Shown here: positions 1-64,000 of the stretch, in pieces | Layout: each line of letters starts with the position of its first letter | How positions within the stretch are numbered: the stretch's first letter is position 1 | Origin: a phage | Strand: one strand, 5' to 3' | Sequence record: PZ452611.1 | DNA: 64,000 nt | Translations under genes and position numbers: made by a program | Notes under the pieces: generated by a model | Databases searched by the model: none | Told to the model about the DNA's origin: nothing | The model's input: the letters and a program-made list of their open reading frames with translations, nothing else

Positions 1-39
1 TGTATTGTTGCAGATAACAACTGTTGTATTAACCGTTTA

Positions 40-1701
40 GTGTCAAGAACATATGGAGGTATGGCTGGGTGCATTTGGGAAACAGTTGACAAGTATGACC
101 ATTTCGGTATTGGGTTTGATGATCACTATGAGATGAGAAACACCAAGCTTTGGTTCAGAATGTCAATAACCAATGCCAGCAACTTCTCCACCCCTGAAAA
201 GATGATTATGACTGTAGACCTTGTTGATGGCACAATCATCTATGTTCCTTTAGCTCAATATGCTGTCAGCATCTCAGAGGATAAGAATGTTGCAGAGATT
301 CATATTGATTTCGAGGACTGCGTCGGGATGGATCAGAACAACAACATGATGGGTGTTGATCCTCGACAGGTGAGAAGGATTTTAATACCGCTTATGCCTA
401 AAGACTGGGTAAGTAATAGCACAGACCCGAGAACGGAAAATGTAGAGTGTGAGTTGCGCCTAGATCTGCTCCAGCCAGACACAGGCTGGAAAATGATGCA
501 ACTTAACAATATTCAGGTTAAAGAGCACGACGTTGGGATCTGCACCGCATATGACGATATGTGGAACGTATCTCCTTTAAGGGTGTTGAACAATATCAAG
601 CGTCTGGGCTATACCGGAACCATAAACCATTATGTTGGTATGAGTCATTATTATGACTACACATGGTCAGGAACCCAATGGTCTATAAACAGAACAGGGG
701 CGCTAAACGCTGCAGCTTATAAATGGCACGATGATTTTATGTACAATGCCAAACGACATAACTTCGACGTTATGCAATCTGTAAGTTTTGAGCTTTTCAG
801 CGATGCCTGCCCGTTGGAATGGACCCAAAGAGACTGGAACGATAACTACGCTAAAACAGGGTATACACCCTGTAGCTACCTCCTGTCTCCAACCATTGAA
901 GAGGGTATGAATTTCCTTACTGCAGTATTTAAGAATTTTGCATCAGCCGCTATGAGAAACAACCTGCCAGTGATTATGCAGGTTGGTGAACCGTGGTGGT
1001 GGTACAATACCGATACTCGTAGACCTTGTATTTATGATTACCCTACAAAGCAGGCGTTTTATGATGAGACAGGTGAGTATGCATTAGATATTGGGACTAT
1101 TGACGATCCTAAAACTGGCGGTGTTTACGACAAGTATGTAGCATTTTGTCGTGGTAAGCTTGGCGCCCGTATTGCGGCTATTTCAAAGGCAATAAAGGCA
1201 CACGCTGCATCAGCTCAGATGACAGCTTTACTGTTTTTCCCAACTATTATGGAAACCGAGCTTACGCAAAAGCTGAACCTTGCCGACCAATATAAAAAAG
1301 AAGCAGGTGCTCTTGATTTCTTCTGCACCGAGTGCTACGATTGGGTGATGCAGGGAGGTATTGAAAAGGCAAAAGAGTCTGTAAACATACCTATCGTTAA
1401 GTTAGGTTGGCAACCGTCTGAAATACAATACCTTGCAGGGTTCGTTCCTAGTAAAGAGCTTGCTCCGGTATATGGATACGACCCAACTAGGAATTACCAA
1501 GAATTTTTATGGAGATGTATTTGCGGAAACATGGCAACTATAGAGTATAGATACCCTGAGGTAAAACAGTATGTGTGGGCATACCCGCAAGTAATGTCTG
1601 ACAGCATCACTGTTACCGCTAGAGATTCTACCGTGCTTCATATGGGGCAGGTTGCTCTGAAAGGGTATGTAGAGGATGTTGTCCCGCCAGACTTCTCATA
1701 A
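40..1701 (+). CDS. hypothetical tail-module protein (possibly 5'-truncated by window edge)
   Basis: 553-aa ORF with GTG at 40; frame is open back to position 1, so the true start may lie upstream of the window; contiguous and co-oriented with tail-fibre genes; no catalytic motif recognised. Confidence 0.55.
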   Translation: MSRTYGGMAGCIWETVDKYDHFGIGFDDHYEMRNTKLWFRMSITNASNFSTPEKMIMTVDLVDGTIIYVPLAQYAVSISEDKNVAEIHIDFEDCVGMDQNNNMMGVDPRQVRRILIPLMPKDWVSNSTDPRTENVECELRLDLLQPDTGWKMMQLNNIQVKEHDVGICTAYDDMWNVSPLRVLNNIKRLGYTGTINHYVGMSHYYDYTWSGTQWSINRTGALNAAAYKWHDDFMYNAKRHNFDVMQSVSFELFSDACPLEWTQRDWNDNYAKTGYTPCSYLLSPTIEEGMNFLTAVFKNFASAAMRNNLPVIMQVGEPWWWYNTDTRRPCIYDYPTKQAFYDETGEYALDIGTIDDPKTGGVYDKYVAFCRGKLGARIAAISKAIKAHAASAQMTALLFFPTIMETELTQKLNLADQYKKEAGALDFFCTECYDWVMQGGIEKAKESVNIPIVKLGWQPSEIQYLAGFVPSKELAPVYGYDPTRNYQEFLWRCICGNMATIEYRYPEVKQYVWAYPQVMSDSITVTARDSTVLHMGQVALKGYVEDVVPPDFS

Positions 1702-1713
1702 TCAGGAGATAAA

Positions 1714-2754
1714 ATGTCAAAACCTAGTTTTCCATTAGAGATTTGGGCAGAGGAGGATCAGGTTCTGCCTAACACCCACAGACAGAACAGGCTACGCCCG
1801 ATTGATGATTTGTGGAGAAAAGGTTGGGATCTTGGTCAAAAGCCCTCATGTGAAGAACTTAACTATATTTTCAATATGCTCGGAACTTGGGCAAAATACA
1901 TTGCTGACGAGCAGATCCCCGCTCAAGAAGGCCGTTATCTGGTACGTGATAATAACTTGAGTGATCTTTTGAACATTCCTGTTGCCCGTAGAAACCTTGG
2001 GATTATTACTAAGGAAGAGGCAGACGCCAGGTATGTAAAAGTTACAGGTGATACAATGACAGGCCCATTGGGTTTGCAACGTATCAACTTTAAAGCTGCC
2101 GAGACAGATAAGGCTTGGATAGAGACAACTATTGGCCCGGATAAGACAACTCTCGACTTTGGGTTAAGTGATAATGCTGGGTCGTTTGATGATGGTGGTA
2201 CATCTACGGTAGATGCGTTTCGTTGGAGATTCCAGCCAACTCAGCCGGATATTAATCCAGAGTTCACTTTGATGTACCTTAACGCGATCACGGCTAATCG
2301 TGCGCTGTTGAAAGTGGTAGGCAATGTTGAAGTTGTCGATAACATGAGGTGCAATAACCTTACTATCAGCAATACAGCAACATTCACCAACTGTAATGTG
2401 GCTAGTCAGTTGACGGCTGGGTCAGTATATGTTAATGGTGGTGCAAGTTGTGACAGTATGGTTGTAAGAAGCCAGCACTGTGTTGTCGGTAACAGAAATG
2501 TGGTGCGCTCCGTGAATGGAGTGACGGCTAACGGTAACGGTGATGTAACGATCACTATCCCGCAGACAGGTGTGCAAGACATCAGAATCGGTGCAAGACT
2601 TGTGGACGGCGTTTCTGAATCTCCAATCCGCAACGGCTACGTTGTCACAGGCTGGCATTTCGGTGACAAAAAAGAGATGCGTGGTTCAACCTACTGGGCA
2701 GGACCTTTACAAAAACTTGTAAATGGTCAATGGATCACTGTTAATTATGCATAG
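1714..2754 (+). CDS. tail fibre protein, paralog 1
   Basis: 346-aa ORF, RBS aggag upstream; N-terminal ~130 aa (PLxIWA..., ARxNLG..., GDxMTG) and C-terminal ...QKLVNGQWITVNYA shared with ORF 3769-4812; fibre-like Gly/Asn/Thr/Val-rich middle. Confidence 0.7.
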   Translation: MSKPSFPLEIWAEEDQVLPNTHRQNRLRPIDDLWRKGWDLGQKPSCEELNYIFNMLGTWAKYIADEQIPAQEGRYLVRDNNLSDLLNIPVARRNLGIITKEEADARYVKVTGDTMTGPLGLQRINFKAAETDKAWIETTIGPDKTTLDFGLSDNAGSFDDGGTSTVDAFRWRFQPTQPDINPEFTLMYLNAITANRALLKVVGNVEVVDNMRCNNLTISNTATFTNCNVASQLTAGSVYVNGGASCDSMVVRSQHCVVGNRNVVRSVNGVTANGNGDVTITIPQTGVQDIRIGARLVDGVSESPIRNGYVVTGWHFGDKKEMRGSTYWAGPLQKLVNGQWITVNYA

Positions 2755-2768
2755 ATCGGAGGACTAGC

Positions 2769-3353
2769 ATGAAAATACTTCAAGAGTTTAAACTTTACCA
2801 ACCGGGATCTGGCGAATACCACTCCAACAAGGAAACCAAGGAGCTGACCCCTCAAGAGGTTGAGGATTACACCGCATACACTGGGTATTTTTTACGTAAT
2901 GATGATGGCGATTGGTATGTGCAGTCACGAACATTACGACAAGAAAATCCGGGTTGTATCTTCCTACTTGTTGACGAGAAGGGAATTCTTAAGACATCTA
3001 CAGAAGAACCTGATGCCTTATGGCCTGCTCCAGGTCTTCGTGTGGTTATCGCCAAAAAAGAAGAGGTACCAGAAAACATTATGCTTCACCACGACGCTTT
3101 GCGTTTAGTTGGTGATGAATTTGTCACAGATAATGAATTCTTTGTTCAACAGGCAGAGGGTGTCATAGAGACAGAACTTGCTTGGGCTACTGCTAGAATT
3201 GGTGCCTATCAAGACATGATTGACCTTGAATATGATCTTACTGATGACCAGAAACGTAACATCAGAGATTTGAAAATGTACAGGGTAAAACTTCTTGAAA
3301 TAGATACATCTAAAGCCCCTGACATTTTCTTCCCGGAGCGACCTACCCTCTAA
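2769..3353 (+). CDS. hypothetical protein (possible fibre-associated/assembly protein)
   Basis: 194-aa ORF immediately after fibre paralog 1; RBS ggagga upstream; no recognisable motif. Confidence 0.5.
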   Translation: MKILQEFKLYQPGSGEYHSNKETKELTPQEVEDYTAYTGYFLRNDDGDWYVQSRTLRQENPGCIFLLVDEKGILKTSTEEPDALWPAPGLRVVIAKKEEVPENIMLHHDALRLVGDEFVTDNEFFVQQAEGVIETELAWATARIGAYQDMIDLEYDLTDDQKRNIRDLKMYRVKLLEIDTSKAPDIFFPERPTL

Positions 3354-3364
3354 GAGGAGGTGTT

Positions 3365-3679
3365 GTGGAGTTGGATTTGGCGGCATTGTACGGTATCTGC
3401 ATGGGTACCGTTGTCCCGATCTGTGTATGGGCTTTCAACCAGTGGCACACCAAATGGAAAGGCATTTCCAAGAGGTTGGATGAACTGGAGAAAGACCTCA
3501 TCTTAGTGAAAAACAGCATGGTTACAAAAGATAAACTTGATTCCGTTATCGAGACCCGGTTAAGCAAGCTAGAGGCCGATATTAACGACCTTAAGCAGGA
3601 TGTCAGGACAGATGTCTCCGGTATCCGAGCTGATGTACAAAAGATTTTGCACATGCTCGTAGAGCATAGTAAAAGGTAA
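3365..3679 (+). CDS. small membrane/coiled-coil protein
   Basis: 104-aa ORF, GTG start 5-6 nt after AGGAGG; one hydrophobic helix (ICMGTVVPICVWAF) followed by heptad-like charged segment. Confidence 0.45.
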   Translation: MELDLAALYGICMGTVVPICVWAFNQWHTKWKGISKRLDELEKDLILVKNSMVTKDKLDSVIETRLSKLEADINDLKQDVRTDVSGIRADVQKILHMLVEHSKR

Positions 3680-3688
3680 ACAAAGGTC

Positions 3689-3720
3689 AGAACGGAAAGG
3701 ACTCCGTTCTTGCATTTTGT
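3689..3720 (+). terminator. putative intrinsic terminator
   Basis: stem AGAACGGA / TCCGTTCT with 6-nt loop followed by T-rich tract tgcattttgt, directly after stop of ORF 3365-3679. Confidence 0.5.
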
Positions 3721-3768
3721 TCTCTAAAGTGTTAAAATAGTCCTAAGGAATTTTCTCAGGAGAACGCG

Positions 3769-4812
3769 ATGACTAAACCAGTTATCCCTCTTGATATTTG
3801 GGCCAATCAGGATGTTGTGCTTGAAAATACGGGAGAGTTGAATAAGTCTCAACCAAAAAAAGAAGAGAGATTGAAAGGTTGGGATATGACACAAAGAGTG
3901 GCATGTGAAGTTGTTAACTTTGAACTTCACATGCTTTCTGCGTGGTTAAAGCATCTAACAGAAGATGTTGTCCCAGGATGGGATAATAGATTCTTAAGGG
4001 TCACTAATAATCTAGCAGACGTTCCAGACAAAGCTGCTGCACGTCAAGTTCTCAATGTATACTCGCCTGAAGAAATGGACGATCTGTATGTTGACAAGTC
4101 TGGAGACATAATGACTCAGACTCAAACTTTAGGCCTTCAAAGAATCGAGTTTGCATCTGCGTCAACAGACAATGCGGCAATATATACCACCATAACCTCA
4201 GACAAGACGATGATGGATTTCTGGATTATGGACAACATCGGTGGTGCTGACGGCACAGATCTTGATGATCCTTCTCACCAAATAGACGGGTTCCGTTGGA
4301 GATTTCAGCCTTCTGGTGGGCAGCCTGTGTTTTCGGCTATGAAGCTCAATGCTATAACTGCCAACCGTGCAAGACTGGCTATCCAAGGAAATCTTGAATG
4401 CAACGATGCAAAAAGTTCCTCTGCAAATGCCAATGCAGTTACTATACCAAGAGCCACTGTTAATGGACAACAATCCTGTGGAAGCGCTCAAATAGGTGGA
4501 AGAGTTGATTGTAACGATGAAACAGTCAGGGGTCAATATGCAACAGTTGGTGGAAGAAACGTGGTCCGCAGGGTAAATGGTAACGGCGCAGACAGTAGTG
4601 GTAACCTTACTATCCCTATGCCCAGCAGAGGGGTTGATGATGTAAGGATAGCAAACCGTTTCAAAACCACCTACAGAGAGTCAAGAGTCTACCCTGGACA
4701 TGTGATGTGTTCGGGTAACTACGCTTATAAACACCCTTATCAAGGTGATTACTGGACAGGTGCTATCCAAAAACTTGTAAATGGTCAATGGATCACTATA
4801 TCTTATGCTTAA
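3769..4812 (+). CDS. tail fibre protein, paralog 2
   Basis: 347-aa ORF; same N-terminal architecture as 1714-2754 and C-terminal ...QKLVNGQWITISYA; last ~30 nt of coding sequence identical to paralog 1. Confidence 0.7.
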   Translation: MTKPVIPLDIWANQDVVLENTGELNKSQPKKEERLKGWDMTQRVACEVVNFELHMLSAWLKHLTEDVVPGWDNRFLRVTNNLADVPDKAAARQVLNVYSPEEMDDLYVDKSGDIMTQTQTLGLQRIEFASASTDNAAIYTTITSDKTMMDFWIMDNIGGADGTDLDDPSHQIDGFRWRFQPSGGQPVFSAMKLNAITANRARLAIQGNLECNDAKSSSANANAVTIPRATVNGQQSCGSAQIGGRVDCNDETVRGQYATVGGRNVVRRVNGNGADSSGNLTIPMPSRGVDDVRIANRFKTTYRESRVYPGHVMCSGNYAYKHPYQGDYWTGAIQKLVNGQWITISYA

Positions 4813-4823
4813 AAAGAGGGTAA

Positions 4824-5090
4824 ATGAAACTAACTCAGTTTTTATGGGGACTGGTTGCGGCATCTGATGACCCTACGAAAGTGTCCCAATCTAAGCTATG
4901 GTCAAACATAGGCATGGCGGTGATGACTGGGGTGTTTATTCATATGGGGTACAATGATACGCTTCCTGAGTGGTATGCGTGGATATATGCACCTTCAGTA
5001 GCCTGCCCCCAGCTTATTAGCAAATTCATCTCGCTCCGGTGGGGTTGCCAGCACCCTGACCACGTTAAAAACGAAGAGCAAAAAGCTTAA
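4824..5090 (+). CDS. small membrane protein
   Basis: 88-aa ORF with RBS agaggg; hydrophobic segment NIGMAVMTGVFIHMGY; position after fibre gene. Confidence 0.45.
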   Translation: MKLTQFLWGLVAASDDPTKVSQSKLWSNIGMAVMTGVFIHMGYNDTLPEWYAWIYAPSVACPQLISKFISLRWGCQHPDHVKNEEQKA

Positions 5091-5099
5091 GGAGAAATC

Positions 5100-6845
5100 A
5101 TGGCGCAAGACATGACAAGCTTCGAGCAGGCGGTAGATCAAGTAATTGTTGATTCTGAACGTTTGCACTTGATTGTCAACGGTAACGCTGTGGATGAAGT
5201 TGTCGTAGAGGATGGGACCACTATCCCTACGGTACGAAAAGCCATGCTTGACACCCTTTATTTTAAAACGCCACCAATCCCTTGGGCGTATGGTGCATCC
5301 ACAACAGTTTTTAACCAGTTGTATGAGTTTAAAGGGGATACAGGCACTCAGTGGTGGTACGCCCCAGCAGCATCAAAATCTAACCCGGTTAGAATGCCAG
5401 CAGATCCTTCACAATCTCCAAACTGGAGATTATACACCGACTCTGCAGTAATGGCAAAATACTACGCAAAACTTAACAGCCCAAGGTTCGAAGGTGACCC
5501 GAGAGTACCTACACCTCCAATGGACGATAAGTCAGAGTCCATAGCAAACACAGAGTTTGTTGTTGACTATGTTGATAGCATATTTAAAGCCATGGAGGGG
5601 ATGAAAGTTACTGTAGGATCTTTGGTGGTAAAAGGTCTTACAGAACTCGCTAACACTATAGTTGGTGGCACCCTTACCTTACATGGACCTGTTAATGGGG
5701 CAGATTCTACTGCACGCTTTAGGAATCTAATCCTCACGGCAAATACTTCTACACTTACTTTTGCGTGGAGCGATCCTAAGCATGCAGACTGGAGAAGTAC
5801 AGAGCTGCAACCTCATGAAGTGTCCACCCACAGGGTTATAGCTGACACTATAACTTCTGGGAAACCAGTGGCTAATAATAACGATGTGCATTTTGATGGT
5901 CTGGGTAATAACTTTTTTGACTACGTGTACATTCGTGGTAATGCCATGAAGGCAGCAACCGAACCGACATTGCAGGTCGATGGGACCACCAGGGTTAAGA
6001 ACCTTGAGGTGACAGGTACCGTTACAGGGATAACATACTCTGTCGATGGCACCATGATCTACCCTAGCTATATTGAAAGCACGGGTGATGCATTGATAAA
6101 TGGCGATTTGGAGGTTGGCGGGTCTGTAGTTATTCGAGGTACAGCCTCTATCCAAAATATAGCTCTGAATACTCTAAGAGTCAATGAGCGTGCAACTTTT
6201 GAAGGAGAAGGGCTTACAGCTAATAAAGGTACAATTACCGAGCTGACCACCACCACTTTAACTGCAACAACTGCAAACTCTGAAAACTGCAACATTACCA
6301 GAAACTTACAGGTAAATGGAGATGTTAGTTTAAACGCCGCAGGGACTGGCACCACCTACCTTCACAACCTTGAAATATCCGGCACAGTGACTGGGTGGCT
6401 GCCAGACTTCTCTAATGTCAACTTTGTTTGTAATGGCATCAACTCCAGTGGTAAGATAACCACCTCTCAAGAAATTGAGGCGGGTAAAACCATTACTGCC
6501 CCTACTTTCCACGCAGGAAAGGTAGATTTTGATTTAGAGGAGGTTGACGCGTCCAGTGGGACATGGACACCTAACGGACAGGCCAGTATGTATGTTGTCC
6601 ACGCTAAAGGGGATTTTACAATAGGTCAGTGGCCTGGGACATCAGCGGAAGATAAACCTTATCCATTCACTGCAGTTATCTATGTAATTCAGGATGCTGT
6701 AGGTCACAACGTGACTTTGCACGATAAGTATGCTATCCTGTCGGCAACACCTGTTATTAACAACAAGGCTAACAGTGTTACCCTGCTGCAATTAACATAT
6801 TGTGGTGTTGGTGATATCGTAGACGTAGTAATTGCACAACGTTAA
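5100..6845 (+). CDS. tail fibre / tail spike-like protein
   Basis: 581-aa ORF, RBS aaggag; repeated short beta-strand-like motifs (VTGTVTG, EISGTVTG, LxVNG) and Gly/Thr/Asn-rich composition typical of fibre shafts; located in tail module. Confidence 0.55.
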   Translation: MAQDMTSFEQAVDQVIVDSERLHLIVNGNAVDEVVVEDGTTIPTVRKAMLDTLYFKTPPIPWAYGASTTVFNQLYEFKGDTGTQWWYAPAASKSNPVRMPADPSQSPNWRLYTDSAVMAKYYAKLNSPRFEGDPRVPTPPMDDKSESIANTEFVVDYVDSIFKAMEGMKVTVGSLVVKGLTELANTIVGGTLTLHGPVNGADSTARFRNLILTANTSTLTFAWSDPKHADWRSTELQPHEVSTHRVIADTITSGKPVANNNDVHFDGLGNNFFDYVYIRGNAMKAATEPTLQVDGTTRVKNLEVTGTVTGITYSVDGTMIYPSYIESTGDALINGDLEVGGSVVIRGTASIQNIALNTLRVNERATFEGEGLTANKGTITELTTTTLTATTANSENCNITRNLQVNGDVSLNAAGTGTTYLHNLEISGTVTGWLPDFSNVNFVCNGINSSGKITTSQEIEAGKTITAPTFHAGKVDFDLEEVDASSGTWTPNGQASMYVVHAKGDFTIGQWPGTSAEDKPYPFTAVIYVIQDAVGHNVTLHDKYAILSATPVINNKANSVTLLQLTYCGVGDIVDVVIAQR

Positions 6846-6852
6846 TATATCT

Positions 6853-6882
6853 AACCGCTCCTGACGGGGCGGTTTTCTTATC
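6853..6882 (+). terminator. putative intrinsic terminator
   Basis: AACCGCTCC-tgac-GGGGCGGTT hairpin followed by TTTCTTATCT after stop of ORF 5100-6845. Confidence 0.55.
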
Positions 6883-6893
6883 TGGAGAACACA

Positions 6894-9800
6894 ATGCTTC
6901 CAATCCCTTTGCTAAAACTTGGTCGTCATTTCCTCGATAAGAGGGGTGGAATTAAGGAACTTGCTGTTCTGTCATACCCAATAGACAACAGTGATGGCAC
7001 AAGCAATACAGTATCCTATGTAAATAGCTTAGCTATACTTTTTGATGATGGTCAGCTTAATATTACTGGCTATAATAGGTTCGGAGAGTGTCGGACTGGA
7101 GATCTTGATACAATAAACTATCCTAATGAGGCAGCTTGGAACGTAGACCATGTTTGGAGAGCTGACCGTGCATTTGTAATCCGCACATTCGATAATAAAT
7201 TTTTCTATATTGGTTGCACAGCTGGTCTTATCGGATCGGAGGCAGCAGGTGGAAACGATGTTTGTGTCAGAGAGTGGACACCTTTGCCGGAACAGATCGT
7301 AACAGGGTTGCATTTGGACACCCATCCTGAGAGACTTGTTGAAGTAATGGGTGGCGTAAACAATACCGTGTGGGTAATTGCTGCACCAGAGGCTGATGGT
7401 ATGCTTCACCTGTACGGCTCTGGCAATAATACTTACGGCTCTCTTCATGTTGACAAAAGTCAACACGCTACTCCAGTTAAGATCGGTGAAACATCTGAAA
7501 GTCCAGAGACAGGTCCTTGGAAAAATCCAAGAATTAATTGTGAAGTTCATGACAACTCGGTTATTTTTGGTGGTCCTAACGGATTCTGGATTGCAGGTTA
7601 CGATTTCTTACGAAATAACAGCAAAAACACACTAGTTTATCCAGCCGAGCATGTGACTCTTGACCAGTTTAAAGGCATCCCGGTGGGCGAGACATGGAAA
7701 GGGTTCATGTGTGGACCTAATGGTGCAATTATAGCCACAGAAAGGATGCACAAACCTGATGACCAACAGCTTGTTAATGTGTTTTATGGTCAGGATGTTT
7801 GGGGTGACGACACGTGGAGAAGCCTTAACATCACCTATACCCATGAAGTAATTATGGCTCGCGGGTACGGGACTAGTGGAATTTTCTTCAATAATGGTAC
7901 AAAACAGTACCGTGGTTTCTCCAGAAACCTGTGTAACGATATTGGTGCTCAATCTGCTAATAATAGTCCTAGGGCCAATTTTATTCATTACAGAGCGCTG
8001 GCAACAGCTAAGTTTGTTGAACAGACAGAGCCAGTAAGCTGGACAGAAAGCGTTTATTTTCAAGGGATCCACAGGGAAGGTTTCTTAGGCACATTCTGTG
8101 TGGTAAATGGAAAGCTTTGGTGGTCAGGAATACCACGTGGTAGTTTTTCAGGATCTAATAACCTCTTTGGCGGCAGACTTAACAGCCAAGGGTTCACAGA
8201 GATTCCGGAGAATTGGTATAAAAATGTCCCGGTAGATAGCTGGGGTATCGAAGACATCTTTGATGTCAATGGTGTGAGCAATGTTAGCAACATTTACATC
8301 GGAGATACTGTCAAGATGAAATTGAAACCTCAGCCGGAGGGTGCTACGTTCATTATTGACAAGATTGAGTTGGTAAATGCTGCAGGCACTGTTGTTACAG
8401 ATGCAAACTATCAGTTCTCCACTAACTGGAACCATGGTGGTGCTAACGAAGTTGTGGTCACCCAGTATAACCGTAACATCAACAGACGTGGTTTGTATTC
8501 TATCAAGATCACCTACCATGACAAGCATGGCACTGGAAGAACCTATACGACAAGGACTTTGAACTGGAACACTATAGTTCCTGCGTATCCGTCCAACGGC
8601 AAGTGGCATACTGTCGGTAGAAACAAACAGTTCCATGTTAACGATACTGTATACTTCGGACTGAATGGGACTCAGCCTGCAGTAGAAGGGGATACATCGT
8701 ATATGGTCCGACTCCACAGAATGGATGCTGGATCAGTCACTTATGATGTTACCCAAGAGATTTATGATCAGAGACGAAATACCTACAACAACTTGGTGCA
8801 GACACAGGCCGTATGGGAGTTCAACCCTAACGGCAGAGGTGGTAAAATGTTGCAGGTTAACGAGCAAAACGGAACGTCGTTGACTGTCCACGAACACCCA
8901 GACCCTTGGCCTGATCCTGGAAAACCTCACCCTGGCGCTCGTACACTGAAAATTGTCAGCCATGATGTAGGATATTTCGGAATACGCTGGGAAGCTACAG
9001 TAAGATATGCCGACGGGACAACAAACAACATAGGGATCACTCTTGGTGGCACTAGTGAGGATAACTCACTGAAAATTGCCTACACTCCTAGAGGCATCTC
9101 TATTGACAATATGGATGTTGTTCGCAACGGTTACGGCGATGTGAATGTCAAAGTTACTCTTGGCGAACATCTTGGTGGGGAAAGGATCATCATGTATGCC
9201 TTTGATCATGATCCGCGCACCAATGGGACTTATGCAAATCAGGCATGGAGTTACCTGATAAATGCACCTGAGCCAAATACTAAAGAGTTCTACTATGGTA
9301 TGAAGCGAGATGTGTGCAAGAAAACAGGAACACATGATTGGATTGCTATCTGCGTTAAAGATGAGCGCACAGCTTGGGATGAGCCTGTTAACAGATGGTT
9401 CATAGGTATTCCTACCAGAAGTGATAAGTATGTCGCAGAATATATTGTATGCATGGGCGGTACCAACCTAAACATGTGTTGGAACGAAGATGTAAACAAA
9501 TACTCTGATTATGACTATATGAGGGATTACTCTTGTAATTTGTGGTTTAACCAAACTACAGGTTACCCTCCGCGTCAGGCAAGGGTAAATCCTGCAATCT
9601 TTACAGATACGCAGGTTTTCTTGACAAAACAGGCCAACGAGGTCCAGACCTTCAAGAACAAATACGACCCTAATAAGTGGTTCTATAACTGCTATGGGGC
9701 ATTTTTCTGGGGACCTGGAGAATTACCTGGTGGTGGCTCTTGTTTTGAGGCTGCAACTTACGCCAGTGACAGATTTATGGGCCAGGTCAAGAAATACAAG

Positions 9801-12530
9801 ATAATTCCAGGGCCTGAAACTTTAGGTAACGCTGTCGACCCCTATATCATCATGAGTGATCTAAGATCGAACATGGATGGAACATCCATATCTATGCAAG
9901 TTCCGGTAACAAACGGATACAAGCGTGTTGTGATGATCATTAAGTGCGATCTGATAGGTAAGCAAGTTCTTGCAGAGAACGGAACTTCCACCCACCTATT
10001 TGAGACTGCTCTGCACTATCAGTTTGCTGATTCACCTTTTGCAGGGGATAAGAGAATATCTGACACAGACGCTGTGCGATGCAAGAAATTTATGCTAGGT
10101 GGTGGGTGGTGGTGGTATGAATTTGACTTAACAGACAAATTCACCGACACATCTAAAGTGGTGACAGGACTTCGTCTAGACCTGGGTGAGAACATGCATA
10201 AAAGTGTTTGTGATGGCACCTACGGTGATCCTACGGTATACTTGAAGTATGTTTCTTTTGAGCACCCTGAAGATGTTGTTTATGGTCCAAAACTGAGGCT
10301 GTTTGGCAATTGGATTGCTAAAGACAGAGAAGGGATGGGTAGGAAGGTAAGAGGCTTCCTGGTCGATGCTGGCACAGAGGATATGCTGGTGAATGCGGTG
10401 TGGCCTGAATTACCGGGAACTCAGTGGGACAATTCTGCTAAGTCTATAAACTGGTTCAATATCCACAGAGCTATGTGGGCAACTAACTGCTATCTGTGGA
10501 AAGAGTTGAATGACGGCGCTTTCGGGTTTACTGGTGGCAGAAGAATGGCAATCATTTGCTGGACAACGCTGCAGAGATGTTATGACCATGACTATGAGAT
10601 TGGAGGCAGGGCATGGAAAAATATAAGGGATAGAATCATAACTAACTTTGCAGATCCTAACGGTGGCGGGGCGTATGGTTTCGACTGCAGCAGACTTATC
10701 CATTTGAACGGATCTTCGGCCTATAAGAAAGAAGGCTACTCCGGGTCCATGATTGAATGGGGCTTGGTAAAAGATGCTCGTGTGTTGATGGGTCAGCAAC
10801 TTGCTGCTGCAATAGGACCGAACGCAGTACAATCTGTTAAACCAGCGTGGTTCGATATCCCATTATGGTCCTCTGGAACACCAGGAACTGCTGCAATCAA
10901 CCCTACCACTGGGGATCTGGAAATCTCCTGGGAGGACTTGAAGCAGGTTGGTGGCTGGGATAAGACAGGGTACCAGGTGCAATGGTGGAGAGCTGACGGA
11001 TCTTTAGCCGCTGAGGAGTTTGTTAAGGACAATTTCTACACCATGTCCTCTGCAAAAGCACAGGAATTGTTCGGTCAGGCAGCTCCGTCAACGATCACCA
11101 TGTCTATGTGCTGTAAAGACAACAGGACTGGAGCTTTGGGGCCAAGGGTTGCTAAGGTTTTCTCAGGTATTAAATGGAATCTCCCTGTTCAAAGTGTTTC
11201 ATGGAAGCAAATAGGTGATAACAAGCTGCTGGTTACCCCCGCCTGTCAGTTCAACGCAACTCTTAACGTTGATCCTGCTGTTGCGGCAAACTCAGCTAAA
11301 GCTTCTGACTTCTCTGTGTCTAACACTGCTATGGCAGATGTGAGGAAGATTGACACACTGAACGCCAGAATTACCTGTAAAAACACTTATGGCACATTCC
11401 AGATTATCAACAACTTCACAGATGCTGATTCTAAGGTAGTGAGGACAGCAAGCCAGACTCTGAGTTTAGGAACTCTGGCCTATGCGGCCCTGATCACTGA
11501 ACAGTCGGCAACACTCCAAGGAGGTGGCGTAGGTAAATCTATTGCAACACCAGTATGGAAGCCAAATGAGTGGGTTGTATTTGATCTGGCTGTTGACTTC
11601 TCTAGCGATAATAACTGGACGTGGGTAAGGAATTGCTTACCTCAATTGATGGGTGGTCCAAGCTCTGTCAGCGATAGCCACGATTCTACTGACCCCAGCG
11701 TGTTCCAGGTTGGTAAAACTCACCCAGAGACGGGAGCAACGTTGCCTGACAGGAAGTATGCTTTGGTTTGCATCTCTTACGGAAAAGCAGATGTCACCTT
11801 CTCAGGGACACACACTTATAACGGAACTTACAACTTCTCAAGGAAGTATAGTCTCAAAGCAGGGAACATTATAGACGAGGTTGGTGTGCTGTATAATCCG
11901 GGCAACGGCATAGGGATTGTTGGTGGTAAACTGCAGATGCAGGAACCTTCTATTACCCCTTCCAACGTAGCCGGGATTAGAAAGACTTGGGAAAGTAGTA
12001 ATACCAACATTGCAACAGTGGATGCCACCACAGGACTGGTAACATTTAAAGCTACTGGGAATGTCACCATAAAGTTTGTAGTTACTGATGATGCAGGGCG
12101 CAAAACGTCTTCAACATCTTTTACTGTCAAACAGATGGCACCACAGTGGAGAATGTGGATAGGTACAGCAACAAACGGGGCATACCCTAATCCGGCAGGT
12201 ACTTCTGGTATGAAGACTTTCTCTACAAGCAAACCGATGGAGTACGGCAGCGGTCCTAAGGTAGGGCAGATGGTGTACTTTGGTGCGTATATTCCTGAAA
12301 TTATAGGGCTTCCGAGAAGTCAGCTTCAGTTGCTGTTTGGGGCTGGTGTTGACGATCTTGCCACTTTCGGGTATAGCGACAACATCGAGGCTGCAAGGAG
12401 TTCAGGATGGGTAGGGTTCAGAATGGAGTCTGGAAAGGAAGGCAGGATTCTAGGGACAGCCTCTATAGGTGTTATGTTCCCTGGTGACCAGCAGTATCGT
12501 CTAGAAGCCTACGCAACCTTTTCTCGTTAA
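6894..12530 (+). CDS. large virion-associated protein with Ig-like (Big_2-type) domain; putative tail/adhesin protein
   Basis: 1878-aa ORF; C-terminal segment ...IRKTWESSNTNIATVDATTGLVTFKATGNVTIKFVVTDDAGRKTSSTSFTV matches bacterial Ig-like group 2 pattern; N-terminal region has repeated G-x-x-G beta-propeller-like repeats (tentative); follows fibre genes. Confidence 0.65.
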   Translation: MLPIPLLKLGRHFLDKRGGIKELAVLSYPIDNSDGTSNTVSYVNSLAILFDDGQLNITGYNRFGECRTGDLDTINYPNEAAWNVDHVWRADRAFVIRTFDNKFFYIGCTAGLIGSEAAGGNDVCVREWTPLPEQIVTGLHLDTHPERLVEVMGGVNNTVWVIAAPEADGMLHLYGSGNNTYGSLHVDKSQHATPVKIGETSESPETGPWKNPRINCEVHDNSVIFGGPNGFWIAGYDFLRNNSKNTLVYPAEHVTLDQFKGIPVGETWKGFMCGPNGAIIATERMHKPDDQQLVNVFYGQDVWGDDTWRSLNITYTHEVIMARGYGTSGIFFNNGTKQYRGFSRNLCNDIGAQSANNSPRANFIHYRALATAKFVEQTEPVSWTESVYFQGIHREGFLGTFCVVNGKLWWSGIPRGSFSGSNNLFGGRLNSQGFTEIPENWYKNVPVDSWGIEDIFDVNGVSNVSNIYIGDTVKMKLKPQPEGATFIIDKIELVNAAGTVVTDANYQFSTNWNHGGANEVVVTQYNRNINRRGLYSIKITYHDKHGTGRTYTTRTLNWNTIVPAYPSNGKWHTVGRNKQFHVNDTVYFGLNGTQPAVEGDTSYMVRLHRMDAGSVTYDVTQEIYDQRRNTYNNLVQTQAVWEFNPNGRGGKMLQVNEQNGTSLTVHEHPDPWPDPGKPHPGARTLKIVSHDVGYFGIRWEATVRYADGTTNNIGITLGGTSEDNSLKIAYTPRGISIDNMDVVRNGYGDVNVKVTLGEHLGGERIIMYAFDHDPRTNGTYANQAWSYLINAPEPNTKEFYYGMKRDVCKKTGTHDWIAICVKDERTAWDEPVNRWFIGIPTRSDKYVAEYIVCMGGTNLNMCWNEDVNKYSDYDYMRDYSCNLWFNQTTGYPPRQARVNPAIFTDTQVFLTKQANEVQTFKNKYDPNKWFYNCYGAFFWGPGELPGGGSCFEAATYASDRFMGQVKKYKIIPGPETLGNAVDPYIIMSDLRSNMDGTSISMQVPVTNGYKRVVMIIKCDLIGKQVLAENGTSTHLFETALHYQFADSPFAGDKRISDTDAVRCKKFMLGGGWWWYEFDLTDKFTDTSKVVTGLRLDLGENMHKSVCDGTYGDPTVYLKYVSFEHPEDVVYGPKLRLFGNWIAKDREGMGRKVRGFLVDAGTEDMLVNAVWPELPGTQWDNSAKSINWFNIHRAMWATNCYLWKELNDGAFGFTGGRRMAIICWTTLQRCYDHDYEIGGRAWKNIRDRIITNFADPNGGGAYGFDCSRLIHLNGSSAYKKEGYSGSMIEWGLVKDARVLMGQQLAAAIGPNAVQSVKPAWFDIPLWSSGTPGTAAINPTTGDLEISWEDLKQVGGWDKTGYQVQWWRADGSLAAEEFVKDNFYTMSSAKAQELFGQAAPSTITMSMCCKDNRTGALGPRVAKVFSGIKWNLPVQSVSWKQIGDNKLLVTPACQFNATLNVDPAVAANSAKASDFSVSNTAMADVRKIDTLNARITCKNTYGTFQIINNFTDADSKVVRTASQTLSLGTLAYAALITEQSATLQGGGVGKSIATPVWKPNEWVVFDLAVDFSSDNNWTWVRNCLPQLMGGPSSVSDSHDSTDPSVFQVGKTHPETGATLPDRKYALVCISYGKADVTFSGTHTYNGTYNFSRKYSLKAGNIIDEVGVLYNPGNGIGIVGGKLQMQEPSITPSNVAGIRKTWESSNTNIATVDATTGLVTFKATGNVTIKFVVTDDAGRKTSSTSFTVKQMAPQWRMWIGTATNGAYPNPAGTSGMKTFSTSKPMEYGSGPKVGQMVYFGAYIPEIIGLPRSQLQLLFGAGVDDLATFGYSDNIEAARSSGWVGFRMESGKEGRILGTASIGVMFPGDQQYRLEAYATFSR

Positions 12531-12545
12531 CAAGAGGGGGTAAAT

Positions 12546-12578
12546 AAAAAGGGGCCAAACGGCCCCTTTCTTTTTATA
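12546..12578. terminator. putative bidirectional intrinsic terminator
   Basis: AAAAAGGGGCC-aaac-GGCCCCTTTCTTTTT palindrome flanked by A-tract and T-tract, between convergent ORFs (6894-12530 + and 12580-12780 -). Confidence 0.65.
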
Positions 12579-12579
12579 G

Positions 12580-12780
12580 TTAGTAATACTCCCAACATGC
12601 ACCATCTTCAGACGGCTTGACGCGCTTACCTTTATGGTCAACATAGGTATAGCCACAACCTTCACAAATAACAGGTGCTGCATAGCCTTCCTTCCACTGA
12701 TCCTCAGTGATCAGACCTTCCAAATCTTTGCAGTCAAAGCCAAACAACTCTTCAGAGCAATCTTTACAAAAATCAGCCAT
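12580..12780 (-). CDS. small Cys-rich (zinc-ribbon-like) protein
   Basis: 66-aa ORF with CxxC ... CxxC spacing (CKDC ... CEGC). Confidence 0.45.
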   Translation of the reverse strand: MADFCKDCSEELFGFDCKDLEGLITEDQWKEGYAAPVICEGCGYTYVDHKGKRVKPSEDGACWEYY

Positions 12781-12783
12781 TTC

Positions 12784-13191
12784 TCAGTCCTCGCATTTAA
12801 CAAATTTTTCTACAGATCCACCAAGCACAGCTTGTTGTTTGATGGCACTTTCTTCATCATAGTGGATAGACTTATGTTCCGTACCTCCAAACTTACCTGT
12901 GTGGAAGGTGTGCACCCAAATCTCTTTAGGAAGGGATTTATTCTCTTCTTCCACCAACTCCCACATTCCCCATAAGTGATCTGTGATATCTCTGATGAAA
13001 TATCCCTCGCCGAGGTTTGTATTCACACTATAAGCTGATTCGTGATCTCCACAAATATAACGGAAGGCTGTGTACTCTTTACCTGGTGTGAAGTGGGTAT
13101 CCATTAGTATAGCTGTTAAAGAATAAGGGTCTCGAAAGCCCAAGAACTTTAGTTTAACAATTTCGACATTCACACTTGCAAGATTCTCCAT
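12784..13191 (-). CDS. hypothetical protein
   Basis: 135-aa ORF, tightly packed with neighbours on - strand. Confidence 0.45.
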   Translation of the reverse strand: MENLASVNVEIVKLKFLGFRDPYSLTAILMDTHFTPGKEYTAFRYICGDHESAYSVNTNLGEGYFIRDITDHLWGMWELVEEENKSLPKEIWVHTFHTGKFGGTEHKSIHYDEESAIKQQAVLGGSVEKFVKCED

Positions 13192-13354
13192 GGCAGTCTC
13201 CTCTGTTTGGTTGGTGAGATAATCCTATACAAATCTATTGTTGGTGTCAAGCTTAATTTTAAGAGATCTGAGAGGGTATTTTATTCAGGAAGGTAATCGC
13301 ACAGGGTGGGGCAATTTATGAAGGCACAGGCCTCGTTTGAGGCCTTAAATTCTA

Positions 13355-13735
13355 TTATGACACTTTGACATAGCGCTCTGACAAAGCTGGGAAGCCAAAA
13401 GTAGTGCCTATACTACCATAGGCTATCCACCATTGAAGTTCATCGTGACACCATTTTCCGATCAGGAAGGTGCTGGGATAGCGGGTCAGTATTTTGGCAT
13501 AAGCTTTAGGATCTGCATCTTCTGGGATAATGATGCTTGGAACATCTTTGTTATGACCACAGCAGCAGTTTAGCGTTTTCAAACCTGCTGCCCACAAACT
13601 CATGATAGGCTTAGCCATACACTTATCAAGGCACACACGTTTTTTGCCGTCACGAAGATTTTTAGGCACATCAACGACAACATTTGGGCGCTTGGCACCT
13701 TTAACTTTCCAATTATAAGATTTACACTTGCACAT
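13355..13735 (-). CDS. hypothetical Cys-rich protein
   Basis: 126-aa ORF; multiple Cys clusters (CKCK, NCCCGHN). Confidence 0.45.
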   Translation of the reverse strand: MCKCKSYNWKVKGAKRPNVVVDVPKNLRDGKKRVCLDKCMAKPIMSLWAAGLKTLNCCCGHNKDVPSIIIPEDADPKAYAKILTRYPSTFLIGKWCHDELQWWIAYGSIGTTFGFPALSERYVKVS

Positions 13736-13961
13736 TTAATCAGTCTCCGTCTAGAAAGCCGCACTATACGTTTTTGAGGTATATTTTACTTAAAGTCTTT
13801 ATCACCTGCCACGATTGCATGAATCCACTCATTGTGATGCTCAATAGCGGTGAGATGTAACATGATGTGGTGATCGTCATTGCCAAACATGATATGATAG
13901 GCTTTGGCAGCATTTTGATATAACTTCCACATCAGGTAATGATATCTTCGCCTCATGGCTC

Positions 13962-14432
13962 TTACTCCGGTTCAGGATCTGGGTAATCTTCAATAATAAA
14001 GGGCCATCCGTTCCGCTTAGCCGCAGACTTATACTCTATCTCCTTCATTGCAAACTCTAACTGATTCTTAGCCGGAATACATGCCGGAGAATCATCAATC
14101 CAGATATCTGGGTAGATATCAAACTGCGCCAAGTAGGCTGCCTTCTGCACACCGCCTGTGTAGAACACACCTACGTCCAACTCCTTGCGCCAATACTCAA
14201 TGTCTACGTTGTCTTGAGTGATGAATCGGAAAGTCACAAGGTAGACTGTCCACCCCTCCTTCTTCAGATCCCTGATCAGGCGGGAGAAGATGAAAGGGCT
14301 CGCATTAAACGTTCCATCAAAGTCAATGGCAATGATGTGCGTGCCGTGGCGAGTCTCATACGGATTGCTTGTGGTAAGATTGCTGTAGTTAAAAGGAACT
14401 TCTTCCCCGCAGTAGCTGTAGTCCATATTCAC
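13962..14432 (-). CDS. HAD-superfamily phosphatase-like protein (possible nucleotidase)
   Basis: 156-aa ORF with HAD motif I (IIAIDFDGTF, DxDGT) and C-terminal WIDDSP acidic motif. Confidence 0.55.
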   Translation of the reverse strand: MNMDYSYCGEEVPFNYSNLTTSNPYETRHGTHIIAIDFDGTFNASPFIFSRLIRDLKKEGWTVYLVTFRFITQDNVDIEYWRKELDVGVFYTGGVQKAAYLAQFDIYPDIWIDDSPACIPAKNQLEFAMKEIEYKSAAKRNGWPFIIEDYPDPEPE

Positions 14433-14704
14433 ACCTTCTCGTTGATAAATTTACGGGCGGTTTGGTGAGTTGTTTCTGCCGTCTTCAGAATGATATTAAT
14501 TTTATTGTCAAGATCATTCATCTCTGCAGTTAATTCAGGAATCTCCCCGGCATGCATAGTGAAATCATACATAGACATGCCCAAGATCTCATTGATTCGG
14601 CGGTTGCATTCTGCAGCACGCTGGTTCATTTTCCAAGCTAACACCAAAGCCTCTTGCGTAGCCTCCAGTGCAAAATCTAATACGTCAGCTTCTTCTTTCG
14701 TCAT
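14429..14704 (-). CDS. hypothetical protein
   Basis: 91-aa ORF overlapping stop/start with neighbours (operon-like packing). Confidence 0.4.
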   Translation of the reverse strand: MTKEEADVLDFALEATQEALVLAWKMNQRAAECNRRINEILGMSMYDFTMHAGEIPELTAEMNDLDNKINIILKTAETTHQTARKFINEKV

Positions 14705-14761
14705 CTCAGTCTCTCTTGTTGTATTGTTGGTAGGTGCATGAACACCTTATAACTCACCTTT

Positions 14762-15328
14762 TTATTCAAACTGCAATAGTAAGTCCACCACCGCGCTAGG
14801 TCTGTCAACAAATTCCCCAGGTCCACATGCCCACAGAGGGTATCCGTCCACATACCGCCAAATCCAACCTGCAGTGTGGAGTTCGAGCAGGGCAGTACCG
14901 TCCTTACTGTCAACCACTCTTTCCCACAGTGTTGGGCAGCGAAGCTTGAGAATCGGATCACCTCCCTTATACCCGTCCATGTAGATACCCATTGCAAAGT
15001 TCAGCATCATCTTTTTGTGCACTGATCTCTTACTGAGGGTGCTCATCACTTCCTCTTTGTGAATGTTTGTAAGCTTCTCTTTGGCTACCCGCAGATCGTT
15101 GCAACCATTGTTCAGCAGATCTTCCAGACACTTGATCCGGAGGTCGTGAATGTCTTTGTCGTGTACCGTTGGCACAGGGTCGTAGCGGTATAGCACTGTT
15201 GATACAAGGTTGCTCGGGTGTGGGTCTGACAGCAACCCATAACCCCAATACTCTTCTGTATCTGAAAGGACAAGACACCCAATGTCTCTGTCAAGCTTTC
15301 CTGTGTTGTAAGCCACATTGACCGCCAT
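14762..15328 (-). CDS. hypothetical protein
   Basis: 188-aa ORF on - strand. Confidence 0.45.
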   Translation of the reverse strand: MAVNVAYNTGKLDRDIGCLVLSDTEEYWGYGLLSDPHPSNLVSTVLYRYDPVPTVHDKDIHDLRIKCLEDLLNNGCNDLRVAKEKLTNIHKEEVMSTLSKRSVHKKMMLNFAMGIYMDGYKGGDPILKLRCPTLWERVVDSKDGTALLELHTAGWIWRYVDGYPLWACGPGEFVDRPSAVVDLLLQFE

Positions 15329-15330
15329 GA

Positions 15331-15576
15331 CTATAGCTCCACTAGCAAAGTGCTTTCAAAGTGCCGTTCATGCAGACCGTTGTAAGGGACCACTTCCACA
15401 ACACCATCACGGACATACGGGGCCATCATAGTGGTATAATCTCCAAACGGGTTGGTATTGTCACTAACCACAACCACCTTCTGCCCTTCCTTGGCAGAGT
15501 GCCAAATAGATCTACACTTCATCAGGTGTTCGAGAGCTCCAGGTAAAATTTTGTTACGTTCTTTACGGGTCTTCAT
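15331..15576 (-). CDS. hypothetical protein
   Basis: 81-aa ORF, 4-nt overlap with upstream gene. Confidence 0.4.
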   Translation of the reverse strand: MKTRKERNKILPGALEHLMKCRSIWHSAKEGQKVVVVSDNTNPFGDYTTMMAPYVRDGVVEVVPYNGLHERHFESTLLVEL

Positions 15577-16022
15577 AACAGATATAGCTCCTTATGAAAG
15601 TGGTCTTTTAATTTCTCACTGAGAAACTTCTTGATACCTTCCTCTAAAGTGTTTTCGATGTAGTCCAGCTTAGCTGCTTCGATGGACATATCATAGATTG
15701 CCAGCTCTAAGCTGTCAAGTCCCATCATAGCATGAACCATAAGATTTTCATCTTCAGATACATTCAGGGGACTTCCTATAACATCTGGAGGCAGAATAGT
15801 TTCCCAATTATTCTGGGTGGTAGTTCTCCCGCCATCTACTTTACGGCGCAGTTCGAATGTGTTCTTAGTGTAGAACACTTCATAAGAAACGATACGACTG
15901 TCACTCTCATAATAAACGAAGTTCAGGTAGGAGCCTAGCCGCAGTCGGCAAACTTCCACCCCAAACCATTGTTTCTTATAAGAATTCAGGCTAATGCTGT
16001 CGCATTCACGTTTGCTCAACAC
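15573..16022 (-). CDS. hypothetical protein
   Basis: 149-aa ORF on - strand. Confidence 0.45.
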   Translation of the reverse strand: MLSKRECDSISLNSYKKQWFGVEVCRLRLGSYLNFVYYESDSRIVSYEVFYTKNTFELRRKVDGGRTTTQNNWETILPPDVIGSPLNVSEDENLMVHAMMGLDSLELAIYDMSIEAAKLDYIENTLEEGIKKFLSEKLKDHFHKELYLL

Positions 16023-16038
16023 GGCTATCTCCTTTTTG

Positions 16039-16272
16039 TTAATCTTCGTAAATCAGGATTTCTGCTTTAGGTTTTCGTGCTTTCAGGTCCAGCTCTATCC
16101 AGTGCACCATAGCTGTTTCAAGAAAAACAGCTTGGATGCATCCGTCCTCAGCGTGCCCCACCAACATAACGAGATCTTCACCTTCGTCATCTGCATCACG
16201 AACATAAAGAATCTCTCCAGATTCGAAGTCTTTCACAACCTGATTGCTGGATAATTTACGAATTTTTGCCAT
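16039..16272 (-). CDS. hypothetical protein
   Basis: 77-aa ORF. Confidence 0.4.
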   Translation of the reverse strand: MAKIRKLSSNQVVKDFESGEILYVRDADDEGEDLVMLVGHAEDGCIQAVFLETAMVHWIELDLKARKPKAEILIYED

Positions 16273-16273
16273 A

Positions 16274-16537
16274 TCAGAAACCCTCTAAAAAGCTCTTGTA
16301 GAAAATAATTTCAGTGTCCACACCTGTCACGATCTTATCGTTTCGGATCTCATCTGTGAGGTAGGTATCGAAACGTAGTACTTGTGTGGTATTGTCACAC
16401 ATCCACTCAGCTGTGACCATTGCGAAAATCTTAGCATCTTCATTATCTGGTGTGAATGTTACCACCTCGCCGCACTTAAACTTTTCGATAGGTTGAGTGT
16501 TAGCTTTCGGTTCTGCGATAGTGATTTTCGTGGTCAT
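16274..16537 (-). CDS. hypothetical protein
   Basis: 87-aa ORF. Confidence 0.4.
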   Translation of the reverse strand: MTTKITIAEPKANTQPIEKFKCGEVVTFTPDNEDAKIFAMVTAEWMCDNTTQVLRFDTYLTDEIRNDKIVTGVDTEIIFYKSFLEGF

Positions 16538-16803
16538 TACTCTTCCTCCATAGTTTCACCAAATACTTCGATACGAGCATCGAGCTCGGTTGCTTTCAGC
16601 TCCCCAACAAAATCTTTTAGTTCTTTCTCGTCCAGATCGTAAGCCCACACACAAGAAGAACATGCAGATTTCACAATCAGCAGCGTAGATACACGGCCTG
16701 ACTCTGTGATCATGCTCACAATGGTTCCAACAGGGAACGTGTTGATAGCTTTTTTAACTGGTCGTTCAGCTTTGATTACTACCTCTGTTGCCATAAATAA
16801 CAT
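16537..16803 (-). CDS. hypothetical protein
   Basis: 88-aa ORF. Confidence 0.4.
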   Translation of the reverse strand: MLFMATEVVIKAERPVKKAINTFPVGTIVSMITESGRVSTLLIVKSACSSCVWAYDLDEKELKDFVGELKATELDARIEVFGETMEEE

Positions 16804-16809
16804 CCTCTC

Positions 16810-18291
16810 TTACTTAGCGTACTCAATTAATTCCACAGTTTTCCCAAAGCTCGGGATATAATTTTTATTATACCCCTCGGTGAGAACCCATAAAGTATCG
16901 TACTTTTTCCACTTGTTGTCAACAGCCTTTTGTTCAAAGTTATGCTCAAAGTATAGGTCTGTCAATACGATGACATCTTTTGCATTCGGTATGTTGGCAT
17001 CCAGATACTCGAACACGCAAGCAGCTGTTGTGCCCCATGTTGAGTGGACCTCATAGTTGATCATCTCATCTATGTTACCGCGAGTGTATACTTTAACCTC
17101 TCCAACCTCAGTTGACCAACAGAACATTGTAACCTTAAACTCTTTATACAGATTGCACAATCCGGTGATTTCATTGAACATTTTCTTTAAAGTTCTTTGA
17201 GAGATCGAGCCAGAAACGTCTAAAGCTACCACAATATCTATGGTGTTTTCCGGATTACGACCAGGAACAATAACGTGCTGGTTCTTGTTTATAGCCCCAA
17301 CTTTTCGCATTGTGCTGGTCAAAGACCCAGATCGGCGACCAGGTTTTCTGTAGGTCAGTTCAGCCTTTCGTTTAGACAACATGCGTTGCTTGATGATGTC
17401 TATATAATTGATTACAGGCTTACCTTTATTCTTGACAAACTCACGAACCGCCTCAGGGCAACGGCCTCCGGAAGCTTGCATTGCTGCCTCCAGCATGTCA
17501 CCAGAGTCCTGCATGGCCTGATCTTTATCAGATTGACTGATTACAGGTTGTGGCTGATCATACCCCATAGCCTTTCCAAGATCATCACTGGTGCCACCGT
17601 TACCACTCATGTGATCATCGGTTTGTCGCTTATCTCCTTGAGAGTTCTCACCTTTACCGCTCTTACTTTTACCGTTATTCTGATCTCTTTGCTTATCAAG
17701 AACTGCATAGACGTTCTCAGCAATCCATCCATGAAACTTCATGTCGCAGTAGCAGCTGGCTAAGAATCCAAAAGGCTTACCTTTCACGAACGTAGTGCTT
17801 TTCCCCTTCGGGAAGAAAACACAAGGGGGCTTGCTAAAGTCAACCACAAGACCTGTGTTGATAACGTGATCACAAGCAATATTGAACAGTTCCGGCTCAA
17901 AGCTTTTACCACGGACCAGGTGATCACAGATAATATGTCCCACCTCATGTGACAGAAGGAAGGCCACCTCTTTCACAGATTTTGGGGAATAGAAAACTTC
18001 AGCCATCTCAAACTGCTCGTCAGTTAGAGAAGCCTTAAGAATAGCCTTGCGTTCATCAGCCAATCCCATAATGAACTCAGGACTGTAATAAATGCGTTTA
18101 TGGTCGGTTGCCATGGTGGAGCACCATGTGTGGTTTTCTACGAACTGCAACCCTGACAGTAGTGTGCCATAAAACGGCAGCTTTTCAAGGAGATACATAC
18201 GTGCAGCCTGCAACATTCTCAGGGCATCATCTTTCTGTGAGGCAATAATTTCTGAACTTCTGCTATCCATTAAAACTCCAGAAGGGGCCAT
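16810..18291 (-). CDS. vWA-domain protein with N-terminal HExxH metallopeptidase-like domain
   Basis: 493-aa ORF; HEVGHIICDH (HExxH zinc-binding motif) in N-terminal half; C-terminal VVALDVSGSIS (DxSxS MIDAS motif of von Willebrand A domains). Confidence 0.6.
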   Translation of the reverse strand: MAPSGVLMDSRSSEIIASQKDDALRMLQAARMYLLEKLPFYGTLLSGLQFVENHTWCSTMATDHKRIYYSPEFIMGLADERKAILKASLTDEQFEMAEVFYSPKSVKEVAFLLSHEVGHIICDHLVRGKSFEPELFNIACDHVINTGLVVDFSKPPCVFFPKGKSTTFVKGKPFGFLASCYCDMKFHGWIAENVYAVLDKQRDQNNGKSKSGKGENSQGDKRQTDDHMSGNGGTSDDLGKAMGYDQPQPVISQSDKDQAMQDSGDMLEAAMQASGGRCPEAVREFVKNKGKPVINYIDIIKQRMLSKRKAELTYRKPGRRSGSLTSTMRKVGAINKNQHVIVPGRNPENTIDIVVALDVSGSISQRTLKKMFNEITGLCNLYKEFKVTMFCWSTEVGEVKVYTRGNIDEMINYEVHSTWGTTAACVFEYLDANIPNAKDVIVLTDLYFEHNFEQKAVDNKWKKYDTLWVLTEGYNKNYIPSFGKTVELIEYAK

Positions 18292-18303
18292 TGGCCCCTG
18301 TCA

Positions 18304-19347
18304 TTATTTAACGTGTTTGAAAATACCTGCCAACTCGGTCATTGTCATGCGGGTGGTCTTCATAAGATCTGTCATAGCTTTCTCCATAATTGGAGATACT
18401 ACCATAAAGTTTCCTTTAGTGAAACCTTTATTCCAGTCGGTCACCAACAGTGGTTTAAGTCCAGCTCCGAGACGTTCACCAGTTAAAGCACAGCATTTGC
18501 GAATATACGAACTCTTAAATTGGCTGAACGACAGATCAACTTTCATACCTGCATCGTAGAACGTTTGACAATAGAAAGTGTAAGCCTTAGCAATCTCAAC
18601 ATCATCAGGCAGTGCAGGAACCTCTTCTGCAATCTCCTCTTCAACCTCCTGAGGCTCTTTTTCTTCTTCAGAGGTCTGTTCTTCAATTTCTTCTGTCACA
18701 GTCTCGTTTACGATGTCTGAAATGTGTTTGTTGGCTGCACGATCAGCCATGAAATTTTTAAAATCCTGCATCGGTGACATATCTTCTTCCTCTTCGTCAA
18801 ATAGTGCTAGTTTATCTTCTTCTGTCCCGTATTGCAAGATGAAATCTTCAAAAGTATAATCACCTTTCAATTTCTCCATACGCTCTTCGCTCAGGTGGAG
18901 CATCATCTGCTGGACAATTTTTCGATCAGTTTTGTCTTTAATCAGGATTGCAGTCTTTTTATCTACCAGACAGTCTTTCAGAGCATTGCACCTCAACCCT
19001 ACCACACAACAATTGTCAATTGCGTAAGGACCTTCATCATCTATACGCTCCAAAGATGGGTAGAAAGGATTTCCCAGTCCGTTCTCATCTGTGTGCATGT
19101 CGAAAGGTATAAGGGTGTAGTCGCATACCCCCTCCCCTAAAAGTTTTTTACCAAATAGGAGGTATTCTTCCCACGACAGGTCGAACTCTATATCTCGTTT
19201 CCGTGCGTTATTCTGTTTGCGTCTATATTTTTTGAGCAAGCGCTCTAACTCTTCTGGTGTATAATATTTTTCAAGATTCATGAGTTGTCTCTCGTGCTCT
19301 GTAAGTGAAGAAATCGTATCAATTGTCTCAACAGATGTCAACATCAA
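18304..19347 (-). CDS. HNH_3-like (His-Me finger) homing-endonuclease-like protein with acidic linker
   Basis: 347-aa ORF; SLERIDDEGPYAIDNCCVVGLRCNALK resembles the xRIDxxGxYxxxNxxxxxxxxN core of HNH_3 proteins, and shares RIDD-G-Y-DN with ORF 41963-42586; central poly-Glu stretch; start codon uncertain (TTG/ATG at 19347/19344). Confidence 0.45.
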   Translation of the reverse strand: MMLTSVETIDTISSLTEHERQLMNLEKYYTPEELERLLKKYRRKQNNARKRDIEFDLSWEEYLLFGKKLLGEGVCDYTLIPFDMHTDENGLGNPFYPSLERIDDEGPYAIDNCCVVGLRCNALKDCLVDKKTAILIKDKTDRKIVQQMMLHLSEERMEKLKGDYTFEDFILQYGTEEDKLALFDEEEEDMSPMQDFKNFMADRAANKHISDIVNETVTEEIEEQTSEEEKEPQEVEEEIAEEVPALPDDVEIAKAYTFYCQTFYDAGMKVDLSFSQFKSSYIRKCCALTGERLGAGLKPLLVTDWNKGFTKGNFMVVSPIMEKAMTDLMKTTRMTMTELAGIFKHVK

Positions 19348-19354
19348 AAACGTG

Positions 19355-19383
19355 TTGACTTTACTCTAAATCTCCGATATAGT
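19355..19383 (+). promoter_or_regulatory. sigma70-like promoter for + strand replication-module operon
   Basis: TTGACT - 17 nt - TATAGT about 40 nt upstream of ORF 19424 in a divergent intergenic region. Confidence 0.55.
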
Positions 19384-19423
19384 GCACCCATTCGAAAGAA
19401 AACCAACATAGGAGCACTCACTC

Positions 19424-20323
19424 ATGGCAAATCTTAACAGTTTTAGTACTCGGTGGCAACAGGATATAACAACCAATCTCTCAGCTGGAGACATCCTTTC
19501 TGCAATTTACGAGGCTTTAGATGCTAAAGCTACTTCAAAAGCGGTTTGTACCAACCCACTAATTCCTATAGTGATGAAGGTTATTGAGCGTAGATTGGTA
19601 TCTGGGTCTGATAAGTGGACATATTTAGATAATGAAGGACACACCTATTCCAACGGGTATGTCGATATAAAAGTAGAATACGCGGTATCATACCGCCGGA
19701 GCGGTTCTGTGACTTTCAACTTTTCTGGAGGTTTCCGATCTCTGGCAACTTCACCTTTTGTTTCCTCAGAAGAGAAGTTTGAACTTCCGTTCCTTTGGAT
19801 GATGGCTAACGCGACAGGAAAAACTCCCGTGAGTATTCGCGTAAAATACAACTACAACGGGTCCAGTAAGATCTATGCCGAGAGTATCTCAGCAAGTTTT
19901 TATTTTGTGATGGGAGATGGAATCCTCAAGCATATAAAGATGTGCGATATGCACGATGTTATAAATGAAGTGACTGATAAGAATGTTCTGGTGAAGGACC
20001 TCAACAATTTCTATACACCTGGGGACTATTACGTCAACCTCCCACTGTGCATCTTTAATGCCGCACACCCTTTGGGTGAATACCTGATCGTTAATAGTGA
20101 CATTGCTAACAACATTTTTGAACTGGCAAGAGTACAAAATGAGGTATTGACATCCTGCAAGAGTGGTGATAAATTCACTGATGAAGAGATGGGCGTTTTA
20201 GAAATGATGGGGTATAAATGCAGTCTTTGGGTAGATGAGGTGTTTAATGACTACATTTACGGACAGGATATTTACCCGTTAAAGAAGTATACTGATACAA
20301 GTTTAATTTATGCGGGGATTTGA
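19424..20323 (+). CDS. hypothetical protein
   Basis: 299-aa ORF, RBS aggag 8 nt upstream. Confidence 0.5.
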   Translation: MANLNSFSTRWQQDITTNLSAGDILSAIYEALDAKATSKAVCTNPLIPIVMKVIERRLVSGSDKWTYLDNEGHTYSNGYVDIKVEYAVSYRRSGSVTFNFSGGFRSLATSPFVSSEEKFELPFLWMMANATGKTPVSIRVKYNYNGSSKIYAESISASFYFVMGDGILKHIKMCDMHDVINEVTDKNVLVKDLNNFYTPGDYYVNLPLCIFNAAHPLGEYLIVNSDIANNIFELARVQNEVLTSCKSGDKFTDEEMGVLEMMGYKCSLWVDEVFNDYIYGQDIYPLKKYTDTSLIYAGI

Positions 20324-20598
20324 CTATGATGAAGGCATGTGGTAATGTATATTACGTCGGTGAGCATGTTCAGGCAGACAGTGTGTGGAAATCTATTAAG
20401 TCCACCACTGACGATGCCTTTCTGAGCGGGTTATGTTTTCCCAGCCCAGGGGACACTCTCCCTTACCCTGGAGATTTTGTTGTCAACAAGATGGACGGTT
20501 ATACCGTGTGCCTGATGGTTGAAAAAATCTTTTTAGACACTAGACACAATCACCGTCTTGTGTTAAAATTTCAAGAATGTAAAATGACAATTGCCTAA
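20320..20598 (+). CDS. hypothetical protein
   Basis: 92-aa ORF with ATGA start/stop overlap with upstream gene. Confidence 0.4.
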   Translation: MTMMKACGNVYYVGEHVQADSVWKSIKSTTDDAFLSGLCFPSPGDTLPYPGDFVVNKMDGYTVCLMVEKIFLDTRHNHRLVLKFQECKMTIA

Positions 20599-20611
20599 GG
20601 AGACCTTACCG

Positions 20612-20968
20612 ATGTCTAAAGTTACTTATCGTGCAGCTATTTACTGCAATGAACACCCAATCAATAATGATGGTCACTGCCTTTTTAAAGAAAATCAGTT
20701 GGGCTGTATTGTCCTCCCTGATGAAGGGGAAGGTTATCTGATTGCATTGACAGGGTTTGAGCCTGAAGCTCTGGAAGCCAATCTGGACTACCTGGTAGAA
20801 GAGGGTGCTGCAGACCTGGTTGCCAATGGCCTCCCCGTAAGCCTTGACGAAGTGGAGCGCTTCATGGGTAATTACCGTGTAGTGCGTGAGTTTACTATTG
20901 AGGTTGAAACTCCAGAGTGGGGCAGCCCTGAAACTAATGTCGAAGAAAAAGAAGAGGAGGTAGAATAA
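20612..20968 (+). CDS. hypothetical acidic protein
   Basis: ORF 20591-20968; ATG at 20612 preceded by AAGGAG chosen over the upstream TTG. Confidence 0.45.
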   Translation: MSKVTYRAAIYCNEHPINNDGHCLFKENQLGCIVLPDEGEGYLIALTGFEPEALEANLDYLVEEGAADLVANGLPVSLDEVERFMGNYRVVREFTIEVETPEWGSPETNVEEKEEEVE

Positions 20969-21225
20969 TGAAAGTGCAGATCTTGACTAATGCCGAGAAG
21001 ATGTTTATTGAAGATACACCTTTTGAAGCTGGTGAGCTACAGTTTGTTTATTTTGTTGACTTAGATAAGGTGTTTCCTGCACTGAATCTGGGTCTGGATG
21101 AAGTTCCTCATAAGGTTTTGTGCCAAGTTGTTCGTGCCTTAGCGGCAGATGGAGAGTTCCACACCCTTCAAGATATCCAGACCTACGGGTATCTTGAACT
21201 ACAACGAGAAGAAGAGGTGGACTGA
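20968..21225 (+). CDS. hypothetical protein
   Basis: 85-aa ORF, RBS gaggag upstream. Confidence 0.45.
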   Translation: MKVQILTNAEKMFIEDTPFEAGELQFVYFVDLDKVFPALNLGLDEVPHKVLCQVVRALAADGEFHTLQDIQTYGYLELQREEEVD

Positions 21226-21227
21226 TA

Positions 21228-21608
21228 ATGGCCCGGTGGAAGACAACAGTTGACCTGCATGATCAGTGGTTAGGACGCATCACTGAAGACGGGAAACTAG
21301 TGGAGTGGGACAATAAGCATGTTAGCGAGTTGGCAAGCATTGTGGCTGGCAAGTTACGCTCCAAGTTCCCTGAACAACTGGATCCTGATAGTTCAAAGTT
21401 CGATCCTGAGTTGGAGGATGTTGTATACTACTTCGACACCGTTGATGACTACGACGCGTGGTTTGCAGCACGGGAGCTTTACCCACAAGGCTCTGCTATG
21501 CGTCAGATGGAAGAAGATTATCCTCCGTGTGAGCAATTCAATAGTGCAATGACTTGCCTCTATGATTGGGCAGATAAGAACCTTGTCTGGATTCGGACTG
21601 CATTTTAG
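21228..21608 (+). CDS. hypothetical protein
   Basis: 126-aa ORF. Confidence 0.45.
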   Translation: MARWKTTVDLHDQWLGRITEDGKLVEWDNKHVSELASIVAGKLRSKFPEQLDPDSSKFDPELEDVVYYFDTVDDYDAWFAARELYPQGSAMRQMEEDYPPCEQFNSAMTCLYDWADKNLVWIRTAF

Positions 21609-21652
21609 TGGGCAGGAATGGCGGCAAGGATGCTGCTTAAGGAGTAGTAGAG

Positions 21653-21922
21653 ATGTTATACCAGCAATATGAACTTCGTGCAGAAAAAGAGTTAAATTTT
21701 GACAAAGATATTCACAGATATTATTATGGGAAAGTTAGAGGGCAAGCAAGAAAGTGTACTCCAACACTCTTTTATGCCAGCAGACGACTAGCGCCAGAAG
21801 AGGCAACAGCAGAAAGGGTTGCGTACAACTGGAGAGTCACGTATGATATTGACAGATCCGATGTGATATCTGTTTTGGAAAACTTTGAAAACACTTACAC
21901 ACAAGTAGAGGACTTTTACTAA
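21653..21922 (+). CDS. hypothetical protein
   Basis: 89-aa ORF, RBS aaggag upstream. Confidence 0.45.
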   Translation: MLYQQYELRAEKELNFDKDIHRYYYGKVRGQARKCTPTLFYASRRLAPEEATAERVAYNWRVTYDIDRSDVISVLENFENTYTQVEDFY

Positions 21923-23106
21923 TGTCAAGAAACGTATTCGAAAGTGGTCAAATCACTGTCCGTGAGTTGCCAGCTATTATTCAGTTTGCCCAACGTCATA
22001 GCCGATCTGTCCTAATTTTGGGACCAATGGGTGTGGGTAAAAGCCAGGTGATGAAGCAGATCGCTGATAATATGTTCGGTGAGCGAGATGACAACCTTGT
22101 TGACGTGCGACTGTCAGATAAAGATCCTGCCGACTTATCTGGGCTACCTATCCCTGTAGAAGCGGATGGAACTACACGTACAGTGTTTGCAATTCCAGAA
22201 TTTTGGCCTGCGGATCCTGACTGGAGCGGAATTATCTTTCTGGATGAGCTCACTCATGCAGATAACTACCTGCAAAAGGTTGCAATGCAAATTATGCTTG
22301 ACCACAAGTGCGGTACCTATGCATTCCCTAAGGGTTCTGTTTTTGTGGCTGCTGGTAACCGTTCTACAGATGGTGCGGTTCTTTCGGCGCTCGAAGCCCC
22401 TCTGGCTAACCGTTTTATCATTGTAGAGGTTACAAGCAATGCAGAGGTGTTTATTGAGGACTACGCATTCCTTAATGGGGTGCACTCCTCTGTAATTGGA
22501 TATCTGAAAAGAGTTCCATCAGCTATCGATAATTATGAGGCCATGGCTGAGATTAATTGTCCATCTTTTGCCACACCGCGATCTTGGGTTGCTGCATCTG
22601 ATATCTTGCACGATTTTGACAGCGGTATTATTTCTGACGCTATGGCCCGTGTTCTTCTGCAAGGTGCTATTGGTCACACTGCAGCGGTAGAGATCTGGAC
22701 TTACCACACCAAGAAACGCAACTTACCGGAAATCGGTCGGATTATGGCAGGAGGTTGCAAAGAATACGTAGGTCCTAAACAGCCAGACATCTTGTGGATT
22801 CTTGGATCTGAAGGTTGCATCGCTATTCGTAATATGATGGAAAATGCAAGTATCTCCGACGAAGATCTTGTTAGCTGTGTGGCAAACTTTCTCGATTTCC
22901 TTTGGGAAAACTTCAAGGACGAGAACCGAGATTTTGTATTTTCAGTCTTTATGGCGATGATGAAACCTAATGCCTTAGGAAATGCCTTGCTTATCGGTAA
23001 AGGTCGTGACAAGATCGTTGCTCAGCTGATCAAAGCATACCCAAACCTGATGAAGATTGTAAAAGAGTTTGGTGAAGAGTTTAGCGCCATTTTGGCTAAA
23101 GCTTAA
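21922..23106 (+). CDS. AAA+ ATPase, MoxR/CbbQ-like
   Basis: 394-aa ORF; Walker A LILGPMGVGKSQ, Walker B IIFLDELTHA, downstream sensor/Arg-finger-like region (AAGNRSTDGAVL); size and motif spacing typical of MoxR-class ATPases. Confidence 0.65.
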   Translation: MSRNVFESGQITVRELPAIIQFAQRHSRSVLILGPMGVGKSQVMKQIADNMFGERDDNLVDVRLSDKDPADLSGLPIPVEADGTTRTVFAIPEFWPADPDWSGIIFLDELTHADNYLQKVAMQIMLDHKCGTYAFPKGSVFVAAGNRSTDGAVLSALEAPLANRFIIVEVTSNAEVFIEDYAFLNGVHSSVIGYLKRVPSAIDNYEAMAEINCPSFATPRSWVAASDILHDFDSGIISDAMARVLLQGAIGHTAAVEIWTYHTKKRNLPEIGRIMAGGCKEYVGPKQPDILWILGSEGCIAIRNMMENASISDEDLVSCVANFLDFLWENFKDENRDFVFSVFMAMMKPNALGNALLIGKGRDKIVAQLIKAYPNLMKIVKEFGEEFSAILAKA

Positions 23107-23115
23107 GGAGGTTGT

Positions 23116-23496
23116 ATGGCTAAAGTAGGTAAGCGGGGAAACTACCTGGTGGTATTGACCGAGGAGCCGGAGAAGGAGTACGAATGCAGCTCCACTTGCG
23201 TGATCGATATCCGAGAAAAAGATGTAGATGAAATCTGGTTTAAAATATTGGACGCTTGCGACAGCAGTGATTATTTCTTCATCTATGTCAACGATAAGGC
23301 TGGGTTCTTCCATGACGACGGAGAGTTGCCGTATGAAATCTATGAACTTGTAGAGGCTTGCCATCGTGGAGATGCGGAGTTGTTTGGCTTACGGCTGAAA
23401 AGCGGTAAATTCTTCTATCAAGATGAGTGCATGAATCTTCATAACTTTGTAGAGGGAACTTGCAACGATGGAGAGATTTTGGCACACTACGATTAA
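23116..23496 (+). CDS. hypothetical protein
   Basis: 126-aa ORF, RBS aaggagg upstream. Confidence 0.45.
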   Translation: MAKVGKRGNYLVVLTEEPEKEYECSSTCVIDIREKDVDEIWFKILDACDSSDYFFIYVNDKAGFFHDDGELPYEIYELVEACHRGDAELFGLRLKSGKFFYQDECMNLHNFVEGTCNDGEILAHYD

Positions 23497-23509
23497 TTTC
23501 TAAGACCTC

Positions 23510-23536
23510 CCCCGCTTCGGCGGGGATTTTCTATTT
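23510..23536 (+). terminator. putative intrinsic terminator
   Basis: CCCCGC-ttcg-GCGGGG tetraloop hairpin followed by ATTTTCTATTT. Confidence 0.6.
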
Positions 23537-23545
23537 GGAGTTATT

Positions 23546-24046
23546 GTGAAAATTAAGATCTTTGCTATTATTTTGAGCGCATTTTTATCGCTGCCTGTTG
23601 TTGCAGCACCAAAACAAAAAGTATACCATACTTGCAAGCCATCAGATACTAAGGAAAACATTCTAGCATGCAATATCTACAGGGAAGCTAGAGGGGATGG
23701 CACGATGGGTATGCTGGCATCTGGGTTTGCCACCCTAAACAGGAAATCTCACCCCAAATACCCAGACACCATAAGAAAGATTGTCTACCAACCTAACCAG
23801 TTTTCGTGGACAAACCACGGCAAAACTTTTAAGGTGACAGAAAAAGATTCATGGGATCACGCTAAAAGTCTTGCAAAGATGCTTCTAAAGGTCTATAATA
23901 ACAACCATGTTGCATACATGGCTATGGACATAACAGGTGGAGCAACACACTACCATACAACCAAAGTACGACCGAAATGGGCAAAAAAGATGCAGAGGAC
24001 AGCTCAATTCGGGAGCCATATCTACTACAAGGAGCGCAATAAATGA
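23546..24046 (+). CDS. SleB-like cell-wall hydrolase with N-terminal signal peptide
   Basis: 166-aa ORF (GTG start after ggag); N-terminal MKIKIFAIILSAFLSLPVVAAP signal-like segment; NIYREARGDG...LNRKSHPKYPDTIRKIVYQPNQFSW matches the conserved core of the SleB/Hydrolase_2 family. Confidence 0.55.
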   Translation: MKIKIFAIILSAFLSLPVVAAPKQKVYHTCKPSDTKENILACNIYREARGDGTMGMLASGFATLNRKSHPKYPDTIRKIVYQPNQFSWTNHGKTFKVTEKDSWDHAKSLAKMLLKVYNNNHVAYMAMDITGGATHYHTTKVRPKWAKKMQRTAQFGSHIYYKERNK

Positions 24047-26025
24047 TTGTAAACAGTAATGAAACTAAAGCAGTGCTAACCGGAAATATGGAGGTCACCA
24101 GGGGCTCAATTTCTCTTAACAAAGAGACTTTTGGGCTAATCATTAAAGGGATTTACGAAGATAAGGTGCTGGCAAGCTGCCGTGAACCAATCTTCAATGC
24201 TGTGGACTCTCATGTTGAGTCTGGACGGGGTGATGTGCCGATCATTATTCACTCTCCTACAGACCTTGAACCATACTTCTTTGTGCAGGACGTTGGATTG
24301 GGCATGTCAGAAGAGATGGTCCGCAACACTTTCATGAACCTCGGTGAGTCAACCAAGCGCAACAGCAACGCTCTGGTTGGCAATAAAGGTGTTGGTTCAA
24401 AGGCTCCGTTCAGCATGGTGGACACTTTCGATGTTATCAGTGTGCACAATGGTATTGAAAGCACATATCTATTGTTCTTGGATCAGGGTATCCCAAACGT
24501 TACCAAGATCCGCGAGCGGAAGACTGAAGAGCACAACGGGGTAAAAGTTCAGTTCCATGTTAAGAAAGAGCATGTCCTGAAATATCGCACTGCTATTGCA
24601 TCGTGCTTACGCTATGCGAAGTTTCCGTTCATCGTCACCGATCCCATGACCAGTAAGATGTTAGAAGGTGACAAGGTTGAGGCACAGTATCATTACGAGA
24701 AGGATGGCTGGAAAATGACCATCCTGAAAGGTTATACCAGTTCTGATGAGAGCCGTGTTGTGATGGGTCACCAACCTTACCGCTCCAAGTTCCTGGAGAC
24801 ATTGACCGATTACCCTGCAATCTGCGTGGAAATTCCTATTGGGGATTGCAATATTAACCCTGGGCGTGAATGGACCATAGAGGGCCATGACGACGGTGGA
24901 TTCCAGGATCGCCTGGAGGCATTTGTCAAAGAAGGTATACGTCTTCGCGGGGCAGAAGTTGTTGCAGAACTGGAGACGGCAAAAACCTCCGCAGAAGCAC
25001 GTGAAATGATGAAGAATAGTGGAGTGTTCGGACACATCTTCGGCAAGAACTTTATGTGGAACCGTTGGGAAGAAACAGGGCTTGGCGACTTAGGCGATTG
25101 TGAAATTTTCGCTGGCGGCTTAAATAAAGGCCGCATAGGCTATGCTCGTTACGGAAAGTCGGAGTTCTTACGAGGTGTATACCTTGTATTTAACGACGGA
25201 GACGGCAAATATAACCGGAATAAGTGTAACTACTTAAGCGAGATCACCGGACGCAACGTTTTCTATTGCCGGAACACGGATCTGGTGAAAGAGTTTAAAG
25301 AGGCGGCACACCATCCGTTCTTTGCAGATACGGTCAAATTGTTATCGGAGCTTCCACGCCGACCTGCGAAGAAAGGTGAAACCAAAACTCGTTACGAGCC
25401 AGGCTACTGGGTTAAGAAGCTTAGAGAGGATGGCTACTTCCATCGTGAGCGCCTCACGAAGGCAGAGTTCAAGAAGATTAAGCATTGCATCCCTTATGAG
25501 GGGGATATCCAACGGGGAAGCTGCTGGCTGGGCCAGATGAGTAACATCTACCAGCAAAATTATGACCGTGTGCGTGCTGCACTCCAGATTCCTGAAGGTG
25601 AAGATCTGTACCTGGTATCAGAATCTCGTCTGCTTTGGACTGATCCTGATTGCCAGTATGTTACAGAGAAGAATGTGGAACATTTGTTGAAAGAGGATGC
25701 TTGGAAATTCTTACTGACTCGCGCAGCAAATGAAACTTCATATGACAGCCTGTATAGACAATTAGGGAAAATTATCCCCATGCAGGATTTTGGAAATTAT
25801 CGGCCACATTTCCACAAGTGGGAAGGTAACACCGCGTGGAAGCACAGTGAGCTAAATCATCGTGCCAAAATCTTAATCGCCAACCGGGTTAAGTGCGGGA
25901 AGGCCTATATTGCAAGATTGGAAAAGAAATATCCACTTTTGAAGCATGTGGGCTTGAAATATTGGGACACTCCTGCTATGATTGAATACCGTGAACTGAT
26001 CGATACAAAGAATAACATCAAATAA
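24043..26025 (+). CDS. rIIA: rIIA-like protein
   Basis: 660-aa ORF; N-terminal GHKL/HATPase-like region (REPIFNAVDSH...DVGLGM...GNKGVGSKAPFSMVDTF) with the layout recalled for phage T4 rIIA; immediately followed by an rIIB-like gene. Confidence 0.7.
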   Translation: MIVNSNETKAVLTGNMEVTRGSISLNKETFGLIIKGIYEDKVLASCREPIFNAVDSHVESGRGDVPIIIHSPTDLEPYFFVQDVGLGMSEEMVRNTFMNLGESTKRNSNALVGNKGVGSKAPFSMVDTFDVISVHNGIESTYLLFLDQGIPNVTKIRERKTEEHNGVKVQFHVKKEHVLKYRTAIASCLRYAKFPFIVTDPMTSKMLEGDKVEAQYHYEKDGWKMTILKGYTSSDESRVVMGHQPYRSKFLETLTDYPAICVEIPIGDCNINPGREWTIEGHDDGGFQDRLEAFVKEGIRLRGAEVVAELETAKTSAEAREMMKNSGVFGHIFGKNFMWNRWEETGLGDLGDCEIFAGGLNKGRIGYARYGKSEFLRGVYLVFNDGDGKYNRNKCNYLSEITGRNVFYCRNTDLVKEFKEAAHHPFFADTVKLLSELPRRPAKKGETKTRYEPGYWVKKLREDGYFHRERLTKAEFKKIKHCIPYEGDIQRGSCWLGQMSNIYQQNYDRVRAALQIPEGEDLYLVSESRLLWTDPDCQYVTEKNVEHLLKEDAWKFLLTRAANETSYDSLYRQLGKIIPMQDFGNYRPHFHKWEGNTAWKHSELNHRAKILIANRVKCGKAYIARLEKKYPLLKHVGLKYWDTPAMIEYRELIDTKNNIK

Positions 26026-26035
26026 GGAGACCAAG

Positions 26036-27241
26036 ATGATTTTCATCTACGAACATTTCAAAACCCGTAAAGAAGCACGAGACCGCCGTGCAGAACTTGA
26101 GAAGAAGGGTTTCACATGTGCCATTGAGAAAGGCGACACAACCTGGACACTGGCAGTTGGTGCCCCAGAGTTGTTCGATCCTGACCGTGACAGCGTCTGC
26201 TACACCCGTGAGGATTTTGAAACCCGCGAAGAGGCCCGTTTATTTCGATACGGTCTGGAAGATAACGGTAAGTACGCTATGATCTTAGATTTAGGCGAAG
26301 GTTCCGTTAAACGTTGGGGCGTGGTATACCCACTGTGTGTTGTTCACGGTGTGGGGTTCACTGGGGTAGCAATCAAGTCAGAAGAACCTTTAGTAGAAGT
26401 CAAAGATCCGGTGCTGGAGGTGGTGAGCAGTGTGTCTCAGCAACAGACTCGAAGCATCGAGCCTTTGGTAGTTATTTGTGGTGAACTCCTCCAGATCACC
26501 TGCAACGAAGGCATTTTTGAAATTCGCCGCAGCGAAAGTGAGGAAGTTTACCAGAAAGTCTTCGACCATATCTCTGTTCAGGAATATGATGAGGCAATTG
26601 GTGAAATCCTTGTCTGGCTGGAACGCAAGAATGAGTTCACCACACTTGCAGACAACCTGATCATGAAAGATGGTAAGCTCTACTACTACGGTGTAGAGAT
26701 GCGATCCACCATTGCAAAGAAAATTGAGAAAGATTATGCAGACGGAACGCTGGATGACCGCTATGTGAAATTCCTCGTTCGCCTGCTACGCAATCCTTCT
26801 GCAAAATCTGTAAACATGCTCTACGATTTTATGCAGGCCAACGATATCCAGATTGCAGAAGATGGTCGAATCATTTGCTACAAAGGGGTTCAGTTTAACG
26901 GCAGCAAGTGGGTGGATTGGCACAGTGGTAAAGTTCCACAATACCAGGGTGCTTTTGTATCCATGCCTCGTAACTTTGTAGAGGATGATCCGGAAGCTGC
27001 GTGCTCCTATGGCTTACACTGCGCCAGCAAAGAGTATGCAAAGAGCTACGGCACTGTAATGACTGTTATGGTTGATCCTGCAGATGTGGTTAGTGTGCCA
27101 TACCAACACAATAGCGCTAAGTGCCGTGCATGCCGCTATGAGATTGTGGTAGCTCCGGAAGCACGCAAAGATGGAGACCCTATTGAATATGTAGTTGATC
27201 GTGACGGTAACACTATCGACATTCTTTACGAGGAGGCGTAA
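26036..27241 (+). CDS. rIIB: rIIB-like protein
   Basis: 401-aa ORF; C-terminal segments LYDFMQANDIQIAEDG, GLHCASKEYA and VDPADVVSVPYQHNSAKCRACRYEIV parallel conserved rIIB blocks as recalled from T4 rIIB. Confidence 0.7.
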   Translation: MIFIYEHFKTRKEARDRRAELEKKGFTCAIEKGDTTWTLAVGAPELFDPDRDSVCYTREDFETREEARLFRYGLEDNGKYAMILDLGEGSVKRWGVVYPLCVVHGVGFTGVAIKSEEPLVEVKDPVLEVVSSVSQQQTRSIEPLVVICGELLQITCNEGIFEIRRSESEEVYQKVFDHISVQEYDEAIGEILVWLERKNEFTTLADNLIMKDGKLYYYGVEMRSTIAKKIEKDYADGTLDDRYVKFLVRLLRNPSAKSVNMLYDFMQANDIQIAEDGRIICYKGVQFNGSKWVDWHSGKVPQYQGAFVSMPRNFVEDDPEAACSYGLHCASKEYAKSYGTVMTVMVDPADVVSVPYQHNSAKCRACRYEIVVAPEARKDGDPIEYVVDRDGNTIDILYEEA

Positions 27242-28611
27242 TGGAAAAAGGGCAGTATGATGTAGGCACAGATGCTGCCCTCGTTGCAATCATGAGCGGT
27301 GAGAATGTCTTCGTTTCAGGACCCGCAGGTTGTGGGAAGACGTACCTCATCAACATGATCCAGTCAATGTATGGAGACTCTTGCATAACGGTTGCCCCGA
27401 CAGGGGTAGCCGCTTTAAACGTTAATGGAGCAACAGCACACCGAACCTTCGATCTTGCAGCAGGTGTGAGCATGGAGTCGGACTGGACCGCAATAAGGGC
27501 AAAAACAGCAAAGCCTTTGAAAAGCAAGGCATTTACCATCCTAATTATCGATGAAATCTCTATGATCCGTGCTGATAAGTTTATAGAGATGGATAGGAAA
27601 CTCCGCTTCCTTCGAAAAAATGACAAACCTTTCGGGGGCATACAGGTCATATTGTTTGGCGATTTTTACCAGGCACCTCCTGTTGTCTCTTCTATGGAGA
27701 AGGAAGCCTACTTCAACTTCTACCATACGGACCTGTGTTGCTATACCGAATCTTGGAAAGAGCTTGACCTCCACAACATAGCCCTAATAGATCAGTTCCG
27801 ACAGGAGTCTATTCGATTTGCTACAATGCTCAACTGTGTTCGTGAGGGTCGTCGCATAAAAGAGGTTGTAGCAGAACTTAATGCTCGCTGTTACAAAGGA
27901 GGTGTACCAACAGACGCTCTCACAATTTGCGCCACCAACAAACAAGCAGAGGAAGTGAACAGAAGGTTCTATGATGCCATCAACGCCCCAGAGAAGGTAT
28001 ACACTGGTGAAATGAAGGGTAAGTTTCCCTCCACCCTGCCAGTTGAGCAGGAGATGAAGTTGAAAATTGGCATGAAAGTTATGATAACCGCCAACGATGT
28101 TGACCCGACGCACAAAGTACCTTATTATGTTAACGGAACACGTGCTACAATTGTTAAATTTAAGAACAAGGCGGTGGTGGTAGAGCTTGAAGATGGAACA
28201 CAGGTTGACATAGAGCAGAGGTTGTGGGAGAATAACGAGTATAAGCCATCTCAGAGATACAACATTGCAGAAAGGAAGATGGAGAAGTTTATAGAGAGGG
28301 TAGTGATTGGGTCATACAAGCAACTTCCTCTGAAATCTGGGTACGCCGTAACATCTCATAAAAGTCAAGGACTTACACTAGATTGTTACAACCTAGACCT
28401 TGGAAAGAACGGAGCTTTCTCTCCTGGGATGACGTATGTCGCTTTGAGTAGAGTTAAGACAATACAAGGAATAAACTTGTTGCGTCCACTAAGAGAGGTT
28501 GACATTATTGTTGACCCGCGAGTCGTAGAGTTTTACAATACAACATTCCCTGACTTAGACAAAATTGTCAGGAAAGATTTTGAAACCAGAGCAGAAGAGG
28601 GGGACGTATGA
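27241..28611 (+). CDS. SF1B DNA helicase, Dda/RecD/Pif1-like
   Basis: 456-aa ORF; Walker A GPAGCGKTY, Walker B ILIIDEISMI, helicase motif VTSHKSQGLTLD, C-terminal LSRVKT. Confidence 0.7.
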   Translation: MEKGQYDVGTDAALVAIMSGENVFVSGPAGCGKTYLINMIQSMYGDSCITVAPTGVAALNVNGATAHRTFDLAAGVSMESDWTAIRAKTAKPLKSKAFTILIIDEISMIRADKFIEMDRKLRFLRKNDKPFGGIQVILFGDFYQAPPVVSSMEKEAYFNFYHTDLCCYTESWKELDLHNIALIDQFRQESIRFATMLNCVREGRRIKEVVAELNARCYKGGVPTDALTICATNKQAEEVNRRFYDAINAPEKVYTGEMKGKFPSTLPVEQEMKLKIGMKVMITANDVDPTHKVPYYVNGTRATIVKFKNKAVVVELEDGTQVDIEQRLWENNEYKPSQRYNIAERKMEKFIERVVIGSYKQLPLKSGYAVTSHKSQGLTLDCYNLDLGKNGAFSPGMTYVALSRVKTIQGINLLRPLREVDIIVDPRVVEFYNTTFPDLDKIVRKDFETRAEEGDV

Positions 28612-28949
28612 GTTTGTGGAGAAATATCGTTAACTACGTGTGCGGCAATCCAACTCCTGAAGAGAAGGATGTTGTGATTCACGATTTTACTAAAAGATCT
28701 TGTGAAAAAGATCTACTGCTAACAAAGGTGACTGATAAAGATCCTGCAGTAGGAGACTGGGCAGGTTTTGCGTTTACATCGGACAAATACACCTTTAACA
28801 AAGGTGACTACCTTGTTGTGGATTTTAACGAAGACATTGAGGGTGCTGAACCTTACTATCAAACCCTTATTGTTGCAGGGTGTGTTGATCTCTCTGCAGG
28901 CATGCACAGTTTGATTCTTTTTGAGCTTGACTCTGAAGACCTTGAGTAG
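28608..28949 (+). CDS. hypothetical protein
   Basis: 113-aa ORF overlapping stop of helicase gene. Confidence 0.45.
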   Translation: MSLWRNIVNYVCGNPTPEEKDVVIHDFTKRSCEKDLLLTKVTDKDPAVGDWAGFAFTSDKYTFNKGDYLVVDFNEDIEGAEPYYQTLIVAGCVDLSAGMHSLILFELDSEDLE

Positions 28950-29010
28950 TAAGATGTGAGTATAAAGGGGAGGCACTCCTCCCCACAAAAACTAAGGAGA
29001 GCACCAAACG

Positions 29011-30336
29011 ATGAGTAAAACCAAATTAGAACTTACCTGGATAGGTAAAAACGAGCGCAAAAAGTTAGAGCAGCACATTTTGTTAGAAGATTCTAGCAAG
29101 TCTTACCACAGCCAGAAAGTGACCGAAAACGATATTTTTGATAATAAACTGATTTTTGGAGATAACTTATTAGCATTGAAGGCGCTAGAGCAAGAGTATG
29201 CAGGCAAAGTGAAGTGTGTTTACATAGACCCACCATTCAATACCGGGAGGGCTTTTGAGCACTACGATGATAGCCTGGAGCATTCCGTTTGGCTGGGCTT
29301 AATGAGGGATAGGTTAGAAATAATTCGTAATCTTCTAAGTGATGATGGGGTAATATTCGTTCACTTAGATGATTGCGAAATGGCGTATTTAAAAGTTTTG
29401 ATGGACGAGATTTTTGGTCGTGCAAATCAGTTAAATACCATATCGATGACCACAAATTCCCCTTCGGGATTTAAGGCAACAGGAGCCACAGTTTTCTCCA
29501 CAGCAAACTTTTTGCTTGTATATGCAAAAGATCGCACCCAGAAACCGCTTAACAAAATCTATATACCTAAAGGGTATGATACAGGATATAACAAATACCT
29601 ATTAAACCCGGATGACCATTATAAAAATTGGACGTGGTGCGGTATTGCCGATGCGTTTGCAAAGGCCAATGGCTATAAAGATGCAAAAGAAGCTAAGAAA
29701 AAACTGCCTGACACATTCGATGATGAATTAGCACAATTCGCAATTGATAATGCAGAACGTGTATTTCAATCTGTTGCAATTGGTGGTGGCGCTAAAATAA
29801 AGAGAAAAGAAACTATCGAGAAGTCAAAGAAAGATAGGGATAAGGTTTATGTACATCCGAATGAGGATGTTGAAGGATTTTATATCGCAAATGGTAGGCA
29901 AATGGTCTTTTACTCCAACAGGCTTTTGGAAATTGACGGTGAGATGCAACCTGCGGAACTAATAACTGATGTTTGGACAGACATTAGTTGGAATGGAATA
30001 GCAAATGAAGGCGGCGTTAGTTTCAAAAATGGAAAAAAACCAGAAGCGCTTTTGAAGCGGATTCTCGAAATGTGTACGCGAGAAGGTGATTTGGTATTGG
30101 ATTCATTCGGCGGTTCGGGAACTACTGCTGCTGTAGCCCACAAGATGAAAAGACGTTGGATCTTGATCGAACTGGGTGATCATTGTCATACCCATATTAT
30201 CCCTCGCTTGCAAAAAGTGATTGATGGTGAAGATCAAGGTGGTATTTCTAAGTCTGCAAGCTGGCAAGGTGGCGGTGGCTTCCGCTATTACAAACTTACC
30301 CAGACCTTAATTACGAAAGATAATTCTGATCAATAA
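29011..30336 (+). CDS. DNA methyltransferase, beta-class amino-MTase (N6-adenine or N4-cytosine)
   Basis: 441-aa ORF; catalytic motif IV VYIDPPFNTG precedes AdoMet motif I VLDSFGGSGTT near C-terminus (circular permutation characteristic of beta-class N6A/N4C MTases); RBS aaggag. Confidence 0.7.
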   Translation: MSKTKLELTWIGKNERKKLEQHILLEDSSKSYHSQKVTENDIFDNKLIFGDNLLALKALEQEYAGKVKCVYIDPPFNTGRAFEHYDDSLEHSVWLGLMRDRLEIIRNLLSDDGVIFVHLDDCEMAYLKVLMDEIFGRANQLNTISMTTNSPSGFKATGATVFSTANFLLVYAKDRTQKPLNKIYIPKGYDTGYNKYLLNPDDHYKNWTWCGIADAFAKANGYKDAKEAKKKLPDTFDDELAQFAIDNAERVFQSVAIGGGAKIKRKETIEKSKKDRDKVYVHPNEDVEGFYIANGRQMVFYSNRLLEIDGEMQPAELITDVWTDISWNGIANEGGVSFKNGKKPEALLKRILEMCTREGDLVLDSFGGSGTTAAVAHKMKRRWILIELGDHCHTHIIPRLQKVIDGEDQGGISKSASWQGGGGFRYYKLTQTLITKDNSDQ

Positions 30337-30349
30337 AGAGTACAATCAA

Positions 30350-30655
30350 ATGATGAAACGTTATAAACCATACACTTTTGAAATCGATTTCGAACTTGAC
30401 GATATGTTTACTGTGGAAGCTCAGGCAGTTGTTCAGTTGCCAGATCCGGAGTGCCGGGATTCTGATGTTGACTGTTACGGATTTAGACAAATCACCGATG
30501 TGCATGTTTACCACAACGGTGAAGAGGTGGACTTCCACCAACTGCCAAACGATATGCGCCACTCAATTTACAAACGTGCAGCCCGTGAACTAGAGTCCTA
30601 TCTGGATGCAGCGACGACAGCAGCTGCATTTGCTGAAGAAGTGGGAGGTTTCTGA
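30350..30655 (+). CDS. hypothetical protein
   Basis: 101-aa ORF. Confidence 0.45.
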   Translation: MMKRYKPYTFEIDFELDDMFTVEAQAVVQLPDPECRDSDVDCYGFRQITDVHVYHNGEEVDFHQLPNDMRHSIYKRAARELESYLDAATTAAAFAEEVGGF

Positions 30656-31050
30656 TGATTACAGGTGTGAAGATTATCCAATACCACTTAACCAAATTGG
30701 AAGATGCTGAAAAAGAGCTTGCAGAAGTTCTGAATAGTGGATATACTTTGCTATCATGCGCCTGCTCAGACACATACGCTGTGTGGACACTTATCCGGAA
30801 GGAAGAGCCTGCGGGGATCTTGGTGCCAAACCCTAAGATCATTAGTGAGGTGGATGACTACGCTCAGGACGGCCTGCCAGAAGGCTGGGAAGTATGGGAA
30901 GGTGGTGAAAACCCTGCACCAGGTAAGTGGGTAAAATACAAACTGCGTAGTGGCGCACAGTACGCTGACTATTCTGATGACCTGGACTGGAGTCATTCTT
31001 CACCAGAATCATCTGCAAGTTCCTATGATATCATAGCTTTTAAGGAATAA
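30655..31050 (+). CDS. hypothetical protein
   Basis: 131-aa ORF with ATGA overlap. Confidence 0.45.
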   Translation: MITGVKIIQYHLTKLEDAEKELAEVLNSGYTLLSCACSDTYAVWTLIRKEEPAGILVPNPKIISEVDDYAQDGLPEGWEVWEGGENPAPGKWVKYKLRSGAQYADYSDDLDWSHSSPESSASSYDIIAFKE

Positions 31051-31062
31051 GGAGAAGGTGGT

Positions 31063-31545
31063 ATGTCAGATTTTATGTGGAAAGTTGGTTATTCCTCCCC
31101 TGAAATGTGTAAGGCCTGTTTTGTGAAAATAGGTCGCGAGGATATCGACAAAGTGATTCTTAAGTTTCGTGATGTGGCTGTAATCGGCAACCGAGTGCTT
31201 AAGCACTTAAAGAATCTGAAGCTCACCAAAAAGAAGTTCTTTGGACTTTTCGAAGAGAAGGTTGATGCTTGGACCCATTGCATTCAGGAAGCTAAATCTC
31301 ACTACAGTGCTATCATTACCCCAGAACGGGTAGCCAAGATGGAAGGATTCATCAACAGCACAGAGTTTGAGTGCCTGAAAGCTGCACTTGATAGTTATCC
31401 GAAATGCCTCAAGCACTTGGACAAGTATGTAGAAAAGGATGGGGAAATGTATCTAACCCTGGACGCATATTATGAGATGCAAGAAATTTTAAATTTAGAT
31501 TTGACATTGGTATCCACCGAGTATACAATAGGTATCCGGGTTTAA
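31063..31545 (+). CDS. hypothetical protein
   Basis: 160-aa ORF, RBS aggag upstream. Confidence 0.45.
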   Translation: MSDFMWKVGYSSPEMCKACFVKIGREDIDKVILKFRDVAVIGNRVLKHLKNLKLTKKKFFGLFEEKVDAWTHCIQEAKSHYSAIITPERVAKMEGFINSTEFECLKAALDSYPKCLKHLDKYVEKDGEMYLTLDAYYEMQEILNLDLTLVSTEYTIGIRV

Positions 31546-31551
31546 CACTAG

Positions 31552-31578
31552 GCCCTGCCCGAAAGGGTGGGGCTTTTT
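31552..31578 (+). terminator. putative intrinsic terminator (repeated element, copy 1)
   Basis: GCCCTGCCC-gaaa-GGGTGGGGC hairpin (G-U wobble pairs) followed by TTTTT; identical 22-nt core recurs at 42602-42629. Confidence 0.55.
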
Positions 31579-31596
31579 GCATTAGGAGACAGCAAA

Positions 31597-32361
31597 TTGA
31601 AATTCATCTACAAAGAACACTACCACAAAGGTGTTGTGTGGAGTCTATTTGACGGGTCTGGTGGTGCAGTTATTGACTGGGCAAAAGCTGGGTACCTGTG
31701 CCTGTGCTTTAATGCAGAAGGTGCTGACCACGGCAGTTATGCAGAGGTGATAACCGATCATCCTAACATTCACTATGTGGATTATTGGATTGACCCATGG
31801 TTCCCTCAGGAAACTTTTTGCATGTATCCAGCTCCAGACTTTATTCTTGCATTTCCTCCGTGCACGCATTTAGCGGTATCAGGTGCTGCACATTTTAAGA
31901 AAAAGCTGGCTAAGGATCCTTTGATCCAAATTAATGCTGTAAAGGATGCTCGGGTTGCGGAAGAGTTGGGAGAGATTTACGATTGCCCGTGGCATGTAGA
32001 GAATCCTGTAGGGGTTATGTCCACACTGTGGCGAAAACCTGATTACCGTTTTCATCCTTCGGATTATGGTGGGTATTTACCGGAGGATGATGTAAACCCC
32101 TGGTTTCCTGAATTTATAGCTCCACGTGATGCCTATCCAAAAATAACTTGCGGCTGGATAGGCAATGGATTTATAATCCCGGCCACAAAACCTGTCCCGC
32201 AAATAGTTGACGCGGTTAGCGGGTATTCCATGCAACACGCCAAGCTGGGTGGAAAGAGTGCAAGAACGAAGATGATCCGAAGCCTCACGCCACGTGGCTG
32301 GGCAAAAGCCGTATTCTTAGCAAACGAGCCTGTAGTAAGGAGCAGAATTAATGGGAAGTAA
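31597..32361 (+). CDS. short C5-cytosine-methyltransferase-like protein
   Basis: ORF 31567-32361; TTG at 31597 follows AGGAGA by 7 nt (upstream GTG sits inside the terminator hairpin); motifs LFDGSGG (AdoMet motif I-like), FPPCTHLAVSG (motif IV-like, catalytic Cys), HVENPVG (motif VI ENV-like); only ~255 aa. Confidence 0.5.
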   Translation: MKFIYKEHYHKGVVWSLFDGSGGAVIDWAKAGYLCLCFNAEGADHGSYAEVITDHPNIHYVDYWIDPWFPQETFCMYPAPDFILAFPPCTHLAVSGAAHFKKKLAKDPLIQINAVKDARVAEELGEIYDCPWHVENPVGVMSTLWRKPDYRFHPSDYGGYLPEDDVNPWFPEFIAPRDAYPKITCGWIGNGFIIPATKPVPQIVDAVSGYSMQHAKLGGKSARTKMIRSLTPRGWAKAVFLANEPVVRSRINGK

Positions 32362-34429
32362 ATTTATGGCATCTGCATACAACCGTTTCGGTGAGCCAAA
32401 CCCGAAAGCAACTAAGTATAAAAGTGGGGGAAGTGTGAAACGAGACTATCGTGATGAAAAAGAGGTTGAAACTGTAGAGACTGTTTTAGAAAATACTAAA
32501 ATCGTCCCTGTCCCACAACAAAATATCGGTCTGATGGCTGCACAATATTTTGGTGTGCGATCAGCATTGTCCCAAGAAGACGGTGTGACAGTTACTGCAA
32601 CATATTTCCCATATTACGACCGCTACGGGAATCTGTCCGGTTTCAAAAAGCGTGACTGGACGATCCCCAAAGAGCAACGTGGGCACTTTACGACGGTTGG
32701 GATCGTAAAGGCTAACTCCCAAATGTTTGGGCAAAAGCTGTGTGCATCTTCTAACAACCGTAAGCAGATTAACGTTTGTGAGGGGGAAGGCGATGTTATT
32801 GCAGCATGGCAGGCTGCATATCAGATACAAGTAAAAGGGATTCTCACCAACGCTAAAGCCCCGGCAAAGGTGAAACAGTGGGCTAAAGAGGTCCAGGACG
32901 GGATCGATGCAGTTATCAACGGGGGTGATCTGGCAGGAAAACCCTGCCTGCCTTTTGTTGGAATTAACTGTGGATGTGCAAACGCAGTAGATACTTTTGC
33001 AAACAATGAGAAATTTATCCGTAGCTACGGAACAGTGGTCCTTGCAATGGACAACGATGCAGCTAACGAGGTAGAGAAGCAAAAACACGTTATCAAAGGT
33101 GTTGAAGCCACACATAATATCGCGGCATTTTTGATGGCGGATAACGTTTACCACGTGGAATACCCCAGTGAGGTAAACGACCCTGACGGTGTAAAAGATA
33201 TCCGTGACATGCTGAAGGCTAAAAAGCTGGAAGATATTGTCAACATGTTCCGTCACCCAGTCAAATATGTGCCCGATGCTGTATCTGATTTAGAAGACTT
33301 CTCCATTGAATCTCTTCGTAAGAAGACTTCTAATGGCGTAGATATCAGCGCGGAGTTCCCTAAATTGCAGAAGATGCTGAAAGGACTCCACAAAGGCACC
33401 TTGATGATGCTGACAGGCCCATCTGGCGGTGGTAAAACAACTGTAGCCAAGAAACTAGAACACTGCATTGCAAAATACTTGATGGATCCGACATGCCCTA
33501 AAGCCGATGATTATGAAGAGGATGATCGCCTGTGTCTGATTCACCTTGAAGAGGACCCTGAGGAAGCAATTAACTCTCTATACGCCAACCAGTTGGGGTT
33601 TGATGTTAAAGAGTTTGTTGAAGACCCTAGTCAGTTCCTGACTGATCAGGAGCATGCTGAGATTCACCAATCTTGGGCCAAGGCTGGAAAAATCAAAGTG
33701 TTCAAGCATTTTGGGTCTATTCCTGTAGATGAGTTGATCACTAAGCTTAAACAAATGGTGTGTCTGTATCACTGCCGTTACATTGTGCTGGATCACCTGT
33801 CCATGGTAATTTCAGGGCTTAATGTTAAGGATGAGCGCAAAGAACTTGACATGGCTATGACGCAACTAGCCGCGTTCTGCAAGCAGTTTAATGTATTTAT
33901 CTTGGTGATCGCTCACCTGAAACGCATAGAGATTGTGCCTCCAAAGGACAAGGATGGGAATCCGTTACCTTTCTGGTATCCTGTACGAAAAGAGAACCTT
34001 CGGGGTAGTGCCGGATTGGAGCAACTTAGCTGGGTAGTTGTTGGGGTGGAGGCAGAAGAGATGGTGGATCGTTCCCGTGGACGTGTCCGACTGGTAGGTC
34101 TTAAAAACCGCCCAGCAAAAACGTTAGGCATTGCGGATACCTTAGTTATGGATCCCCACACAGGTAAGTTCCATGATGCCAGCAACTGGTACTGGGACAA
34201 AGAAATGCAGATGTTCACAGACGGCGAAGGTGGGGAGGTTGTTTGGAGACCTCAAGCTATGTTTGAGGATCAAGGGCACGCAGTTGTAGAAACACCTGTA
34301 GGTAGGGTTGTGGCTGATAAGGTTGTAACTCCTACTGTTAACCCTGTTGACACACAAGAAGACCTCCCGTATGATGATCCGTCCTCTGACCATGTTCCCG
34401 GTTTTGAGGATGATGAAACACCTTTTTAA
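32351..34429 (+). CDS. DNA primase-helicase (Toprim domain fused to DnaB/gp4-like helicase)
   Basis: 692-aa ORF; Toprim motifs CEGEGDV and LAMDNDAAN; helicase Walker A LTGPSGGGKTT, Walker B IVLDHLSMV, motif H4-like RGSAGLEQ. Confidence 0.7.
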   Translation: MGSKFMASAYNRFGEPNPKATKYKSGGSVKRDYRDEKEVETVETVLENTKIVPVPQQNIGLMAAQYFGVRSALSQEDGVTVTATYFPYYDRYGNLSGFKKRDWTIPKEQRGHFTTVGIVKANSQMFGQKLCASSNNRKQINVCEGEGDVIAAWQAAYQIQVKGILTNAKAPAKVKQWAKEVQDGIDAVINGGDLAGKPCLPFVGINCGCANAVDTFANNEKFIRSYGTVVLAMDNDAANEVEKQKHVIKGVEATHNIAAFLMADNVYHVEYPSEVNDPDGVKDIRDMLKAKKLEDIVNMFRHPVKYVPDAVSDLEDFSIESLRKKTSNGVDISAEFPKLQKMLKGLHKGTLMMLTGPSGGGKTTVAKKLEHCIAKYLMDPTCPKADDYEEDDRLCLIHLEEDPEEAINSLYANQLGFDVKEFVEDPSQFLTDQEHAEIHQSWAKAGKIKVFKHFGSIPVDELITKLKQMVCLYHCRYIVLDHLSMVISGLNVKDERKELDMAMTQLAAFCKQFNVFILVIAHLKRIEIVPPKDKDGNPLPFWYPVRKENLRGSAGLEQLSWVVVGVEAEEMVDRSRGRVRLVGLKNRPAKTLGIADTLVMDPHTGKFHDASNWYWDKEMQMFTDGEGGEVVWRPQAMFEDQGHAVVETPVGRVVADKVVTPTVNPVDTQEDLPYDDPSSDHVPGFEDDETPF

Positions 34430-34487
34430 TGTTTAACCAAGAGTGGGAGGGGTAGTACAACCGCCTCCCCTTTAAGGAGAACTGTAT

Positions 34488-36917
34488 ATGAGCATGTGGT
34501 CTTTCGATTTTGAGTCATCCGGTTTGCTGGAAGACCCAGATCTTTATTATCACTGCGGCCTGTTTAAAGAGTTGAATAAGAACCGTTTTATGCTGTTCCT
34601 TCCTCTGAATGACCGCACACACTACTCCGAGGAGGATATAGAGAAGGCTAAGAACTTTATTCTGGCAAAGAAAACTCTTTATAAGGATTTTGAAGTTCGC
34701 ATAGCAGATTTTTCAGAGTTGGAAGGTTGGCTTACAGGCAATTCTGACTGGTCACCCACAGCTTTGAACTGCCACAACTGCTACAGCTACGACTTTATGC
34801 TGATGGAGAGATTGTCCGGTATTCATTTTGATATGTTCCGTGATCCTAAGTGCATGGGGACTATCAACGACCACCAGGTTAATCTGTTTGATACGTTGGC
34901 GATGAGCCGAATCTTGTGGCCTGATCGCCCTTTACCAAAAGGTTGTCCGGACTCTGTATTCAACCCGGTTACTAAGAAAATGCAGCCTGTTGGTCCTCAC
35001 GGCCTTATGGCATGGGGCTACGCCCTTGGTAACCAGAAAGTTCAAATTGATGACTGGCGCGATCTTCCGTTGTGGAAGTATGTGGATCGTGTATTCGAGG
35101 ACGTTATCATCCAGGAGCTGCTCTGGAAAGAGCTGGTAGCGGAATCAAAAGGTGTATTCTACGGCAAATCTGACATGCAGAACTTTATGTACGATCCAGC
35201 CAAAGAGAAGCCGAAAGGGTTCAAGAAGATCACCTGGAAGAACGCATTACGTCGAGGCATGCTGCAGCACTTCCTGATGGAGCTGCAGGCCCGTCAGGGT
35301 GTATACTTCGACATAGATGGAGCTATTGCTTTACGTGACCGTTGCGATGCGTGGATGAAAGAAATCGCTGATCGTGTTGAACCACAACTACCTTTAAAAG
35401 AGCTGTCAATGTCTCAGCGGCCCAAGTTCCCTGAAAAGCCGTTTAACCAAGACGGGACAATCTCTAATAATGGTTGGAAATGGTTAAAAGATAAGCTTGG
35501 CTATCCTGTAGACATGAGTGCTTTAGAGTTCAAAGCCCCGCCTAAGCGAGCATTTACCTCTACAGGAGATGTCAGCAAGATGGGGATAAAATGGTGTGAA
35601 GAGATGGGCTGCAAAGACCCCGATAAGATGGCTGATTTCTTGAGAGGCTATATTAAGGGCACCTCCACACCACAACCCTTACCTAAAGAGCTGATGGATC
35701 AGGCAATAAGTGATCTGCAGCAGAAGCGAATGCCTGACTGCAAGATACCTATGAAAATCAGCAATCAGGACGACATCAAGCGATACCTAATCAGTGCTGG
35801 TTGGCTCCCAACAATGTGGAGAACTAAAGATGTAACTAAAGACAGCAAGAAGAAAGCTTTACCTGATGCAGATGTTGATGCACGAGTATATGCATATATG
35901 GACGAGCTTTTGGAGTCAGAGTATTGTGACCTAATTATCAACTTCTGGAACAAAACTGATGCTAAGTTCCAGACAACCGTGCACAAGTTCCGAAGCTTTC
36001 CTAACTCCGAAAGGATTAAAAAGGAAGTATTCGGGAAAATACGTAGAAAAGCCAGGGCACTTATTACTTCTCCGCAACTGAAAGATACGTTTGGACACCT
36101 GTGTCCGAATCTTGAAAAATTGAACGGAGAGATGGCTAAAGATATCGTCTTGTGGTTATCATTGCGAAACCGCAGATCGGTCCTTGATCCAATCAAGGAG
36201 GATAAGGTTGATACTGGTCTTCTTAATCACCCACGTTTGAAGATTGACCATAAGCTTCCTGCTAAAAGCTCTGGATTAACAAACACTTCCAGACAGAAAC
36301 ACAGTATTTGTGCAAACATGCCTAAACCATCTCCTAAAGTGGTTATGGGTAAAGAGATGCGTAGTCTGTGGGGTGTTCCTCCGGGATACTTTGAGATCGG
36401 TATTGACGGGTCCAACTTAGAGCAGCTTATCGGGGCTTGGGGTGCCTTTGAGTTCGACAACGGCTTGTATTATGATGTTGTAAGTAACGGAGACGCACAC
36501 CAAAACAATGCTGAGGCATATACAAAAGTAGCAGGCAGAGAGGTGTCCCGTAACGACGGTAAACCTATCACGTATGGGGTTATGTACGGGGCACAAAAAG
36601 ATAAAGTTGCAGATATGCTGGACATCTCCCCAGAGTTGGGACAAAGGGTAATCGATGCACTCTGGGATGCCAACCCAGGTCTTAAGGGGCGCAAAGAGGA
36701 TCTGGAGAAATTCTGGGAAGCAACAGGTAAGAAGTTTATCTACTCTTTTGATGGTCATGCTATCTGGACCCGATCTAAACACTCTTTACTTAATGCATAC
36801 CAACAAAATGGCGGTGCATCGTTGTGTGACTTAGTTGGAATACTCATGCACCACCAGATGGTGAAGCGTGGGTGGTACGATGAAGGTGTTCGTCGTATTA
36901 TTTATTACCATAAATAA
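34488..36917 (+). CDS. DNA polymerase, family A, with N-terminal 3'-5' exonuclease domain
   Basis: 809-aa ORF, RBS aaggag; Exo I FDFESSG, Exo II HNCYSYDF; Pol motif A IDGSNLEQL, motif B RNDGKPITYGVMYGA (K...YG..YG), C-terminal YDE. Confidence 0.75.
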   Translation: MSMWSFDFESSGLLEDPDLYYHCGLFKELNKNRFMLFLPLNDRTHYSEEDIEKAKNFILAKKTLYKDFEVRIADFSELEGWLTGNSDWSPTALNCHNCYSYDFMLMERLSGIHFDMFRDPKCMGTINDHQVNLFDTLAMSRILWPDRPLPKGCPDSVFNPVTKKMQPVGPHGLMAWGYALGNQKVQIDDWRDLPLWKYVDRVFEDVIIQELLWKELVAESKGVFYGKSDMQNFMYDPAKEKPKGFKKITWKNALRRGMLQHFLMELQARQGVYFDIDGAIALRDRCDAWMKEIADRVEPQLPLKELSMSQRPKFPEKPFNQDGTISNNGWKWLKDKLGYPVDMSALEFKAPPKRAFTSTGDVSKMGIKWCEEMGCKDPDKMADFLRGYIKGTSTPQPLPKELMDQAISDLQQKRMPDCKIPMKISNQDDIKRYLISAGWLPTMWRTKDVTKDSKKKALPDADVDARVYAYMDELLESEYCDLIINFWNKTDAKFQTTVHKFRSFPNSERIKKEVFGKIRRKARALITSPQLKDTFGHLCPNLEKLNGEMAKDIVLWLSLRNRRSVLDPIKEDKVDTGLLNHPRLKIDHKLPAKSSGLTNTSRQKHSICANMPKPSPKVVMGKEMRSLWGVPPGYFEIGIDGSNLEQLIGAWGAFEFDNGLYYDVVSNGDAHQNNAEAYTKVAGREVSRNDGKPITYGVMYGAQKDKVADMLDISPELGQRVIDALWDANPGLKGRKEDLEKFWEATGKKFIYSFDGHAIWTRSKHSLLNAYQQNGGASLCDLVGILMHHQMVKRGWYDEGVRRIIYYHK

Positions 36918-37184
36918 CATTGTGGCTTCATAGAGTAATCTATGTCGAATAACCTCTTTAACTGCGGGAAGCCTAAACCTTATGGCAAGGTAATCCGCAA
37001 CGAAGCGCTCAAAAGAGCGAACGCTCAGAGGCCATTCCGAAAGGAAGTAGACCAGCAAGTGCGGTCGAAATGGGAGGATTCCTGTGGTTGCTTATCATAG
37101 GAATATGAGATGGTCCGATCCTACGTGAAAACGTATGGCTATGCACGTAATGGTGCGGGGTAGCTTAACGACCTACCTGAACTA

Positions 37185-37541
37185 TTGGATGAGTACCAAC
37201 TTCAAGTGCCTGACACACCGAAGTATAAGACTGTGTACACCTTCGACACAATTGAAGAACTGGAAGCATTTAAGGCAGAGCAGGAAGCCAAACTTCATGT
37301 GTTCGACGGTCATAAGTACAAAAAGGCACGCAAGGATGAGGACGGAAACGAAGTGGTTGACAGAGACGGAAACACGGTGTACGATCCTATCCTGAACGAT
37401 AACGGAAAGCTTGAACTTATCTGGAGCCCTGTGGGTGAAATGGTGGTGCATTGCTTCTGGCAAGCTTCTAAAATGATGGGAGTCCCGTTCCAGATCACAG
37501 GTGAATACTTGTGTGGTAGTAACTGGGGTGATTGTCACTAA
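37185..37541 (+). CDS. hypothetical protein
   Basis: 118-aa ORF (TTG start, no clear RBS). Confidence 0.35.
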   Translation: MDEYQLQVPDTPKYKTVYTFDTIEELEAFKAEQEAKLHVFDGHKYKKARKDEDGNEVVDRDGNTVYDPILNDNGKLELIWSPVGEMVVHCFWQASKMMGVPFQITGEYLCGSNWGDCH

Positions 37542-37590
37542 TGTAAACTATCAGCACAAGGAGGTGCTGTTGAGCAAAGAGGAGACTTTT

Positions 37591-37875
37591 ATGGTAGTAG
37601 AGCCAACAAAAACATTTACATCCATGACCATTCCTGTTATTATGCAGGTGGAGTGTGTTCAGGTATCTCAAGTGTGGCCTGGCACCAAAATCCCAACAGG
37701 GCCTGATTTCTTTCAGGTTGGGAAAGTGTACAATGTCTGGAAGGCACCAGATTGTTACCCTTTCATTAAAGATGAACGTGGGATGCTGTGGTATCTTGGA
37801 AATGACTTGACACTGCACCTTGGGAATGCTATTATTGCAGTATTCAGATTTAACAAGAAGGAGACCGATCAATGA
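37591..37875 (+). CDS. hypothetical protein
   Basis: ORF 37501-37875; internal ATG (M31) preceded by GAGGAG chosen as start. Confidence 0.4.
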   Translation: MVVEPTKTFTSMTIPVIMQVECVQVSQVWPGTKIPTGPDFFQVGKVYNVWKAPDCYPFIKDERGMLWYLGNDLTLHLGNAIIAVFRFNKKETDQ

Positions 37876-38099
37876 CGACTTTGGTTAAAGCTACCTTTGT
37901 AGAAGAAAAGATGACAGACATGTCATTCTTTAAAGAAGGAAAGACCTACGAGGTTTATTACGATAAAGCTCGTGCAAACAAAATGATTAAAGACGAGGAA
38001 GGGGTTGACTGGTATATCTCTCACCTGGCAAACGGTGAGTATCATATCTACGGAACCACTTTGCTTGCCAAGTTTGTAGTTGTTGAAGAGGACCTATGA
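37872..38099 (+). CDS. hypothetical protein
   Basis: 75-aa ORF with ATGA overlap. Confidence 0.45.
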   Translation: MTTLVKATFVEEKMTDMSFFKEGKTYEVYYDKARANKMIKDEEGVDWYISHLANGEYHIYGTTLLAKFVVVEEDL

Positions 38100-38290
38100 A
38101 AGTAAAGTATCTTGCTGAAGGTATGAATAGGTATTTTACCCTTGGTGAAGAATATTGGCCCTTTACAAACAACGGCGATGTCTACGTGAAAGATAATTTC
38201 GGCACGCCGTGGTTTCTGCACTCTAATGGGCTGGGATACTCCATTTACTGCGGTGCAGTGAACAACACAACTCTTGCAGAGTTCGTTTAG
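38096..38290 (+). CDS. hypothetical protein
   Basis: 64-aa ORF with ATGA overlap. Confidence 0.4.
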   Translation: MKVKYLAEGMNRYFTLGEEYWPFTNNGDVYVKDNFGTPWFLHSNGLGYSIYCGAVNNTTLAEFV

Positions 38291-38300
38291 AGGAGGTAGG

Positions 38301-38672
38301 ATGTTAGTAAAAGGTACCCACACAGTCAAACAACGTATTGAAGTTGAGATTGATGATTGTGAGCTGAAGCATATTTTACGGTCATGCTCCAACGTTTTGC
38401 TCCTTAGTATTCTTCAGGAGCGAGCGGAGAATGAGTTCTTAAATGCATTGGCAGGCCGTCCCGGTGACTTCTGTGTGCGTAAGCGTGGTGACAACAAGTC
38501 ATGGTTGTGGGAAATCGATGCCGACTGGGATTACCACAAAAATGAGGGTATAGATGAGCCTATTCGTGAACTGACTGAAAACGAAGTTCAGATGTACGAA
38601 GATGTTTGCCAGTGGGCAAAAAGTCAACAAACCTACCTTGATCCTTGGTGGATGATTGAAAATAGTCGTTGA
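38301..38672 (+). CDS. hypothetical protein
   Basis: ORF 38274-38672; ATG at 38301 preceded by GAGGAGG. Confidence 0.45.
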   Translation: MLVKGTHTVKQRIEVEIDDCELKHILRSCSNVLLLSILQERAENEFLNALAGRPGDFCVRKRGDNKSWLWEIDADWDYHKNEGIDEPIRELTENEVQMYEDVCQWAKSQQTYLDPWWMIENSR

Positions 38673-38748
38673 CAAGAAGTAAGGTTAGATGTAAGATACT
38701 CCTCACAAACAGAGTATTGATTGTTAAATAATTAAGGAGACCTCTAAG

Positions 38749-39003
38749 ATGAAAATCATGTTGAAACCAGAATGCGTTGCAAACGACCGAGCTTTTAAAG
38801 ATTGCACACTTGGCGCTACTTATGAAGCAGAGTTTTGTGAGAACCCTTTGGTAAAAGCCCTTTTGGAAGAAGGGGCCCCTCTATCACAAGAAGAGCTTGA
38901 TGAGCTGGAAAACTCAGCACAGTGCCTTACCTTTAAAGATGATGAAGGAGACTCTGTCTGGTGCACTGTTAACGAAGTAGTTTTTGTAAAAACTGAACAT
39001 TAA
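38749..39003 (+). CDS. hypothetical small protein (tandem paralog A)
   Basis: 84-aa ORF, RBS aaggag; shares AF(K/R)DCT ... D(E/N)GD(S/C)V(W/F)CT pattern with next gene. Confidence 0.5.
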   Translation: MKIMLKPECVANDRAFKDCTLGATYEAEFCENPLVKALLEEGAPLSQEELDELENSAQCLTFKDDEGDSVWCTVNEVVFVKTEH

Positions 39004-39006
39004 TAC

Positions 39007-39035
39007 TTGACAACAGCGATAGGACCTAATACAAT
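39007..39035 (+). promoter_or_regulatory. sigma70-like promoter overlapping an inverted repeat
   Basis: TTGACA - 17 nt - TACAAT; spacer/-10 embedded in palindrome TAGGACC...GGTCCTA. Confidence 0.5.
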
Positions 39036-39066
39036 GGTCCTATCAAAACGAAAGGGGACCACAGCA

Positions 39067-39327
39067 ATGACCAAACAATATCAACGAATTAAAGCCAAGG
39101 TTAAGCCAGACTACCTAGAGAAGGACTCTGCTTTTCGGGACTGCACAGCTGACAAAGTTTACACAGGGGCCGTCCTGTTGAACGATGAACTTGAAGTAGA
39201 TATTCTGGGTAAAGAGGCCGTTATCGAGGATGACAACGGTGACTGTGTTTTCTGCACCACACGGGAGCTAGAAGTCTTAGAATACTTCGGTGAAATCTTC
39301 AACTCCTTAGACGACGAGGAAGCGTGA
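39067..39327 (+). CDS. hypothetical small protein (tandem paralog B)
   Basis: ORF 39007-39327; ATG at 39067 (M21) lies downstream of the promoter and an RBS-like aaagggga; paralogous to 38749-39003. Confidence 0.5.
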   Translation: MTKQYQRIKAKVKPDYLEKDSAFRDCTADKVYTGAVLLNDELEVDILGKEAVIEDDNGDCVFCTTRELEVLEYFGEIFNSLDDEEA

Positions 39328-39716
39328 TGAAAAATATTTGGGATATTGATATCTTTGAAGCCTCTAAGCTTGACGGTGCTGATGGAGTGATTATGGTGTC
39401 TGATGGCAAGGCAACACTAACTTCCGGAGACATCATCTATGCCTTGGACGAGCTGGCGCTTCTGAAATCTACCGGTAACACTTTAGAGGAGCGTCTTCAA
39501 GGCTTCGCCTTCAAAGAAGGCACAAATACCGCCATGATGTGCACCACACGGACAGTTCAGGTGGGTAACGGTGTCTATATGATCATTGCTGTGTGTCCTA
39601 AATTCAGCAACGTCAACAAAGATGATACTGACGCTGTCAACGATGTGGTTGTTCTCTTCGTTGGTGACGCTATGGCAGATCTGATGAATGCAGGAGAGGC
39701 AGCAAATGAAGACTGA
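39324..39716 (+). CDS. hypothetical protein
   Basis: 130-aa ORF with ATGA overlap. Confidence 0.45.
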   Translation: MMKNIWDIDIFEASKLDGADGVIMVSDGKATLTSGDIIYALDELALLKSTGNTLEERLQGFAFKEGTNTAMMCTTRTVQVGNGVYMIIAVCPKFSNVNKDDTDAVNDVVVLFVGDAMADLMNAGEAANED

Positions 39717-40008
39717 AAACATCACCCCCGCAGGGTTCTTAAAAGTATACCGTGAACTGCTATACACTACAGAGGACAGTGTTCTAGAGTATCCAGAATA
39801 TCTTTTGCTGTATAAGTATCTGCAGGAGGCTGGTGAAAATCTGCCAGTTAGTGCAGAAGGTGGTCCGAACTGGATATACAGCGCATGGAGAAAGGTTGAC
39901 ATTCTCCCAGACCCAGGTAAAGATATGGTAGTTTGGCAGCTTATCAACAACATCGGGATTCCAATCTTTGATGAAGCTGTTAAAATCTATTTTGAACTTG
40001 ACGATTAA
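39706..40008 (+). CDS. hypothetical protein
   Basis: ORF 39688-40008; ATG at 39706 preceded by aggaga. Confidence 0.4.
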   Translation: MKTENITPAGFLKVYRELLYTTEDSVLEYPEYLLLYKYLQEAGENLPVSAEGGPNWIYSAWRKVDILPDPGKDMVVWQLINNIGIPIFDEAVKIYFELDD

Positions 40009-40025
40009 TATCAGGAGACCTTAAG

Positions 40026-40271
40026 ATGGCTGAAGTAGTTGCTCGCGCAGGACAGAAAGTACGTTGTGTGGAAGTAGGTTTTGGTGGCAAAGGGTGTCAA
40101 AACTTGACTCAAGGTAAGGAATACGCTGTTATTTCTGGTGGTGGCGACGAGAGTATTGTGTTCGAGGGCCACATCCTGGATGCTGAAAACTTTGAAATCT
40201 TTGACGACGATGGAGATCCGATCACCTGCCTGCTGGACGGGAATTGGGGAACTTTCGAAGTGATTGGCTAA
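40026..40271 (+). CDS. hypothetical protein
   Basis: 81-aa ORF, RBS aggaga. Confidence 0.45.
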   Translation: MAEVVARAGQKVRCVEVGFGGKGCQNLTQGKEYAVISGGGDESIVFEGHILDAENFEIFDDDGDPITCLLDGNWGTFEVIG

Positions 40272-40354
40272 CAAATACCTATTGTAATTTACAGAAGGGG
40301 ATGCTAAAATAGTGTCTCCTTCTATGTTGTTCAAATAAAATCGGAGATTCCATA

Positions 40355-40720
40355 ATGGAACAAATGAACGATCAAGCGTCGGTTGCGATGAACGAGCAAG
40401 AACAACCTCAAGAATTTTTCTTAGGGTTAAGTAAAGATCAAGTGTCTCTTCTGCTAGTGCTTTCTTCTTTCATGGGAAGACTTCAGGAGCTCACACAACA
40501 GCCAGAGGCTGAACAATTATTCCAAGCTTTGCGTGAAGAAGAAAAATATCGTCGTTTGGACTATGCCTTAGGTTGGGTAGCTCAACAACGGGATATGCTG
40601 ATGGCCCTCTCTGGGACCACAAGTTTTGCAATGGGCCTGTTGGCTCAAGTTCAGGACAAATTAATTCAAGCAGGGTTCGCACACACGGCAAGCACTAACG
40701 AAGAACAAGGAGACAAATAA
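40355..40720 (+). CDS. hypothetical protein
   Basis: 121-aa ORF, RBS ggaga. Confidence 0.45.
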   Translation: MEQMNDQASVAMNEQEQPQEFFLGLSKDQVSLLLVLSSFMGRLQELTQQPEAEQLFQALREEEKYRRLDYALGWVAQQRDMLMALSGTTSFAMGLLAQVQDKLIQAGFAHTASTNEEQGDK

Positions 40721-41991
40721 TGAGCGTTATTCAACAATTCGCTAACCCAATGAATCCGCGTGAAACTGTTTTACTGGCTCACGGCATGATTAAACGTGTT
40801 AGCATCAAGCCTATCAAAGGTGCTGATCCTACAACAGGTATTAAAACCACTGTGTGGCAAGGTAAGAAAATTGAATCCAGCCACACCATCTCTTTACTGA
40901 TTTCTGAACTGGATTCCTCTGATAACCTGCTTCAAGGTGGTGAAGAGGTCTGGATCAGCATGGGTGATAAGCTGCTTAAACCAGGTCATCAAGACTCTGT
41001 CTCTGTTAAGATTGATGACAAGTGGGAAACCGTAACGCCAGGATGGATCGTAAATATCCCTTTGAAGGCAAACGAGCATAACGGTAAGACCTATTACAAA
41101 GGCTCACTGGCTAAGATGGTTAAGCTGGGCGCAGGAGAGGCTCCAGCAGCGACTCAGCAGCAAAAACAGCAACAAGGTGCACAATCACAAGGCCAGAAGC
41201 AGAAACCTCAGCAGAATGCCAATCAGGACGTTTTACGCATCTATGGCGATGTGACTCAGATTGTTGGCAACGTGGTTACTGTTAATGACCACAAGATTGG
41301 CGAAGGTGCCATGGTTGTCACTGATGAGCAGCTTAAAGACCTGGTGGTAGGTGGTCGTGTTGCAGCCATTGTTGACAAAGACACTGGAAACATTATCAGT
41401 GGTTTCAAAGCCTATCCACCTAAGGCAGAGAACGGCACTCAAGGCTCTGGTGGCAAGCGTAAATCCTCTTACGACCCTATCGGTGTGGAAACGGGGCATA
41501 GCATCAATGCGTTGCAAATCATCCTGGATCGCGGGTTTAAGGTAGACGACCCACTAGGAGTGGCTAAAACACTGCACGTAGTCACCATTGAGCTTAAGAA
41601 AGAGTATGCTCAAGCCACCAACCGAACTGAAGATGAAGTAGGTGCCAGTGTCGGTAATGCGGTGTTGAACGCTTGTCGCCGTATTGACAAGAAAACGAAA
41701 GTTGATGATTTTGCAGCGGCAATTACTGCAGAAGCAAAAGATGTCTTGACTAATCTGGCTGAGCCGTTGTACGATTGGATCAAGAACGGTGCTGGGTCAA
41801 CCGACCATCAAGAACCTCAGGCTGCCAAACAGGAAGCAGCTCCACAGCAAAACACTGTAGACGCTCCTCCTGTAAATGATGAGGAAGATGACCCGATGGA
41901 TCAGAATCCGGCGCAGTATGACTTCTGTGATGACATACCTTTCGCTCCGGTAGGTTTGCAATATGGCAAAAGTAGAATCCACGCATTGTAA
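40720..41991 (+). CDS. putative DNA-binding protein (possibly SSB-like)
   Basis: 423-aa ORF; Gln-rich linker ([20 protein letters not shown]) and near-C-terminal acidic D-F-C-D-D-I-P-F resembling the DDDIPF tip of bacterial SSBs; lies in replication module; assignment tentative. Confidence 0.4.
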
Positions 41992-42586
41992 GAGGTGCAT
42001 CAAGTGCGGGGAGGTGAAAGACCTCTCCGAGTTCTACAAACACCAAAAGATGTCTGACGGTCATCTTAATAAGTGCAAAGAGTGTTGCAAGAAGGCCAGT
42101 AGGGAGGCTGACCAATTTTCCTACGACTCTTCAGAAAAAGGTGTAATACGCGTGCTGTACAAGGCTCAAAAGTGCAACAGCAAGCAAAGAGGTCACCCGC
42201 CTCCGACTTACACCAAAAAAGAGTTTAAGGAGTGGCTATACCTAAACGGTTACAAAGAGTTGTATGATCAATGGGTAGCCAGCGGATACGACAAAAGGAA
42301 AAAGCCTTCTTGTGATAGGATAGATGATTTCAAAGGGTACTCTTTTGATAATATCCGTTTAACTACCTGGGGAGAAAATAAAGACAAGCAGACGGAGGAT
42401 ATTCTGTTGCATAGAAGCACCAGCGGTAGACGGTGTAAAAATGTAAGGAGACTGGACATGAATGGCAACGTTCTTAAAGAATGGGTATCCCACAATTCTT
42501 GTAGAAGAGAAACCGGAATATGTGTTGATTACTACATTCATGAAAAAATTCCAGCTCCCGATGGATACCTCTATGAATACTTTTAG
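41963..42586 (+). CDS. HNH_3-like homing-endonuclease-like protein with N-terminal Cys cluster
   Basis: 207-aa ORF; N-terminal CKRCIKC...CKECC zinc-binding-like cluster; [25 protein letters not shown] matches HNH_3-type core and the motif in ORF 18304-19347. Confidence 0.5.
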
Positions 42587-42601
42587 CACCTAACTGACAT
42601 A

Positions 42602-42629
42602 GCCCTGCCCGAAAGGGTGGGGCATTTTT
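42602..42629 (+). terminator. putative intrinsic terminator (repeated element, copy 2)
   Basis: same GCCCTGCCCGAAAGGGTGGGGC core as 31552-31578, followed by ATTTTTG. Confidence 0.55.
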
Positions 42630-42648
42630 GTATAAGGAGATCTGAAAA

Positions 42649-43065
42649 ATGACATTAGAAGATATCATTGTTAAACCTGAGAACTATGACCAATACAACC
42701 TGTCAACTCAATCTGTAGACCTCGGATGCGCCACAGTCAGTGCATGGCTGGTTAACGGAAAAGAGCTTGACGAGTGCCTGGAAGCACACATGTCGGTGAA
42801 TAAATTTCTTGATGAAAATACCCACTGGCTAGAGGGTGCAGGAGTATATGCTTCATGGTTGGAGAGTATGGGATTCGACTACCAATCTGAAGAGGGGTGG
42901 TGGAGCTATTTAGCTATCTGCCCAGAGACGCTGCAATGCTTCATGAAATATTCTGAAGATTTGGAGTACCGGGCGGTGGTTGATAGTGCCATTGCCCGTT
43001 ATAGCCGTAAACCTTTTTCCCACGACATTAAAACTGTGGAAGAGTTTGTTGAAGTTTTCTGTTGA
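42649..43065 (+). CDS. hypothetical protein
   Basis: 138-aa ORF, RBS aaggaga. Confidence 0.45.
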   Translation: MTLEDIIVKPENYDQYNLSTQSVDLGCATVSAWLVNGKELDECLEAHMSVNKFLDENTHWLEGAGVYASWLESMGFDYQSEEGWWSYLAICPETLQCFMKYSEDLEYRAVVDSAIARYSRKPFSHDIKTVEEFVEVFC

Positions 43066-43161
43066 CACAGGTTGAAAGGTGTGCAATTATAACTTCATAG
43101 AACGGGAGGACGTGATGAACGAAGAAAACTGGGATGTATAACTAACAGGAGGCCACTGCCC

Positions 43162-43359
43162 ATGATTTATCGAATCCGTGTAAGAGAAGATGCACCAGGC
43201 TGTTACTTTGACTGGCGTGGGTGGTGGTTTCTCCACCCGATGGATGGACTCACAGATAGAATGCTGGATGCTGCCCTTTATACAGATACCGACATAGAAT
43301 ATAATCTCTATCTGAAGGACGGTATAGATAACGGTCTATTTGAAGCAATTCCTGTGTAA
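43162..43359 (+). CDS. hypothetical protein
   Basis: 65-aa ORF, RBS aggagg. Confidence 0.45.
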   Translation: MIYRIRVREDAPGCYFDWRGWWFLHPMDGLTDRMLDAALYTDTDIEYNLYLKDGIDNGLFEAIPV

Positions 43360-43427
43360 GAGACTGTGATAGCCATGTTTTATGATCTTCCTGTAGCACC
43401 ACCACCTGTTGAACCTGGAGAACTAAG

Positions 43428-43853
43428 ATGATCTATGAAATTCCAAAACTGATTCGCGACGATGCCCAAAACGCCCACACCTTTATCATGGGCAAGCGCA
43501 TGGATATTATTTGTCATAAAGATTTCTGGGAAAGTAGTTACTTCACAGAGTATTTTGGTAAACTGGACAATGGTCTGCTGATCCAGTTCTACACCGACGA
43601 GGAAAACAATATCTGCTGGGAGTTCGAAACTGAAGATATCCATAAACTTCTCACCTTCCTCGGTATTAAGGTTGAGGCCAAGTTTGAAGAAGGTGAGTGC
43701 GACGATTGTGGATTCTACGAGGTAACAGATTTCTATCTTCCGAGTGGTGAGAACCTTTACTATGAAAGCCACTTCGGTAACTCCAATATGCCACAGTGCT
43801 GGACTGAGTTTTTTGAAATTGCGGAAGAGGAGCTGGCATACCGTGATTATTGA
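43428..43853 (+). CDS. hypothetical acidic protein
   Basis: 141-aa ORF, RBS ggagaa. Confidence 0.45.
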   Translation: MIYEIPKLIRDDAQNAHTFIMGKRMDIICHKDFWESSYFTEYFGKLDNGLLIQFYTDEENNICWEFETEDIHKLLTFLGIKVEAKFEEGECDDCGFYEVTDFYLPSGENLYYESHFGNSNMPQCWTEFFEIAEEELAYRDY

Positions 43854-44301
43854 TACTGTAGAGGGAGATCTAATCTCTCTTTTCAAGAAAGGGTCGGGCC
43901 ACATGATCCACGGTTGTAACTGCTTTCACACAATGGGTGCAGGCATAGCGAAAGATATTGCCCGTGAGTTCCCTCAAGCACTGGCAGCCGACAAAGAGAC
44001 TGCCTATGGTAATCTGGACAAGCTGGGTATGTTTTCTTGTTGGGAGCATTTTGCCAAGAACAGGGTCGTATATGGAATCAACCTGTATACCCAGTTCTAC
44101 CCAGGGCCCAATGCTGAATACTTCTCAATAATGAAAGGTTTTGAGCGAGTCAACGAGGTATTCAAAGGTGTGTCATTGCCGTTCTACATTCCTAAAATTG
44201 GATGCGGTATTGGCGGTCTAAAGTGGGAACATGTAGAAGATGTAATTAATCTTGCAACCACAGATATTGATGTGGTTGTAGTAGAGTACAAAAAGTGTTG
44301 A
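43843..44301 (+). CDS. macrodomain protein (ADP-ribose binding/processing)
   Basis: ORF 43744-44301; GTG at 43843 overlapping upstream stop; VIIDTVEGDLISLFKKGSGHMIHGCNCFHTMGAGIAKDIA and IPKIGCGIGG match macrodomain N-x-x-N ... G-x-G-(I/V)-A and glycine-rich diphosphate-binding loops. Confidence 0.6.
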   Translation: MIIDTVEGDLISLFKKGSGHMIHGCNCFHTMGAGIAKDIAREFPQALAADKETAYGNLDKLGMFSCWEHFAKNRVVYGINLYTQFYPGPNAEYFSIMKGFERVNEVFKGVSLPFYIPKIGCGIGGLKWEHVEDVINLATTDIDVVVVEYKKC

Positions 44302-44522
44302 CGACCATCTTCTGAGGTGATATAGTTTCCACAACAACTAAGAGAGGAGAGCACTGTGGAGACTAAAATCTTAATTCTTGCTGTGGTAGATACAACCGAA
44401 GGAGCTATATTCGAATCTGCAGGAGGGTATTTCTACCTACCCTACGGAAAAAGAACTGCCGAACCGGGTAAAGATTCAATCATCAAAGTGTTCCCGTGTG
44501 CTTTCTGGCTGGAGATTCTGGC

Positions 44523-44735
44523 ATGAAAACCTGCATGTGTGTGTCCACGCAATCGGATAATCAAGGGCTGTTTGAAGAATATCCAGTAATAGATGGGCCT
44601 AGCATATCCTTGTGCGACTTCCTGACTGGGACACGTGGTGGCTGTACAAAAGTGATGAATATTCAGGCTATTACTTTGCAAAAACATTTACCGGAGAGTT
44701 GGTATTTGTTCTGGAGGACTGAGGAGGGCTTATGA
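44523..44735 (+). CDS. hypothetical small Cys-containing protein
   Basis: ORF 44496-44735; internal ATG at 44523 overlaps stop of an unlisted 56-aa ORF (approx. 44356-44526). Confidence 0.35.
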   Translation: MKTCMCVSTQSDNQGLFEEYPVIDGPSISLCDFLTGTRGGCTKVMNIQAITLQKHLPESWYLFWRTEEGL

Positions 44736-44926
44736 GAAACAAGAAAGAACTTTACTCTGGCGAGTGGATCAACGATCAACAGATTGGAGAGGTAACCTGC
44801 TTCCGATGTTTTACCAGGTACAATATTAAAACTGCACCAAAAAGTGTTCCAAAGACTGATGGTTATTACATAAAAGAACCTTATTGCCCAAAATGTAAAT
44901 GCCGATTATATTGGAGTAACCTGTAA
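44732..44926 (+). CDS. small zinc-ribbon-like protein
   Basis: 64-aa ORF, RBS gaggag; CFRC ... CPKCKC pattern. Confidence 0.45.
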   Translation: MRNKKELYSGEWINDQQIGEVTCFRCFTRYNIKTAPKSVPKTDGYYIKEPYCPKCKCRLYWSNL

Positions 44927-44930
44927 AAGA

Positions 44931-44958
44931 TTGACATCTGAAAACTGCAGTGTATAAT
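44931..44958 (+). promoter_or_regulatory. sigma70 consensus promoter
   Basis: TTGACA - 16 nt - TATAAT immediately after stop of ORF 44732-44926. Confidence 0.6.
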
Positions 44959-44989
44959 ATATGCATAAACTAACAGAGAGTGATGTATT

Positions 44990-45181
44990 ATGGTAATTTT
45001 TAACCGGGATGGTATCATAGTTAGACAGCACCCGTTCCTTGAATACTATCAAATTGAGCAATGGTGCTACGGGGATTGCAGTCACTCCTATGGGCAAAGT
45101 TGGGGATATCGTACAGTTTTTGAATCCACAGACCTTGACAAAGTAAGACAGAAAGTTTTAGAACTTATTAACAACAAGTGA
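44990..45181 (+). CDS. hypothetical protein
   Basis: 63-aa ORF downstream of consensus promoter. Confidence 0.4.
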   Translation: MVIFNRDGIIVRQHPFLEYYQIEQWCYGDCSHSYGQSWGYRTVFESTDLDKVRQKVLELINNK

Positions 45182-45188
45182 GTATGAT

Positions 45189-45521
45189 ATGGTAACATTA
45201 GAAAGACGTAAAGCTATCGCCGCCACACTGGCAGACATCTTTTGGGAGTGCAATTTAAAAGATACTAGATATTGTGGCGCATCTGTAGATGCATTGTTCC
45301 CACGGCCCACTATTGTTGCAATGGGGAACCTGTTAAACGTAGTGTATGGAGCGTGGGACAAAGAAGGTGGATTTTATATCTGGCAACCTGACTACGGGAC
45401 CTGGAAAGAGGTAAGGGGTGCGGATGACTTTGGGCCTGCAGTTGCTAAGATGGATGGCTGGGAAATCTATGTTGGAAACGACATGAAGCTGAAGGGCGAG
45501 ATTGTTTACTGGTTACCTTAA
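45189..45521 (+). CDS. hypothetical protein
   Basis: 110-aa ORF. Confidence 0.45.
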   Translation: MVTLERRKAIAATLADIFWECNLKDTRYCGASVDALFPRPTIVAMGNLLNVVYGAWDKEGGFYIWQPDYGTWKEVRGADDFGPAVAKMDGWEIYVGNDMKLKGEIVYWLP

Positions 45522-45541
45522 GAAAGTGCAGGAGATAAAGT

Positions 45542-45787
45542 ATGAACAAAGGGTGGACATTTGTAGACGGCGTTAAAAACATGCCTCTAGGAAAGTATAT
45601 TGTAGCCATGGCTGATGAGGATGGCAATGTAGATTTCGGAGCTTGCGAGGTTGTTCTTGCAGGATCTGGTAACTATGTGAGTAAAACCGGGATAATTAAC
45701 GGTCAGTTCTACTTTGATCACAACCCTGTTGTAGCGTATATGGCTATGCCAGAGTTTAAGTTCCCAAAGGAGGATGCAGATGTTTAA
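45542..45787 (+). CDS. hypothetical protein
   Basis: 81-aa ORF, RBS aggaga. Confidence 0.45.
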   Translation: MNKGWTFVDGVKNMPLGKYIVAMADEDGNVDFGACEVVLAGSGNYVSKTGIINGQFYFDHNPVVAYMAMPEFKFPKEDADV

Positions 45788-45977
45788 GCTTAAATCTGCA
45801 TGGAACATCGCTGTGGGTGATGAGATCCGTATCCCCGGTGGGAAGACCATTATGAAGATATCTCGTATTGAGTACGAAGGTGACCGTGTATTCCACATCT
45901 TCGCAGAAGATGGTCGAGAAATTTATATACAGGCAGGTTCTCACATTTATATCCGTAAGAAAGGGGACGACAAATGA
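45774..45977 (+). CDS. hypothetical protein
   Basis: 67-aa ORF, RBS aaggagg. Confidence 0.45.
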   Translation: MQMFKLKSAWNIAVGDEIRIPGGKTIMKISRIEYEGDRVFHIFAEDGREIYIQAGSHIYIRKKGDDK

Positions 45978-46303
45978 CAGAGATCATCATTTCAACTGCA
46001 GGGTATGTGTTCCTGACAATCATTGCACTGACTATTTTGGTGACAGTGTATGGGTTTGTTATCCTTCCTATCCTTGAGACATTTAGTTTGTGTCGGTGTT
46101 GGAGAAAAGCTTACGGTCCACAACCATGGAAGGACTGGCCCCACCTAGTGCGCTTAGCGTTCTCTTATGCTTACGATCACTCCAGCAGTGCATGCATAAC
46201 CGGATACCACGCCCACAACTGGAGCTGGGAAGGGTTGAGGAAATGGAATGTTACAAAGACCATACCTCTGCGCATGTACAAACCTAAAAACAAAGACAGC
46301 TGA
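45974..46303 (+). CDS. membrane protein
   Basis: 109-aa ORF; N-terminal two hydrophobic helices (IIISTAGYVFLTIIALTILVTVYGFVILPIL). Confidence 0.45.
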   Translation: MTEIIISTAGYVFLTIIALTILVTVYGFVILPILETFSLCRCWRKAYGPQPWKDWPHLVRLAFSYAYDHSSSACITGYHAHNWSWEGLRKWNVTKTIPLRMYKPKNKDS

Positions 46304-46599
46304 TACTTGAAAATTCCTGGCATATCAAGTATAAGGGGGATTTCTAAAATGGATTTCCTCCTTTTGATATTTCACCGGGCTGGATATTTTAAAATTCTTA
46401 GAAAATCAGAAAATGGATCGAAAACTAAAATGGATTTTTTCAGCACAGGCGCGGAAAATTGTGCCAATCTATCTAGCCGTTTGCACCATATTCGAGATCA
46501 CCGTTCCAGATTTCCCACACATACACACCTCTCCACCATACCTTTCTCCACTCACTCTTAGTGATTTATGACGGAAAACCCATCGCTATCAGTGAGTTG

Positions 46600-46800
46600 C
46601 GGTACAATTTTTCCAGTACTCGATCTACTTTTCATCTCATGGCTTGGATTTTCTGAAAATTTTTCTCGATAAATTTCTCAGTACTCGATCTGTTTTTCGT
46701 TTTCTGAATCGGATTTTCTGGAAATCGTTCCGGAGCTCGACCTGAAATTTTTGGGGACGAAATCGATTTTTCGTTTTCAGAAATGGATTTTTAAAATTTC
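46600..46800. repeat. tandem degenerate ~55-bp direct repeats (3 copies)
   Basis: units containing tt(c)cagtactcgatct...ttttc...ggattttctg(g)aaa repeated head-to-tail; no ORF >60 aa with RBS. Confidence 0.6.
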
Positions 46801-46899
46801 TATATGGGAATATTTTATGGGATACTGTTTTATAGGAAATTGTTACGGAGGGTAATTAGCATGCTAACTAAATTTATGAAATGCGAAAAGTTCTCATTT

Positions 46900-47230
46900 A
46901 GAATTTTGAATGATAATCATTCTCGTTTGCAGAATAACGGGCACCCCCGGTGATTGTCTCCCGGCCCCTACTGCCCCGGCTTGTTATTATAGTAACACAC
47001 AGGACAAAGAAAGCAAGAAGTTTTTGCATAAATTTTTAGACGATAATGATAATCGTTCTCATTTTATGCAGCGCCCATCCCCGGTGGTTGTCTCCCCCGT
47101 CACCGGTGCCTGCCGTCCTTTCGATAGGTATATTGTGCCACCTGGCGGGGCCGCTGTCAACACTTTTCAAAAAATTTTTCTAACCTGATGCGCTAACCGC
47201 TGCAACCTGGCGGGGCCAGCCTGGCAGGAC
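46900..47230. repeat. direct repeats in non-coding region
   Basis: two copies of ~70-bp unit (gataatc(g/a)ttctc(g/a)ttt...cccc(c)ggtg(a/g)ttgtctccc) ~130 bp apart, followed by three acctggcggggcc motifs. Confidence 0.5.
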
Positions 47231-47318
47231 CTAACTGACCAGGTAGGAGAGAATGAAGGCTTATAATCTGGTGGGCCTGTGCTATAGGATAGGTAACAAT
47301 TGAAGAGGAGGTACAAAA

Positions 47319-47501
47319 ATGAAAGGTAATATGATCCCCCTGGAAAATGTAGCGATTAATGACGCTGAGGCTATCGCCCTGGTTGAAAAGGCTATGGCGG
47401 GAGCGTTGGAACATAAAGAAGAGTACGAAAAATGGTGGTTAACCTGGCGGGGGCGGCGGCTGGAGAATTCTGCCCAAAAAATAATTTTAACTAATGGTTG
47501 A
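47319..47501 (+). CDS. hypothetical small protein
   Basis: 60-aa ORF, RBS gaggagg 7 nt upstream; first gene of the early-type cassette region. Confidence 0.45.
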   Translation: MKGNMIPLENVAINDAEAIALVEKAMAGALEHKEEYEKWWLTWRGRRLENSAQKIILTNG

Positions 47502-47527
47502 CAGCTCGGACAGTTCTTGTTATTCTT
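47499..47527 (+). promoter_or_regulatory. sigma70-like promoter
   Basis: TTGACA - 17 nt - TATTCT upstream of the 47581 start. Confidence 0.45.
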
Positions 47528-47580
47528 ATCCTCGCAAGGTGAACAACACCACACTAATTAACAGAGAGGATAAAAAAATC

Positions 47581-47778
47581 ATGAACGCCTACGGAATCAA
47601 AGTACGTCGCAGCACTCGCCAGGTGGTCACCGATCAAATGGTTTGCCAGGTGGACGTAACCATCAACAACGGGCAAGGCCTTTATAAATTTCGTCGCGGT
47701 CATAGCTATACCCTGCAACAGCTTAATCGTTGCGCCCTGACAAAAGGTCAGATCAACCACTGGTTTAATAAAAAATAA
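47581..47778 (+). CDS. hypothetical small basic protein
   Basis: ORF 47494-47778; internal ATG (M30) preceded by agagagg and A-rich spacer, downstream of promoter. Confidence 0.45.
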   Translation: MNAYGIKVRRSTRQVVTDQMVCQVDVTINNGQGLYKFRRGHSYTLQQLNRCALTKGQINHWFNKK

Positions 47779-47782
47779 GTAT

Positions 47783-47811
47783 TGACATATAGTCCGACAC
47801 CAAATACACTA
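47783..47811 (+). promoter_or_regulatory. sigma70-like promoter
   Basis: TTGACA - 17 nt - TACACT. Confidence 0.5.
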
Positions 47812-47842
47812 AAAGCACAAAAGACACTAAGAGGATAAAATC

Positions 47843-48241
47843 ATGAAAACCACTACCTTTAATTTTGATAATGCAGACTTTTCTTTTTCTGATGTCAAGA
47901 ACTGCCGCCGTGATCGTGGATTTTACAAGGCTTATAATCTGGTGGGCCTGGACGATGACAATAATTTGCACGAAGTAGCTGAGATCCGGTATTATGCCGC
48001 CGCCAGTGGGAACACTTACTACTGCGTTTTTTGGATACACGACAACAAGAACAATAAGTACGGCTATACTGGCGGCAAGGCAAGCGGTCACGGTTATGAT
48101 AAAGCTAACGCAGCACTTGAGAGCGCATTAAATGCCATGGGGATCACTGCCGACGGCTGGATCTACGAAGAAGAGTTTTTGTCGGCACTTGCTGACCACC
48201 TAGGCTATAAAAAGCACATTGTAACATGCGCCCACGAATAA
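47843..48241 (+). CDS. hypothetical protein
   Basis: 132-aa ORF, conserved UTR context aagaggataaaatcATG. Confidence 0.5.
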   Translation: MKTTTFNFDNADFSFSDVKNCRRDRGFYKAYNLVGLDDDNNLHEVAEIRYYAAASGNTYYCVFWIHDNKNNKYGYTGGKASGHGYDKANAALESALNAMGITADGWIYEEEFLSALADHLGYKKHIVTCAHE

Positions 48242-48247
48242 AAATCA

Positions 48248-48275
48248 TTGACACGCTGCAAAATTTAAGTAAACT
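48248..48275 (+). promoter_or_regulatory. sigma70-like promoter
   Basis: TTGACA - 16 nt - TAAACT, followed by 5'-UTR hairpin GGCGGG-aatgttt-CCCGCC. Confidence 0.5.
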
Positions 48276-48323
48276 AGACACAAAAGGCGGGAATGTTTCC
48301 CGCCAGCACAAAGGAAAAAGATC

Positions 48324-48728
48324 ATGAATAAGAACGTACGCCGCATCATGAACGAGTTGGCAAACGATGAAAAAATTATTGACATGCATTTGATCAACAT
48401 TTGCCGCCGTTGTGTAACATATAACAACCGCGCCGCAAAAGCGCGTGAGATGAACGCAAAAGGCACCTTAAAGCCATTCCAGGTGGTGGTAAAGGCCATT
48501 AAAGATGTAACTAATACGGCAAACCAGGTACAGGGGAACACCAACGAGAGTACCAATATTGATCCGGCTTACATCATGAAACGGATCCGGACCTGCAAGA
48601 ACAAAGAGCAAGTGTATAATGTCATAGACTGGTTGGATTCTATGGGCGATGTGGTTTACAATAGGTTTTCTGCAGCTATCGAGATCCAGCTTGACAGGTT
48701 GGACGGTAAAGTACTAAAAACTTACTAA
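48324..48728 (+). CDS. hypothetical protein
   Basis: 134-aa ORF. Confidence 0.5.
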   Translation: MNKNVRRIMNELANDEKIIDMHLINICRRCVTYNNRAAKAREMNAKGTLKPFQVVVKAIKDVTNTANQVQGNTNESTNIDPAYIMKRIRTCKNKEQVYNVIDWLDSMGDVVYNRFSAAIEIQLDRLDGKVLKTY

Positions 48729-48808
48729 GTTTATTTTTAGATGGCCTTGACTCCAGGGCCATCGATAAAGTAAACTAATCCCAGTTAAGCGAAAAAGGAG
48801 GCTTGAAG

Positions 48809-48928
48809 ATGAGCACTACACGCCAACACACAAAGGTAACGATTATCGTTTGCATCATTGGTTACATCCTGGCGCAAATGTTGATGGGTAGCGCCAATGA
48901 TTTCGCAAAATTTTTCTTAGACTTTTAA
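48809..48928 (+). CDS. small hydrophobic peptide (39 aa)
   Basis: not in >=60-aa ORF track; ATG preceded by aaaaaggagg; sequence MSTTRQHTKVTIIVCIIGYILAQMLMGSANDFAKFFLDF has one predicted TM helix; coordinates +/-1. Confidence 0.3.
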   Translation: MSTTRQHTKVTIIVCIIGYILAQMLMGSANDFAKFFLDF

Positions 48929-48956
48929 TTGACAAGCTAACTTAAATCAGTATAAT
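48929..48956 (+). promoter_or_regulatory. sigma70 consensus promoter
   Basis: TTGACA - 16 nt - TATAAT. Confidence 0.55.
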
Positions 48957-49008
48957 ACTAAGCACATAAACGGGAAAACTTCCCAGAACACCAAAAGGAG
49001 AAAACATT

Positions 49009-49359
49009 ATGAATACTTCCATCACTATGACCGCCGAAGAAAAAGCCCTGCAGATCGCCGCTCTGAAAAAACAGATTGCAGAACTTGAAGACAAGATCGA
49101 CAATTTTGAAATCGACGAAGACAAATACGACGATAAATATGATGAATGGTTGGACGAGATCTACGGCGAAATTATGATCGGAAACATTTCTTTTCTTCCG
49201 TCGCGTATCCTCAAGGAGCTAGATCCTATCGCTTACCGCTGCGGATTTAGCGACTACATCGACAGCCTGGATATTGAGGACGATGAAGAATACCAGGAAT
49301 TACAGACAGAGCTTGAAGAAGTGAAAGAAGAGCTTGCAGAACTGGAAGAAAACGAGTAA
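49009..49359 (+). CDS. highly acidic coiled-coil protein
   Basis: 116-aa ORF; very high Asp/Glu content (EDDEEYQELQTELEEVKEELAELEENE). Confidence 0.5.
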   Translation: MNTSITMTAEEKALQIAALKKQIAELEDKIDNFEIDEDKYDDKYDEWLDEIYGEIMIGNISFLPSRILKELDPIAYRCGFSDYIDSLDIEDDEEYQELQTELEEVKEELAELEENE

Positions 49360-49448
49360 ATTTATTTTTAGATGGCCTTGACTTCAGGGCCATCAATAAA
49401 GTAAACTTTAGACTGTTAACACTTAACCAATACAGAGGAGTTAAAACC

Positions 49449-49694
49449 ATGGCCGCACTAATTACCAAATATTATGCCCCTACCAACACCAAAAGCGCCC
49501 GTATCATGGTAAAAGGCTTCGGACGTAAAAAGGTGTACACCTGGGATTATTCCCTAGACATGGAAGACAACTACACCAACGCGATGACAGATTTTATTAA
49601 TGAGCTGAACACGCGGATCTTGACAAATTATAAAATTACCGATATTGCCTATATAGGGGAAGGCGGGATCTGTTTTGTCGGTATCGTCAAATAA
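49449..49694 (+). CDS. hypothetical protein
   Basis: 81-aa ORF, RBS agaggag. Confidence 0.5.
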   Translation: MAALITKYYAPTNTKSARIMVKGFGRKKVYTWDYSLDMEDNYTNAMTDFINELNTRILTNYKITDIAYIGEGGICFVGIVK

Positions 49695-49770
49695 ACTGTT
49701 TTTTCGGTGGTCCTGGTAGCAGGGCCATCTATAAAGATAGTTTATCAGCACAATGAAAGGAGAAAGTAAC

Positions 49771-50124
49771 ATGATCAGCGGGGCAAGTTTTATTATTGGC
49801 GCTATTGCTACGGCTTTAATTGTAAACAAGATCCAATCCAAAAACGAAAAAGAGAGCAACGCGCTTACAGAATACCCATTTTGGGTATTCAACGACAATG
49901 AAGACTACATTATCAAGTACAAGGATGAGAAAGGGGACCAGGTAACACCGAGACCGATCCCAGCTTACAAGATGCAAGAAACATTATACCGCTTAAAGGC
50001 TGGCGGCGCAAAAATCGTAGACTTTTGGGGATATGATTGCAAGGATCAGGAGACTATAAAACGTCGTATCCGGGCGATTCAGGCAAATATTGAGATCAGT
50101 AAAGGGGGCGTTTATGAAAATTAA
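49771..50124 (+). CDS. membrane-anchored protein
   Basis: ORF 49753-50124; ATG at 49771 preceded by aaaggagaaagtaac; N-terminal TM helix ISGASFIIGAIATALIV. Confidence 0.5.
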   Translation: MISGASFIIGAIATALIVNKIQSKNEKESNALTEYPFWVFNDNEDYIIKYKDEKGDQVTPRPIPAYKMQETLYRLKAGGAKIVDFWGYDCKDQETIKRRIRAIQANIEISKGGVYEN

Positions 50125-50311
50125 TTTCGAAAAAATTGTAAAGCGCCCCCACGATTCCGAAGAGCTGCCGGAACGCCGCCAGCGTAACAATAAACTGAAT
50201 AAACCGAAAAGGTTCGGGAAGATCTGGAGAAATCACTATGATCGCAAATTACCGGGCCTGCTTTTGGAACGTGAACGACAGGCGGAACGATACCGCCACA
50301 AAGACAAATAG
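50114..50311 (+). CDS. small basic protein
   Basis: ORF 50090-50311; ATG at 50114 preceded by aaaggggg; Arg/Lys-rich. Confidence 0.4.
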   Translation: MKINFEKIVKRPHDSEELPERRQRNNKLNKPKRFGKIWRNHYDRKLPGLLLERERQAERYRHKDK

Positions 50312-50319
50312 CAACCAAC

Positions 50320-50350
50320 GCCCCGCCATTGTGCGGGGCTTTTTATTTCT
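50320..50350 (+). terminator. putative intrinsic terminator
   Basis: GCCCCGC-cattgt-GCGGGGC hairpin followed by TTTTTATTTCT. Confidence 0.6.
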
Positions 50351-50492
50351 ATCCCGCCGATAGCGCCCCTGGTTGGCCCTACAAGCGCCATAAAGGCCCC
50401 TACCTATGCAATCCCCTTTCTTAACCTGAAAACAGCGTCTAGGGCCGTTTTATGGCGTTAAAAATATTATTGACAGTAATTCTATTTAAAGC

Positions 50493-50521
50493 TTGACACC
50501 TTGGGATAGTCCGGATATACT
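50493..50521 (+). promoter_or_regulatory. sigma70-like promoter
   Basis: TTGACA - 17 nt - TATACT; a second TTGACA lies 23 nt upstream. Confidence 0.5.
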
Positions 50522-50556
50522 AACCACATCAAAGCAAGAAGGAAGGAGTAAACGCC

Positions 50557-50817
50557 ATGCGTAAATTAAAAAATTTTGATAAAGTAGATGTTGTCCTGAA
50601 TAATTTTTACTACTGCAATAATAAAGCCGTTTGGTGGCGTGATAGTTCCACCGATAAAGTTAAAGCGCGCTTTCTCCAAGGGCACTGGCAAGGCCGCCCA
50701 GTGATTAAAATCTCGGGGCAATTGGTAGCGTTTAAAAATTGCCGCCGTGTTGATGACGTTGAAGAGATTCTAAACATTTTACGCCACAATAATTTAAAAA
50801 ATAGTGTTGACAAGTAA
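50557..50817 (+). CDS. hypothetical protein
   Basis: 86-aa ORF, RBS aaggaagga. Confidence 0.5.
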   Translation: MRKLKNFDKVDVVLNNFYYCNNKAVWWRDSSTDKVKARFLQGHWQGRPVIKISGQLVAFKNCRRVDDVEEILNILRHNNLKNSVDK

Positions 50818-50834
50818 GTCTCAATAAGTATACT
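50807..50834 (+). promoter_or_regulatory. sigma70-like promoter
   Basis: TTGACA - 16 nt - TATACT followed by hairpin GGCGGG-aaaactt-CCCGCC at ~50845-50863. Confidence 0.5.
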
Positions 50835-50891
50835 TAAACACACAGGCGGGAAAACTTCCCGCCACTAACAAAGAAAATAGGAGAAAATATC

Positions 50892-51515
50892 ATGACCACC
50901 GTTAACATTACCACAGGTTACAATTTAGCTTTCGACGTGCTGACCGACGAACAAAAAGAAAAAGCCGTTGAAATGGTCCGAGAAAGAGAAGAACACAGCG
51001 GGGATAACTTTTTTGCAGAAAGTGTAATTGAAGACTATAAAGAATATGTCTTTCCAGAGTATGGCCTTGAAGATACCAAGGTACATTGGTCCGGCTTTTG
51101 GTGCCAGGGTGACGGCGCGTCAATCAGTGCGGAAAACGTGGATTTAGAAAAATTCTTGCGTAAAGTAAAGGCCCTGACCAAGTTCCGATCAATTCGTCAC
51201 TTGTTCGGCACAATGCACGATGGCGAGCTATCCGCAAGTGTTGAGCGTGATCCATATAGCCGCTATAGTCACGAAAACACTGTAAGCGGGTACATCGATA
51301 CTACATGGCTAGACCTGACCGCCAAACAAGAAAATAAAGTGGAAGATCTGGAAGAGCTGATCACCGAGACGGTACGGGAGCTATCCCGCAAGGTTTACGT
51401 AGACCTGGAGGAGGCCTATCTAGAACAGTTCACTACCGAAAACCTGATCGGCCTTATTGAGGCCAATGATTGGCGGTTTGATGTGGATGAATATGGAGAG
51501 ATGAGTTTTTCATAA
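50892..51515 (+). CDS. hypothetical acidic protein
   Basis: 207-aa ORF; acidic; conserved-looking WSGFWCQGDGAS segment; no family recognised. Confidence 0.5.
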   Translation: MTTVNITTGYNLAFDVLTDEQKEKAVEMVREREEHSGDNFFAESVIEDYKEYVFPEYGLEDTKVHWSGFWCQGDGASISAENVDLEKFLRKVKALTKFRSIRHLFGTMHDGELSASVERDPYSRYSHENTVSGYIDTTWLDLTAKQENKVEDLEELITETVRELSRKVYVDLEEAYLEQFTTENLIGLIEANDWRFDVDEYGEMSFS

Positions 51516-51523
51516 ATAAAGTG

Positions 51524-51551
51524 TTGCAATAATCTAAAAACCTGCTATATT
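51524..51551 (+). promoter_or_regulatory. sigma70-like promoter
   Basis: TTGCAA - 16 nt - TATATT followed by hairpin GGGGCAA-gacgtt-TGCCCC. Confidence 0.45.
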
Positions 51552-51604
51552 AAAACTCAAGGGGCAAGACGTTTGCCCCCACACAAAACAAAGAGGAAAA
51601 CATC

Positions 51605-51985
51605 ATGAAAAACACTACCAAAGCTATTTACACCGTTATGTTTAACCTGGTTACCTTTCGCGAGGATATGAAAGATCTTCCGCGTGAAACAGTGTGCGAC
51701 CATATCGAAAACTATCGCAAACTAATCAAAGAGTTGCCTTTAAAACGTGATCAGTATGCGGCTAACGCCATGCTTAATGCCATGATCAAAAAGATGATCC
51801 AGTGTGATTTAATTCTAGCCTATGATTATGCGGGTGGTCGTTTTGCAGTATACAATCAGCCCGTGCCCGGTATGGGCACCATCGAAGAATTGCACGCGCT
51901 CAATCTAAAACAAGATGTGTGGGATAGTATGCCCCGCGTGGTGGTGTGGGCAGAAAGCGGGAAGATTTACGGCGATAGTTTTTAA
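51605..51985 (+). CDS. hypothetical protein
   Basis: 126-aa ORF with conserved UTR context aaagaggaaaacatcATG. Confidence 0.5.
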   Translation: MKNTTKAIYTVMFNLVTFREDMKDLPRETVCDHIENYRKLIKELPLKRDQYAANAMLNAMIKKMIQCDLILAYDYAGGRFAVYNQPVPGMGTIEELHALNLKQDVWDSMPRVVVWAESGKIYGDSF

Positions 51986-52049
51986 TCAGGTAACAGGCGG
52001 CATATTTGCCGCCTTATTGTTAAACAAAACTGCAAAAGAGGTACATAGA

Positions 52050-52421
52050 ATGGAATTTATTATTTTGGCTGTATTGGTTGCCTTGTTTAACGCCTGGATC
52101 GCTGGCAAGATGGGCAGATCCGCCTTTTTATGGTTTATTATATCTATTTTCCTGGGGGTGGTTGCAACTATTGTATTGGTTATCCTTGCAATTGTTGACA
52201 AGGGGAATAATAGAAAGGGTAAAGTATTTTCAGACCTGTACGACGCTCAAACGTTTGTCAACGCCTATTATAGTGATCTTCCAGTCTCCCTACGCTGCAG
52301 CTTGGCACAACAGGTTTTTGATGAGGCTAAAACCAGAGATCAAGCCCATGAGATATGTTTAACTGAGGCGGATCGCCTATTTGAGAGGAATAGAAAATAT
52401 GTGGGCCAACCGTTTAAATAA
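52050..52421 (+). CDS. membrane protein (two TM helices)
   Basis: ORF 51915-52421; ATG at 52050 preceded by aaaagagg; MEFIILAVLVALFNAWIAG and FLWFIISIFLGVVATIVLVILAIV hydrophobic helices. Confidence 0.5.
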   Translation: MEFIILAVLVALFNAWIAGKMGRSAFLWFIISIFLGVVATIVLVILAIVDKGNNRKGKVFSDLYDAQTFVNAYYSDLPVSLRCSLAQQVFDEAKTRDQAHEICLTEADRLFERNRKYVGQPFK

Positions 52422-52644
52422 TGCCACGTTAATTAATCCCTTTAGTGAAGATTTGAAGCCAGCCGCCTGGCGTGACGGATTCAATAACGAACGCTTTATT
52501 TTCAGGCCTGATCTTGAGGAATTTTATAACAATGGATCGAACAACAGCGGAGATAATTTTTCTTGTGGTGTGTGTCGTGATAGGACTCCTGGGGGCCATT
52601 GTAGATCGCGTCACTACTACCAGAAGGAAAGGGGGAGACGATGA
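52399..52644 (+). CDS. hypothetical protein (frame ambiguous)
   Basis: ORF 52381-52644; ATG at 52399 with gagagg RBS; overlaps alternative-frame 41-aa TM peptide 52532-52657; low-complexity composition. Confidence 0.3.
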   Translation: MWANRLNNATLINPFSEDLKPAAWRDGFNNERFIFRPDLEEFYNNGSNNSGDNFSCGVCRDRTPGGHCRSRHYYQKERGRR

Positions 52645-52900
52645 CAACCAAGGATAAGCCATGCACCGATAAGGTGCGCCGCGTTATGGTATGGCTTGAG
52701 ATTATCGCCCTTGAAATATTGCTAGGCGTAGGGATGTACTTTATCGCTGTAAGTAACTAAGAACGGCCCCCGATCATGGGGGCCTATCTTTTAAAAAAAA
52801 ATTTTCTTCCGGGGTGTTGCAATCCGGTCCGGAATGTGGATAATAACAATCAACGGGGAGCTAATCCCCACCACCACAAAAACCAGAAAGGAGAAACAAA

Positions 52901-53101
52901 ATGAGCAACAATATCCGCGTTATTAACTTCAAAAAAGAAGAAAAAATTGCCGTGCTGATTGACGGTCAAGAAATCTTCAAGGGCGACTATGAAGATCATC
53001 AAACGGCGATTAGTATCACTCGCGTGATTGGTTACCATAATTTCTACCCCCAAGGCGCTGAGGCAGCAGTTAAACGAATCAAAGAGATTGTAGGCCTGTA
53101 A
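52901..53101 (+). CDS. hypothetical protein
   Basis: 66-aa ORF, conserved UTR context gaaaggagaaacaaaATG. Confidence 0.5.
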   Translation: MSNNIRVINFKKEEKIAVLIDGQEIFKGDYEDHQTAISITRVIGYHNFYPQGAEAAVKRIKEIVGL

Positions 53102-53192
53102 AATTTATTTTTAGATGGCCTTGACTTCAGGGCCATCAATAAAGTAAATTTAAACCCTGTTAAAATAATCAGTGCAAAAAGGAGTAATGATC

Positions 53193-53492
53193 ATGTTTAT
53201 ACCCGCCAATAATCTTTATTTCTTTGATGGTCAGATCGTAGACGGTGTGGAAGTGGAGATCACTGGGTGCCCTGGTGGTCAGGCTATGACTTTTCGGAAT
53301 AATGCCTTTGATGATTCTCGTATCGTTATGAGAATGGAAGTTACAAAGCTGGACGACAAGAAAACGCTCATTGACTATTCCGTGAAAGATCATCCAGACT
53401 ACCACATGATCTATGGTGATTTGTGTATTGTTGACCGTGACAAGGTGGGCGGCATTGTGATCGCTATTGTGAACGATGTTTTCTCTGAATAA
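53193..53492 (+). CDS. hypothetical protein
   Basis: ORF 53172-53492; ATG at 53193 8 nt after aaaaggag. Confidence 0.5.
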   Translation: MFIPANNLYFFDGQIVDGVEVEITGCPGGQAMTFRNNAFDDSRIVMRMEVTKLDDKKTLIDYSVKDHPDYHMIYGDLCIVDRDKVGGIVIAIVNDVFSE

Positions 53493-53550
53493 TTCCGGCA
53501 AATGATGCAAAATAAGGCCCCTAGCAGGGCCTGCAGCGATATAATCACAT

Positions 53551-53584
53551 AAAGGCTATGCGGTTGCATGGCCTTTATTATTTT
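53551..53584 (+). terminator. putative intrinsic terminator
   Basis: AAAGGCTATGC-ggtt-GCATGGCCTTT hairpin followed by ATTATTTT. Confidence 0.5.
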
Positions 53585-53716
53585 AGCGTTACAGCGTCCC
53601 CAAGGCGCTTAAAAAATTTTTAAAGAAGTACTTGCATCAAGTCCTACAATATGGATAATAGGACGTGTCAGGGGGGCGGCCCCCAATCATTAACCGGATA
53701 GATAGGAGTTAAAATC

Positions 53717-54001
53717 ATGGCTATTGTCACCGTTGGCGATGTAGTGGAAATGGAAGCAAAATACTTAAAAGCGGGTATGCATATCCTACGGAATGATCAA
53801 GAATTGTTATTAACGATGGTAGACTATAATCCCGGCCAGGATTATCCAAGCATCGACATACTTTTTGAGTATGTTGATGAAGAATTGAAAGAGGATGAGG
53901 CTTATCAGGGTGAATTCTGCAATTTCTTTTGCCCTGATGAGGTTGTAAAAGTTATCTATCAACCTGGCGTACCTTTCCCGCTGCACGCTATCAATAAATA
54001 A
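53717..54001 (+). CDS. hypothetical protein
   Basis: 94-aa ORF, RBS ataggag. Confidence 0.5.
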   Translation: MAIVTVGDVVEMEAKYLKAGMHILRNDQELLLTMVDYNPGQDYPSIDILFEYVDEELKEDEAYQGEFCNFFCPDEVVKVIYQPGVPFPLHAINK

Positions 54002-54055
54002 ACCTGGCGGGGCCGAAAAGGCCCCAATTATGAAAATAAAGAGAGGTAAATCATC

Positions 54056-54289
54056 ATGATGGAACAAATTAAACGCGCTGAGGCTATTAATGGCAATGTG
54101 ATCTATTTTGTCAGCAAAAACGAAAAAGGCGTACCATATGCGGCGGTAATAGTACAACCTGACGGCGATTATTGGTTTACTGTATACGGATCTTATTCTT
54201 TCGGGCGTCCGGTTCATGATAGAATTTTGAAAGTAGCGAATCCGACCGGGAAAAATATCACAGCAGAAAAATTTTTTGAAAATAGTTGA
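54056..54289 (+). CDS. hypothetical protein
   Basis: 77-aa ORF, RBS agagagg. Confidence 0.5.
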   Translation: MMEQIKRAEAINGNVIYFVSKNEKGVPYAAVIVQPDGDYWFTVYGSYSFGRPVHDRILKVANPTGKNITAEKFFENS

Positions 54290-54313
54290 CATGACCATAT
54301 AAGACTGTAATAT
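54286..54313 (+). promoter_or_regulatory. sigma70-like promoter
   Basis: TTGACA - 16 nt - TAATAT followed by hairpin GGGGGGC-aacaa-GCCCC. Confidence 0.45.
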
Positions 54314-54365
54314 ATAAATCAAAGGGGGGCAACAAGCCCCACCAACCACAAAGAGGATAAAAATC

Positions 54366-54545
54366 ATGGCTATTATTGCAAAGACTGAGATCGTAGGCTT
54401 AGATTCTATTCTCCTCGCATATGAGGAAGCTATAGAAATGTATGTGGTTTCCTATGGTGAATATATCCGTGAATATAAATCTATTGATCTGGCTTTTGAA
54501 TGTTATATTCGCCAGGTTAATAAAGCGTACGATGATTATCGTTAA
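54366..54545 (+). CDS. hypothetical small protein (59 aa)
   Basis: not in ORF track (just under 60 aa); conserved UTR context aaagaggataaaaatcATG; coordinates +/-1. Confidence 0.4.
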   Translation: MAIIAKTEIVGLDSILLAYEEAIEMYVVSYGEYIREYKSIDLAFECYIRQVNKAYDDYR

Positions 54546-54635
54546 AATAGCTTGACAACAAACAACCATCTAACAAAGCATAATACATAAGGCGGTGGAA
54601 TGGTCCGCCACCTGGAACAAGAAGAGGAAAACAAG

Positions 54636-54740
54636 ATGAAACAGAAATTAATTGATGCGGTGATCCTGGTTATTGCCCTGGGTATTGGCCTGATTGCAAC
54701 CATGTCTAATATGATCTTGTCTTCCAACGGTATCGGGTGA
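54636..54740 (+). CDS. small hydrophobic peptide (34 aa)
   Basis: ATG preceded by agaagaggaaaacaag; MKQKLIDAVILVIALGIGLIATMSNMILSSNGIG; coordinates approximate. Confidence 0.3.
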   Translation: MKQKLIDAVILVIALGIGLIATMSNMILSSNGIG

Positions 54741-54749
54741 GGTTGGCAA

Positions 54750-54965
54750 ATGATCACTAACAAAACAGGCAAAACAGAATTTTTACGCAACTTACAGATC
54801 GGCAAGCCTGAGATCTGGTATTGCACTAAAACACCACGTGACGAAATGAAAGACTTCACCGCCACGCTGCAACGGGTAAAGATATCCATCACGCAGAAAA
54901 AGGCCTTATTAGTGGTGGAAGGTGAGATCCCCCAAACCGTTGTTATAGTTGAGCGTACAGCATAG
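54750..54965 (+). CDS. hypothetical protein
   Basis: 71-aa ORF. Confidence 0.45.
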   Translation: MITNKTGKTEFLRNLQIGKPEIWYCTKTPRDEMKDFTATLQRVKISITQKKALLVVEGEIPQTVVIVERTA

Positions 54966-55056
54966 TTTAATTTATACCGATACCCGAAAATTAACCAACA
55001 AAGCATAAACAGGCGGTTACCGCCGCCTTAAACGTAGCAGAAAGAGGATAGACACA

Positions 55057-55341
55057 ATGAAAAAGATGATCGCAGTGGTTGCCCTGGTTGTTGGACTTAA
55101 TGCGCCTGTAATGGCTAAAGAGCTGGCAAAAGAGGTTAATCTAACGGATATTCATGCCGTCAATCAAATCGGGGTTACTTATCGCTTATGCCTTGCCGCT
55201 AAAACTTTTAATGACGGTACAACAGAGTACTACGGATTCGAGGGTATCCGGTGCGGTGAGCTTGCTCGCGACCTTAAGGAAGATTCAGACCTGGAGGATC
55301 TGCCCATAACCGTGAACGGGAAAACTTACGTGAACCGTTAA
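55057..55341 (+). CDS. secreted/periplasmic small protein (signal peptide)
   Basis: 94-aa ORF; N-terminal MKKMIAVVALVVGLNAPVMA signal-peptide-like segment; RBS aagagga. Confidence 0.5.
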   Translation: MKKMIAVVALVVGLNAPVMAKELAKEVNLTDIHAVNQIGVTYRLCLAAKTFNDGTTEYYGFEGIRCGELARDLKEDSDLEDLPITVNGKTYVNR

Positions 55342-55343
55342 CC

Positions 55344-55478
55344 ATGAAAAAGATAATCATCACCTTGGGGATTGTGGTGGCAATATTGGCGCTCTTCCCC
55401 CTTATGGTTAGGTATGTGCTGATCAGTGTTATTCTAGTGGTCAGCGATCTGGTGTTATATATTAACTCATTGTTTTAG
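55344..55478 (+). CDS. small hydrophobic peptide (44 aa)
   Basis: ATG directly after stop of upstream gene; MKKIIITLGIVVAILALFPLMVRYVLISVILVVSDLVLYINSLF; coordinates approximate. Confidence 0.3.
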   Translation: MKKIIITLGIVVAILALFPLMVRYVLISVILVVSDLVLYINSLF

Positions 55479-55486
55479 GTGCGATA

Positions 55487-55678
55487 ATGACCACTGATGA
55501 AGCTGTAAAAGTGTTGGCGGTATTGAGATATCATAATCAAACAAAGGTTATAAACGATCCTGATTATGTTGACTCAAAGCGTGAAGATGAGACATTGACC
55601 GCAATATGGATTATTCAAGAATTGCTAAAGCGCATGACAGAGAAAAACCGACCGGACTACATAGGCGAAAAAATATAA
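55487..55678 (+). CDS. hypothetical protein
   Basis: 63-aa ORF. Confidence 0.45.
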   Translation: MTTDEAVKVLAVLRYHNQTKVINDPDYVDSKREDETLTAIWIIQELLKRMTEKNRPDYIGEKI

Positions 55679-55694
55679 TATTTATAAACTACAA

Positions 55695-55726
55695 AACAGG
55701 GCTTGCAATGGTCCTGTTTTTTGTTA
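55695..55726 (+). terminator. putative intrinsic terminator
   Basis: AACAGG...CCTGTT hairpin followed by TTTTTTGTT. Confidence 0.45.
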
Positions 55727-55805
55727 TACTTATTCCACGGCAGGCACCTGGCGACGGGGGGAGACAATCACCGGGGGGTGCCTGTCATATAAGAACTATA
55801 AAAAC

Positions 55806-55834
55806 CGTTGACATCTGCCAGGGGGTGGGGTAAC
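55806..55834 (+). promoter_or_regulatory. sigma70-like promoter
   Basis: TTGACA - 17 nt - TAACAT followed by hairpin GGGCA-aaag-TGCCC. Confidence 0.45.
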
Positions 55835-55890
55835 ATTTATCTTGAAGGGGCAAAAGTGCCCACACAACAACCAGAAGAGAGGAAAACATT

Positions 55891-56163
55891 ATGTCAAGCT
55901 GGATTAATCAAGAAGTCGAATCACGTTTTAATGCTATTTGGGATCTCATCGAAAAAGAGGACGGAACATCAAGCCCTTACCTCAATAATCTTGAATTCCA
56001 TTTTGTGGAAGCGATGAACGCAGAACATGATCACGAAGGTGGTGCGGACGAGTTCGCTAAAAGGTATGGCTTCAACAATGCCAACGAAATGATCGAGGCG
56101 GTTGTACTCCAGGCTGAGGAAGATTATCAATTAAAAACGCTTGAATTCTGCCGCCGCAAGTAA
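55891..56163 (+). CDS. hypothetical acidic protein
   Basis: 90-aa ORF, conserved UTR context. Confidence 0.5.
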   Translation: MSSWINQEVESRFNAIWDLIEKEDGTSSPYLNNLEFHFVEAMNAEHDHEGGADEFAKRYGFNNANEMIEAVVLQAEEDYQLKTLEFCRRK

Positions 56164-56223
56164 TAAGATAATGACACGGGCCAAAAGGCCCACTAATCAG
56201 AACCACACAAAGAGAGAAAGAAA

Positions 56224-56442
56224 ATGACAACCCGTAAAATTAAAGTTGTTTGCATTGAATCTACTGGGGGCGCTTTTGTAGTTGGTCAGGAATATAATGC
56301 GGTTTTAATGGGTACGGATTGGAAGGTTAAAGGCCTTAATGGTTACGAGTACGGCACTACTTGCGGCTTGCGTGGTCGAATCGGATACGTGAGTTTAGAC
56401 AATAAAGAAAAATTTGTTTTCGACACCCTTGTGAGTAAATAG
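56224..56442 (+). CDS. hypothetical protein
   Basis: 72-aa ORF preceded by hairpin GGGCC-aaaa-GGCCC and agagagaaagaaaATG. Confidence 0.5.
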   Translation: MTTRKIKVVCIESTGGAFVVGQEYNAVLMGTDWKVKGLNGYEYGTTCGLRGRIGYVSLDNKEKFVFDTLVSK

Positions 56443-56519
56443 CATGAATTGCTAAAGACTGATCTGCGAACTGCTGTATTATCAACTAATCAAAACGAAC
56501 CACATAAAGAGGAAACATC

Positions 56520-56783
56520 ATGAAACGTCTGGATCAGCTTAAATTAGTTCAGTACATGGCCTACAGAATTCTTGAAGTCCAAAAAGGTAGCAAAAAAGAG
56601 GTTTGCGAGAAAGCTTATAAGATCTTTACCCGCAAAAAAGATGACTGGATGCTACGCCAGACCAAAAAGGCTGACATCTTGGGGTACCTGGAAGAAGAGA
56701 TCCGACTTGAAGAGCAAGAAGAGATCCGCCGCAGTGAGGCAGATTATCAGGCAGCTTGGGAAAACTGGATGAGTAACAAATAA
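56520..56783 (+). CDS. hypothetical protein
   Basis: 87-aa ORF, conserved UTR context aaagaggaaacatcATG. Confidence 0.5.
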   Translation: MKRLDQLKLVQYMAYRILEVQKGSKKEVCEKAYKIFTRKKDDWMLRQTKKADILGYLEEEIRLEEQEEIRRSEADYQAAWENWMSNK

Positions 56784-56852
56784 TACAACAAGTTGCACGA
56801 TCAGGGGGGCAATAAAGCCCCTTGATCACATAAAAATTATGCTATCCTTGGT

Positions 56853-56881
56853 TGACAAGGATCGGCAGTTTTGCTATATTC
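56853..56881 (+). promoter_or_regulatory. sigma70-like promoter
   Basis: TTGACA - 17 nt - TATATT upstream of ORF 56930. Confidence 0.5.
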
Positions 56882-56929
56882 TTTTTTGAAGGGAAGTTGT
56901 AAGAAAATTAACTAAGAGGTAAAAACACC

Positions 56930-57349
56930 ATGAACATTAAATCTAATAATCCGGCATATAGCTTTGATAACGCTTTTTGTCACGGTCCGGCGGCGAAAGG
57001 ATTCGAAATCGATGGTAAACTAATTATTGTCAATGTTGACGGGGAAGAGGTTGCAGTATATCCGGTGGCAGACGTTAAAAGCCGTTTGCAATGCCGCATG
57101 GATGTTACCGCCTACCAGCTTGATCCGGTCCGCATAGTTGCCCTGGTCCTGGAGGAAGAGATCAAAGCCATGCATCATAGCAATAAGTTTATCGGTGACG
57201 CGCAAGATAATATGAAGGTATGCCGCTATAAAGTTAATGAAGTGCTTAAAGAATACGGCTTCAAAGATCTGATGATCAAGCGTGATGAAAAATTCCGTTA
57301 TCGTAACGACCTGGCAAATCGAATCTATGAAATATACGAATCATTATAA
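56930..57349 (+). CDS. hypothetical protein
   Basis: 139-aa ORF, RBS aagagg. Confidence 0.5.
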   Translation: MNIKSNNPAYSFDNAFCHGPAAKGFEIDGKLIIVNVDGEEVAVYPVADVKSRLQCRMDVTAYQLDPVRIVALVLEEEIKAMHHSNKFIGDAQDNMKVCRYKVNEVLKEYGFKDLMIKRDEKFRYRNDLANRIYEIYESL

Positions 57350-57367
57350 TTTCTTAACTAAACTATC

Positions 57368-57396
57368 AGGGGCTTTAAAAGGCCCCTTTCTTTTGT
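57368..57396 (+). terminator. putative intrinsic terminator ending the early-type cluster
   Basis: AGGGGC-tttaaaa-GGCCCCT hairpin followed by TTCTTTTG. Confidence 0.6.
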
Positions 57397-58329
57397 CTGT
57401 ATTTCTCCTACCACAAACGGCCCAGCCTGGCAAGTGGAATAATTGACTAGCCAGCAATTACCAACACTGTACAAATATACATATAAAATAACTATTGCAT
57501 AATCTTTCATCTTGTGGTAGCAGGGCCATTTTTACACGTTTTCCTTCCAAAATTGCACGTAATGCAGCTATTGCATAAAATTTAACCTGATGCACATCTT
57601 CAATAGCTTGTCAACAACTAAAAATCTTTATAAGTCATACACTTACATAACCACAAAAGCGTGTTCTACGTGAAAAATCGAGTATAACTATAGCCGCCAG
57701 ATCTCAGAATTTACGTACGCTCACCATTCTATAGTCTGCTAAGTATTTATTCCAACCATAGAATAACAGAATAGTCAATACCTGCATAAAATAATTATTC
57801 GTGTAAACTGCATAACATAAATCAGCCGGGGTGTCAACATTTTTCGTAAACGGCTCGAAATTATCACTGTGAGCTATCATAAACAGAGAAATCTTTAGTC
57901 GTCTAATGTTTACTGTACGTTACTATACTAACTGGAATCATTAGATGACTAATAAAAAGATAAGAAATCATTAACAATGCAATTGTTTTATTCATAACAA
58001 TAAGGCAACTATGCAAACGAATGGCATGGCGCGACGGAGTCGCGACATAATATAAAAGCAGTAACCATCACCCCCGTGATAGTTTGTCTGCAAACTATTA
58101 ATCAGATCATAGTTGCCTTGTATTTAGTTAATCATGACATAAACTCAGGCATAGCCTTCGTCTCGAGGATGTTAACAAGCAAGGCAACTATAGATCTTCT
58201 AATAGTTGCCCTGCTTTTATATTATGTCATAGAAACACCCGAAGGGGTGACCAAAGGTCACCTGGCATAGCCAGTGAAATATTGTAAACAAGTTAATTAT
58301 TATCATGCAAACGAATGGCATGGCTTATC

Positions 58330-58500
58330 ATCTCTGTGTAAATAGTTTGTTTGTAAACAGTTTATACGTGAACAGTTAGCTGTGTAAACTATCAGGCATG
58401 TAAGCTATTGAGCATGTAAACAGTAAAGGTCGTGAACAGTAAGCGAGCGAATAGTAATGGCGTGAACAATGACAGCGTAAACAGTCAGGCATGTCAATTA
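58330..58500. repeat. iteron-like array (about 11 direct repeats, period ~15-16 bp)
   Basis: GT(A/G)AAC(A/T)(G/A)T cores (gtgtaaatagt, ttgtaaacagt, cgtgaacagt, gtgtaaactat, atgtaagctat, atgtaaacagt, cgtgaacagt, gcgaatagt, cgtgaacaat, gcgtaaacagt, atgtcaatta) at regular ~15-16 bp spacing in a non-coding stretch. Confidence 0.65.
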
Positions 58501-59953
58501 TGTTCAGTGTGTCACCATTATGTCATATTGTGTCAGACAAGTTTTTCTCCTCTTTGTCAAGTGCTGCATGAAAAATTTACAATCTGGTATGGTAGCATTT
58601 TTGCGGCCCTGTTTACATTCAGTACTGTATGTATAAGCCTTGTTGTGTGGGCGCTTAGACGTCTAGACGGTTGGAAGTCTGCAGGTCAATATCTAATCTA
58701 TTGGTTGCTAACTATATCCCACACAAATAGTAAGAAATGCAATTGTTATATGCGTAAACTGTAACTCATGTTATCAATCCCTGTATGGATCGCCAGTGGT
58801 GCGCATAATAGGTATTATGTTAAATTGCCAGTAATGATAACTATTCTCACAGTGATAGGTATTCTCATTCAACCCCACAAGATAGGTTGCAAATGTTGTG
58901 CCACTGTGTGAACGGCCTCGCCTATTAATTTGCCTCACTGCCTCGATATTTGAGAATTATTATAAGAATGAGAAGTATTCCCATTTCGTCCGCCTGGCAG
59001 CACTCCTGTAGGTCAGGTCAAAATCGGGAGAGAACTGGACCTGTTCAGATATTTCTGGCTGGCTCTTCAGGTCTGTGTGGGAAAAGCCGACCCCTCCGGC
59101 GGCGGGGAGGGGGTCAATTAAAAAATTTACGGGGCATATGAAGCGCTCTTCAGGTAAGGCATGTATTATGGGATGAAACCCTCTTCAGGAAATGATATTT
59201 GTGGGTGTGATATTTGCTGGAAAGCTAGATATGACTGGACTCCTGGCGGGGCAGGGGTAGTACAGACAGGGGAAATATGGGGGATGTAGTTGGGTAAATT
59301 GATCAGGCAGGTAGAGTATGGAATATGTTACGAGTATGTTAAATATGGAGGGTGAATATCTGCAGGATTTGTGTGTAAAATCAAAGACTTAAGTGGTGTT
59401 GTGGTATTTTCTATAAATAATTCAAGTTTAATAGGTGATATTTGTCCCTATCCACTTTGTGTGGTAAACAGATTCAGATGAGATTGGTTTACGAGTGTAT
59501 ACATAATATACAAATTAAAGATACAAGAAACCCCCCTCCCCCTTCGGCTACCATTCACCTTTTCCTCTGACTGGTACTTAAACACTTATTCAGACTCTTC
59601 AGGTTATCACCCATATATCATATGGCAGTGACTGGTGTCCTCCGGCCCCTCTTTCGTCACCCGTCCGCTTCGCCATGCTAATGCCATAGCCAATGGTTCG
59701 GTTGTTCACCCTGTTCACTCAGGTGTATCTCCATACCCCTTCAAACCGAAGAGAACAGAAAACCCGAATTACTCGGTAAAAGAAAAGAGAAGAACTTAAT
59801 TTTATCAGGATAAGCAAGAATGTCAAGGCATGACTGCTCACTAAACAAGCAAACAGTCATGTGTGGGAGGTAAGTGATTGTGGTGGTAGGAAATTTAGTT
59901 GAAAGATGTGTTATAGGTGCTCCCAGCACTTTAGCCGGGTAGCTAATTGTGTG

Positions 59954-60169
59954 TCAGTCCAGCGGTTCATCCTCTACTTCACTGAAATCAATGTTCATGG
60001 TCTCTTCCCAACCATCGATCTCAGCACAAGAGTGAAGTTCTTTAGGGTTTACTCCCAAAGCCTCAGCAACAGAGTCTATATTTAACACCTCTGGCAGGTA
60101 TGATTCATCGAATTCAAGGTAAATCAGGCCACGAGTGTTGTCAGCCCCACCAAATATTTCTATCTTCAT
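59954..60169 (-). CDS. hypothetical acidic protein
   Basis: ORF 59954-60235; internal ATG (M23) preceded by agaggag chosen as start. Confidence 0.4.
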   Translation of the reverse strand: MKIEIFGGADNTRGLIYLEFDESYLPEVLNIDSVAEALGVNPKELHSCAEIDGWEETMNIDFSEVEDEPLD

Positions 60170-60289
60170 GAAATCTCCTCTGGAAATGAGAGTGTGAACA
60201 GGGTTTATACGTTCCAATGCACTGGAATTATGCACGTTTGCCTCTTCAGGCCATGCTTTAGCATGAGGAACCTGTGTGGGCTCGGTGCT

Positions 60290-60595
60290 TCATAGTCTAC
60301 CACCCCTGAACTCTTCGTGCTCAGGCATAATAGAGAACCAGATATCTACGATGTCCTCCCACGTCAGGTCATCAGCCTCAGGATCTATCTGGAGCGAAGA
60401 TGGAGAATCTTCAGAATCGAAGTTTTCCTCTTTCGCTGGCTCAGCCAAGGGACATATAGTCACTCCTTTGGATGTCTCTTCAGATGCATGTGTGTTTATC
60501 ATGTTCCACCCGTGAGTATTCCTGCAACAGCTGCTATGGACGTAATGATCATCAGGATCACCACCAAAACTTCGGACAATGTTTTCATTGTGCAC
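60290..60595 (-). CDS. hypothetical acidic protein
   Basis: 101-aa ORF on - strand, GTG start with poorly spaced RBS; uncertain. Confidence 0.3.
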   Translation of the reverse strand: MHNENIVRSFGGDPDDHYVHSSCCRNTHGWNMINTHASEETSKGVTICPLAEPAKEENFDSEDSPSSLQIDPEADDLTWEDIVDIWFSIMPEHEEFRGGRL

Positions 60596-60862
60596 TCCAT
60601 ATTCTCTAGACTATGTGTTGATACTATCACTGGAGCGGTAATGTGTCAACAGAAACGCCGCGAGGGTTTGGTTAAAATCCGAGCGTATGGTGATTTGGGT
60701 CAAAACGGACGTGCGTTCTCGCTACGCTCGAAAGAGAGATTTGTTTGTAGACCGTCCTTAAACGCTCTGTAACGAGATTATCTGTCCAAGGTATGCAATC
60801 GTGCACCAGATAAAGAAAAGGACGCCACAGAGCGTCCTAGGTGTCTTAAATTTGATATTTTG

Positions 60863-61174
60863 CTATACCCATGAGGGTTTATCAAGGTTGGAGTAGCTGA
60901 AAGGTGTCAAAAGGTGATTGTCAAAATCTCTCAAACTATCCAGATCTTTTTCCTCGTCCTGGCACCATCTGTGCCTACATTTATTGTTGTAGTGCATAGA
61001 ATGCATAGCGTTCTGCAACTTAACAGGTACAAGTGATTCAGGAGTAGATAGTATTGTTGGGTATGCCAGAACCACCTCAAACAGTGGAAACACATCGAAA
61101 CTAAAGTCTACCTCTGCAGAGGTTGATGGCATATAGGAGTATTTAGCCGCCTTTGTAGACATAATCCACCTCAC
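60863..61174 (-). CDS. hypothetical protein
   Basis: 103-aa ORF with ATGA overlap to upstream gene. Confidence 0.45.
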   Translation of the reverse strand: MRWIMSTKAAKYSYMPSTSAEVDFSFDVFPLFEVVLAYPTILSTPESLVPVKLQNAMHSMHYNNKCRHRWCQDEEKDLDSLRDFDNHLLTPFSYSNLDKPSWV

Positions 61175-61503
61175 ACAGGTTTGATAATACCTTTACCGAA
61201 TAACTCTTCGTATCTAATCCTATCCGGATCCCACTCCTGGATAATTTCGAAGACAATATCCAACCCTGGGATGATCACTTCTCCAGTGTCAAGCTTAGCA
61301 AGAACAAAACCGGAAGGTTGAATGGTTTCCCAGTTACGGCGATCAGAGTAGAGTACTTCGAAAATATCACCAACCTCAACCCGTTTCTGTTGCTCAAGAT
61401 GCTCCAGGTTCTCTTTCATGCGGATGCAGCGGATTTTTCGTGCAGGCCATAGACCGCCTGCATCACGTTCATTTAGCTCTTTTACAGTAATCGGTATACC
61501 CAT
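61171..61503 (-). CDS. hypothetical protein
   Basis: 110-aa ORF, RBS ggagat upstream on - strand. Confidence 0.5.
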   Translation of the reverse strand: MGIPITVKELNERDAGGLWPARKIRCIRMKENLEHLEQQKRVEVGDIFEVLYSDRRNWETIQPSGFVLAKLDTGEVIIPGLDIVFEIIQEWDPDRIRYEELFGKGIIKPV

Positions 61504-61519
61504 CCCAAATCTCCTTCAT

Positions 61520-61552
61520 AGATAGTAAAAAGAGGGGCCCAAGCCCCCCTCT
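61520..61552 (-). terminator. putative intrinsic terminator / attenuator (minus strand)
   Basis: on - strand AGAGGGG...CCCCTCT hairpin followed by TTTTTACT, between ORFs 61559-61864 and 61171-61503. Confidence 0.45.
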
Positions 61553-61558
61553 TTGTCA

Positions 61559-61864
61559 TTATTCTACAGAGCGTTTGAACAGAATGTCTGCCTCGGACAT
61601 GTGCTCAACCTCTTCTTCGATTTTAGCTCGACGTTTTTCAGCCTCATAGCGAATATCGAACTCAGTAGCCACCAGAGATTTGATGAATTTAGGAGAATAC
61701 AGATGATCCTGCTTCTCAACGAGAATGATATCCTTAATGGCATCTTTCAGATCTTTAATCTGAAGTTGGAGTTCCACCAGTTCTTCGATTGTTTTGCGAA
61801 GGCGATCACGCTCTGCAGTGTCAGAAGGAAGAGAGGTGAACAGTTCAACTTTAGATTTAGCCAT
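61559..61864 (-). CDS. hypothetical coiled-coil protein
   Basis: 101-aa ORF, RBS taaggag upstream on - strand. Confidence 0.5.
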   Translation of the reverse strand: MAKSKVELFTSLPSDTAERDRLRKTIEELVELQLQIKDLKDAIKDIILVEKQDHLYSPKFIKSLVATEFDIRYEAEKRRAKIEEEVEHMSEADILFKRSVE

Positions 61865-61892
61865 AGTAAGAGTCTCCTTATGTTGTTTTAAA

Positions 61893-62144
61893 TTAACGTT
61901 CTACAAAAATACCGTTCAGTTCAATAACCAGGAATTTCTGGTCTTCACTATCGTCTCGTGCCAGCACCTCACAGACGTATCGGTCATCTCCATCATCATC
62001 GCAGTCAAATACAAGACTGAGAACTTTATCATGATAAACCTTCGCCACTACCGCCTCGTAAGTATTGCCGATTGTGAATCCAAGATAATCTCCAATGCAT
62101 TTGACAACAACATGATCGCCAGCATTCAAGTCAATCTTCGTCAT
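61893..62144 (-). CDS. hypothetical acidic protein
   Basis: ORF 61893-62210; internal ATG (M23) preceded by aaggag chosen as start. Confidence 0.45.
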   Translation of the reverse strand: MTKIDLNAGDHVVVKCIGDYLGFTIGNTYEAVVAKVYHDKVLSLVFDCDDDGDDRYVCEVLARDDSEDQKFLVIELNGIFVER

Positions 62145-62299
62145 TACTGCGCTCCTTGGGTAATAATATTGTATGTAAAACTTTAACCAGAGATGTGAAT
62201 AACGCCCCAAAACACACCGATAGCGCTAAAACAGACAAGGCCATCATTAAAGCTTCAGTAAAATCAGTCACTCCTCACCTCTTGTTAGTCACTATACTG

Positions 62300-62563
62300 T
62301 CATTTATCCTTGCCGTCAAGAACTTTTTTAAATCTTTCAGGGATATCGCCTGTTCTTAGATAGCTCATGACCTCACAAGGTTCCCACTTGAATTTCTTAC
62401 AAAGCAGGGCGGCTGAGATTGTTTCATTGCGAAAAGAAAGGATATTAATATCCCATTCTGAGAACCCCAACTTCCGAAGGGTAGCTACAGAAATCCTCAC
62501 CGCAACCCAGCAGCAAAAACATGCAACAAACGCCACTGCTATAACCCACATCAGGATGTTCAT
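62300..62563 (-). CDS. membrane protein
   Basis: 87-aa ORF; N-terminal TM helix ILMWVIAVAFVACFCCWVAV; RBS aaggtg. Confidence 0.5.
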   Translation of the reverse strand: MNILMWVIAVAFVACFCCWVAVRISVATLRKLGFSEWDINILSFRNETISAALLCKKFKWEPCEVMSYLRTGDIPERFKKVLDGKDK

Positions 62564-62652
62564 ATAAGCACCTTACTGAAATACAAGACACAGTGTTAAG
62601 GTTACTGACCAGCAAATAATTAATAGTGCCGTTGCAACCTTGGCAAGATTTA

Positions 62653-62940
62653 TCATAGTGCCTCTAAGATTTCATATCCTTCTGGTCGGAATACAAGCCA
62701 CTCCGTGGCTCCGTTTGGTCGATACGCTTTATACAGAACAACCTGATCTCGGCACATGCACATGGCTACATAGTTTTCATCCACACCTGCAGCCTGCATT
62801 GCATCTTCTTCTCCGGCAACTGCTTTGCTTACAACTTCCTTGGTAGGCAGGTGTGCGATCAGCTCGTCACCATCATTAATTCCAAAATGGCGGAGTTCTC
62901 CATTGGTATCTTTAATCTTAATCTTAACCAGATCTTTCAT
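62653..62940 (-). CDS. hypothetical protein
   Basis: 95-aa ORF, RBS ggagga. Confidence 0.5.
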   Translation of the reverse strand: MKDLVKIKIKDTNGELRHFGINDGDELIAHLPTKEVVSKAVAGEEDAMQAAGVDENYVAMCMCRDQVVLYKAYRPNGATEWLVFRPEGYEILEAL

Positions 62941-63269
62941 TAGTCTTCCTCCAGGTTCAAAGGCCCTAAGATTTCATATGCCAGATTAGAAGTTACCAGA
63001 GGGTCTTCTGCATCTTTAGTATTATACCACCCGTGGATAACTAGAGCTCCACCACGCTGCATGTCAAACTGGAACTGTTTTGCCATGTACTCATCAATCT
63101 CTAGGATTTCCATGAGGTATTTAATGTTTGGAAGATACGCAGTCACTACAGTTCCTTCCACCAATCCTTCAGGCCAACCCACGTCCGGATGACAATCTGG
63201 AACTAGAGTGGTCAGCTTAATGGTGTACGCTTTTTCTGCACGAGCCTTCAGTAACGGGTCAATCTTCAT
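62940..63269 (-). CDS. hypothetical protein
   Basis: 109-aa ORF, RBS gaggagg, ATGA overlap. Confidence 0.5.
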   Translation of the reverse strand: MKIDPLLKARAEKAYTIKLTTLVPDCHPDVGWPEGLVEGTVVTAYLPNIKYLMEILEIDEYMAKQFQFDMQRGGALVIHGWYNTKDAEDPLVTSNLAYEILGPLNLEED

Positions 63270-63619
63270 TATTCGTCCTCCTCTTCGGTGCCTGCTTCCA
63301 GTAATAAGTTAAGAATATCTTCTGCACAAGGCTCATAGAACTCTTGACCTTCATTATCGATGATTTTGTAGTCATCCCCGCGAATAATCAGAGGATCACT
63401 CTCAAAATTATCGAGACCTTTAACAACGACAACACGATCGATTGCCATCATTGTAAGAACTTTATCGACATCTTCCTCTGCTACACCATACTGCAGTAGA
63501 ATGTCTTTGGTAGGAGGAACAGCATCTACCACAACACCGTTACCAAAACCTTCCGGCAAGTTAGCTAAAATATCTTCCGGAACCACACTAACATCAAAAC
63601 CAGTAATTTCTACTTTCAT
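63269..63619 (-). CDS. hypothetical acidic protein
   Basis: 116-aa ORF, RBS gaagagg, ATGA overlap. Confidence 0.5.
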   Translation of the reverse strand: MKVEITGFDVSVVPEDILANLPEGFGNGVVVDAVPPTKDILLQYGVAEEDVDKVLTMMAIDRVVVVKGLDNFESDPLIIRGDDYKIIDNEGQEFYEPCAEDILNLLLEAGTEEEDE

Positions 63620-63880
63620 TTACAGCACCTCTTCGTCAACTACTTCATAAAAATGGCCTGGGATTGCAATAGCGTTCTCACCTTCACCTACAAACACAGT
63701 TCCGTCAAGAATCAACATCATAAGAATTTCTGGAATATCCTCTTCCGGAACGTTGCCAAAACCTTTAATCAGTGTGTAGGTTGGAAGATTTACCTCTAAG
63801 ATGTCACCATCTTTAGAGCGGAAATCAACACCATCCTGAATCTCTGCCATTTCAAGGTTTTTCAGTTTAATCTTCATCAA
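63620..63880 (-). CDS. hypothetical protein
   Basis: 86-aa ORF, RBS gggagac upstream on - strand; first gene of a leftward operon. Confidence 0.5.
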   Translation of the reverse strand: MMKIKLKNLEMAEIQDGVDFRSKDGDILEVNLPTYTLIKGFGNVPEEDIPEILMMLILDGTVFVGEGENAIAIPGHFYEVVDEEVL

Positions 63881-63924
63881 TCAGTCTCCCGTCTTGTTAA
63901 GATGAAGGTATTATTTCACACAGG

Positions 63925-63960
63925 GTTGGTGTTGTCAACACCTGTGTGCAAGAAAATTAC
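63925..63960 (-). promoter_or_regulatory. putative promoter with overlapping palindromic operator (minus strand)
   Basis: on - strand TTGACA - 17 nt - AATAAT upstream of ORF 63620-63880; -35 hexamer sits at the centre of palindrome GGTGTTG-T-CAACACC flanked by CACAGG/CCTGTG. Confidence 0.4.
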
Positions 63961-64000
63961 TGAAACAGTGCAGATAAATTACCTTCTGGTGGGAACTTAT

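What the first reader, a model, noticed from the sequence alone, without database searches (positions are those of the whole stretch)
1714..4812. Two paralogous tail-fibre genes with identical 3' ends, each followed by a small gene
Seen: ORFs 1714-2754 and 3769-4812 share N-terminal architecture and end in the same ...QKLVNGQWIT(V/I)(N/S)YA, with ~30 nt identical at the nucleotide level (caaaaacttgtaaatggtcaatggatcact), while central regions diverge. Each is followed by a small ORF (2769-3353; 4824-5090). Inference: duplicated receptor-binding cassettes allowing dual or switchable host specificity; the conserved 3' block could be a recombination anchor or a shared attachment/chaperone-recognition site.
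Basis: partly seen in the sequence, partly recalled or inferred. Interest (0 to 1): 0.45.

Follow-up and report, generated by a model that had tools for sequence, protein, structure and literature searches.

The report
Two short tail fibre paralogs, rV5
These are the two already-published short tail fibre genes (gp33 and gp30) of E. coli phage rV5, with one chaperone gene between them; the only new detail is that their shared 3' stretch comes from repeated gene conversion between the two copies.

Summary
The window is phage rV5 (100% identity). ORFs 1714-2754 and 3769-4812 are gp33 and gp30. They are full-length paralogs (42% aa identity, E 2e-92) that end in QKLVNGQWIT. A 30-nt block is exactly identical in both (2710-2739 and 4768-4797).

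It is not new. Kropinski 2013 reported the 42% paralogy and found gp30, gp32 and gp33 in virions. Maffei 2021 called them two short tail fibre paralogs plus a Mu GpU-like chaperone.

The "fibre plus small gene" symmetry is false. gp32 (2769-3353) is a Caudo_TAP chaperone. gp29 (4824-5090) is an unrelated membrane protein that single-fibre relatives also carry. In those relatives a 157-aa membrane gene sits where gp30 sits in rV5. gp30 follows a hairpin and has its own late promoter.

There is no invertible switch: no flanking inverted repeats, and both genes are on one strand.

The 3' block is the terminal beta-hairpin of a Mu S-like tip. Its nucleotide identity reflects gene conversion: 9/9 codons match against 31% elsewhere, synonymous changes co-vary within other genomes, and a metagenomic relative has a 110-nt identical tract. 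That one chaperone serves both fibres is an inference.

Low interest.

The parts
1714..2754 (+). gp33, short tail fibre paralog A (346 aa)
   Evidence: 100% identical to rV5 gp033. phrog_4465 E 2e-171. N-terminal residues 1-108 match the phiTE short tail fibre 9cuy (E 1.4e-19). C-terminal residues 286-343 match the Mu S tip 5yvq.
2769..3353 (+). gp32, tail fibre assembly chaperone (Tfa, 194 aa)
   Evidence: PF02413 Caudo_TAP, E 9e-12, above the curated cut-off, on residues 121-192. phrog_136 E 2e-36. Detected in virions (PMC3606486). It is the only Tfa gene in the locus.
3365..3679 (+). gp31, 104-aa protein with a hydrophobic N-terminus and a coiled coil. It is conserved context, not a fibre partner.
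   Evidence: phrog_5345. Homologs follow the Tfa gene in Av-05, GAP31, L011 and PaulScherrer.
3689..3710 (+). Hairpin followed by a T-rich run: a terminator-like element between gp31 and gp30
   Evidence: Found by the terminator scan. RNA fold -16 kcal/mol, z -3.3. Phage WM carries a compensatory A-U to C-G change in the stem.
3717..3753 (+). Putative late promoter P030 (core TGTTAAAATA at 3730-3739)
   Evidence: Listed as late promoter P030 in Table S4 of PMC3606486. The core motif is conserved upstream of the gp30 homolog in all clades examined.
3769..4812 (+). gp30, short tail fibre paralog B (347 aa)
   Evidence: 100% identical to rV5 gp030. phrog_4465 E 1e-165. 42% identical to gp33. Detected in virions.
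4824..5090 (+). gp29, 88-aa membrane protein. It is not related to gp32 and is not specific to gp30.
   Evidence: phrog_1322 'membrane protein', no Pfam hit. Homologs are present in single-fibre relatives, downstream of a 157-aa membrane gene.
2710..2739 (+). 30-nt block, copy 1 (codons for QKLVNGQWIT of gp33)
4768..4797 (+). 30-nt block, copy 2 (codons for QKLVNGQWIT of gp30)

Best explanation
Shown: these are the two short tail fibre (STF) genes of Vequintavirus rV5. Both products are homologous along their whole length. Each has an N-terminal domain like the one that docks the phiTE STF onto baseplate wedge protein 1, a shaft, and a C-terminal tip homologous to the Mu S/S' receptor-binding tip. 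One Mu GpU / lambda Tfa-type chaperone gene (gp32) follows gp33, and gp30 has none of its own. gp30 lies behind a hairpin and its own late promoter. It occupies the slot where single-STF relatives carry a 157-aa membrane-protein gene, so the second copy is a Vequintavirus-specific addition. Published mass spectrometry found gp33, gp30 and gp32 together in virions. The shared ...YW.G..QKLVNGQWIT... is the terminal beta-hairpin of the tip and is conserved as far as Mu S/S' and phiTE. Its exact nucleotide identity comes from short-tract gene conversion between the paralogs. Conversion recurs in different lineages with different tract boundaries, and in one metagenomic clade it has homogenised nearly the whole tip. 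Inferred: both fibres are co-assembled on each virion. The single Tfa nucleates trimerisation of both at the shared C-terminal tip and stays attached. Selection for compatibility with that one chaperone, together with the structural role of the hairpin, keeps this stretch alike and so keeps it a substrate for further conversion. In rV5 the two divergent tips (30% identity over residues 286-326) broaden or back up recognition of the LPS core.
For: The window is identical to rV5 and the annotations agree. The two genes are paralogs. Both match phrog_4465, and gp32 matches PF02413. Matches to solved structures: phiTE STF N-terminus (E 1.4e-19 single sequence, 2e-29 with a profile), and the Mu S and S' tips including the Q-x-x-x-N-G-x-W motif. 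Residues 3-92 of the phiTE STF bind wedge 1 (PMC11972413). Virion mass spectrometry found gp30, gp32 and gp33 (PMC3606486). Maffei 2021 describes two STF paralogs plus a chaperone, homologous to Mu GpS/GpU. The single-copy loci Av-05, GAP31, L011 and PaulScherrer all run STF, Tfa, gp31-like; the first three continue with a 157-aa gene, then gp29-like. The hairpin and P030 are supported. Gene conversion: in rV5, 9 of 9 codons match in the block against 31% elsewhere (p 6e-5), and 0 of 5000 shuffles reach a 30-nt run. In L008 and L010 both paralogs carry the same three synonymous changes relative to rV5, and in Aya both carry aat>aac. L017 has a 110-nt identical tract between its paralogs (33 of 34 codons, p 3e-10), while the orthologs are 82% identical there. 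In L007, L016 and L017 the tips are 84-90% identical between paralogs, against 45% in the rV5 clade. The model in which the variable Tfa N-domain binds the fibre tip and the conserved C-domain trimerises comes from PMC9608196.
Against: No experiment shows that gp30 needs or binds gp32. The gp30 tip lacks the TGW.FG.KKE.RG motif that Tfa-served tips share. The monomer AlphaFold2 model was poor (pLDDT 60.8) and gave no significant fold match, so the hairpin's position rests on sequence alignment and on moderately confident local strands. The number and position of each fibre on the baseplate are unknown. No receptor has been mapped to either paralog. Among isolates, host range correlates with other fibre genes. 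The divergent two-copy loci come from metagenome or Logan assemblies, not from finished genomes.
Confidence: 0.7

Rival explanations
1. gp30 was not duplicated in place. It was captured from another Vequintavirinae-like phage together with its own promoter, and the 3' block is the scar or anchor of that recombination.
For: gp30 is about equally distant from gp33 (43%), Av-05 (41%) and GAP31 (44%), whereas gp33 is closer to Av-05 (51%). gp30 carries its own hairpin and promoter and replaces a different gene.
Against: In residues 111-200 the two paralogs are each other's closest relatives (57-60%, against 44-52% to other genera). No donor closer than 44% was found in 50,697 phage records. The closest hits among 5.8 billion proteins are all from two-copy Vequintavirus-like loci. 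An origin by capture would not explain the later within-genome co-variation.
Confidence: 0.2
2. The 30-nt identity is kept by a function of the nucleotide sequence itself, such as an RNA element, translational coupling to the next gene, or a protein-binding site, and not by gene conversion.
For: The block lies 12-15 nt before each stop codon and close to the next gene's ribosome-binding site. It is exact in rV5, MaxBurger, AlexBoehm and Aya.
Against: Other viable phages differ between paralogs at 2-4 of the 30 positions (WM, SYGMH1, BP9, YP-6, JEP1, JES2013). The L007, L016 and L017 clade differs at about 7-8 positions. Some gp30 alleles even change Leu to Phe. The conversion tracts in L016 and L017 lie elsewhere in the tip.
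Confidence: 0.05
3. This is a host-range switch: the two 3' ends are alternative cassettes exchanged by site-specific inversion or programmed recombination, as in the Mu G or P1 C segments.
For: There are two fibre genes with a shared sequence block, and the tip is homologous to Mu S/S'.
Against: The repeats are direct, not inverted. No flanking inverted repeats were found. Both genes are complete and independently translatable. Both products are in virions. The genome paper reports no invertase or recombinase. The gene order is fixed in more than 100 genomes.
Confidence: 0.03
4. gp30 is independent of Tfa and has a role other than a second LPS-core adhesin, for example a structural or trigger fibre. 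The shared hairpin then reflects only the fold.
For: No chaperone gene follows gp30. Its tip lacks the motif common to Tfa-served tips. It is transcribed from a separate promoter together with gp29 and gp28.
Against: In the L007, L016 and L017 clade the gp30-position protein carries a gp33-type tip. The docking residues of the N-terminal domain are conserved in both paralogs (invariant P4, W11, A12, N25, P29, G37, D39, E47, N50, W59).
Confidence: 0.15

Closest known systems
rV5 gp30/gp33 short tail fibres with chaperone gp32, as published (Kropinski et al. 2013, PMC3606486; Maffei et al. 2021, PMC8594841, S5D Fig)
   Same: It is the same object: the window is 100% identical to rV5. The 42% paralogy, the presence of both proteins in virions, the late promoter P030 and the homology to Mu GpS/GpU are all already in print.
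   Different: The papers read here do not mention the exact 30-nt block or gene conversion between the paralogs. They also do not mention that gp30 takes the place of the 157-aa membrane gene of single-copy genera.
Phage Mu tail fibre S/S' with assembly protein U/U' (PDB 5YVQ, 8JU3)
   Same: The C-terminal tip is homologous, including the ...PIQ..ING.W... ending. A Caudo_TAP chaperone gene lies immediately downstream. The chaperone is found in virions.
   Different: Mu has one 5' fibre part and two alternative 3' parts, each with its own Tfa, on an invertible segment, and expresses one at a time. rV5 has two complete genes in direct orientation, one Tfa and co-expression. The N-terminal and shaft regions are not Mu-like.
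Pectobacterium phage phiTE short tail fibre (PDB 9CUY/9MJN; Certrevirus, Vequintavirinae)
   Same: The N-terminal ~108-135 residues are homologous (E 2e-29), and the C-terminal ...PIQKKVNGVWVTI matches. In phiTE residues 3-92 dock on wedge 1.
   Different: phiTE has one 554-aa STF with a long coiled coil, and the phage is flagellotropic. rV5 has two ~346-aa copies.
Single short tail fibre plus chaperone loci of Justusliebigvirus (phi92-like, PaulScherrer), Avunavirus Av-05 and Seunavirus GAP31
   Same: The gene order is the same: STF, Tfa, gp31-like. The same tip motif is present.
   Different: These phages have one STF only. Av-05 and GAP31 have a 157-aa polytopic membrane gene (PF26221) where rV5 has the hairpin, P030 and gp30.
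T4 gp12 short tail fibre
   Same: The proposed role is the same: a baseplate-attached trimer that binds the LPS core. Kropinski 2013 reports HHpred hits of 97.7-98.4% probability.
   Different: phmmer and a profile hmmsearch against the PDB returned no match at E<=1 and E<=0.1 respectively. T4 gp12 uses the gp57A chaperone, not a Caudo_TAP protein (background knowledge).

Membership tests
Vequintavirinae short tail fibre (PHROG 4465) | Full-length match to the family profile | tested here: met
   gp33 E 1.9e-171 over 1-346 of 342 profile positions. gp30 E 1.4e-165 over 1-347.
Vequintavirinae short tail fibre (PHROG 4465) | N-terminal baseplate (wedge 1) docking domain as solved in the phiTE STF | tested here: met
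   Sequence homology to 9cuy residues 1-111 and 1-138, E 1.4e-19 and 2e-29. Docking itself was not tested.
Vequintavirinae short tail fibre (PHROG 4465) | Presence in the virion | not testable with these tools
   Published mass spectrometry lists gp30, gp32 and gp33 (PMC3606486).
Mu S-type fibre tip with Caudo_TAP (Tfa) chaperone | C-terminal tip homologous to Mu S/S' | tested here: met
   5yvq_A full-sequence E 6e-6, with tip stretch 286-343 aligned to 440-501. 8ju3_A E 1e-3 with the profile. The significance is modest. The gp30 tip is more divergent.
Mu S-type fibre tip with Caudo_TAP (Tfa) chaperone | Tfa gene immediately downstream of the fibre gene | tested here: met
   Met for gp33: gp32 matches PF02413 at 45.7 bits against a cut-off of 22.1. 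NOT met for gp30: the next gene, gp29, has no Tfa similarity.
Mu S-type fibre tip with Caudo_TAP (Tfa) chaperone | The chaperone binds the fibre tip and is needed for trimer folding | not testable with these tools
   Inferred from the Mu and Pam3 work summarised in PMC9608196.
Invertible host-range segment (Mu G / P1 C type) | Alternative 3' fibre segments in opposite orientation, bounded by inverted repeats | tested here: not met
   Both genes are on the + strand. The longest inverted repeat in 1-7000 is 26 nt at 73% and does not flank the genes.
Invertible host-range segment (Mu G / P1 C type) | Adjacent Gin/Cin-type invertase | tested here: not met
   None among the annotated genes within 8 kb on either side. 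The genome paper mentions no invertase, recombinase or integrase. The whole window was not scanned against Pfam.
Diversity-generating retroelement target | Template and variable repeat pair with adenine-specific differences, plus a reverse transcriptase | tested here: not met
   The differences in the 62-nt repeat involve all bases. No reverse transcriptase is mentioned for rV5.
T4 gp12-type short tail fibre | Detectable homology to the gp12 collar and receptor-binding domain | tested here: not met
   No gp12 chain was found by phmmer or hmmsearch against the PDB. An HHpred match was reported by others, but profile-profile comparison was not run here.

The most novel reading that the evidence does not exclude
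Recurrent gene conversion between the two fibre genes is selected, not incidental. Because one chaperone (gp32) must fold both fibres, the C-terminal nucleation hairpin, and in some lineages the whole tip, is repeatedly homogenised. A phage could then keep two fibres with different shafts or tips on a single chaperone. It might even form mixed trimers.
Probability: 0.25. Interest if true: 0.4.

Novelty: already known. Interest (0 to 1): 0.2.

Why it matters
Vequintaviruses are among the broadest-host-range coliphages and are used for phage therapy and O157 typing. Knowing which fibre binds which LPS core, and whether one chaperone serves both, matters for engineering their host range. The paralogs themselves are textbook-level for this phage group. 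The only added value here is evidence that their 3' ends evolve in concert and that the second copy is a genus-specific insertion with its own promoter. That is a modest refinement, not a discovery.

Tried and rejected
1. AlphaFold2 monomer model of gp33 with a 32-sequence alignment: mean pLDDT 60.8, pTM 0.31. A Foldseek search of the PDB gave no hit at E<=0.001. This is uninformative, as expected for a trimeric fibre. Multimer prediction with gp32 was not possible with these tools.

2. Sequence search of gp32 against the PDB gave only chance hits.

3. A scan of IMG/VR for gp30 relatives returned only 4 near-identical loci. The useful diversity came from Logan and ENA contigs and from GenBank isolates.

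4. Invertible switch: rejected.

5. DGR: rejected, because the mismatches are not adenine-specific and no reverse transcriptase is mentioned for rV5.

6. A nucleotide-level functional element: rejected, because the block varies in other viable phages.

7. Searches for experimental work on either paralog found no deletion or receptor-mapping study.

8. The North et al. papers on Mu Tfa were not held in the library. The Tfa mechanism is therefore cited second-hand from PMC9608196.
Full report
IDENTITY OF THE WINDOW. Bases 1-7000 of the window are 100% identical to Escherichia phage V5/rV5 (DQ832317 / NC_011041), reverse-complemented. In the RefSeq annotation, ORF 1714-2754 is rv5_gp033 and 2769-3353 is gp032 (tail fibre assembly protein). 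ORF 3365-3679 is gp031, 3769-4812 is gp030 and 4824-5090 is gp029 (membrane protein). ORFs 5100-6845 and 6894-12530 are the larger fibre proteins gp028 and gp027. The BASEL phage MaxBurger annotates the same genes as 'short tail fiber protein' (twice) and 'tail fiber chaperone'.

THE OBSERVATION. Both ORFs are present. BLASTP gives 42% identity and 58% positives over the full length, E 2e-92. Both end in QKLVNGQWIT(V/I)(N/S)YA. The 30-nt string occurs exactly twice in the window (2710-2739 and 4768-4797) and never in shuffles, even with three mismatches allowed. It sits inside a 62-nt repeat that is 84% identical.

The block is not explained by amino-acid conservation alone. Across the gene pair, only 36% of identical degenerate residues use the same codon. 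In the block 9 of 9 do, against 40 of 127 elsewhere (Fisher p 6e-5). A 30-nt identical run was reached in 0 of 5000 codon-column shuffles.

The centre is not the divergent part. Residues 111-200 are the most similar large region (57%). The least similar are 286-326 (30%), 201-285 (34%) and 1-110 (38%).

WHAT THE PROTEINS ARE. Both match PHROG 4465 end to end (E 1e-171 and 1e-165). Against solved structures, residues 1-108 match the N-terminus of the phiTE short tail fibre (9cuy). The E-value is 1.4e-19 for the single sequence and 2e-29 for a 16-sequence profile. The last ~60 residues match the tips of Mu S (5yvq) and Mu S' (8ju3), including the terminal ...P(I/L)Q..(V/I)NG.W... motif. In the phiTE cryo-EM structure, residues 3-92 of the STF form the joint that binds baseplate wedge 1 (PMC11972413).

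gp32 matches Pfam Caudo_TAP (PF02413) above the curated cut-off, on residues 121-192. This is the conserved C-terminal trimerisation domain of Tfa chaperones. In Mu-type Tfa proteins the variable N-terminal domain is the part that binds the fibre tip (PMC9608196).

THE SMALL GENES ARE NOT A REPEATED PARTNER. gp29 has no Pfam match and belongs to a membrane-protein PHROG, so it is unrelated to gp32. Single-fibre relatives show the ancestral order. Av-05 (Avunavirus), GAP31 (Seunavirus) and the metagenomic contig L011 all read STF, Tfa, gp31-like (104 aa), 157-aa polytopic membrane protein (PF26221 Phage_phiTE_239), gp29-like (87-89 aa), gp28-like. PaulScherrer, a phi92-like phage, has STF, Tfa and a gp31-like gene, followed by a large fibre gene.

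In rV5, gp30 therefore stands where the 157-aa gene stands elsewhere, and gp29 is inherited context. tblastn finds two STF copies per genome only in Vequintavirus.

The 89-nt gap before gp30 holds a hairpin followed by a T-rich run at 3689-3710. It folds at -16 kcal/mol with z -3.3, and phage WM carries a compensatory change in the stem. The gap also holds the motif TGTTAAAATA. Kropinski et al. already listed this as late promoter P030 (Table S4), and it is conserved in every clade examined. gp30 therefore heads its own late transcription unit with gp29 and gp28.

WHAT IS ALREADY PUBLISHED. Kropinski et al. 2013 reported that gp30 and gp33 are 42.3% identical and resemble T4 gp12 by HHpred. 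[quoted passage not shown] Maffei et al. [quoted passage not shown] Mathieu et al. 2020 found that host-range differences among rV5-like isolates track Orf27 and Orf41, not these genes. The finding as stated is thus known.

THE 3' BLOCK: GENE CONVERSION. I collected both paralogs from 17 further genomes (the script also returned two single-copy IMG/VR fragments, L012 and L013). They comprised nine GenBank isolates, two IMG/VR contigs, and six Logan or ENA contigs found through protein homologs.

The block is not invariant. Between the paralogs of one genome it differs at 0 positions in rV5, MaxBurger, AlexBoehm and Aya. It differs at 1-2 positions in L008, L009 and L010. It differs at 2-4 positions in WM, SYGMH1, BP9, YP-6, JEP1, JES2013, L014 and L015, and at about 7-8 in L007, L016 and L017. 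This argues against a function of the nucleotide sequence itself.

The changes co-vary within genomes. In L008 and L010 both paralogs carry ctt>ctg, gta>gtc and caa>cag relative to rV5. In Aya both carry aat>aac.

In the divergent clade (L007, L016, L017), copy A is 72% identical to gp33 and copy B is 49% identical to gp30. There the last 61 residues are 84-90% identical between the paralogs, against 45% in the rV5 clade. In L017 a 110-nt tract (codons ~289-326) is identical in both copies: 33 of 34 codons are the same (p 3e-10), and 0 of 5000 shuffles reach that length. The A orthologs are only 81-82% identical over the same tract, while L017 B is 92% identical to L007 B. This points to a B-to-A conversion. 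L016 has a different 30-nt tract starting at residue 325.

Conversion is therefore recurrent, with tracts of about 30-110 nt and boundaries that differ by lineage. The effect is concerted evolution of the paralogs, not exchange of cassettes.

SWITCHING IS NOT SUPPORTED. The repeats are direct. No meaningful inverted repeats flank the genes. Each gene has its own start codon and Shine-Dalgarno sequence. The rV5 genome paper mentions no invertase, integrase, recombinase or reverse transcriptase. The gene order is the same in more than 100 genomes. Both proteins are in virions.

MECHANISM, WITH STATUS OF EACH STEP.
- Shown: there are two homologous fibres with a phiTE-type docking N-terminus and a Mu S-type tip, one Tfa gene, separate promoters, and gene conversion at the 3' ends.
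- Published by others: all three proteins are in virions, and infection depends on the LPS core.
- Inferred: both fibres are mounted on the same virion. gp32 nucleates trimerisation of both at the shared terminal hairpin and remains bound. The need to fit one chaperone, together with the structural role of the hairpin, keeps this stretch alike. In rV5 the different tips widen or back up LPS-core recognition.
- Caveats: the gp30 tip lacks the TGW.FG.KKE.RG motif that chaperone-served tips share, so gp30 may be Tfa-independent. In the L007 clade both copies carry the same tip type, so two different tips are not a universal requirement.

ORIGIN OF THE SECOND COPY. gp30 is about equally distant from gp33, Av-05 and GAP31 (41-44%), whereas gp33 is closer to Av-05 (51%). 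In residues 111-200, however, the paralogs are each other's closest relatives. No closer donor was found in the phage records or in the 5.8-billion-protein collection. The likeliest history is duplication in the Vequintavirus ancestor followed by faster divergence of gp30. Capture from another phage is not excluded.

gp30 is also the more variable copy today. Among GenBank records, 40 gp30 hits are at or above 99% identity, against 96 for gp33. In metagenomic relatives gp30 homologs are 78% and 49% identical to rV5, against 87% and 72% for gp33 homologs.

STRUCTURE PREDICTION. The AlphaFold2 monomer model was poor (pLDDT 60.8) and gave no significant fold match. Locally it places residues 326-336 and 339-342 as the last two strands, with the N-G at 337-338 between them. 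The conserved block would then be a terminal beta-hairpin, but confidence there is only moderate (pLDDT 65-83).

VERDICT. The object is already known. It is wrong on switchable specificity and on symmetric fibre-plus-small-gene cassettes. Interest is low. The concerted evolution of the 3' ends and the insertion history of gp30 are small additions that I did not find in the papers read here.

Noticed in passing
window 3365-3679 and 4824-5090; L004 5138-6201; L005 5150-6219; L011 7647-8716: A trio of small membrane-protein genes sits inside the tail-fibre module of Vequintavirinae. They are a gp31-like 104-aa protein (hydrophobic N-terminus plus coiled coil), a 157-aa polytopic protein (PF26221 Phage_phiTE_239) and a gp29-like ~88-aa protein. 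rV5 lacks the middle one, and gp30 is in its place. Their function is unknown. Superinfection exclusion or a lysis-related role would be guesses.
   Followed up: partly
window 1-7000 (search result): Sixteen GenBank records named 'Campylobacter phage' (MG0656xx; 15 list Campylobacter jejuni as host) match this E. coli phage locus; all those listed are over 98% identical. They are probably coliphages carried along in a Campylobacter phage collection or mislabelled.
   Followed up: no
window 40-1701: The C-terminal part of gp34 matches the N4 gp65-type 'non-contractile tail sheath' TIM-barrel and N-terminal domains (PF23845 E 2e-80, PF23844). This agrees with the published role of this Vequintavirus fibre in binding the ECA/NGR glycan.
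   Followed up: no
window 1810-1863 (gp33 residues 33-50) and 2210-2237 (FRWRFQP); counterparts in gp30 at about 3865-3918 and 4283-4310: Two further short patches have unusually high codon identity between the paralogs: 7 of 7 same codons at residues 33-50 (p 6e-4), and a 28-nt repeat at 86%. They may be older conversion tracts at the other most conserved motifs.
   Followed up: partly
L007 7076-7432; L016 6024-6404; L017 6067-6447: In the divergent two-copy clade the gp29 homolog carries a 30-40-residue C-terminal extension rich in Y-S-D/R repeats (RYSD...), which is absent in rV5.
   Followed up: no
L019 (WM), L021 (BP9), L022 (YP-6), L014: gp30 homolog, codon for Leu335: Several gp30 alleles have Leu to Phe (QKFVNGQW) inside the otherwise invariant hairpin, so the motif tolerates some change in the B copy.
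   Followed up: no
window 6853-6874: A strong terminator-like hairpin lies between gp28 and gp27 (published as t028). The unit P030, gp30, gp29, gp28 therefore appears to be bounded on both sides.
   Followed up: no

Follow-up and report, generated by a model that had tools for sequence, protein, structure and literature searches.

Gp24 and gp25 of phage N4 belong to the core set of 14 genes in N4-like phages (Schitoviridae), and both have been reported as middle genes. The same two-protein architecture has been described in group 2.2 jumbo phages. There, a MoxR ATPase and a vWA protein with an N-terminal metallopeptidase domain were termed a chaperone–cochaperone pair, and a role in virion assembly was proposed (Iyer et al. 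2021, PMC7824862). The MoxR–vWA system is already known, and both parts of the pair studied here have been annotated before, with GenBank record DQ832317 labelling rV5 gp4 'MoxR ATPase'. The modest novelty lies in the gene order.

We analysed a stretch of phage DNA of 64,000 nucleotides (PZ452611.1), referred to here as the window; all coordinates are those of the window. It comes from an Escherichia phage V5/rV5-type genome (Vequintavirus), with 100% identity over 7 kb. The genome size is 138 kb, and the pair is placed in an early-type region.

Judged by sequence homology, the gene pair is the rV5-phage version of the widespread, mostly adjacent phage pair N4 gp24/gp25. Together, rV5 gp4 and rV5 gp12 represent, in Vequintavirus, an ancient module of two genes. 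One (rV5 gp4, N4 gp24) codes for a divergent AAA+ ATPase of the MoxR class. The other (rV5 gp12, N4 gp25) codes for the cognate adaptor of this ATPase, in which an HExxH zincin-like domain at the N terminus is fused to a vWA/MIDAS domain.

A divergent MoxR-class ATPase

The ATPase gene is an ORF of 394 aa at 21922..23106 on the + strand. A preliminary description of this DNA had reported MoxR-type Walker A and B motifs in it, and both are borne out. In Walker A (GPMGVGKS, residues 34–41; 22021..22044, +), G37, G39, K40 and S41 are invariant across 26 homologues, as are D108 and E109 of Walker B (IIFLDE, residues 104–109; 22231..22248, +). N146, R147, R164 and R220 are also invariant in the 26-sequence alignment.

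The divergence of this protein is evident in profile searches. While phrog_1297 'ATPase' matches rV5 gp4 at 2.2e-110, all P-loop matches in Pfam stay below the gathering cut-offs (AAA_5, PF07728, reaches 16.7 bits where 22 are required), and AAA_3 (PF07726) gave no match. Homologues at ~34% identity (E ~1e-44) do have AAA_3, AAA_5 and bpMoxR. AAA_5/AAA_3 is matched by 11 of the 26 homologues (best 2.4e-9 for AAA_5 and 1.2e-8 for AAA_3) and bpMoxR by 5 of the 26. The family profile also matches the AAA modules of midasin at 5e-11.

A helix-2 insert and pre-sensor-1 β-hairpins are the hallmark of the clade that includes MoxR, the chelatases, midasin and MCM. The AlphaFold2 model of the ATPase (pLDDT 86) predicts both. 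The helix-2 insert hairpin would be formed by residues 75–90, between β2 and β3 (β3, residues 102–108), and a short pre-sensor-1 hairpin by residues 128–137, ahead of β4. The top Foldseek ranks of the model are NorQ (9qh4 to 9qhg), CbbQ (6l1q, 5c3c) and the MoxR structure 2r44, with E values of 6e-8 to 2e-5 and target-normalised TM-scores of at most 0.68. The ORF at 21922–23106 is a MoxR-class AAA+ ATPase.

A zinc-peptidase-like domain fused to a vWA domain

The longest ORF of the vWA gene, on the − strand, reaches 18291 and encodes 493 aa. The true start is probably the ATG at 18270, the eighth codon of this ORF, because a GGAG Shine–Dalgarno sequence precedes it and homologues begin at the equivalent methionine. 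With this start the gene spans 16810..18270 and encodes 486 aa. Residue numbers below follow the 493-aa form.

The protein had been described as an HExxH N-terminal region joined to a C-terminal vWA MIDAS motif, and Pfam finds both domains above the gathering cut-off. DUF2201_N, which is HExxH peptidase-like, scores 99.7 bits (2.8e-28; cut-off 23.2) and DUF2201 (VWA-like) scores 43.7 bits (3.6e-11; cut-off 26.4), in that order from N to C terminus (PF13203 and PF09967). When the residues on which this description depends were checked by alignment, HExxH and the full MIDAS proved invariant in 30 homologues. The putative zinc-site motif, HEVGH (residues 115–119; 17935..17949, −), supplies H115, E116 and H119. 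It is followed by an invariant H124 (17920–17922, −), and R127 and D141 are likewise invariant. The vWA domain (residues ~348–488; 16828..17250, −) has a complete MIDAS, made up of D358-x-S360-x-S362 (DVSGS, 358–362; 17206–17220, −), T421 (17029–17031, −) and D445 (16957–16959, −). Around the HExxH helix, the family profile shows weak similarity to the minigluzincin MJ1213 and to M48 peptidases (E 0.003–0.2). A literature search found no experimental report of peptidase activity for DUF2201_N.

In RefSeq and PHROG, rv5_gp012 and its homologues are labelled 'HNH endonuclease'. No HNH family was matched in Pfam (E ≤ 0.01) or NCBIfam (E ≤ 0.1), and together DUF2201_N, a linker and the vWA domain take up the full length of the protein. 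This HNH label, derived from phrog_1314, appears to be a propagated misannotation.

One co-inherited pair, split in three groups of phages

The preliminary description proposed that a single MoxR–vWA system had been split by rearrangement, and it suggested a survey of relatives for adjacency and co-occurrence. The survey supports the proposal, and homologues of the two genes do co-occur. Adjacency was counted only at loci with room to judge, namely 71 IMG/VR viral contigs and 77 bacterial loci. In 68 of the 71 viral loci, the ATPase gene is followed immediately by the vWA gene on the same strand. The vWA gene takes this position in 67 of the 77 bacterial loci and lies within 2–5.5 kb in 6 more. 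Adjacent genes are also found in RaK2-like jumbo phages, in Sulfurivermis and on metagenomic phage contigs. In the sister lineages Certrevirus and A5-4, the ATPase gene is followed by the vWA gene, and SleB is on the opposite arm.

While the N4 genes gp24–gp25 are adjacent and co-directional, the rV5-type genes are divergent. In the window, the vWA gene lies to the left of the ATPase gene, across a gap of 3.6 kb and in a separate transcription unit; the opposite strands and the distance had both been given correctly. A divergent split of 3.4–4.4 kb is limited to Vequintavirus, Seunavirus and Mydovirus-like phages. Every sampled split lineage retains both genes with catalytic residues intact, and between the split genera the pair proteins are 44–53% identical.

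The two proteins rank their relatives alike. Identity rankings agree between them (Spearman 0.64, 37 genomes), the outgroup order is the same, and the counts of phage records per host genus are similar for the two genes. The shared relative order indicates that the vWA gene was co-inherited with the ATPase gene rather than separately acquired, and that the split arose when this single inherited pair was rearranged long ago. We hold this origin to be highly probable. The rearrangement would date to the ancestor shared by Vequintavirus, Seunavirus and Mydovirus-like phages and would have left the two genes on either side of a bidirectional early promoter region. The simplest model would be an inversion with one breakpoint between the ATPase and vWA genes; homology of the flanking genes is not detectable between lineages, so this model is a matter of inference.

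Genes and promoters between the two halves

Seven ORFs lie between the ATPase and vWA genes. An HNH-like gene had been placed in this interval. A gene is indeed present, but it is the Srd-like rV5 gp11, one of the seven. It lies directly upstream of the vWA gene (18304..19281, −) and is identified by phrog_3118 (2.7e-111) and by the rV5 annotation and paper, with weaker matches to the Srd/decoy-of-sigma70 and endonuclease VII families. Its start is uncertain, either the ATG at 19281 or the annotated 19239. The other six ORFs, rV5 gp10 to gp5, run on the + strand from the divergent promoters to the ATPase gene (19424..21922). Of these, only ORF6 shows detectable conservation in the loci of Mydovirus and Seunavirus. 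Both pair genes are in the early region, near rIIA and the Srd-like gene.

Predicted promoters in this interval come from a consensus scan only. Back-to-back sigma-70-like promoters occupy the divergent intergenic region (19313..19383, both strands). The leftward one, TTGACA-17-TACGAT (19341–19313, −), coincides with P11 of the rV5 record, and the rightward one is TTGACT-17-TATAGT (19355–19383, +). Another sigma-70-like promoter, TTGACA-17-TATTAT (11/12; 21699..21727, +), lies inside ORF5, ~200 bp 5' of the ATPase gene, and the rV5 record annotates a sigma-70 promoter, P4, just 5' of gp4. A GC-rich palindromic hairpin, AGGGGCC-AAT-GGCCCCT (18283..18299), lies between the stop codon of the Srd-like gene and the start of the vWA gene. 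A terminator-like hairpin follows ORF3, 3' of the ATPase gene (23510..23525, +).

Proposed function and alternatives

The two proteins probably still function together in Vequintavirus. Our best guess, drawn from analogy, is that they use ATP to remodel or cleave a client protein that is targeted through the MIDAS. If the pair works as NorQ–NorD, CbbQ–CbbO and midasin do, the ATPase hexamer would dock the vWA domain, and the MIDAS metal site would grip an acidic residue of the client. ATP hydrolysis would remodel the client, and the zinc domain would cleave or process it. In that case the pair would be an ATP-dependent protease or maturase built from two polypeptides. The two genes are probably still expressed together, early in infection. 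From this timing, a host protein or a non-structural protein of the phage would be a likelier client than a virion protein, and we give an early, non-structural client even chances. The explanation taken whole, in which an old co-inherited pair was split and its products are still partners in ATP-driven client remodelling or processing, is somewhat favoured, a judgement in which identity, rearrangement and continued partnership count for more than the mechanism.

A peptidase mechanism for the pair, argued by analogy, is less likely than not. Rather unlikely in its full form is a two-polypeptide ATP-dependent, MIDAS-targeted zinc protease deployed early by N4, rV5 and RaK2-like jumbo phages. 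Here the MoxR ring would feed a client captured by its acidic residue to the HExxH domain of the vWA adaptor, and a specific host or phage protein would be cut early in infection by these virulent phages. If true, this would give the N4 core genes gp24/gp25 a function.

The pair might instead be a virion-assembly chaperone with a processing peptidase, which would help structural proteins to fold, to assemble and to mature by proteolysis. This was proposed for jumbo phages by Iyer et al. (PMC7824862), and the MoxR–vWA pair of Acidianus two-tailed virus is a known precedent for a role in virion assembly. In RaK2-like jumbo phages the pair adjoins structural genes. In fEgEco12, it comes after tail-tube, head-closure and other structural genes, and the PA5oct ATPase record carries an ESI-MS/MS note; this jumbo-phage gene context and mass-spectrometry flag lean toward a virion role. 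The window genes, however, are in an early region behind sigma-70-like promoters (consensus matches), N4 gp24/25 are found among nucleotide-metabolism and replication genes, and the PA5oct gp97–gp186 cluster is reported as early. These promoters, and the early or middle expression of the pair in PA5oct and N4, point to a non-structural role and lean against a late part in virion maturation, which the preliminary description had suggested beside host-protein remodelling. The short list of proteins reported by mass spectrometry of rV5 virions includes neither of the two. We consider a virion-assembly function unlikely. Metal-cofactor insertion or enzyme activation, as by NorQD, CoxDE, CobST and CbbQO, would make the client a phage or host metalloenzyme, for example of nucleotide metabolism, with HExxH binding the metal or docking the client instead of cutting it. 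The closest solved structures, NorQ/NorD and CbbQ, point this way. So does the recurrence of the pair beside genes for dCTP deaminase, thymidylate synthase, thymidylate kinase or HD phosphohydrolase, as do the chromosomal cellular copies in Campylobacterota and Sulfurivermis, where one Sulfurivermis copy is near a ferrochelatase gene. Yet none of the neighbouring enzymes is conserved from lineage to lineage, and the invariant HExxH glutamate, which acts as general base in zincins, is easier to reconcile with catalysis than with simple metal binding. This makes metal insertion quite improbable in our view.

It is very unlikely that the partnership was lost after the split, with independent roles kept or gained, or with the vWA gene decaying. 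Separate transcription units 3.6 kb apart would be consistent with such a loss, as would the deposited rV5 genome, which has a frameshift within the vWA domain, past MIDAS Thr421. The frameshift, one extra base, is confined to the rV5 record (DQ832317 and its RefSeq copy) among records compared base by base. If real, it would mean that the vWA gene is dispensable in the laboratory. A tblastn search with the vWA protein found 119 phage records of at least 95% identity, and the protein is full-length in 11 of 11 such records among the matches listed. Retention of both genes in all sampled split lineages despite their divergence, with all catalytic residues intact, also argues against loss. For a pair that still works together, the natural split in Vequintavirus shows that the halves can be expressed and manipulated separately.

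Comparison with known systems

The likeness to FtsH-type AAA+ zinc proteases is a functional analogy only, an AAA+ ring with an HExxH zinc peptidase. FtsH, a single polypeptide from the classic AAA clade, carries an M41 peptidase but no vWA adaptor, and no homology to the phage pair was seen beyond the P-loop. NorQ and CbbQ are the best structural matches of the phage ATPase, and the phage vWA domain matches, among others, that of NorD. Like the phage pair, NorQ–NorD and CbbQ–CbbO use a MIDAS-bearing adaptor. In contrast, NorD and CbbO are without the HExxH domain, sequence identity to the phage proteins is 16–21%, and the phage ATPase continues into an additional helical region at its C terminus (residues ~270–394) that is absent from NorQ and CbbQ.

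Acidianus two-tailed virus, compared here by description, likewise encodes a MoxR–vWA pair (p618 and p892). This virus is archaeal, its pair lacks a peptidase domain, and it acts in extracellular tail development. Among jumbo phages, RaK2-like and PA5oct-type members appear in the tblastn matches of both proteins. Whereas virion assembly was proposed for the jumbo-phage pair, the genes here are split and lie in the early-type region of a 138 kb genome. In N4, homology extends over the full length of both proteins (gp24 and rV5 gp4, 27% identity over 355 aa, E 3e-28; gp25 and rV5 gp12, 22% identity over 419 aa, E 2e-20). The peptidase domain of Vequintavirinae differs from that of N4 by an extra insertion of ~40 aa just before the HExxH helix. 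The N4 pair shares the domain architecture of the rV5 pair, and its context is non-late, near rIIA/rIIB.

The two proteins of the pair

The region of the window that carries both genes (16500-23500) matches Escherichia coli O157 typing phage 5 (KP869103) at 100% identity, and about 120 Vequintavirus genomes match it at 90% identity or higher. Both open reading frames (ORFs) of the preliminary description are present as given. The ATPase ORF (21922-23106, plus strand) is rV5 gp4, a 'MoxR ATPase' in the rV5 record, and the vWA ORF (16810-18291, minus strand) is rV5 gp12. Over this region Escherichia phage V5/rV5 (DQ832317, NC_011041) differs from the window by one extra base and one substitution: in rV5 an additional A follows window position 17021, and there is a T-to-C change at 17945. 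The added A shifts the frame just past the MIDAS residue Thr421, so that the gene is annotated in two pieces, ORF12 and ORF13. The vWA gene is intact in the window and in typing phage 5. The extra base in rV5 could be a sequencing error, or else a genuine inactivating mutation of a laboratory derivative, in which case the vWA protein would be dispensable in the laboratory host. Over the same 7 kb, sixteen 'Campylobacter phage' records (MG0656xx, stated host Campylobacter jejuni) share 96-99% identity with rV5-like phages of E. coli, and their host labels look doubtful.

The ATPase (394 aa) contains a Walker A motif, GPMGVGKS, and a Walker B motif, IIFLDE. A candidate sensor-1 residue, Asn146, is invariant in an alignment of 26 sequences, as are Arg147, Arg164 and Arg220. 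Pfam returns P-loop matches to the rV5 protein below threshold only, so no direct domain match identifies it as a MoxR type. A PDB sequence search with the ATPase alone likewise found nothing beyond P-loop matches, and profiles and predicted structures were needed. Homologues at ~34% identity (E ~1e-44) carry AAA_3, AAA_5 and bpMoxR domains, and the family profile matches the AAA modules of midasin at 5e-11. The AlphaFold2 model (pLDDT 86, pTM 0.80) has a helix-2 insert hairpin and a pre-sensor-1 hairpin, and its top-ranked Foldseek matches are NorQ, CbbQ and the Cytophaga MoxR structure 2R44. These last four results support the initial assignment to the MoxR type.

For the vWA protein, the ORF stands as first described, with one change. 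Its start had been placed at 18291; the ATG at 18270 is the probable start, since a GGAG Shine-Dalgarno sequence accompanies it and the homologues begin at this point. A perfect GC-rich palindrome, AGGGGCC-AAT-GGCCCCT (18283-18299), lies between the stop codon of the neighboring Srd-like gene and the vWA gene start, spanning the upstream ATG (18291), which is in frame. A partial terminator is one possible role for it, an RNA-stabilising hairpin another. A PDB sequence search with the vWA protein alone gave no match. In two fold searches with the full-length model the vWA domain dominated, and the N-terminal region received no independent fold assignment. Vequintavirinae vWA proteins have a ~40-aa insertion directly before the HExxH helix, modeled as two helices (window 17977-18066, residues ~76-105 of the 493-aa ORF). 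This insertion is absent from N4-like, bacterial and most metagenomic homologues.

RefSeq and phrog_1314 attach the label 'HNH endonuclease' to this protein (16810-18291), to N4 gp25 (L090, 3165-4307), to the PA5oct protein (L172, 9958-11142) and to a protein at a further comparison locus (L171, 7372-8781). We reject the label for gp12, in which Pfam and NCBIfam detect no HNH domain. On DUF2201 vWA/peptidase proteins it looks like a propagated misannotation. NCBIfam and PADLOC searches returned nothing useful and no tie to known defence-system proteins.

Relatives in N4 and in bacteria

In a tblastn search of 50,697 phage records, 813 had the ATPase and 671 the vWA protein; for most host genera the two numbers were similar. 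N4-like podophages are among the matches, and their vWA protein bears the label 'N4 gp25-like'. Nearly full-length matches join the ATPase to N4 gp24 (27% identity, E 3e-28) and the vWA protein to N4 gp25 (22% identity, E 2e-20), which are adjacent in N4. Both count among the core genes of N4-like phages, 14 in all. Our literature search on DUF2201, N4 gp24/gp25 and phage MoxR-vWA pairs found no experimental work; it turned up descriptions of genomes and a computational proposal by Iyer et al., who present a pair of this architecture in jumbo phages as MoxR-vWA chaperones.

Among cellular homologues, those closest to the pair are two-gene units on chromosomes of Campylobacterota (Sulfuricurvum, Sulfurimonas, Aliarcobacter; L092-L170). 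Roughly 40% of these loci have a ~240-aa protein downstream or a ~450-aa repeat protein upstream, neither of them annotated. Clustering of the conserved neighbors revealed neither a consistent third partner nor an enzyme that was informative. A 2.3-kb contig from a Succinivibrio metagenome-assembled genome (L091) carries the gene for an ATPase that shares 59% identity with the rV5 protein, with no vWA gene in the ~800 bp beyond. It is probably a fragment of a Vequintavirinae-like phage with the split arrangement.

Gene order

The preliminary description proposed that a single MoxR-vWA system had been split. Gene order in relatives supports this. A survey with the ATPase profile gave 80 IMG/VR loci, 71 of them with enough downstream sequence to judge. 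In 68 of the 71 the vWA gene directly follows the ATPase gene on the same strand, with a median gap of ~72 bp between ORF bounds; two are split (rV5-like and Mydovirus-like) and one was scored neither way. Among 80 bacterial loci, mostly chromosomal Campylobacterota, 77 had room to judge. The genes are adjacent in 67 of these, and in 6 more the vWA gene lies 2-5.5 kb downstream. Sulfurivermis and metagenomic phage contigs have the same order. The Vequintavirinae vary: Certrevirus retains the ATPase followed by the vWA gene, and phage A5-4 also retains this order, interrupted by an inserted HNH homing endonuclease. In Vequintavirus, Seunavirus 4MG and Mydovirus-like Klebsiella phages the genes are divergent and separated by gaps of 3.4-4.4 kb, and the Srd-like gene lies next to the vWA gene on its upstream side.

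Independent acquisition of the rV5 vWA gene was considered and rejected. Both proteins rank their relatives in one order: the split genera (47-53% identity), then A5-4 and Certrevirus (35-38%), then the rest. Pairwise identities of the two proteins are correlated (Spearman 0.64, 37 genomes). The shared order indicates that the vWA gene is a co-inherited partner, and together with the adjacency in relatives it supports the splitting of one system. The divergent arrangement is derived and common to three genera.

How the split arose is suggested by a SleB-like cell-wall hydrolase gene (23546-24046), which adjoins rIIA in the ATPase arm of rV5-type phages. Split lineages have SleB in the ATPase arm; A5-4 and Certrevirus have it in the opposite, leftward arm (L008/L012, ~1930-2470). 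This switch marks the rearrangement by which the pair was split, and it fits an inversion that covers the bidirectional promoter region and has one of its breakpoints between the pair genes. A synteny test for a single inversion detected no flanking homology between split and adjacent lineages beyond the pair and SleB. The inversion is thus a model that we infer, because the other flanking genes are too divergent.

The gene between the pair had been described as a single HNH-like gene. It is the Srd-like gp11, and seven ORFs, not one, separate the pair. Two of the labels in this interval lack support. The 'putative alpha 1-3 fucosyltransferase' (rV5 gp10, 19424-20323) has no Pfam or NCBIfam match, and its PHROG is one of unknown function; the 89-aa gp5 (21653-21922), 'ATPase' in RefSeq, has no domain support. 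Homing endonuclease genes lie exactly between the ATPase and vWA genes in A5-4 (L008, 11285-11779) and in PA5oct (L172, 8406-9902, there with three small ORFs). The junction may be a recurrent insertion site.

Expression timing

Back-to-back sigma-70-like promoters match the consensus in the intergenic region 19313-19383, and the ATPase has a further good match upstream of it. Both places carry an annotated sigma-70 promoter in the rV5 record, P11 and P4. All of these are matches to a consensus rather than measurements. N4 gp24 and gp25 are reported to be middle genes. The PA5oct gp97-gp186 cluster is early and includes the PA5oct copies if record and paper numbering agree. The short list of rV5 virion proteins from mass spectrometry contains neither protein. 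These are hints that favor early or middle, non-structural expression. Two observations point against it: the pair lies at the end of the structural gene block in the RaK2-like phage fEgEco12, and the PA5oct ATPase record is flagged ESI-MS/MS. A rival reading of the pair is a virion-assembly chaperone.

Discussion

The components and their architecture were already annotated or published, and our results are an annotation-level clarification, not a new system. Modestly new are the explicit identification of rV5 gp4 and gp12 as the N4 gp24/gp25 pair, the recognition of the split as derived in the three genera, and the finding that the RefSeq/PHROG 'HNH endonuclease' label is wrong. Genes of this type are core in N4-like phages and recurrent in many large virulent phages and bacteria. 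Recognition of the pair corrects a widespread label. Vequintavirus, including phages of the BASEL collection, is gained as a tractable E. coli phage group for genetics. It is also a natural example of pair genes that are unlinked yet co-retained, and this argues for selection on both. A rival explanation is that the two genes have been functionally uncoupled since the split.

The domain identities are established, the catalytic and metal-binding residues are conserved, and the linkage of the two genes is near-universal. Another rival has the pair inserting a metal cofactor without proteolysis; the invariant glutamate of the HExxH motif suggests cleavage or processing by the N-terminal domain. 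Our best guess is a coupled remodeling machine, in which that domain might cleave or process the client once remodeled. By analogy with NorQ-NorD, CbbQ-CbbO and midasin, the hexameric ATPase would dock the vWA protein as its adaptor, and the adaptor's MIDAS site may catch an acidic residue of the client.

Follow-up and report, generated by a model that had tools for sequence, protein, structure and literature searches.

Two PacI-type His-Me finger proteins in an rV5-like phage: a putative free-standing homing endonuclease and a homologue of T4 Srd

Background

Among the His-Me finger nucleases, group 20 has PacI as its type member; proteins of this group lack the catalytic His, whose role passes to a Tyr in the inter-strand loop (PMC5714182). 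The crystal structure of PacI shows a single metal ion with an Asp and an Asn as its ligands and the Tyr positioned as general base (PMC4081073). The group consists mostly of giant-virus proteins (PMC5714182). PacI-like free-standing HNH genes have already been described in lactococcal phages, where the single PacI-like gene that was tested is absent from those reported to reduce plaquing (PMC12724721). A second system that is relevant here is the Srd protein of phage T4, which is reported to bind RNase E in its catalytic N-terminal half and to speed the decay of host mRNA (Qi et al. 2015).

Here we analyse two genes in a stretch of phage DNA of 64,000 nucleotides (sequence record PZ452611.1, hereafter "the window"). 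The window is coliphage rV5: the region with the two genes agrees at 100% identity with the sequence of Escherichia phage rV5 (DQ832317 / NC_011041), a Vequintavirus. An earlier note, made from the letters alone, had singled out these two reading frames, here ORF A and ORF B, as HNH-like proteins sharing a core in which Arg stands where many HNH enzymes have His, and had proposed that they are free-standing homing-endonuclease-like genes, possibly degenerate. The account that we consider probable, though well short of certain, is that both proteins are PacI-type, that ORF B is a homing endonuclease gene, and that ORF A is a fixed homologue of Srd, with one live and one dead domain, that serves host takeover. 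The features on which this account is built are collected in Table 1.

Table 1. Features of the two genes and their surroundings. Positions are those of the window; residues of ORF A are numbered from the Met at 19281 (325 aa).
Feature	Position	Strand	Details and basis
ORF A, true CDS (rV5 ORF11/gp011), Srd-like	18304..19281	-	325 aa + stop; PHROG 3118, T4 Srd BLASTP
Sigma-70-type promoter of ORF A	19313..19341	-	TTGACA (19341-19336)-N17-TACGAT (19318-19313); annotated as P11 in DQ832317
ORF A N-terminal PacI-type beta-beta-alpha-Me domain, residues 8-110	18952..19260	-	
ORF A core motif, P75-D103	18973-19059	-	Putative active site E78, R79, Y86, N90, N99, K102
ORF A acidic linker, residues 164-223	18613..18792	-	pLDDT <50; predicted disordered; variable length
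ORF A C-terminal domain (degenerate copy of the N-terminal one), residues 224-325	18307..18612	-	hhalign, BLASTP, model
ORF B (rV5 ORF213), annotated 'endonuclease VII'	41963..42586	+	207 aa + stop
ORF B CxxC...CxxC zinc ribbon, residues 9-42	41987..42088	+	C12, C15, C38, C41 kept in at least 90% of the family; C38/C41 invariant
ORF B beta-beta-alpha-Me core, residues 115-149	42305..42409	+	D118, R119, Y126, N130, N139, K142
ORF B C-terminal NUMOD-like DNA-binding module (predicted)	42425..42583	+	Pfam matches of homologues; I-HmuI alignment
Inserted cassette, 640 bp	41944..42583	+	Alignment with FFH2 and other empty genomes; preceded by the upstream gene's last sense codon and followed by that gene's original stop
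Left junction, last codons of the upstream SSB-like gene	41910..41943	+	Substitutions co-segregate with ORF B in nine genomes; candidate recognition site
Intrinsic terminator common to the upstream gene and ORF B	42602..42633 (or 42602-42623)	+	Directly after the upstream gene in empty genomes

Results and discussion

The two reading frames share a core

ORF A, originally delimited as 18304-19347 on the minus strand, contains the stretch PSLERIDDEGPYAIDNCCVVGLRCNALKD, and ORF B, on the plus strand, contains a stretch of 29 residues with the same motif, which can be written as (E/D)-R-I-D-D…G-x-Y…N…N-x-x-K. When the two proteins are compared directly by BLASTP the sole aligned segment is PSLERIDDEGPYAIDN against 16 residues of ORF B, 9/16 of them identical (E=0.004). 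We also ran HMM searches against every stop-to-stop ORF of 40 aa or longer in the whole window, 724 in number. There, ORF A was the top non-self match of the HMM built from the core of the ORF B family (E=5.4e-4, the next match having 0.72), and the core HMM of the ORF A family reciprocally matched ORF B (E=4.8e-4, next 1.7). A regular expression for the motif found no third carrier among the same 724 ORFs.

PHROGs 1035 and 3322 are matched by both proteins, again in this same part of the sequence, and an hhalign comparison of the alignments of the two families gives E=1.7e-4 over 131 columns, with a probability of only 49%. Taken together, the reciprocal HMM matches, the shared PHROGs and the profile-profile E-value argue that the likeness of ORF A and ORF B is homology, beyond what chance would give. 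The claim that the two share a RIDD-type core thus stands, and the alignment of the two copies, which had been suggested as a check, agrees with it.

PacI-type fold and active site

Neither ORF A nor ORF B matches an HNH, Endonuclease_7 or NUMOD model in Pfam and NCBIfam, where no HNH-type match appears at E<=1 for either protein; the same collections hold no relevant family for T4 Srd. The label "HNH_3-like", taken as a statement about the Pfam profile (PF13392), is therefore not supported. The earlier note had gone further and named the lack of any HNH-family profile match as a reason to abandon its idea, and such a lack is indeed what these two collections return, but fold, PHROG and PDB-profile evidence places both proteins in the His-Me finger superfamily.

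The predicted structure of ORF B has a mean pLDDT of 93, with strands at residues 115-119 and 131-135 and a helix at 136-149 forming the core, and that of ORF A a mean pLDDT of 72, with 85-96 in the N-terminal domain. PacI (PDB 3ldy/3m7k) is the best structural match for both models, followed for both by Hpy99I, I-HmuI, McrA, Gme HNH and Cas9 HNH; matches to ORF A in BFVD include phage "anti-sigma factor" proteins as well as HNH proteins of giant viruses. We also compared family profiles, built from 58 sequences for ORF B and 14 for ORF A, with the sequences in the PDB. The top match of the ORF B family was I-HmuI (PDB 1u3e, E=1.3e-4), and the profile also matched residues 91-117 of PacI, VDRSDSFEGYSPQNARLACFICNRIKS, while the ORF A profile found nothing meaningful among PDB sequences. 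On the combined evidence of fold, PHROGs and PDB profiles, ORF A and ORF B are His-Me finger (HNH, beta-beta-alpha-metal) proteins, probably of the PacI type.

The correspondence extends to individual residues, which in the order PacI / ORF B / ORF A are D92 / D118 / E78, R93 / R119 / R79, Y100 / Y126 / Y86, N104 / N130 / N90, N113 / N139 / N99 and K116 / K142 / K102. Y100 is the only Tyr in the omega loop of PacI, and it is with this residue that Y126 and Y86 align. Neither protein has the general-base His that normally closes strand 1: where I-HmuI has His75, ORF B has Arg119 and ORF A has Arg79. The earlier observation of Arg in place of the HNH His is thus accurate, the ORF B profile aligning its D-R with D74-H75 of I-HmuI and N139 with N96. 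Both proteins therefore show what defines group 20, i.e. no His and a conserved Tyr in the omega loop, within a beta-beta-alpha-metal fold whose acidic residue and helix Asn are placed as putative metal ligands. Two points of the comparison are less tidy. The Asp of PacI and ORF B is Glu in ORF A and in T4 Srd, which counts against the PacI-type assignment, and neither ORF A nor ORF B has both of the structural Cys4 zinc sites that PacI carries in each subunit (the cysteines of ORF A, C53, C91, C92 and C98, are merely scattered, and T4 Srd keeps one).

These residues are strongly conserved. R119, Y126 and N139 are invariant in the 58-sequence alignment of the ORF B family, and in an exhaustive search the full core motif was present in 134/149 ORF B representatives, with D, R and Y unchanged in 134/134. 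In ten Srd-like proteins, including T4 Srd and going down to 21% identity, E78, R79, Y86, N90 and N99 are invariant. Such invariance, together with the match to PacI, points to the Arg as part of a conserved alternative active site in both cores.

This bears on the view of the earlier note, in which both genes would be degenerate homing endonucleases that have lost their His and now act only as DNA-binding proteins or regulators. The canonical His is in fact missing, no Pfam HNH model matches, and His-Me fingers that have turned into pure DNA binders are known, e.g. the Smad MH1 domain (PMC5714182). Against this, D/E, R, Y, N and N are (near-)invariant down to ~21-36% identity and coincide with those of PacI, which is an active nuclease, so that the exchange of His for Arg does not look like decay. 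We consider this scenario unlikely, and a degenerate active site in either the N-terminal domain of ORF A or the core of ORF B was rejected on the grounds that the residues are invariant and as in PacI. If the site does work as in PacI, the Tyr of the inter-strand loop would serve as general base or nucleophile, and one metal ion would be held by the acidic residue that precedes the Arg and by the helix Asn. In the literature we found no demonstrated nuclease activity for any member of the ORF A or ORF B family.

ORF B, a putative free-standing homing endonuclease gene

ORF B begins with a zinc ribbon; a helical segment then leads to the PacI-type core, behind which lies a C-terminal module. 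The ribbon, which aligns weakly with the N-terminal ribbon of PacI, contains the N-terminal Cys cluster that had been noticed before, and the conservation of its four cysteines in the family confirms that observation. In homologues of ORF B this module scores above the Pfam thresholds of two models, NUMOD1 and I-HmuI_NUMOD-like (PF07453 and PF22083). The family is large, comprising 1,894 representative clusters at E<=1e-30.

The gene is present in 52/117 of the rV5-like phage records that contain the locus, which spans 1,861 bp in records lacking the gene vs 2,501 bp in rV5. We compared the junction alleles of nine genomes, four without the gene, three with the rV5-type cassette and two with a second cassette type. 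In all four empty genomes the upstream gene, which we call SSB-like although its sequence did not confirm an SSB identity, ends ...QY(A/T)FDDDIPF-TAA and is followed by CATCTAGTTAACATAGCCC; in FFH2 or FV3 the empty site is the sequence around GATGATGACATACCGTTTTAACATCTAGTTAAC. In the three genomes with the rV5-type cassette the upstream gene reads ...FCDDIPF and has lost its stop codon; in rV5 the SSB-like protein thereby gains 16 residues beyond ...DDIPF. The second type, with a different ribbon and 192 aa, accompanies an upstream gene ending ...EFDDSIPF-TGA. In two of the five carriers, MiataMamis and bov10K2, the stop codon of ORF B is the very TAA that ends the upstream gene in empty genomes, a position at which rV5 has TAG.

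Gain or loss of the gene is recent and separates phages of a single species: SYGMH1 has the gene and FV3 does not, and both are classified in the species Vequintavirus FV3. Farther away, homologues of ORF B are found in unrelated phages (Vibrio, N4-like, Ralstonia, Cellulophaga and others), where they adjoin genes for RNA polymerase, terminase and primase. The precise insertion, the NUMOD-type tail and the patchy homologues all argue that ORF B is a free-standing homing endonuclease gene, as far as sequence comparison can tell. Recent gain or loss within one species also needs an endonuclease that is active, or was so until very recently, which is difficult to reconcile with a protein that has been reduced to DNA binding.

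GenBank and PHROG 1035 offer a different identity for ORF B, that of an enzyme which, like T4 endonuclease VII, resolves Holliday junctions, and apart from the annotation itself there is a general likeness in the order of a zinc-binding N-terminus and a beta-beta-alpha-Me core. However, ORF B matches no Pfam Endonuclease_7 model, lacks the catalytic His and belongs to a family with a NUMOD-type tail, and the gene is absent from more than half of the close relatives, so that it cannot be an essential resolvase, which would not be dispensable. A resolvase fold match was also missing. The resolvase identity is thus highly improbable, and we rejected it.

As a homing endonuclease gene ORF B would be expected to behave as follows. 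During mixed infection its product would cut the allele that lacks the gene, near the 3' end of the SSB-like gene; the gene would then be copied into the cut allele by recombinational repair; and carrier genomes would be shielded by the substitutions in the last codons of the SSB-like gene. Relative to FFH2, seven mismatches fall within the 18 bp at 41910-41927 and six within 42580-42596, vs 0-3 per 100 bp in the upstream gene. Three windows in the far downstream flank contain 4-7 mismatches per 100 bp. Since this flank is also variable, the clustering of mismatches at the junctions is supportive of such a scenario and not decisive. Moreover, the junction substitutions could have arrived as part of the imported cassette instead of being immunity changes.

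ORF A, a core gene homologous to T4 Srd

ORF A is annotated as "anti-sigma factor; Srd-like protein" in GenBank and as "HNH endonuclease" in RefSeq. The TTG at 19347, from which its reading frame had been drawn, lies just upstream of a TTGACA-N17-TACGAT promoter, and the extended frame therefore passes through this promoter. A ribosome-binding site, GAGAGA, is located at 19288-19293, six bases before the ATG at 19281, and diverged homologues start at the same point as this ATG. The real start is thus the ATG at 19281, the span of the gene has to be corrected from 18304-19347 to 18304-19281, and positions 19282-19347 are noncoding 5' leader and promoter.

In contrast to ORF B, ORF A is present in 117/120 rV5-like records. 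Homologues occur in other genera of the Vequintavirinae, and distant ones (25-40% identity) in Vibrio and Aeromonas phages outside the subfamily. In PVP-SE1 the homologue (~50% identity) sits at the same divergent promoter, upstream of the homologue of gp012 and opposite the MoxR ATPase cluster, and a promoter is annotated there at the same position as that of ORF A. Near-universal presence and conserved synteny indicate that ORF A was inherited vertically, as one of the core genes of the subfamily, and is not the trace of an insertion. We rejected a mobile element or homing endonuclease gene as an explanation for ORF A on the basis of these data, the distribution not being patchy. The proposal that both genes are free-standing homing-endonuclease-like genes at sites of past insertion consequently survives for ORF B, with its 640-bp presence/absence polymorphism, NUMOD-type tail and scattered homologues, and fails for ORF A, a syntenic core gene with its own promoter.

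The closest family of ORF A is PHROG 3118 (E=2.7e-111), with weaker matches to PHROG 1400 (Srd, E=3.2e-9) and PHROG 4592. T4 Srd reciprocally matches PHROG 3118 (E=1.5e-16), and a direct BLASTP comparison of ORF A with T4 Srd gives E=4e-7, the likeness being confined to the N-terminal half of ORF A. These matches identify ORF A as a homologue of T4 Srd. Given this homology and early-type expression, we infer that ORF A would serve host takeover, as T4 Srd does via RNase E.

Beyond its N-terminal domain ORF A has an acidic linker, which the earlier note had correctly noticed as a poly-Glu linker and which shows indels and poor conservation in both the 14-sequence alignment and a more diverse one. 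The C-terminal domain that follows is a duplicate of the N-terminal one. On the 14-sequence alignment only, comparison of the two domains by hhalign gave E=0.23 in the wrong register; with the more diverse alignment, to which Seunavirus, Aeromonas-phage, Vibrio-phage and T4 sequences had been added, their profiles matched with a probability of 94% (E=1e-7). The C-terminal ~100 residues also match residues 30-80 of T4 Srd by BLASTP (E=0.001), and in the predicted model both domains have the order helix-helix-beta-beta-helix. Searched alone against PHROGs, the C-terminal domain had its own PHROG as the single match. A search of the protein collection with the N-terminal 152 aa yielded 3 matches only, and more were obtained with the full-length query.

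Where the N-terminal site has E, R, Y and N, the C-terminal copy has L, V, F and E, with only Asp282 and Asn291 kept. The position of the Tyr drifts freely across the wider family (F, V or I), and Asn291 is near-invariant. With these residues the copy, as judged from its sequence, cannot be catalytic. The C-terminal duplicate, which the earlier note overlooked, is the sole degenerate HNH-like unit here. A truly dead domain within ORF A might be taken to favour degenerate, DNA-binding proteins, but this copy did change at its active-site positions except Asp282 and Asn291, with the Tyr position left free, which is just what the N-terminal domain did not do. The invariance of the N-terminal site suggests that binding of a phosphodiester or a metal, perhaps even cleavage, is still needed. 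Since PacI acts as a homodimer, the two domains of ORF A may, by analogy, pair within the chain as a pseudo-dimer in which one site is live.

Alternatively, ORF A could be an active nuclease in its own right, e.g. one that degrades or nicks host DNA or RNA early in infection, rather than an activator of RNase E, the "Srd/anti-sigma" label then being uninformative. In favour of this, the N-terminal domain has all residues of the PacI-type site and they do not vary, ORF A has an early-type promoter, NCBI lists a near-identical homologue under the name "type II restriction endonuclease", and outside the nuclease-like domain the divergence from T4 Srd is strong. On the other hand, T4 Srd has the same invariant residues and yet its reported effect is exerted via RNase E; the Asp metal ligand is Glu here; nuclease activity has not been reported for any family member; and an indiscriminate nuclease would endanger the phage's own genome, for which no protection is known here. 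We hold this possibility to be doubtful, and prefer a role of ORF A in host takeover as a homologue of Srd.

A bolder and rather speculative extension would be that the whole Srd family, T4 Srd included, consists of catalytically competent Tyr-dependent metal nucleases of the PacI type. The effect on mRNA decay would then need the site, either for direct cutting or for holding the phosphodiester while RNase E acts, and in the protein of rV5 a live and a dead site would be combined in a single-chain pseudo-dimer. If this were true, the mechanism by which Srd "stimulates" RNase E would be reopened, and the rV5 form would be the monomeric counterpart of the PacI homodimer.

Comparison with known systems

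The PacI-type fold class, the life-style of ORF B and the Srd-like family of ORF A are already known. Automatic labels on relatives of these proteins already include "HNH endonuclease", "type II restriction endonuclease" and "pacI". What may be new is the link between T4 Srd and a PacI-type site, the tandem of a live and a dead domain in the rV5-type protein, and the defined empty and occupied alleles of ORF B; in a narrow search of the literature we found no paper stating any of the three. With regard to the labels "anti-sigma factor", "HNH endonuclease" and "endonuclease VII", both genes are PacI-type, and "endonuclease VII" is unsupported for ORF B. There is also a gap in Pfam, in that a large phage family (~1,900 representative clusters for the architecture of ORF B alone) has a core that lacks the name-giving His and is not modelled. 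Profile-based censuses of HNH proteins will miss this family. ORF B and its empty site, where the SSB-like gene ends, form a tractable pair of alleles for studying Tyr-dependent homing chemistry, and the comparison with ORF A points to an intact nuclease-type site in T4 Srd that is open to point mutants.

T4 Srd resembles ORF A, which has an early-type promoter, in the E-R...Y...N...N residues that are found in the N-terminal half of the latter and in neighbouring genes that have no predicted structural (virion) role in either phage. The two differ in that identity is only 21-24%, that the central region of Srd is basic whereas that of ORF A is acidic, and that Srd has no recognisable full second domain. 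Binding and stimulation of RNase E are reported for T4 Srd only. Because the likeness is limited to the N-terminal half and the linkers are of opposite charge, a shared RNase E function is an extrapolation.

PacI shares with both ORF A and ORF B the replaced His and the omega-loop Tyr, and with ORF B also an N-terminal CxxC...CxxC ribbon. Its core, V-D92-R93-S-D-S-F-E-G-Y100-S-P-Q-N104...C-N113-R-I-K116, can be compared with SLERIDDEGPYAIDN...CNALK in ORF A, while the core of ORF B ends ...ENKDK. Unlike either phage protein, PacI is a bacterial homodimeric restriction enzyme of 142 aa that contains two Cys4 zinc sites and has a target of 8 bp. ORF B keeps the N-terminal ribbon only and adds a helical insert and the NUMOD-like tail, whereas ORF A has no complete zinc site, has a Glu for Asp92 and includes in its single chain a further copy of the domain, which is dead.

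For ORF B there are two further relatives to consider. The alignment with I-HmuI takes in the beta-beta-alpha core (D74, N96) as well as the NUMOD-like DNA-binding domain at the C-terminus, and the life-style is the same, but I-HmuI has the canonical general-base His75 where ORF B has Arg119, and it is intron-encoded and nicks one strand, whereas ORF B is free-standing and carries an N-terminal zinc ribbon. The PacI-like HNH genes of lactococcal Skunavirus phages (PMC12724721), which we liken to ORF B by description, differ in host, phage group and insertion site, and they have in common with it that they are free-standing, variably present and, by HHpred, PacI-like.

ORF B and its SSB-like upstream neighbour

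The product of rV5 ORF214, the gene upstream of ORF B, ends in an acidic tip that resembles that of E. coli SSB, and in relatives that do not carry ORF B its C-terminus reads ...FDDDIPF-stop. In rV5-type genomes the insertion of ORF B has removed this stop codon, so that 16 residues are added after the IPF tip, an extension that could mask a motif which normally requires a free C-terminus. In a second type of cassette the upstream gene still has a stop (...FDDSIPF-stop).

At the other end, the stop of ORF B coincides with the upstream-gene TAA of the empty genomes in two of the five ORF B-bearing genomes compared, and rV5 has TAG at this position. The upstream gene's terminator (42602-42623) is common to all compared genomes with ORF B, for which no conspicuous promoter of its own was found; ORF B and the SSB-like gene are probably transcribed together.

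Features discussed in this section
Feature	Coordinates	Strand	Annotation
rV5 ORF214	40720-41991, especially 41910-41991	+	no family annotation
ORF B 3' end and terminator region	42584-42633	+	
rV5 gp012	16810-18291	-	'HNH endonuclease' (RefSeq, PHROG 1314)
T4 srd	L003:4040-4786 (comparison sequence)	-	

Two versions of ORF B

Versions of 207 and 192 aa circulate in rV5-like phages. When compared (window 41963-42100 versus comparison sequence L010:956-1060), their DNA is ~96% identical from nucleotides 106-111 on, whereas their zinc-ribbon N-termini and left junctions differ, a combination that, at the level of sequence comparison, makes the ORF B gene a mosaic.

Sixteen GenBank records (MG0656xx) are titled 'Campylobacter phage', with Campylobacter jejuni as stated host. 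Their 96-98% identity to rV5-like coliphages over both loci (ORF A and ORF B) suggests mislabelled hosts or contamination.

HNH-related annotations

Pfam matches in gp012 are to the DUF2201_N metallopeptidase (E=2.8e-28) and the DUF2201 VWA-like domain (E=3.6e-11), and a MoxR ATPase gene lies nearby; the 'HNH endonuclease' label of gp012 is probably a propagated misannotation. For T4 Srd, no Pfam domain was found, nor did narrow literature searches find mention of a PacI-type constellation; the protein nevertheless contains the complete E-R...Y...N...N constellation of that type (LSLERFDNNVGYIKGNVIAVKKKYN).
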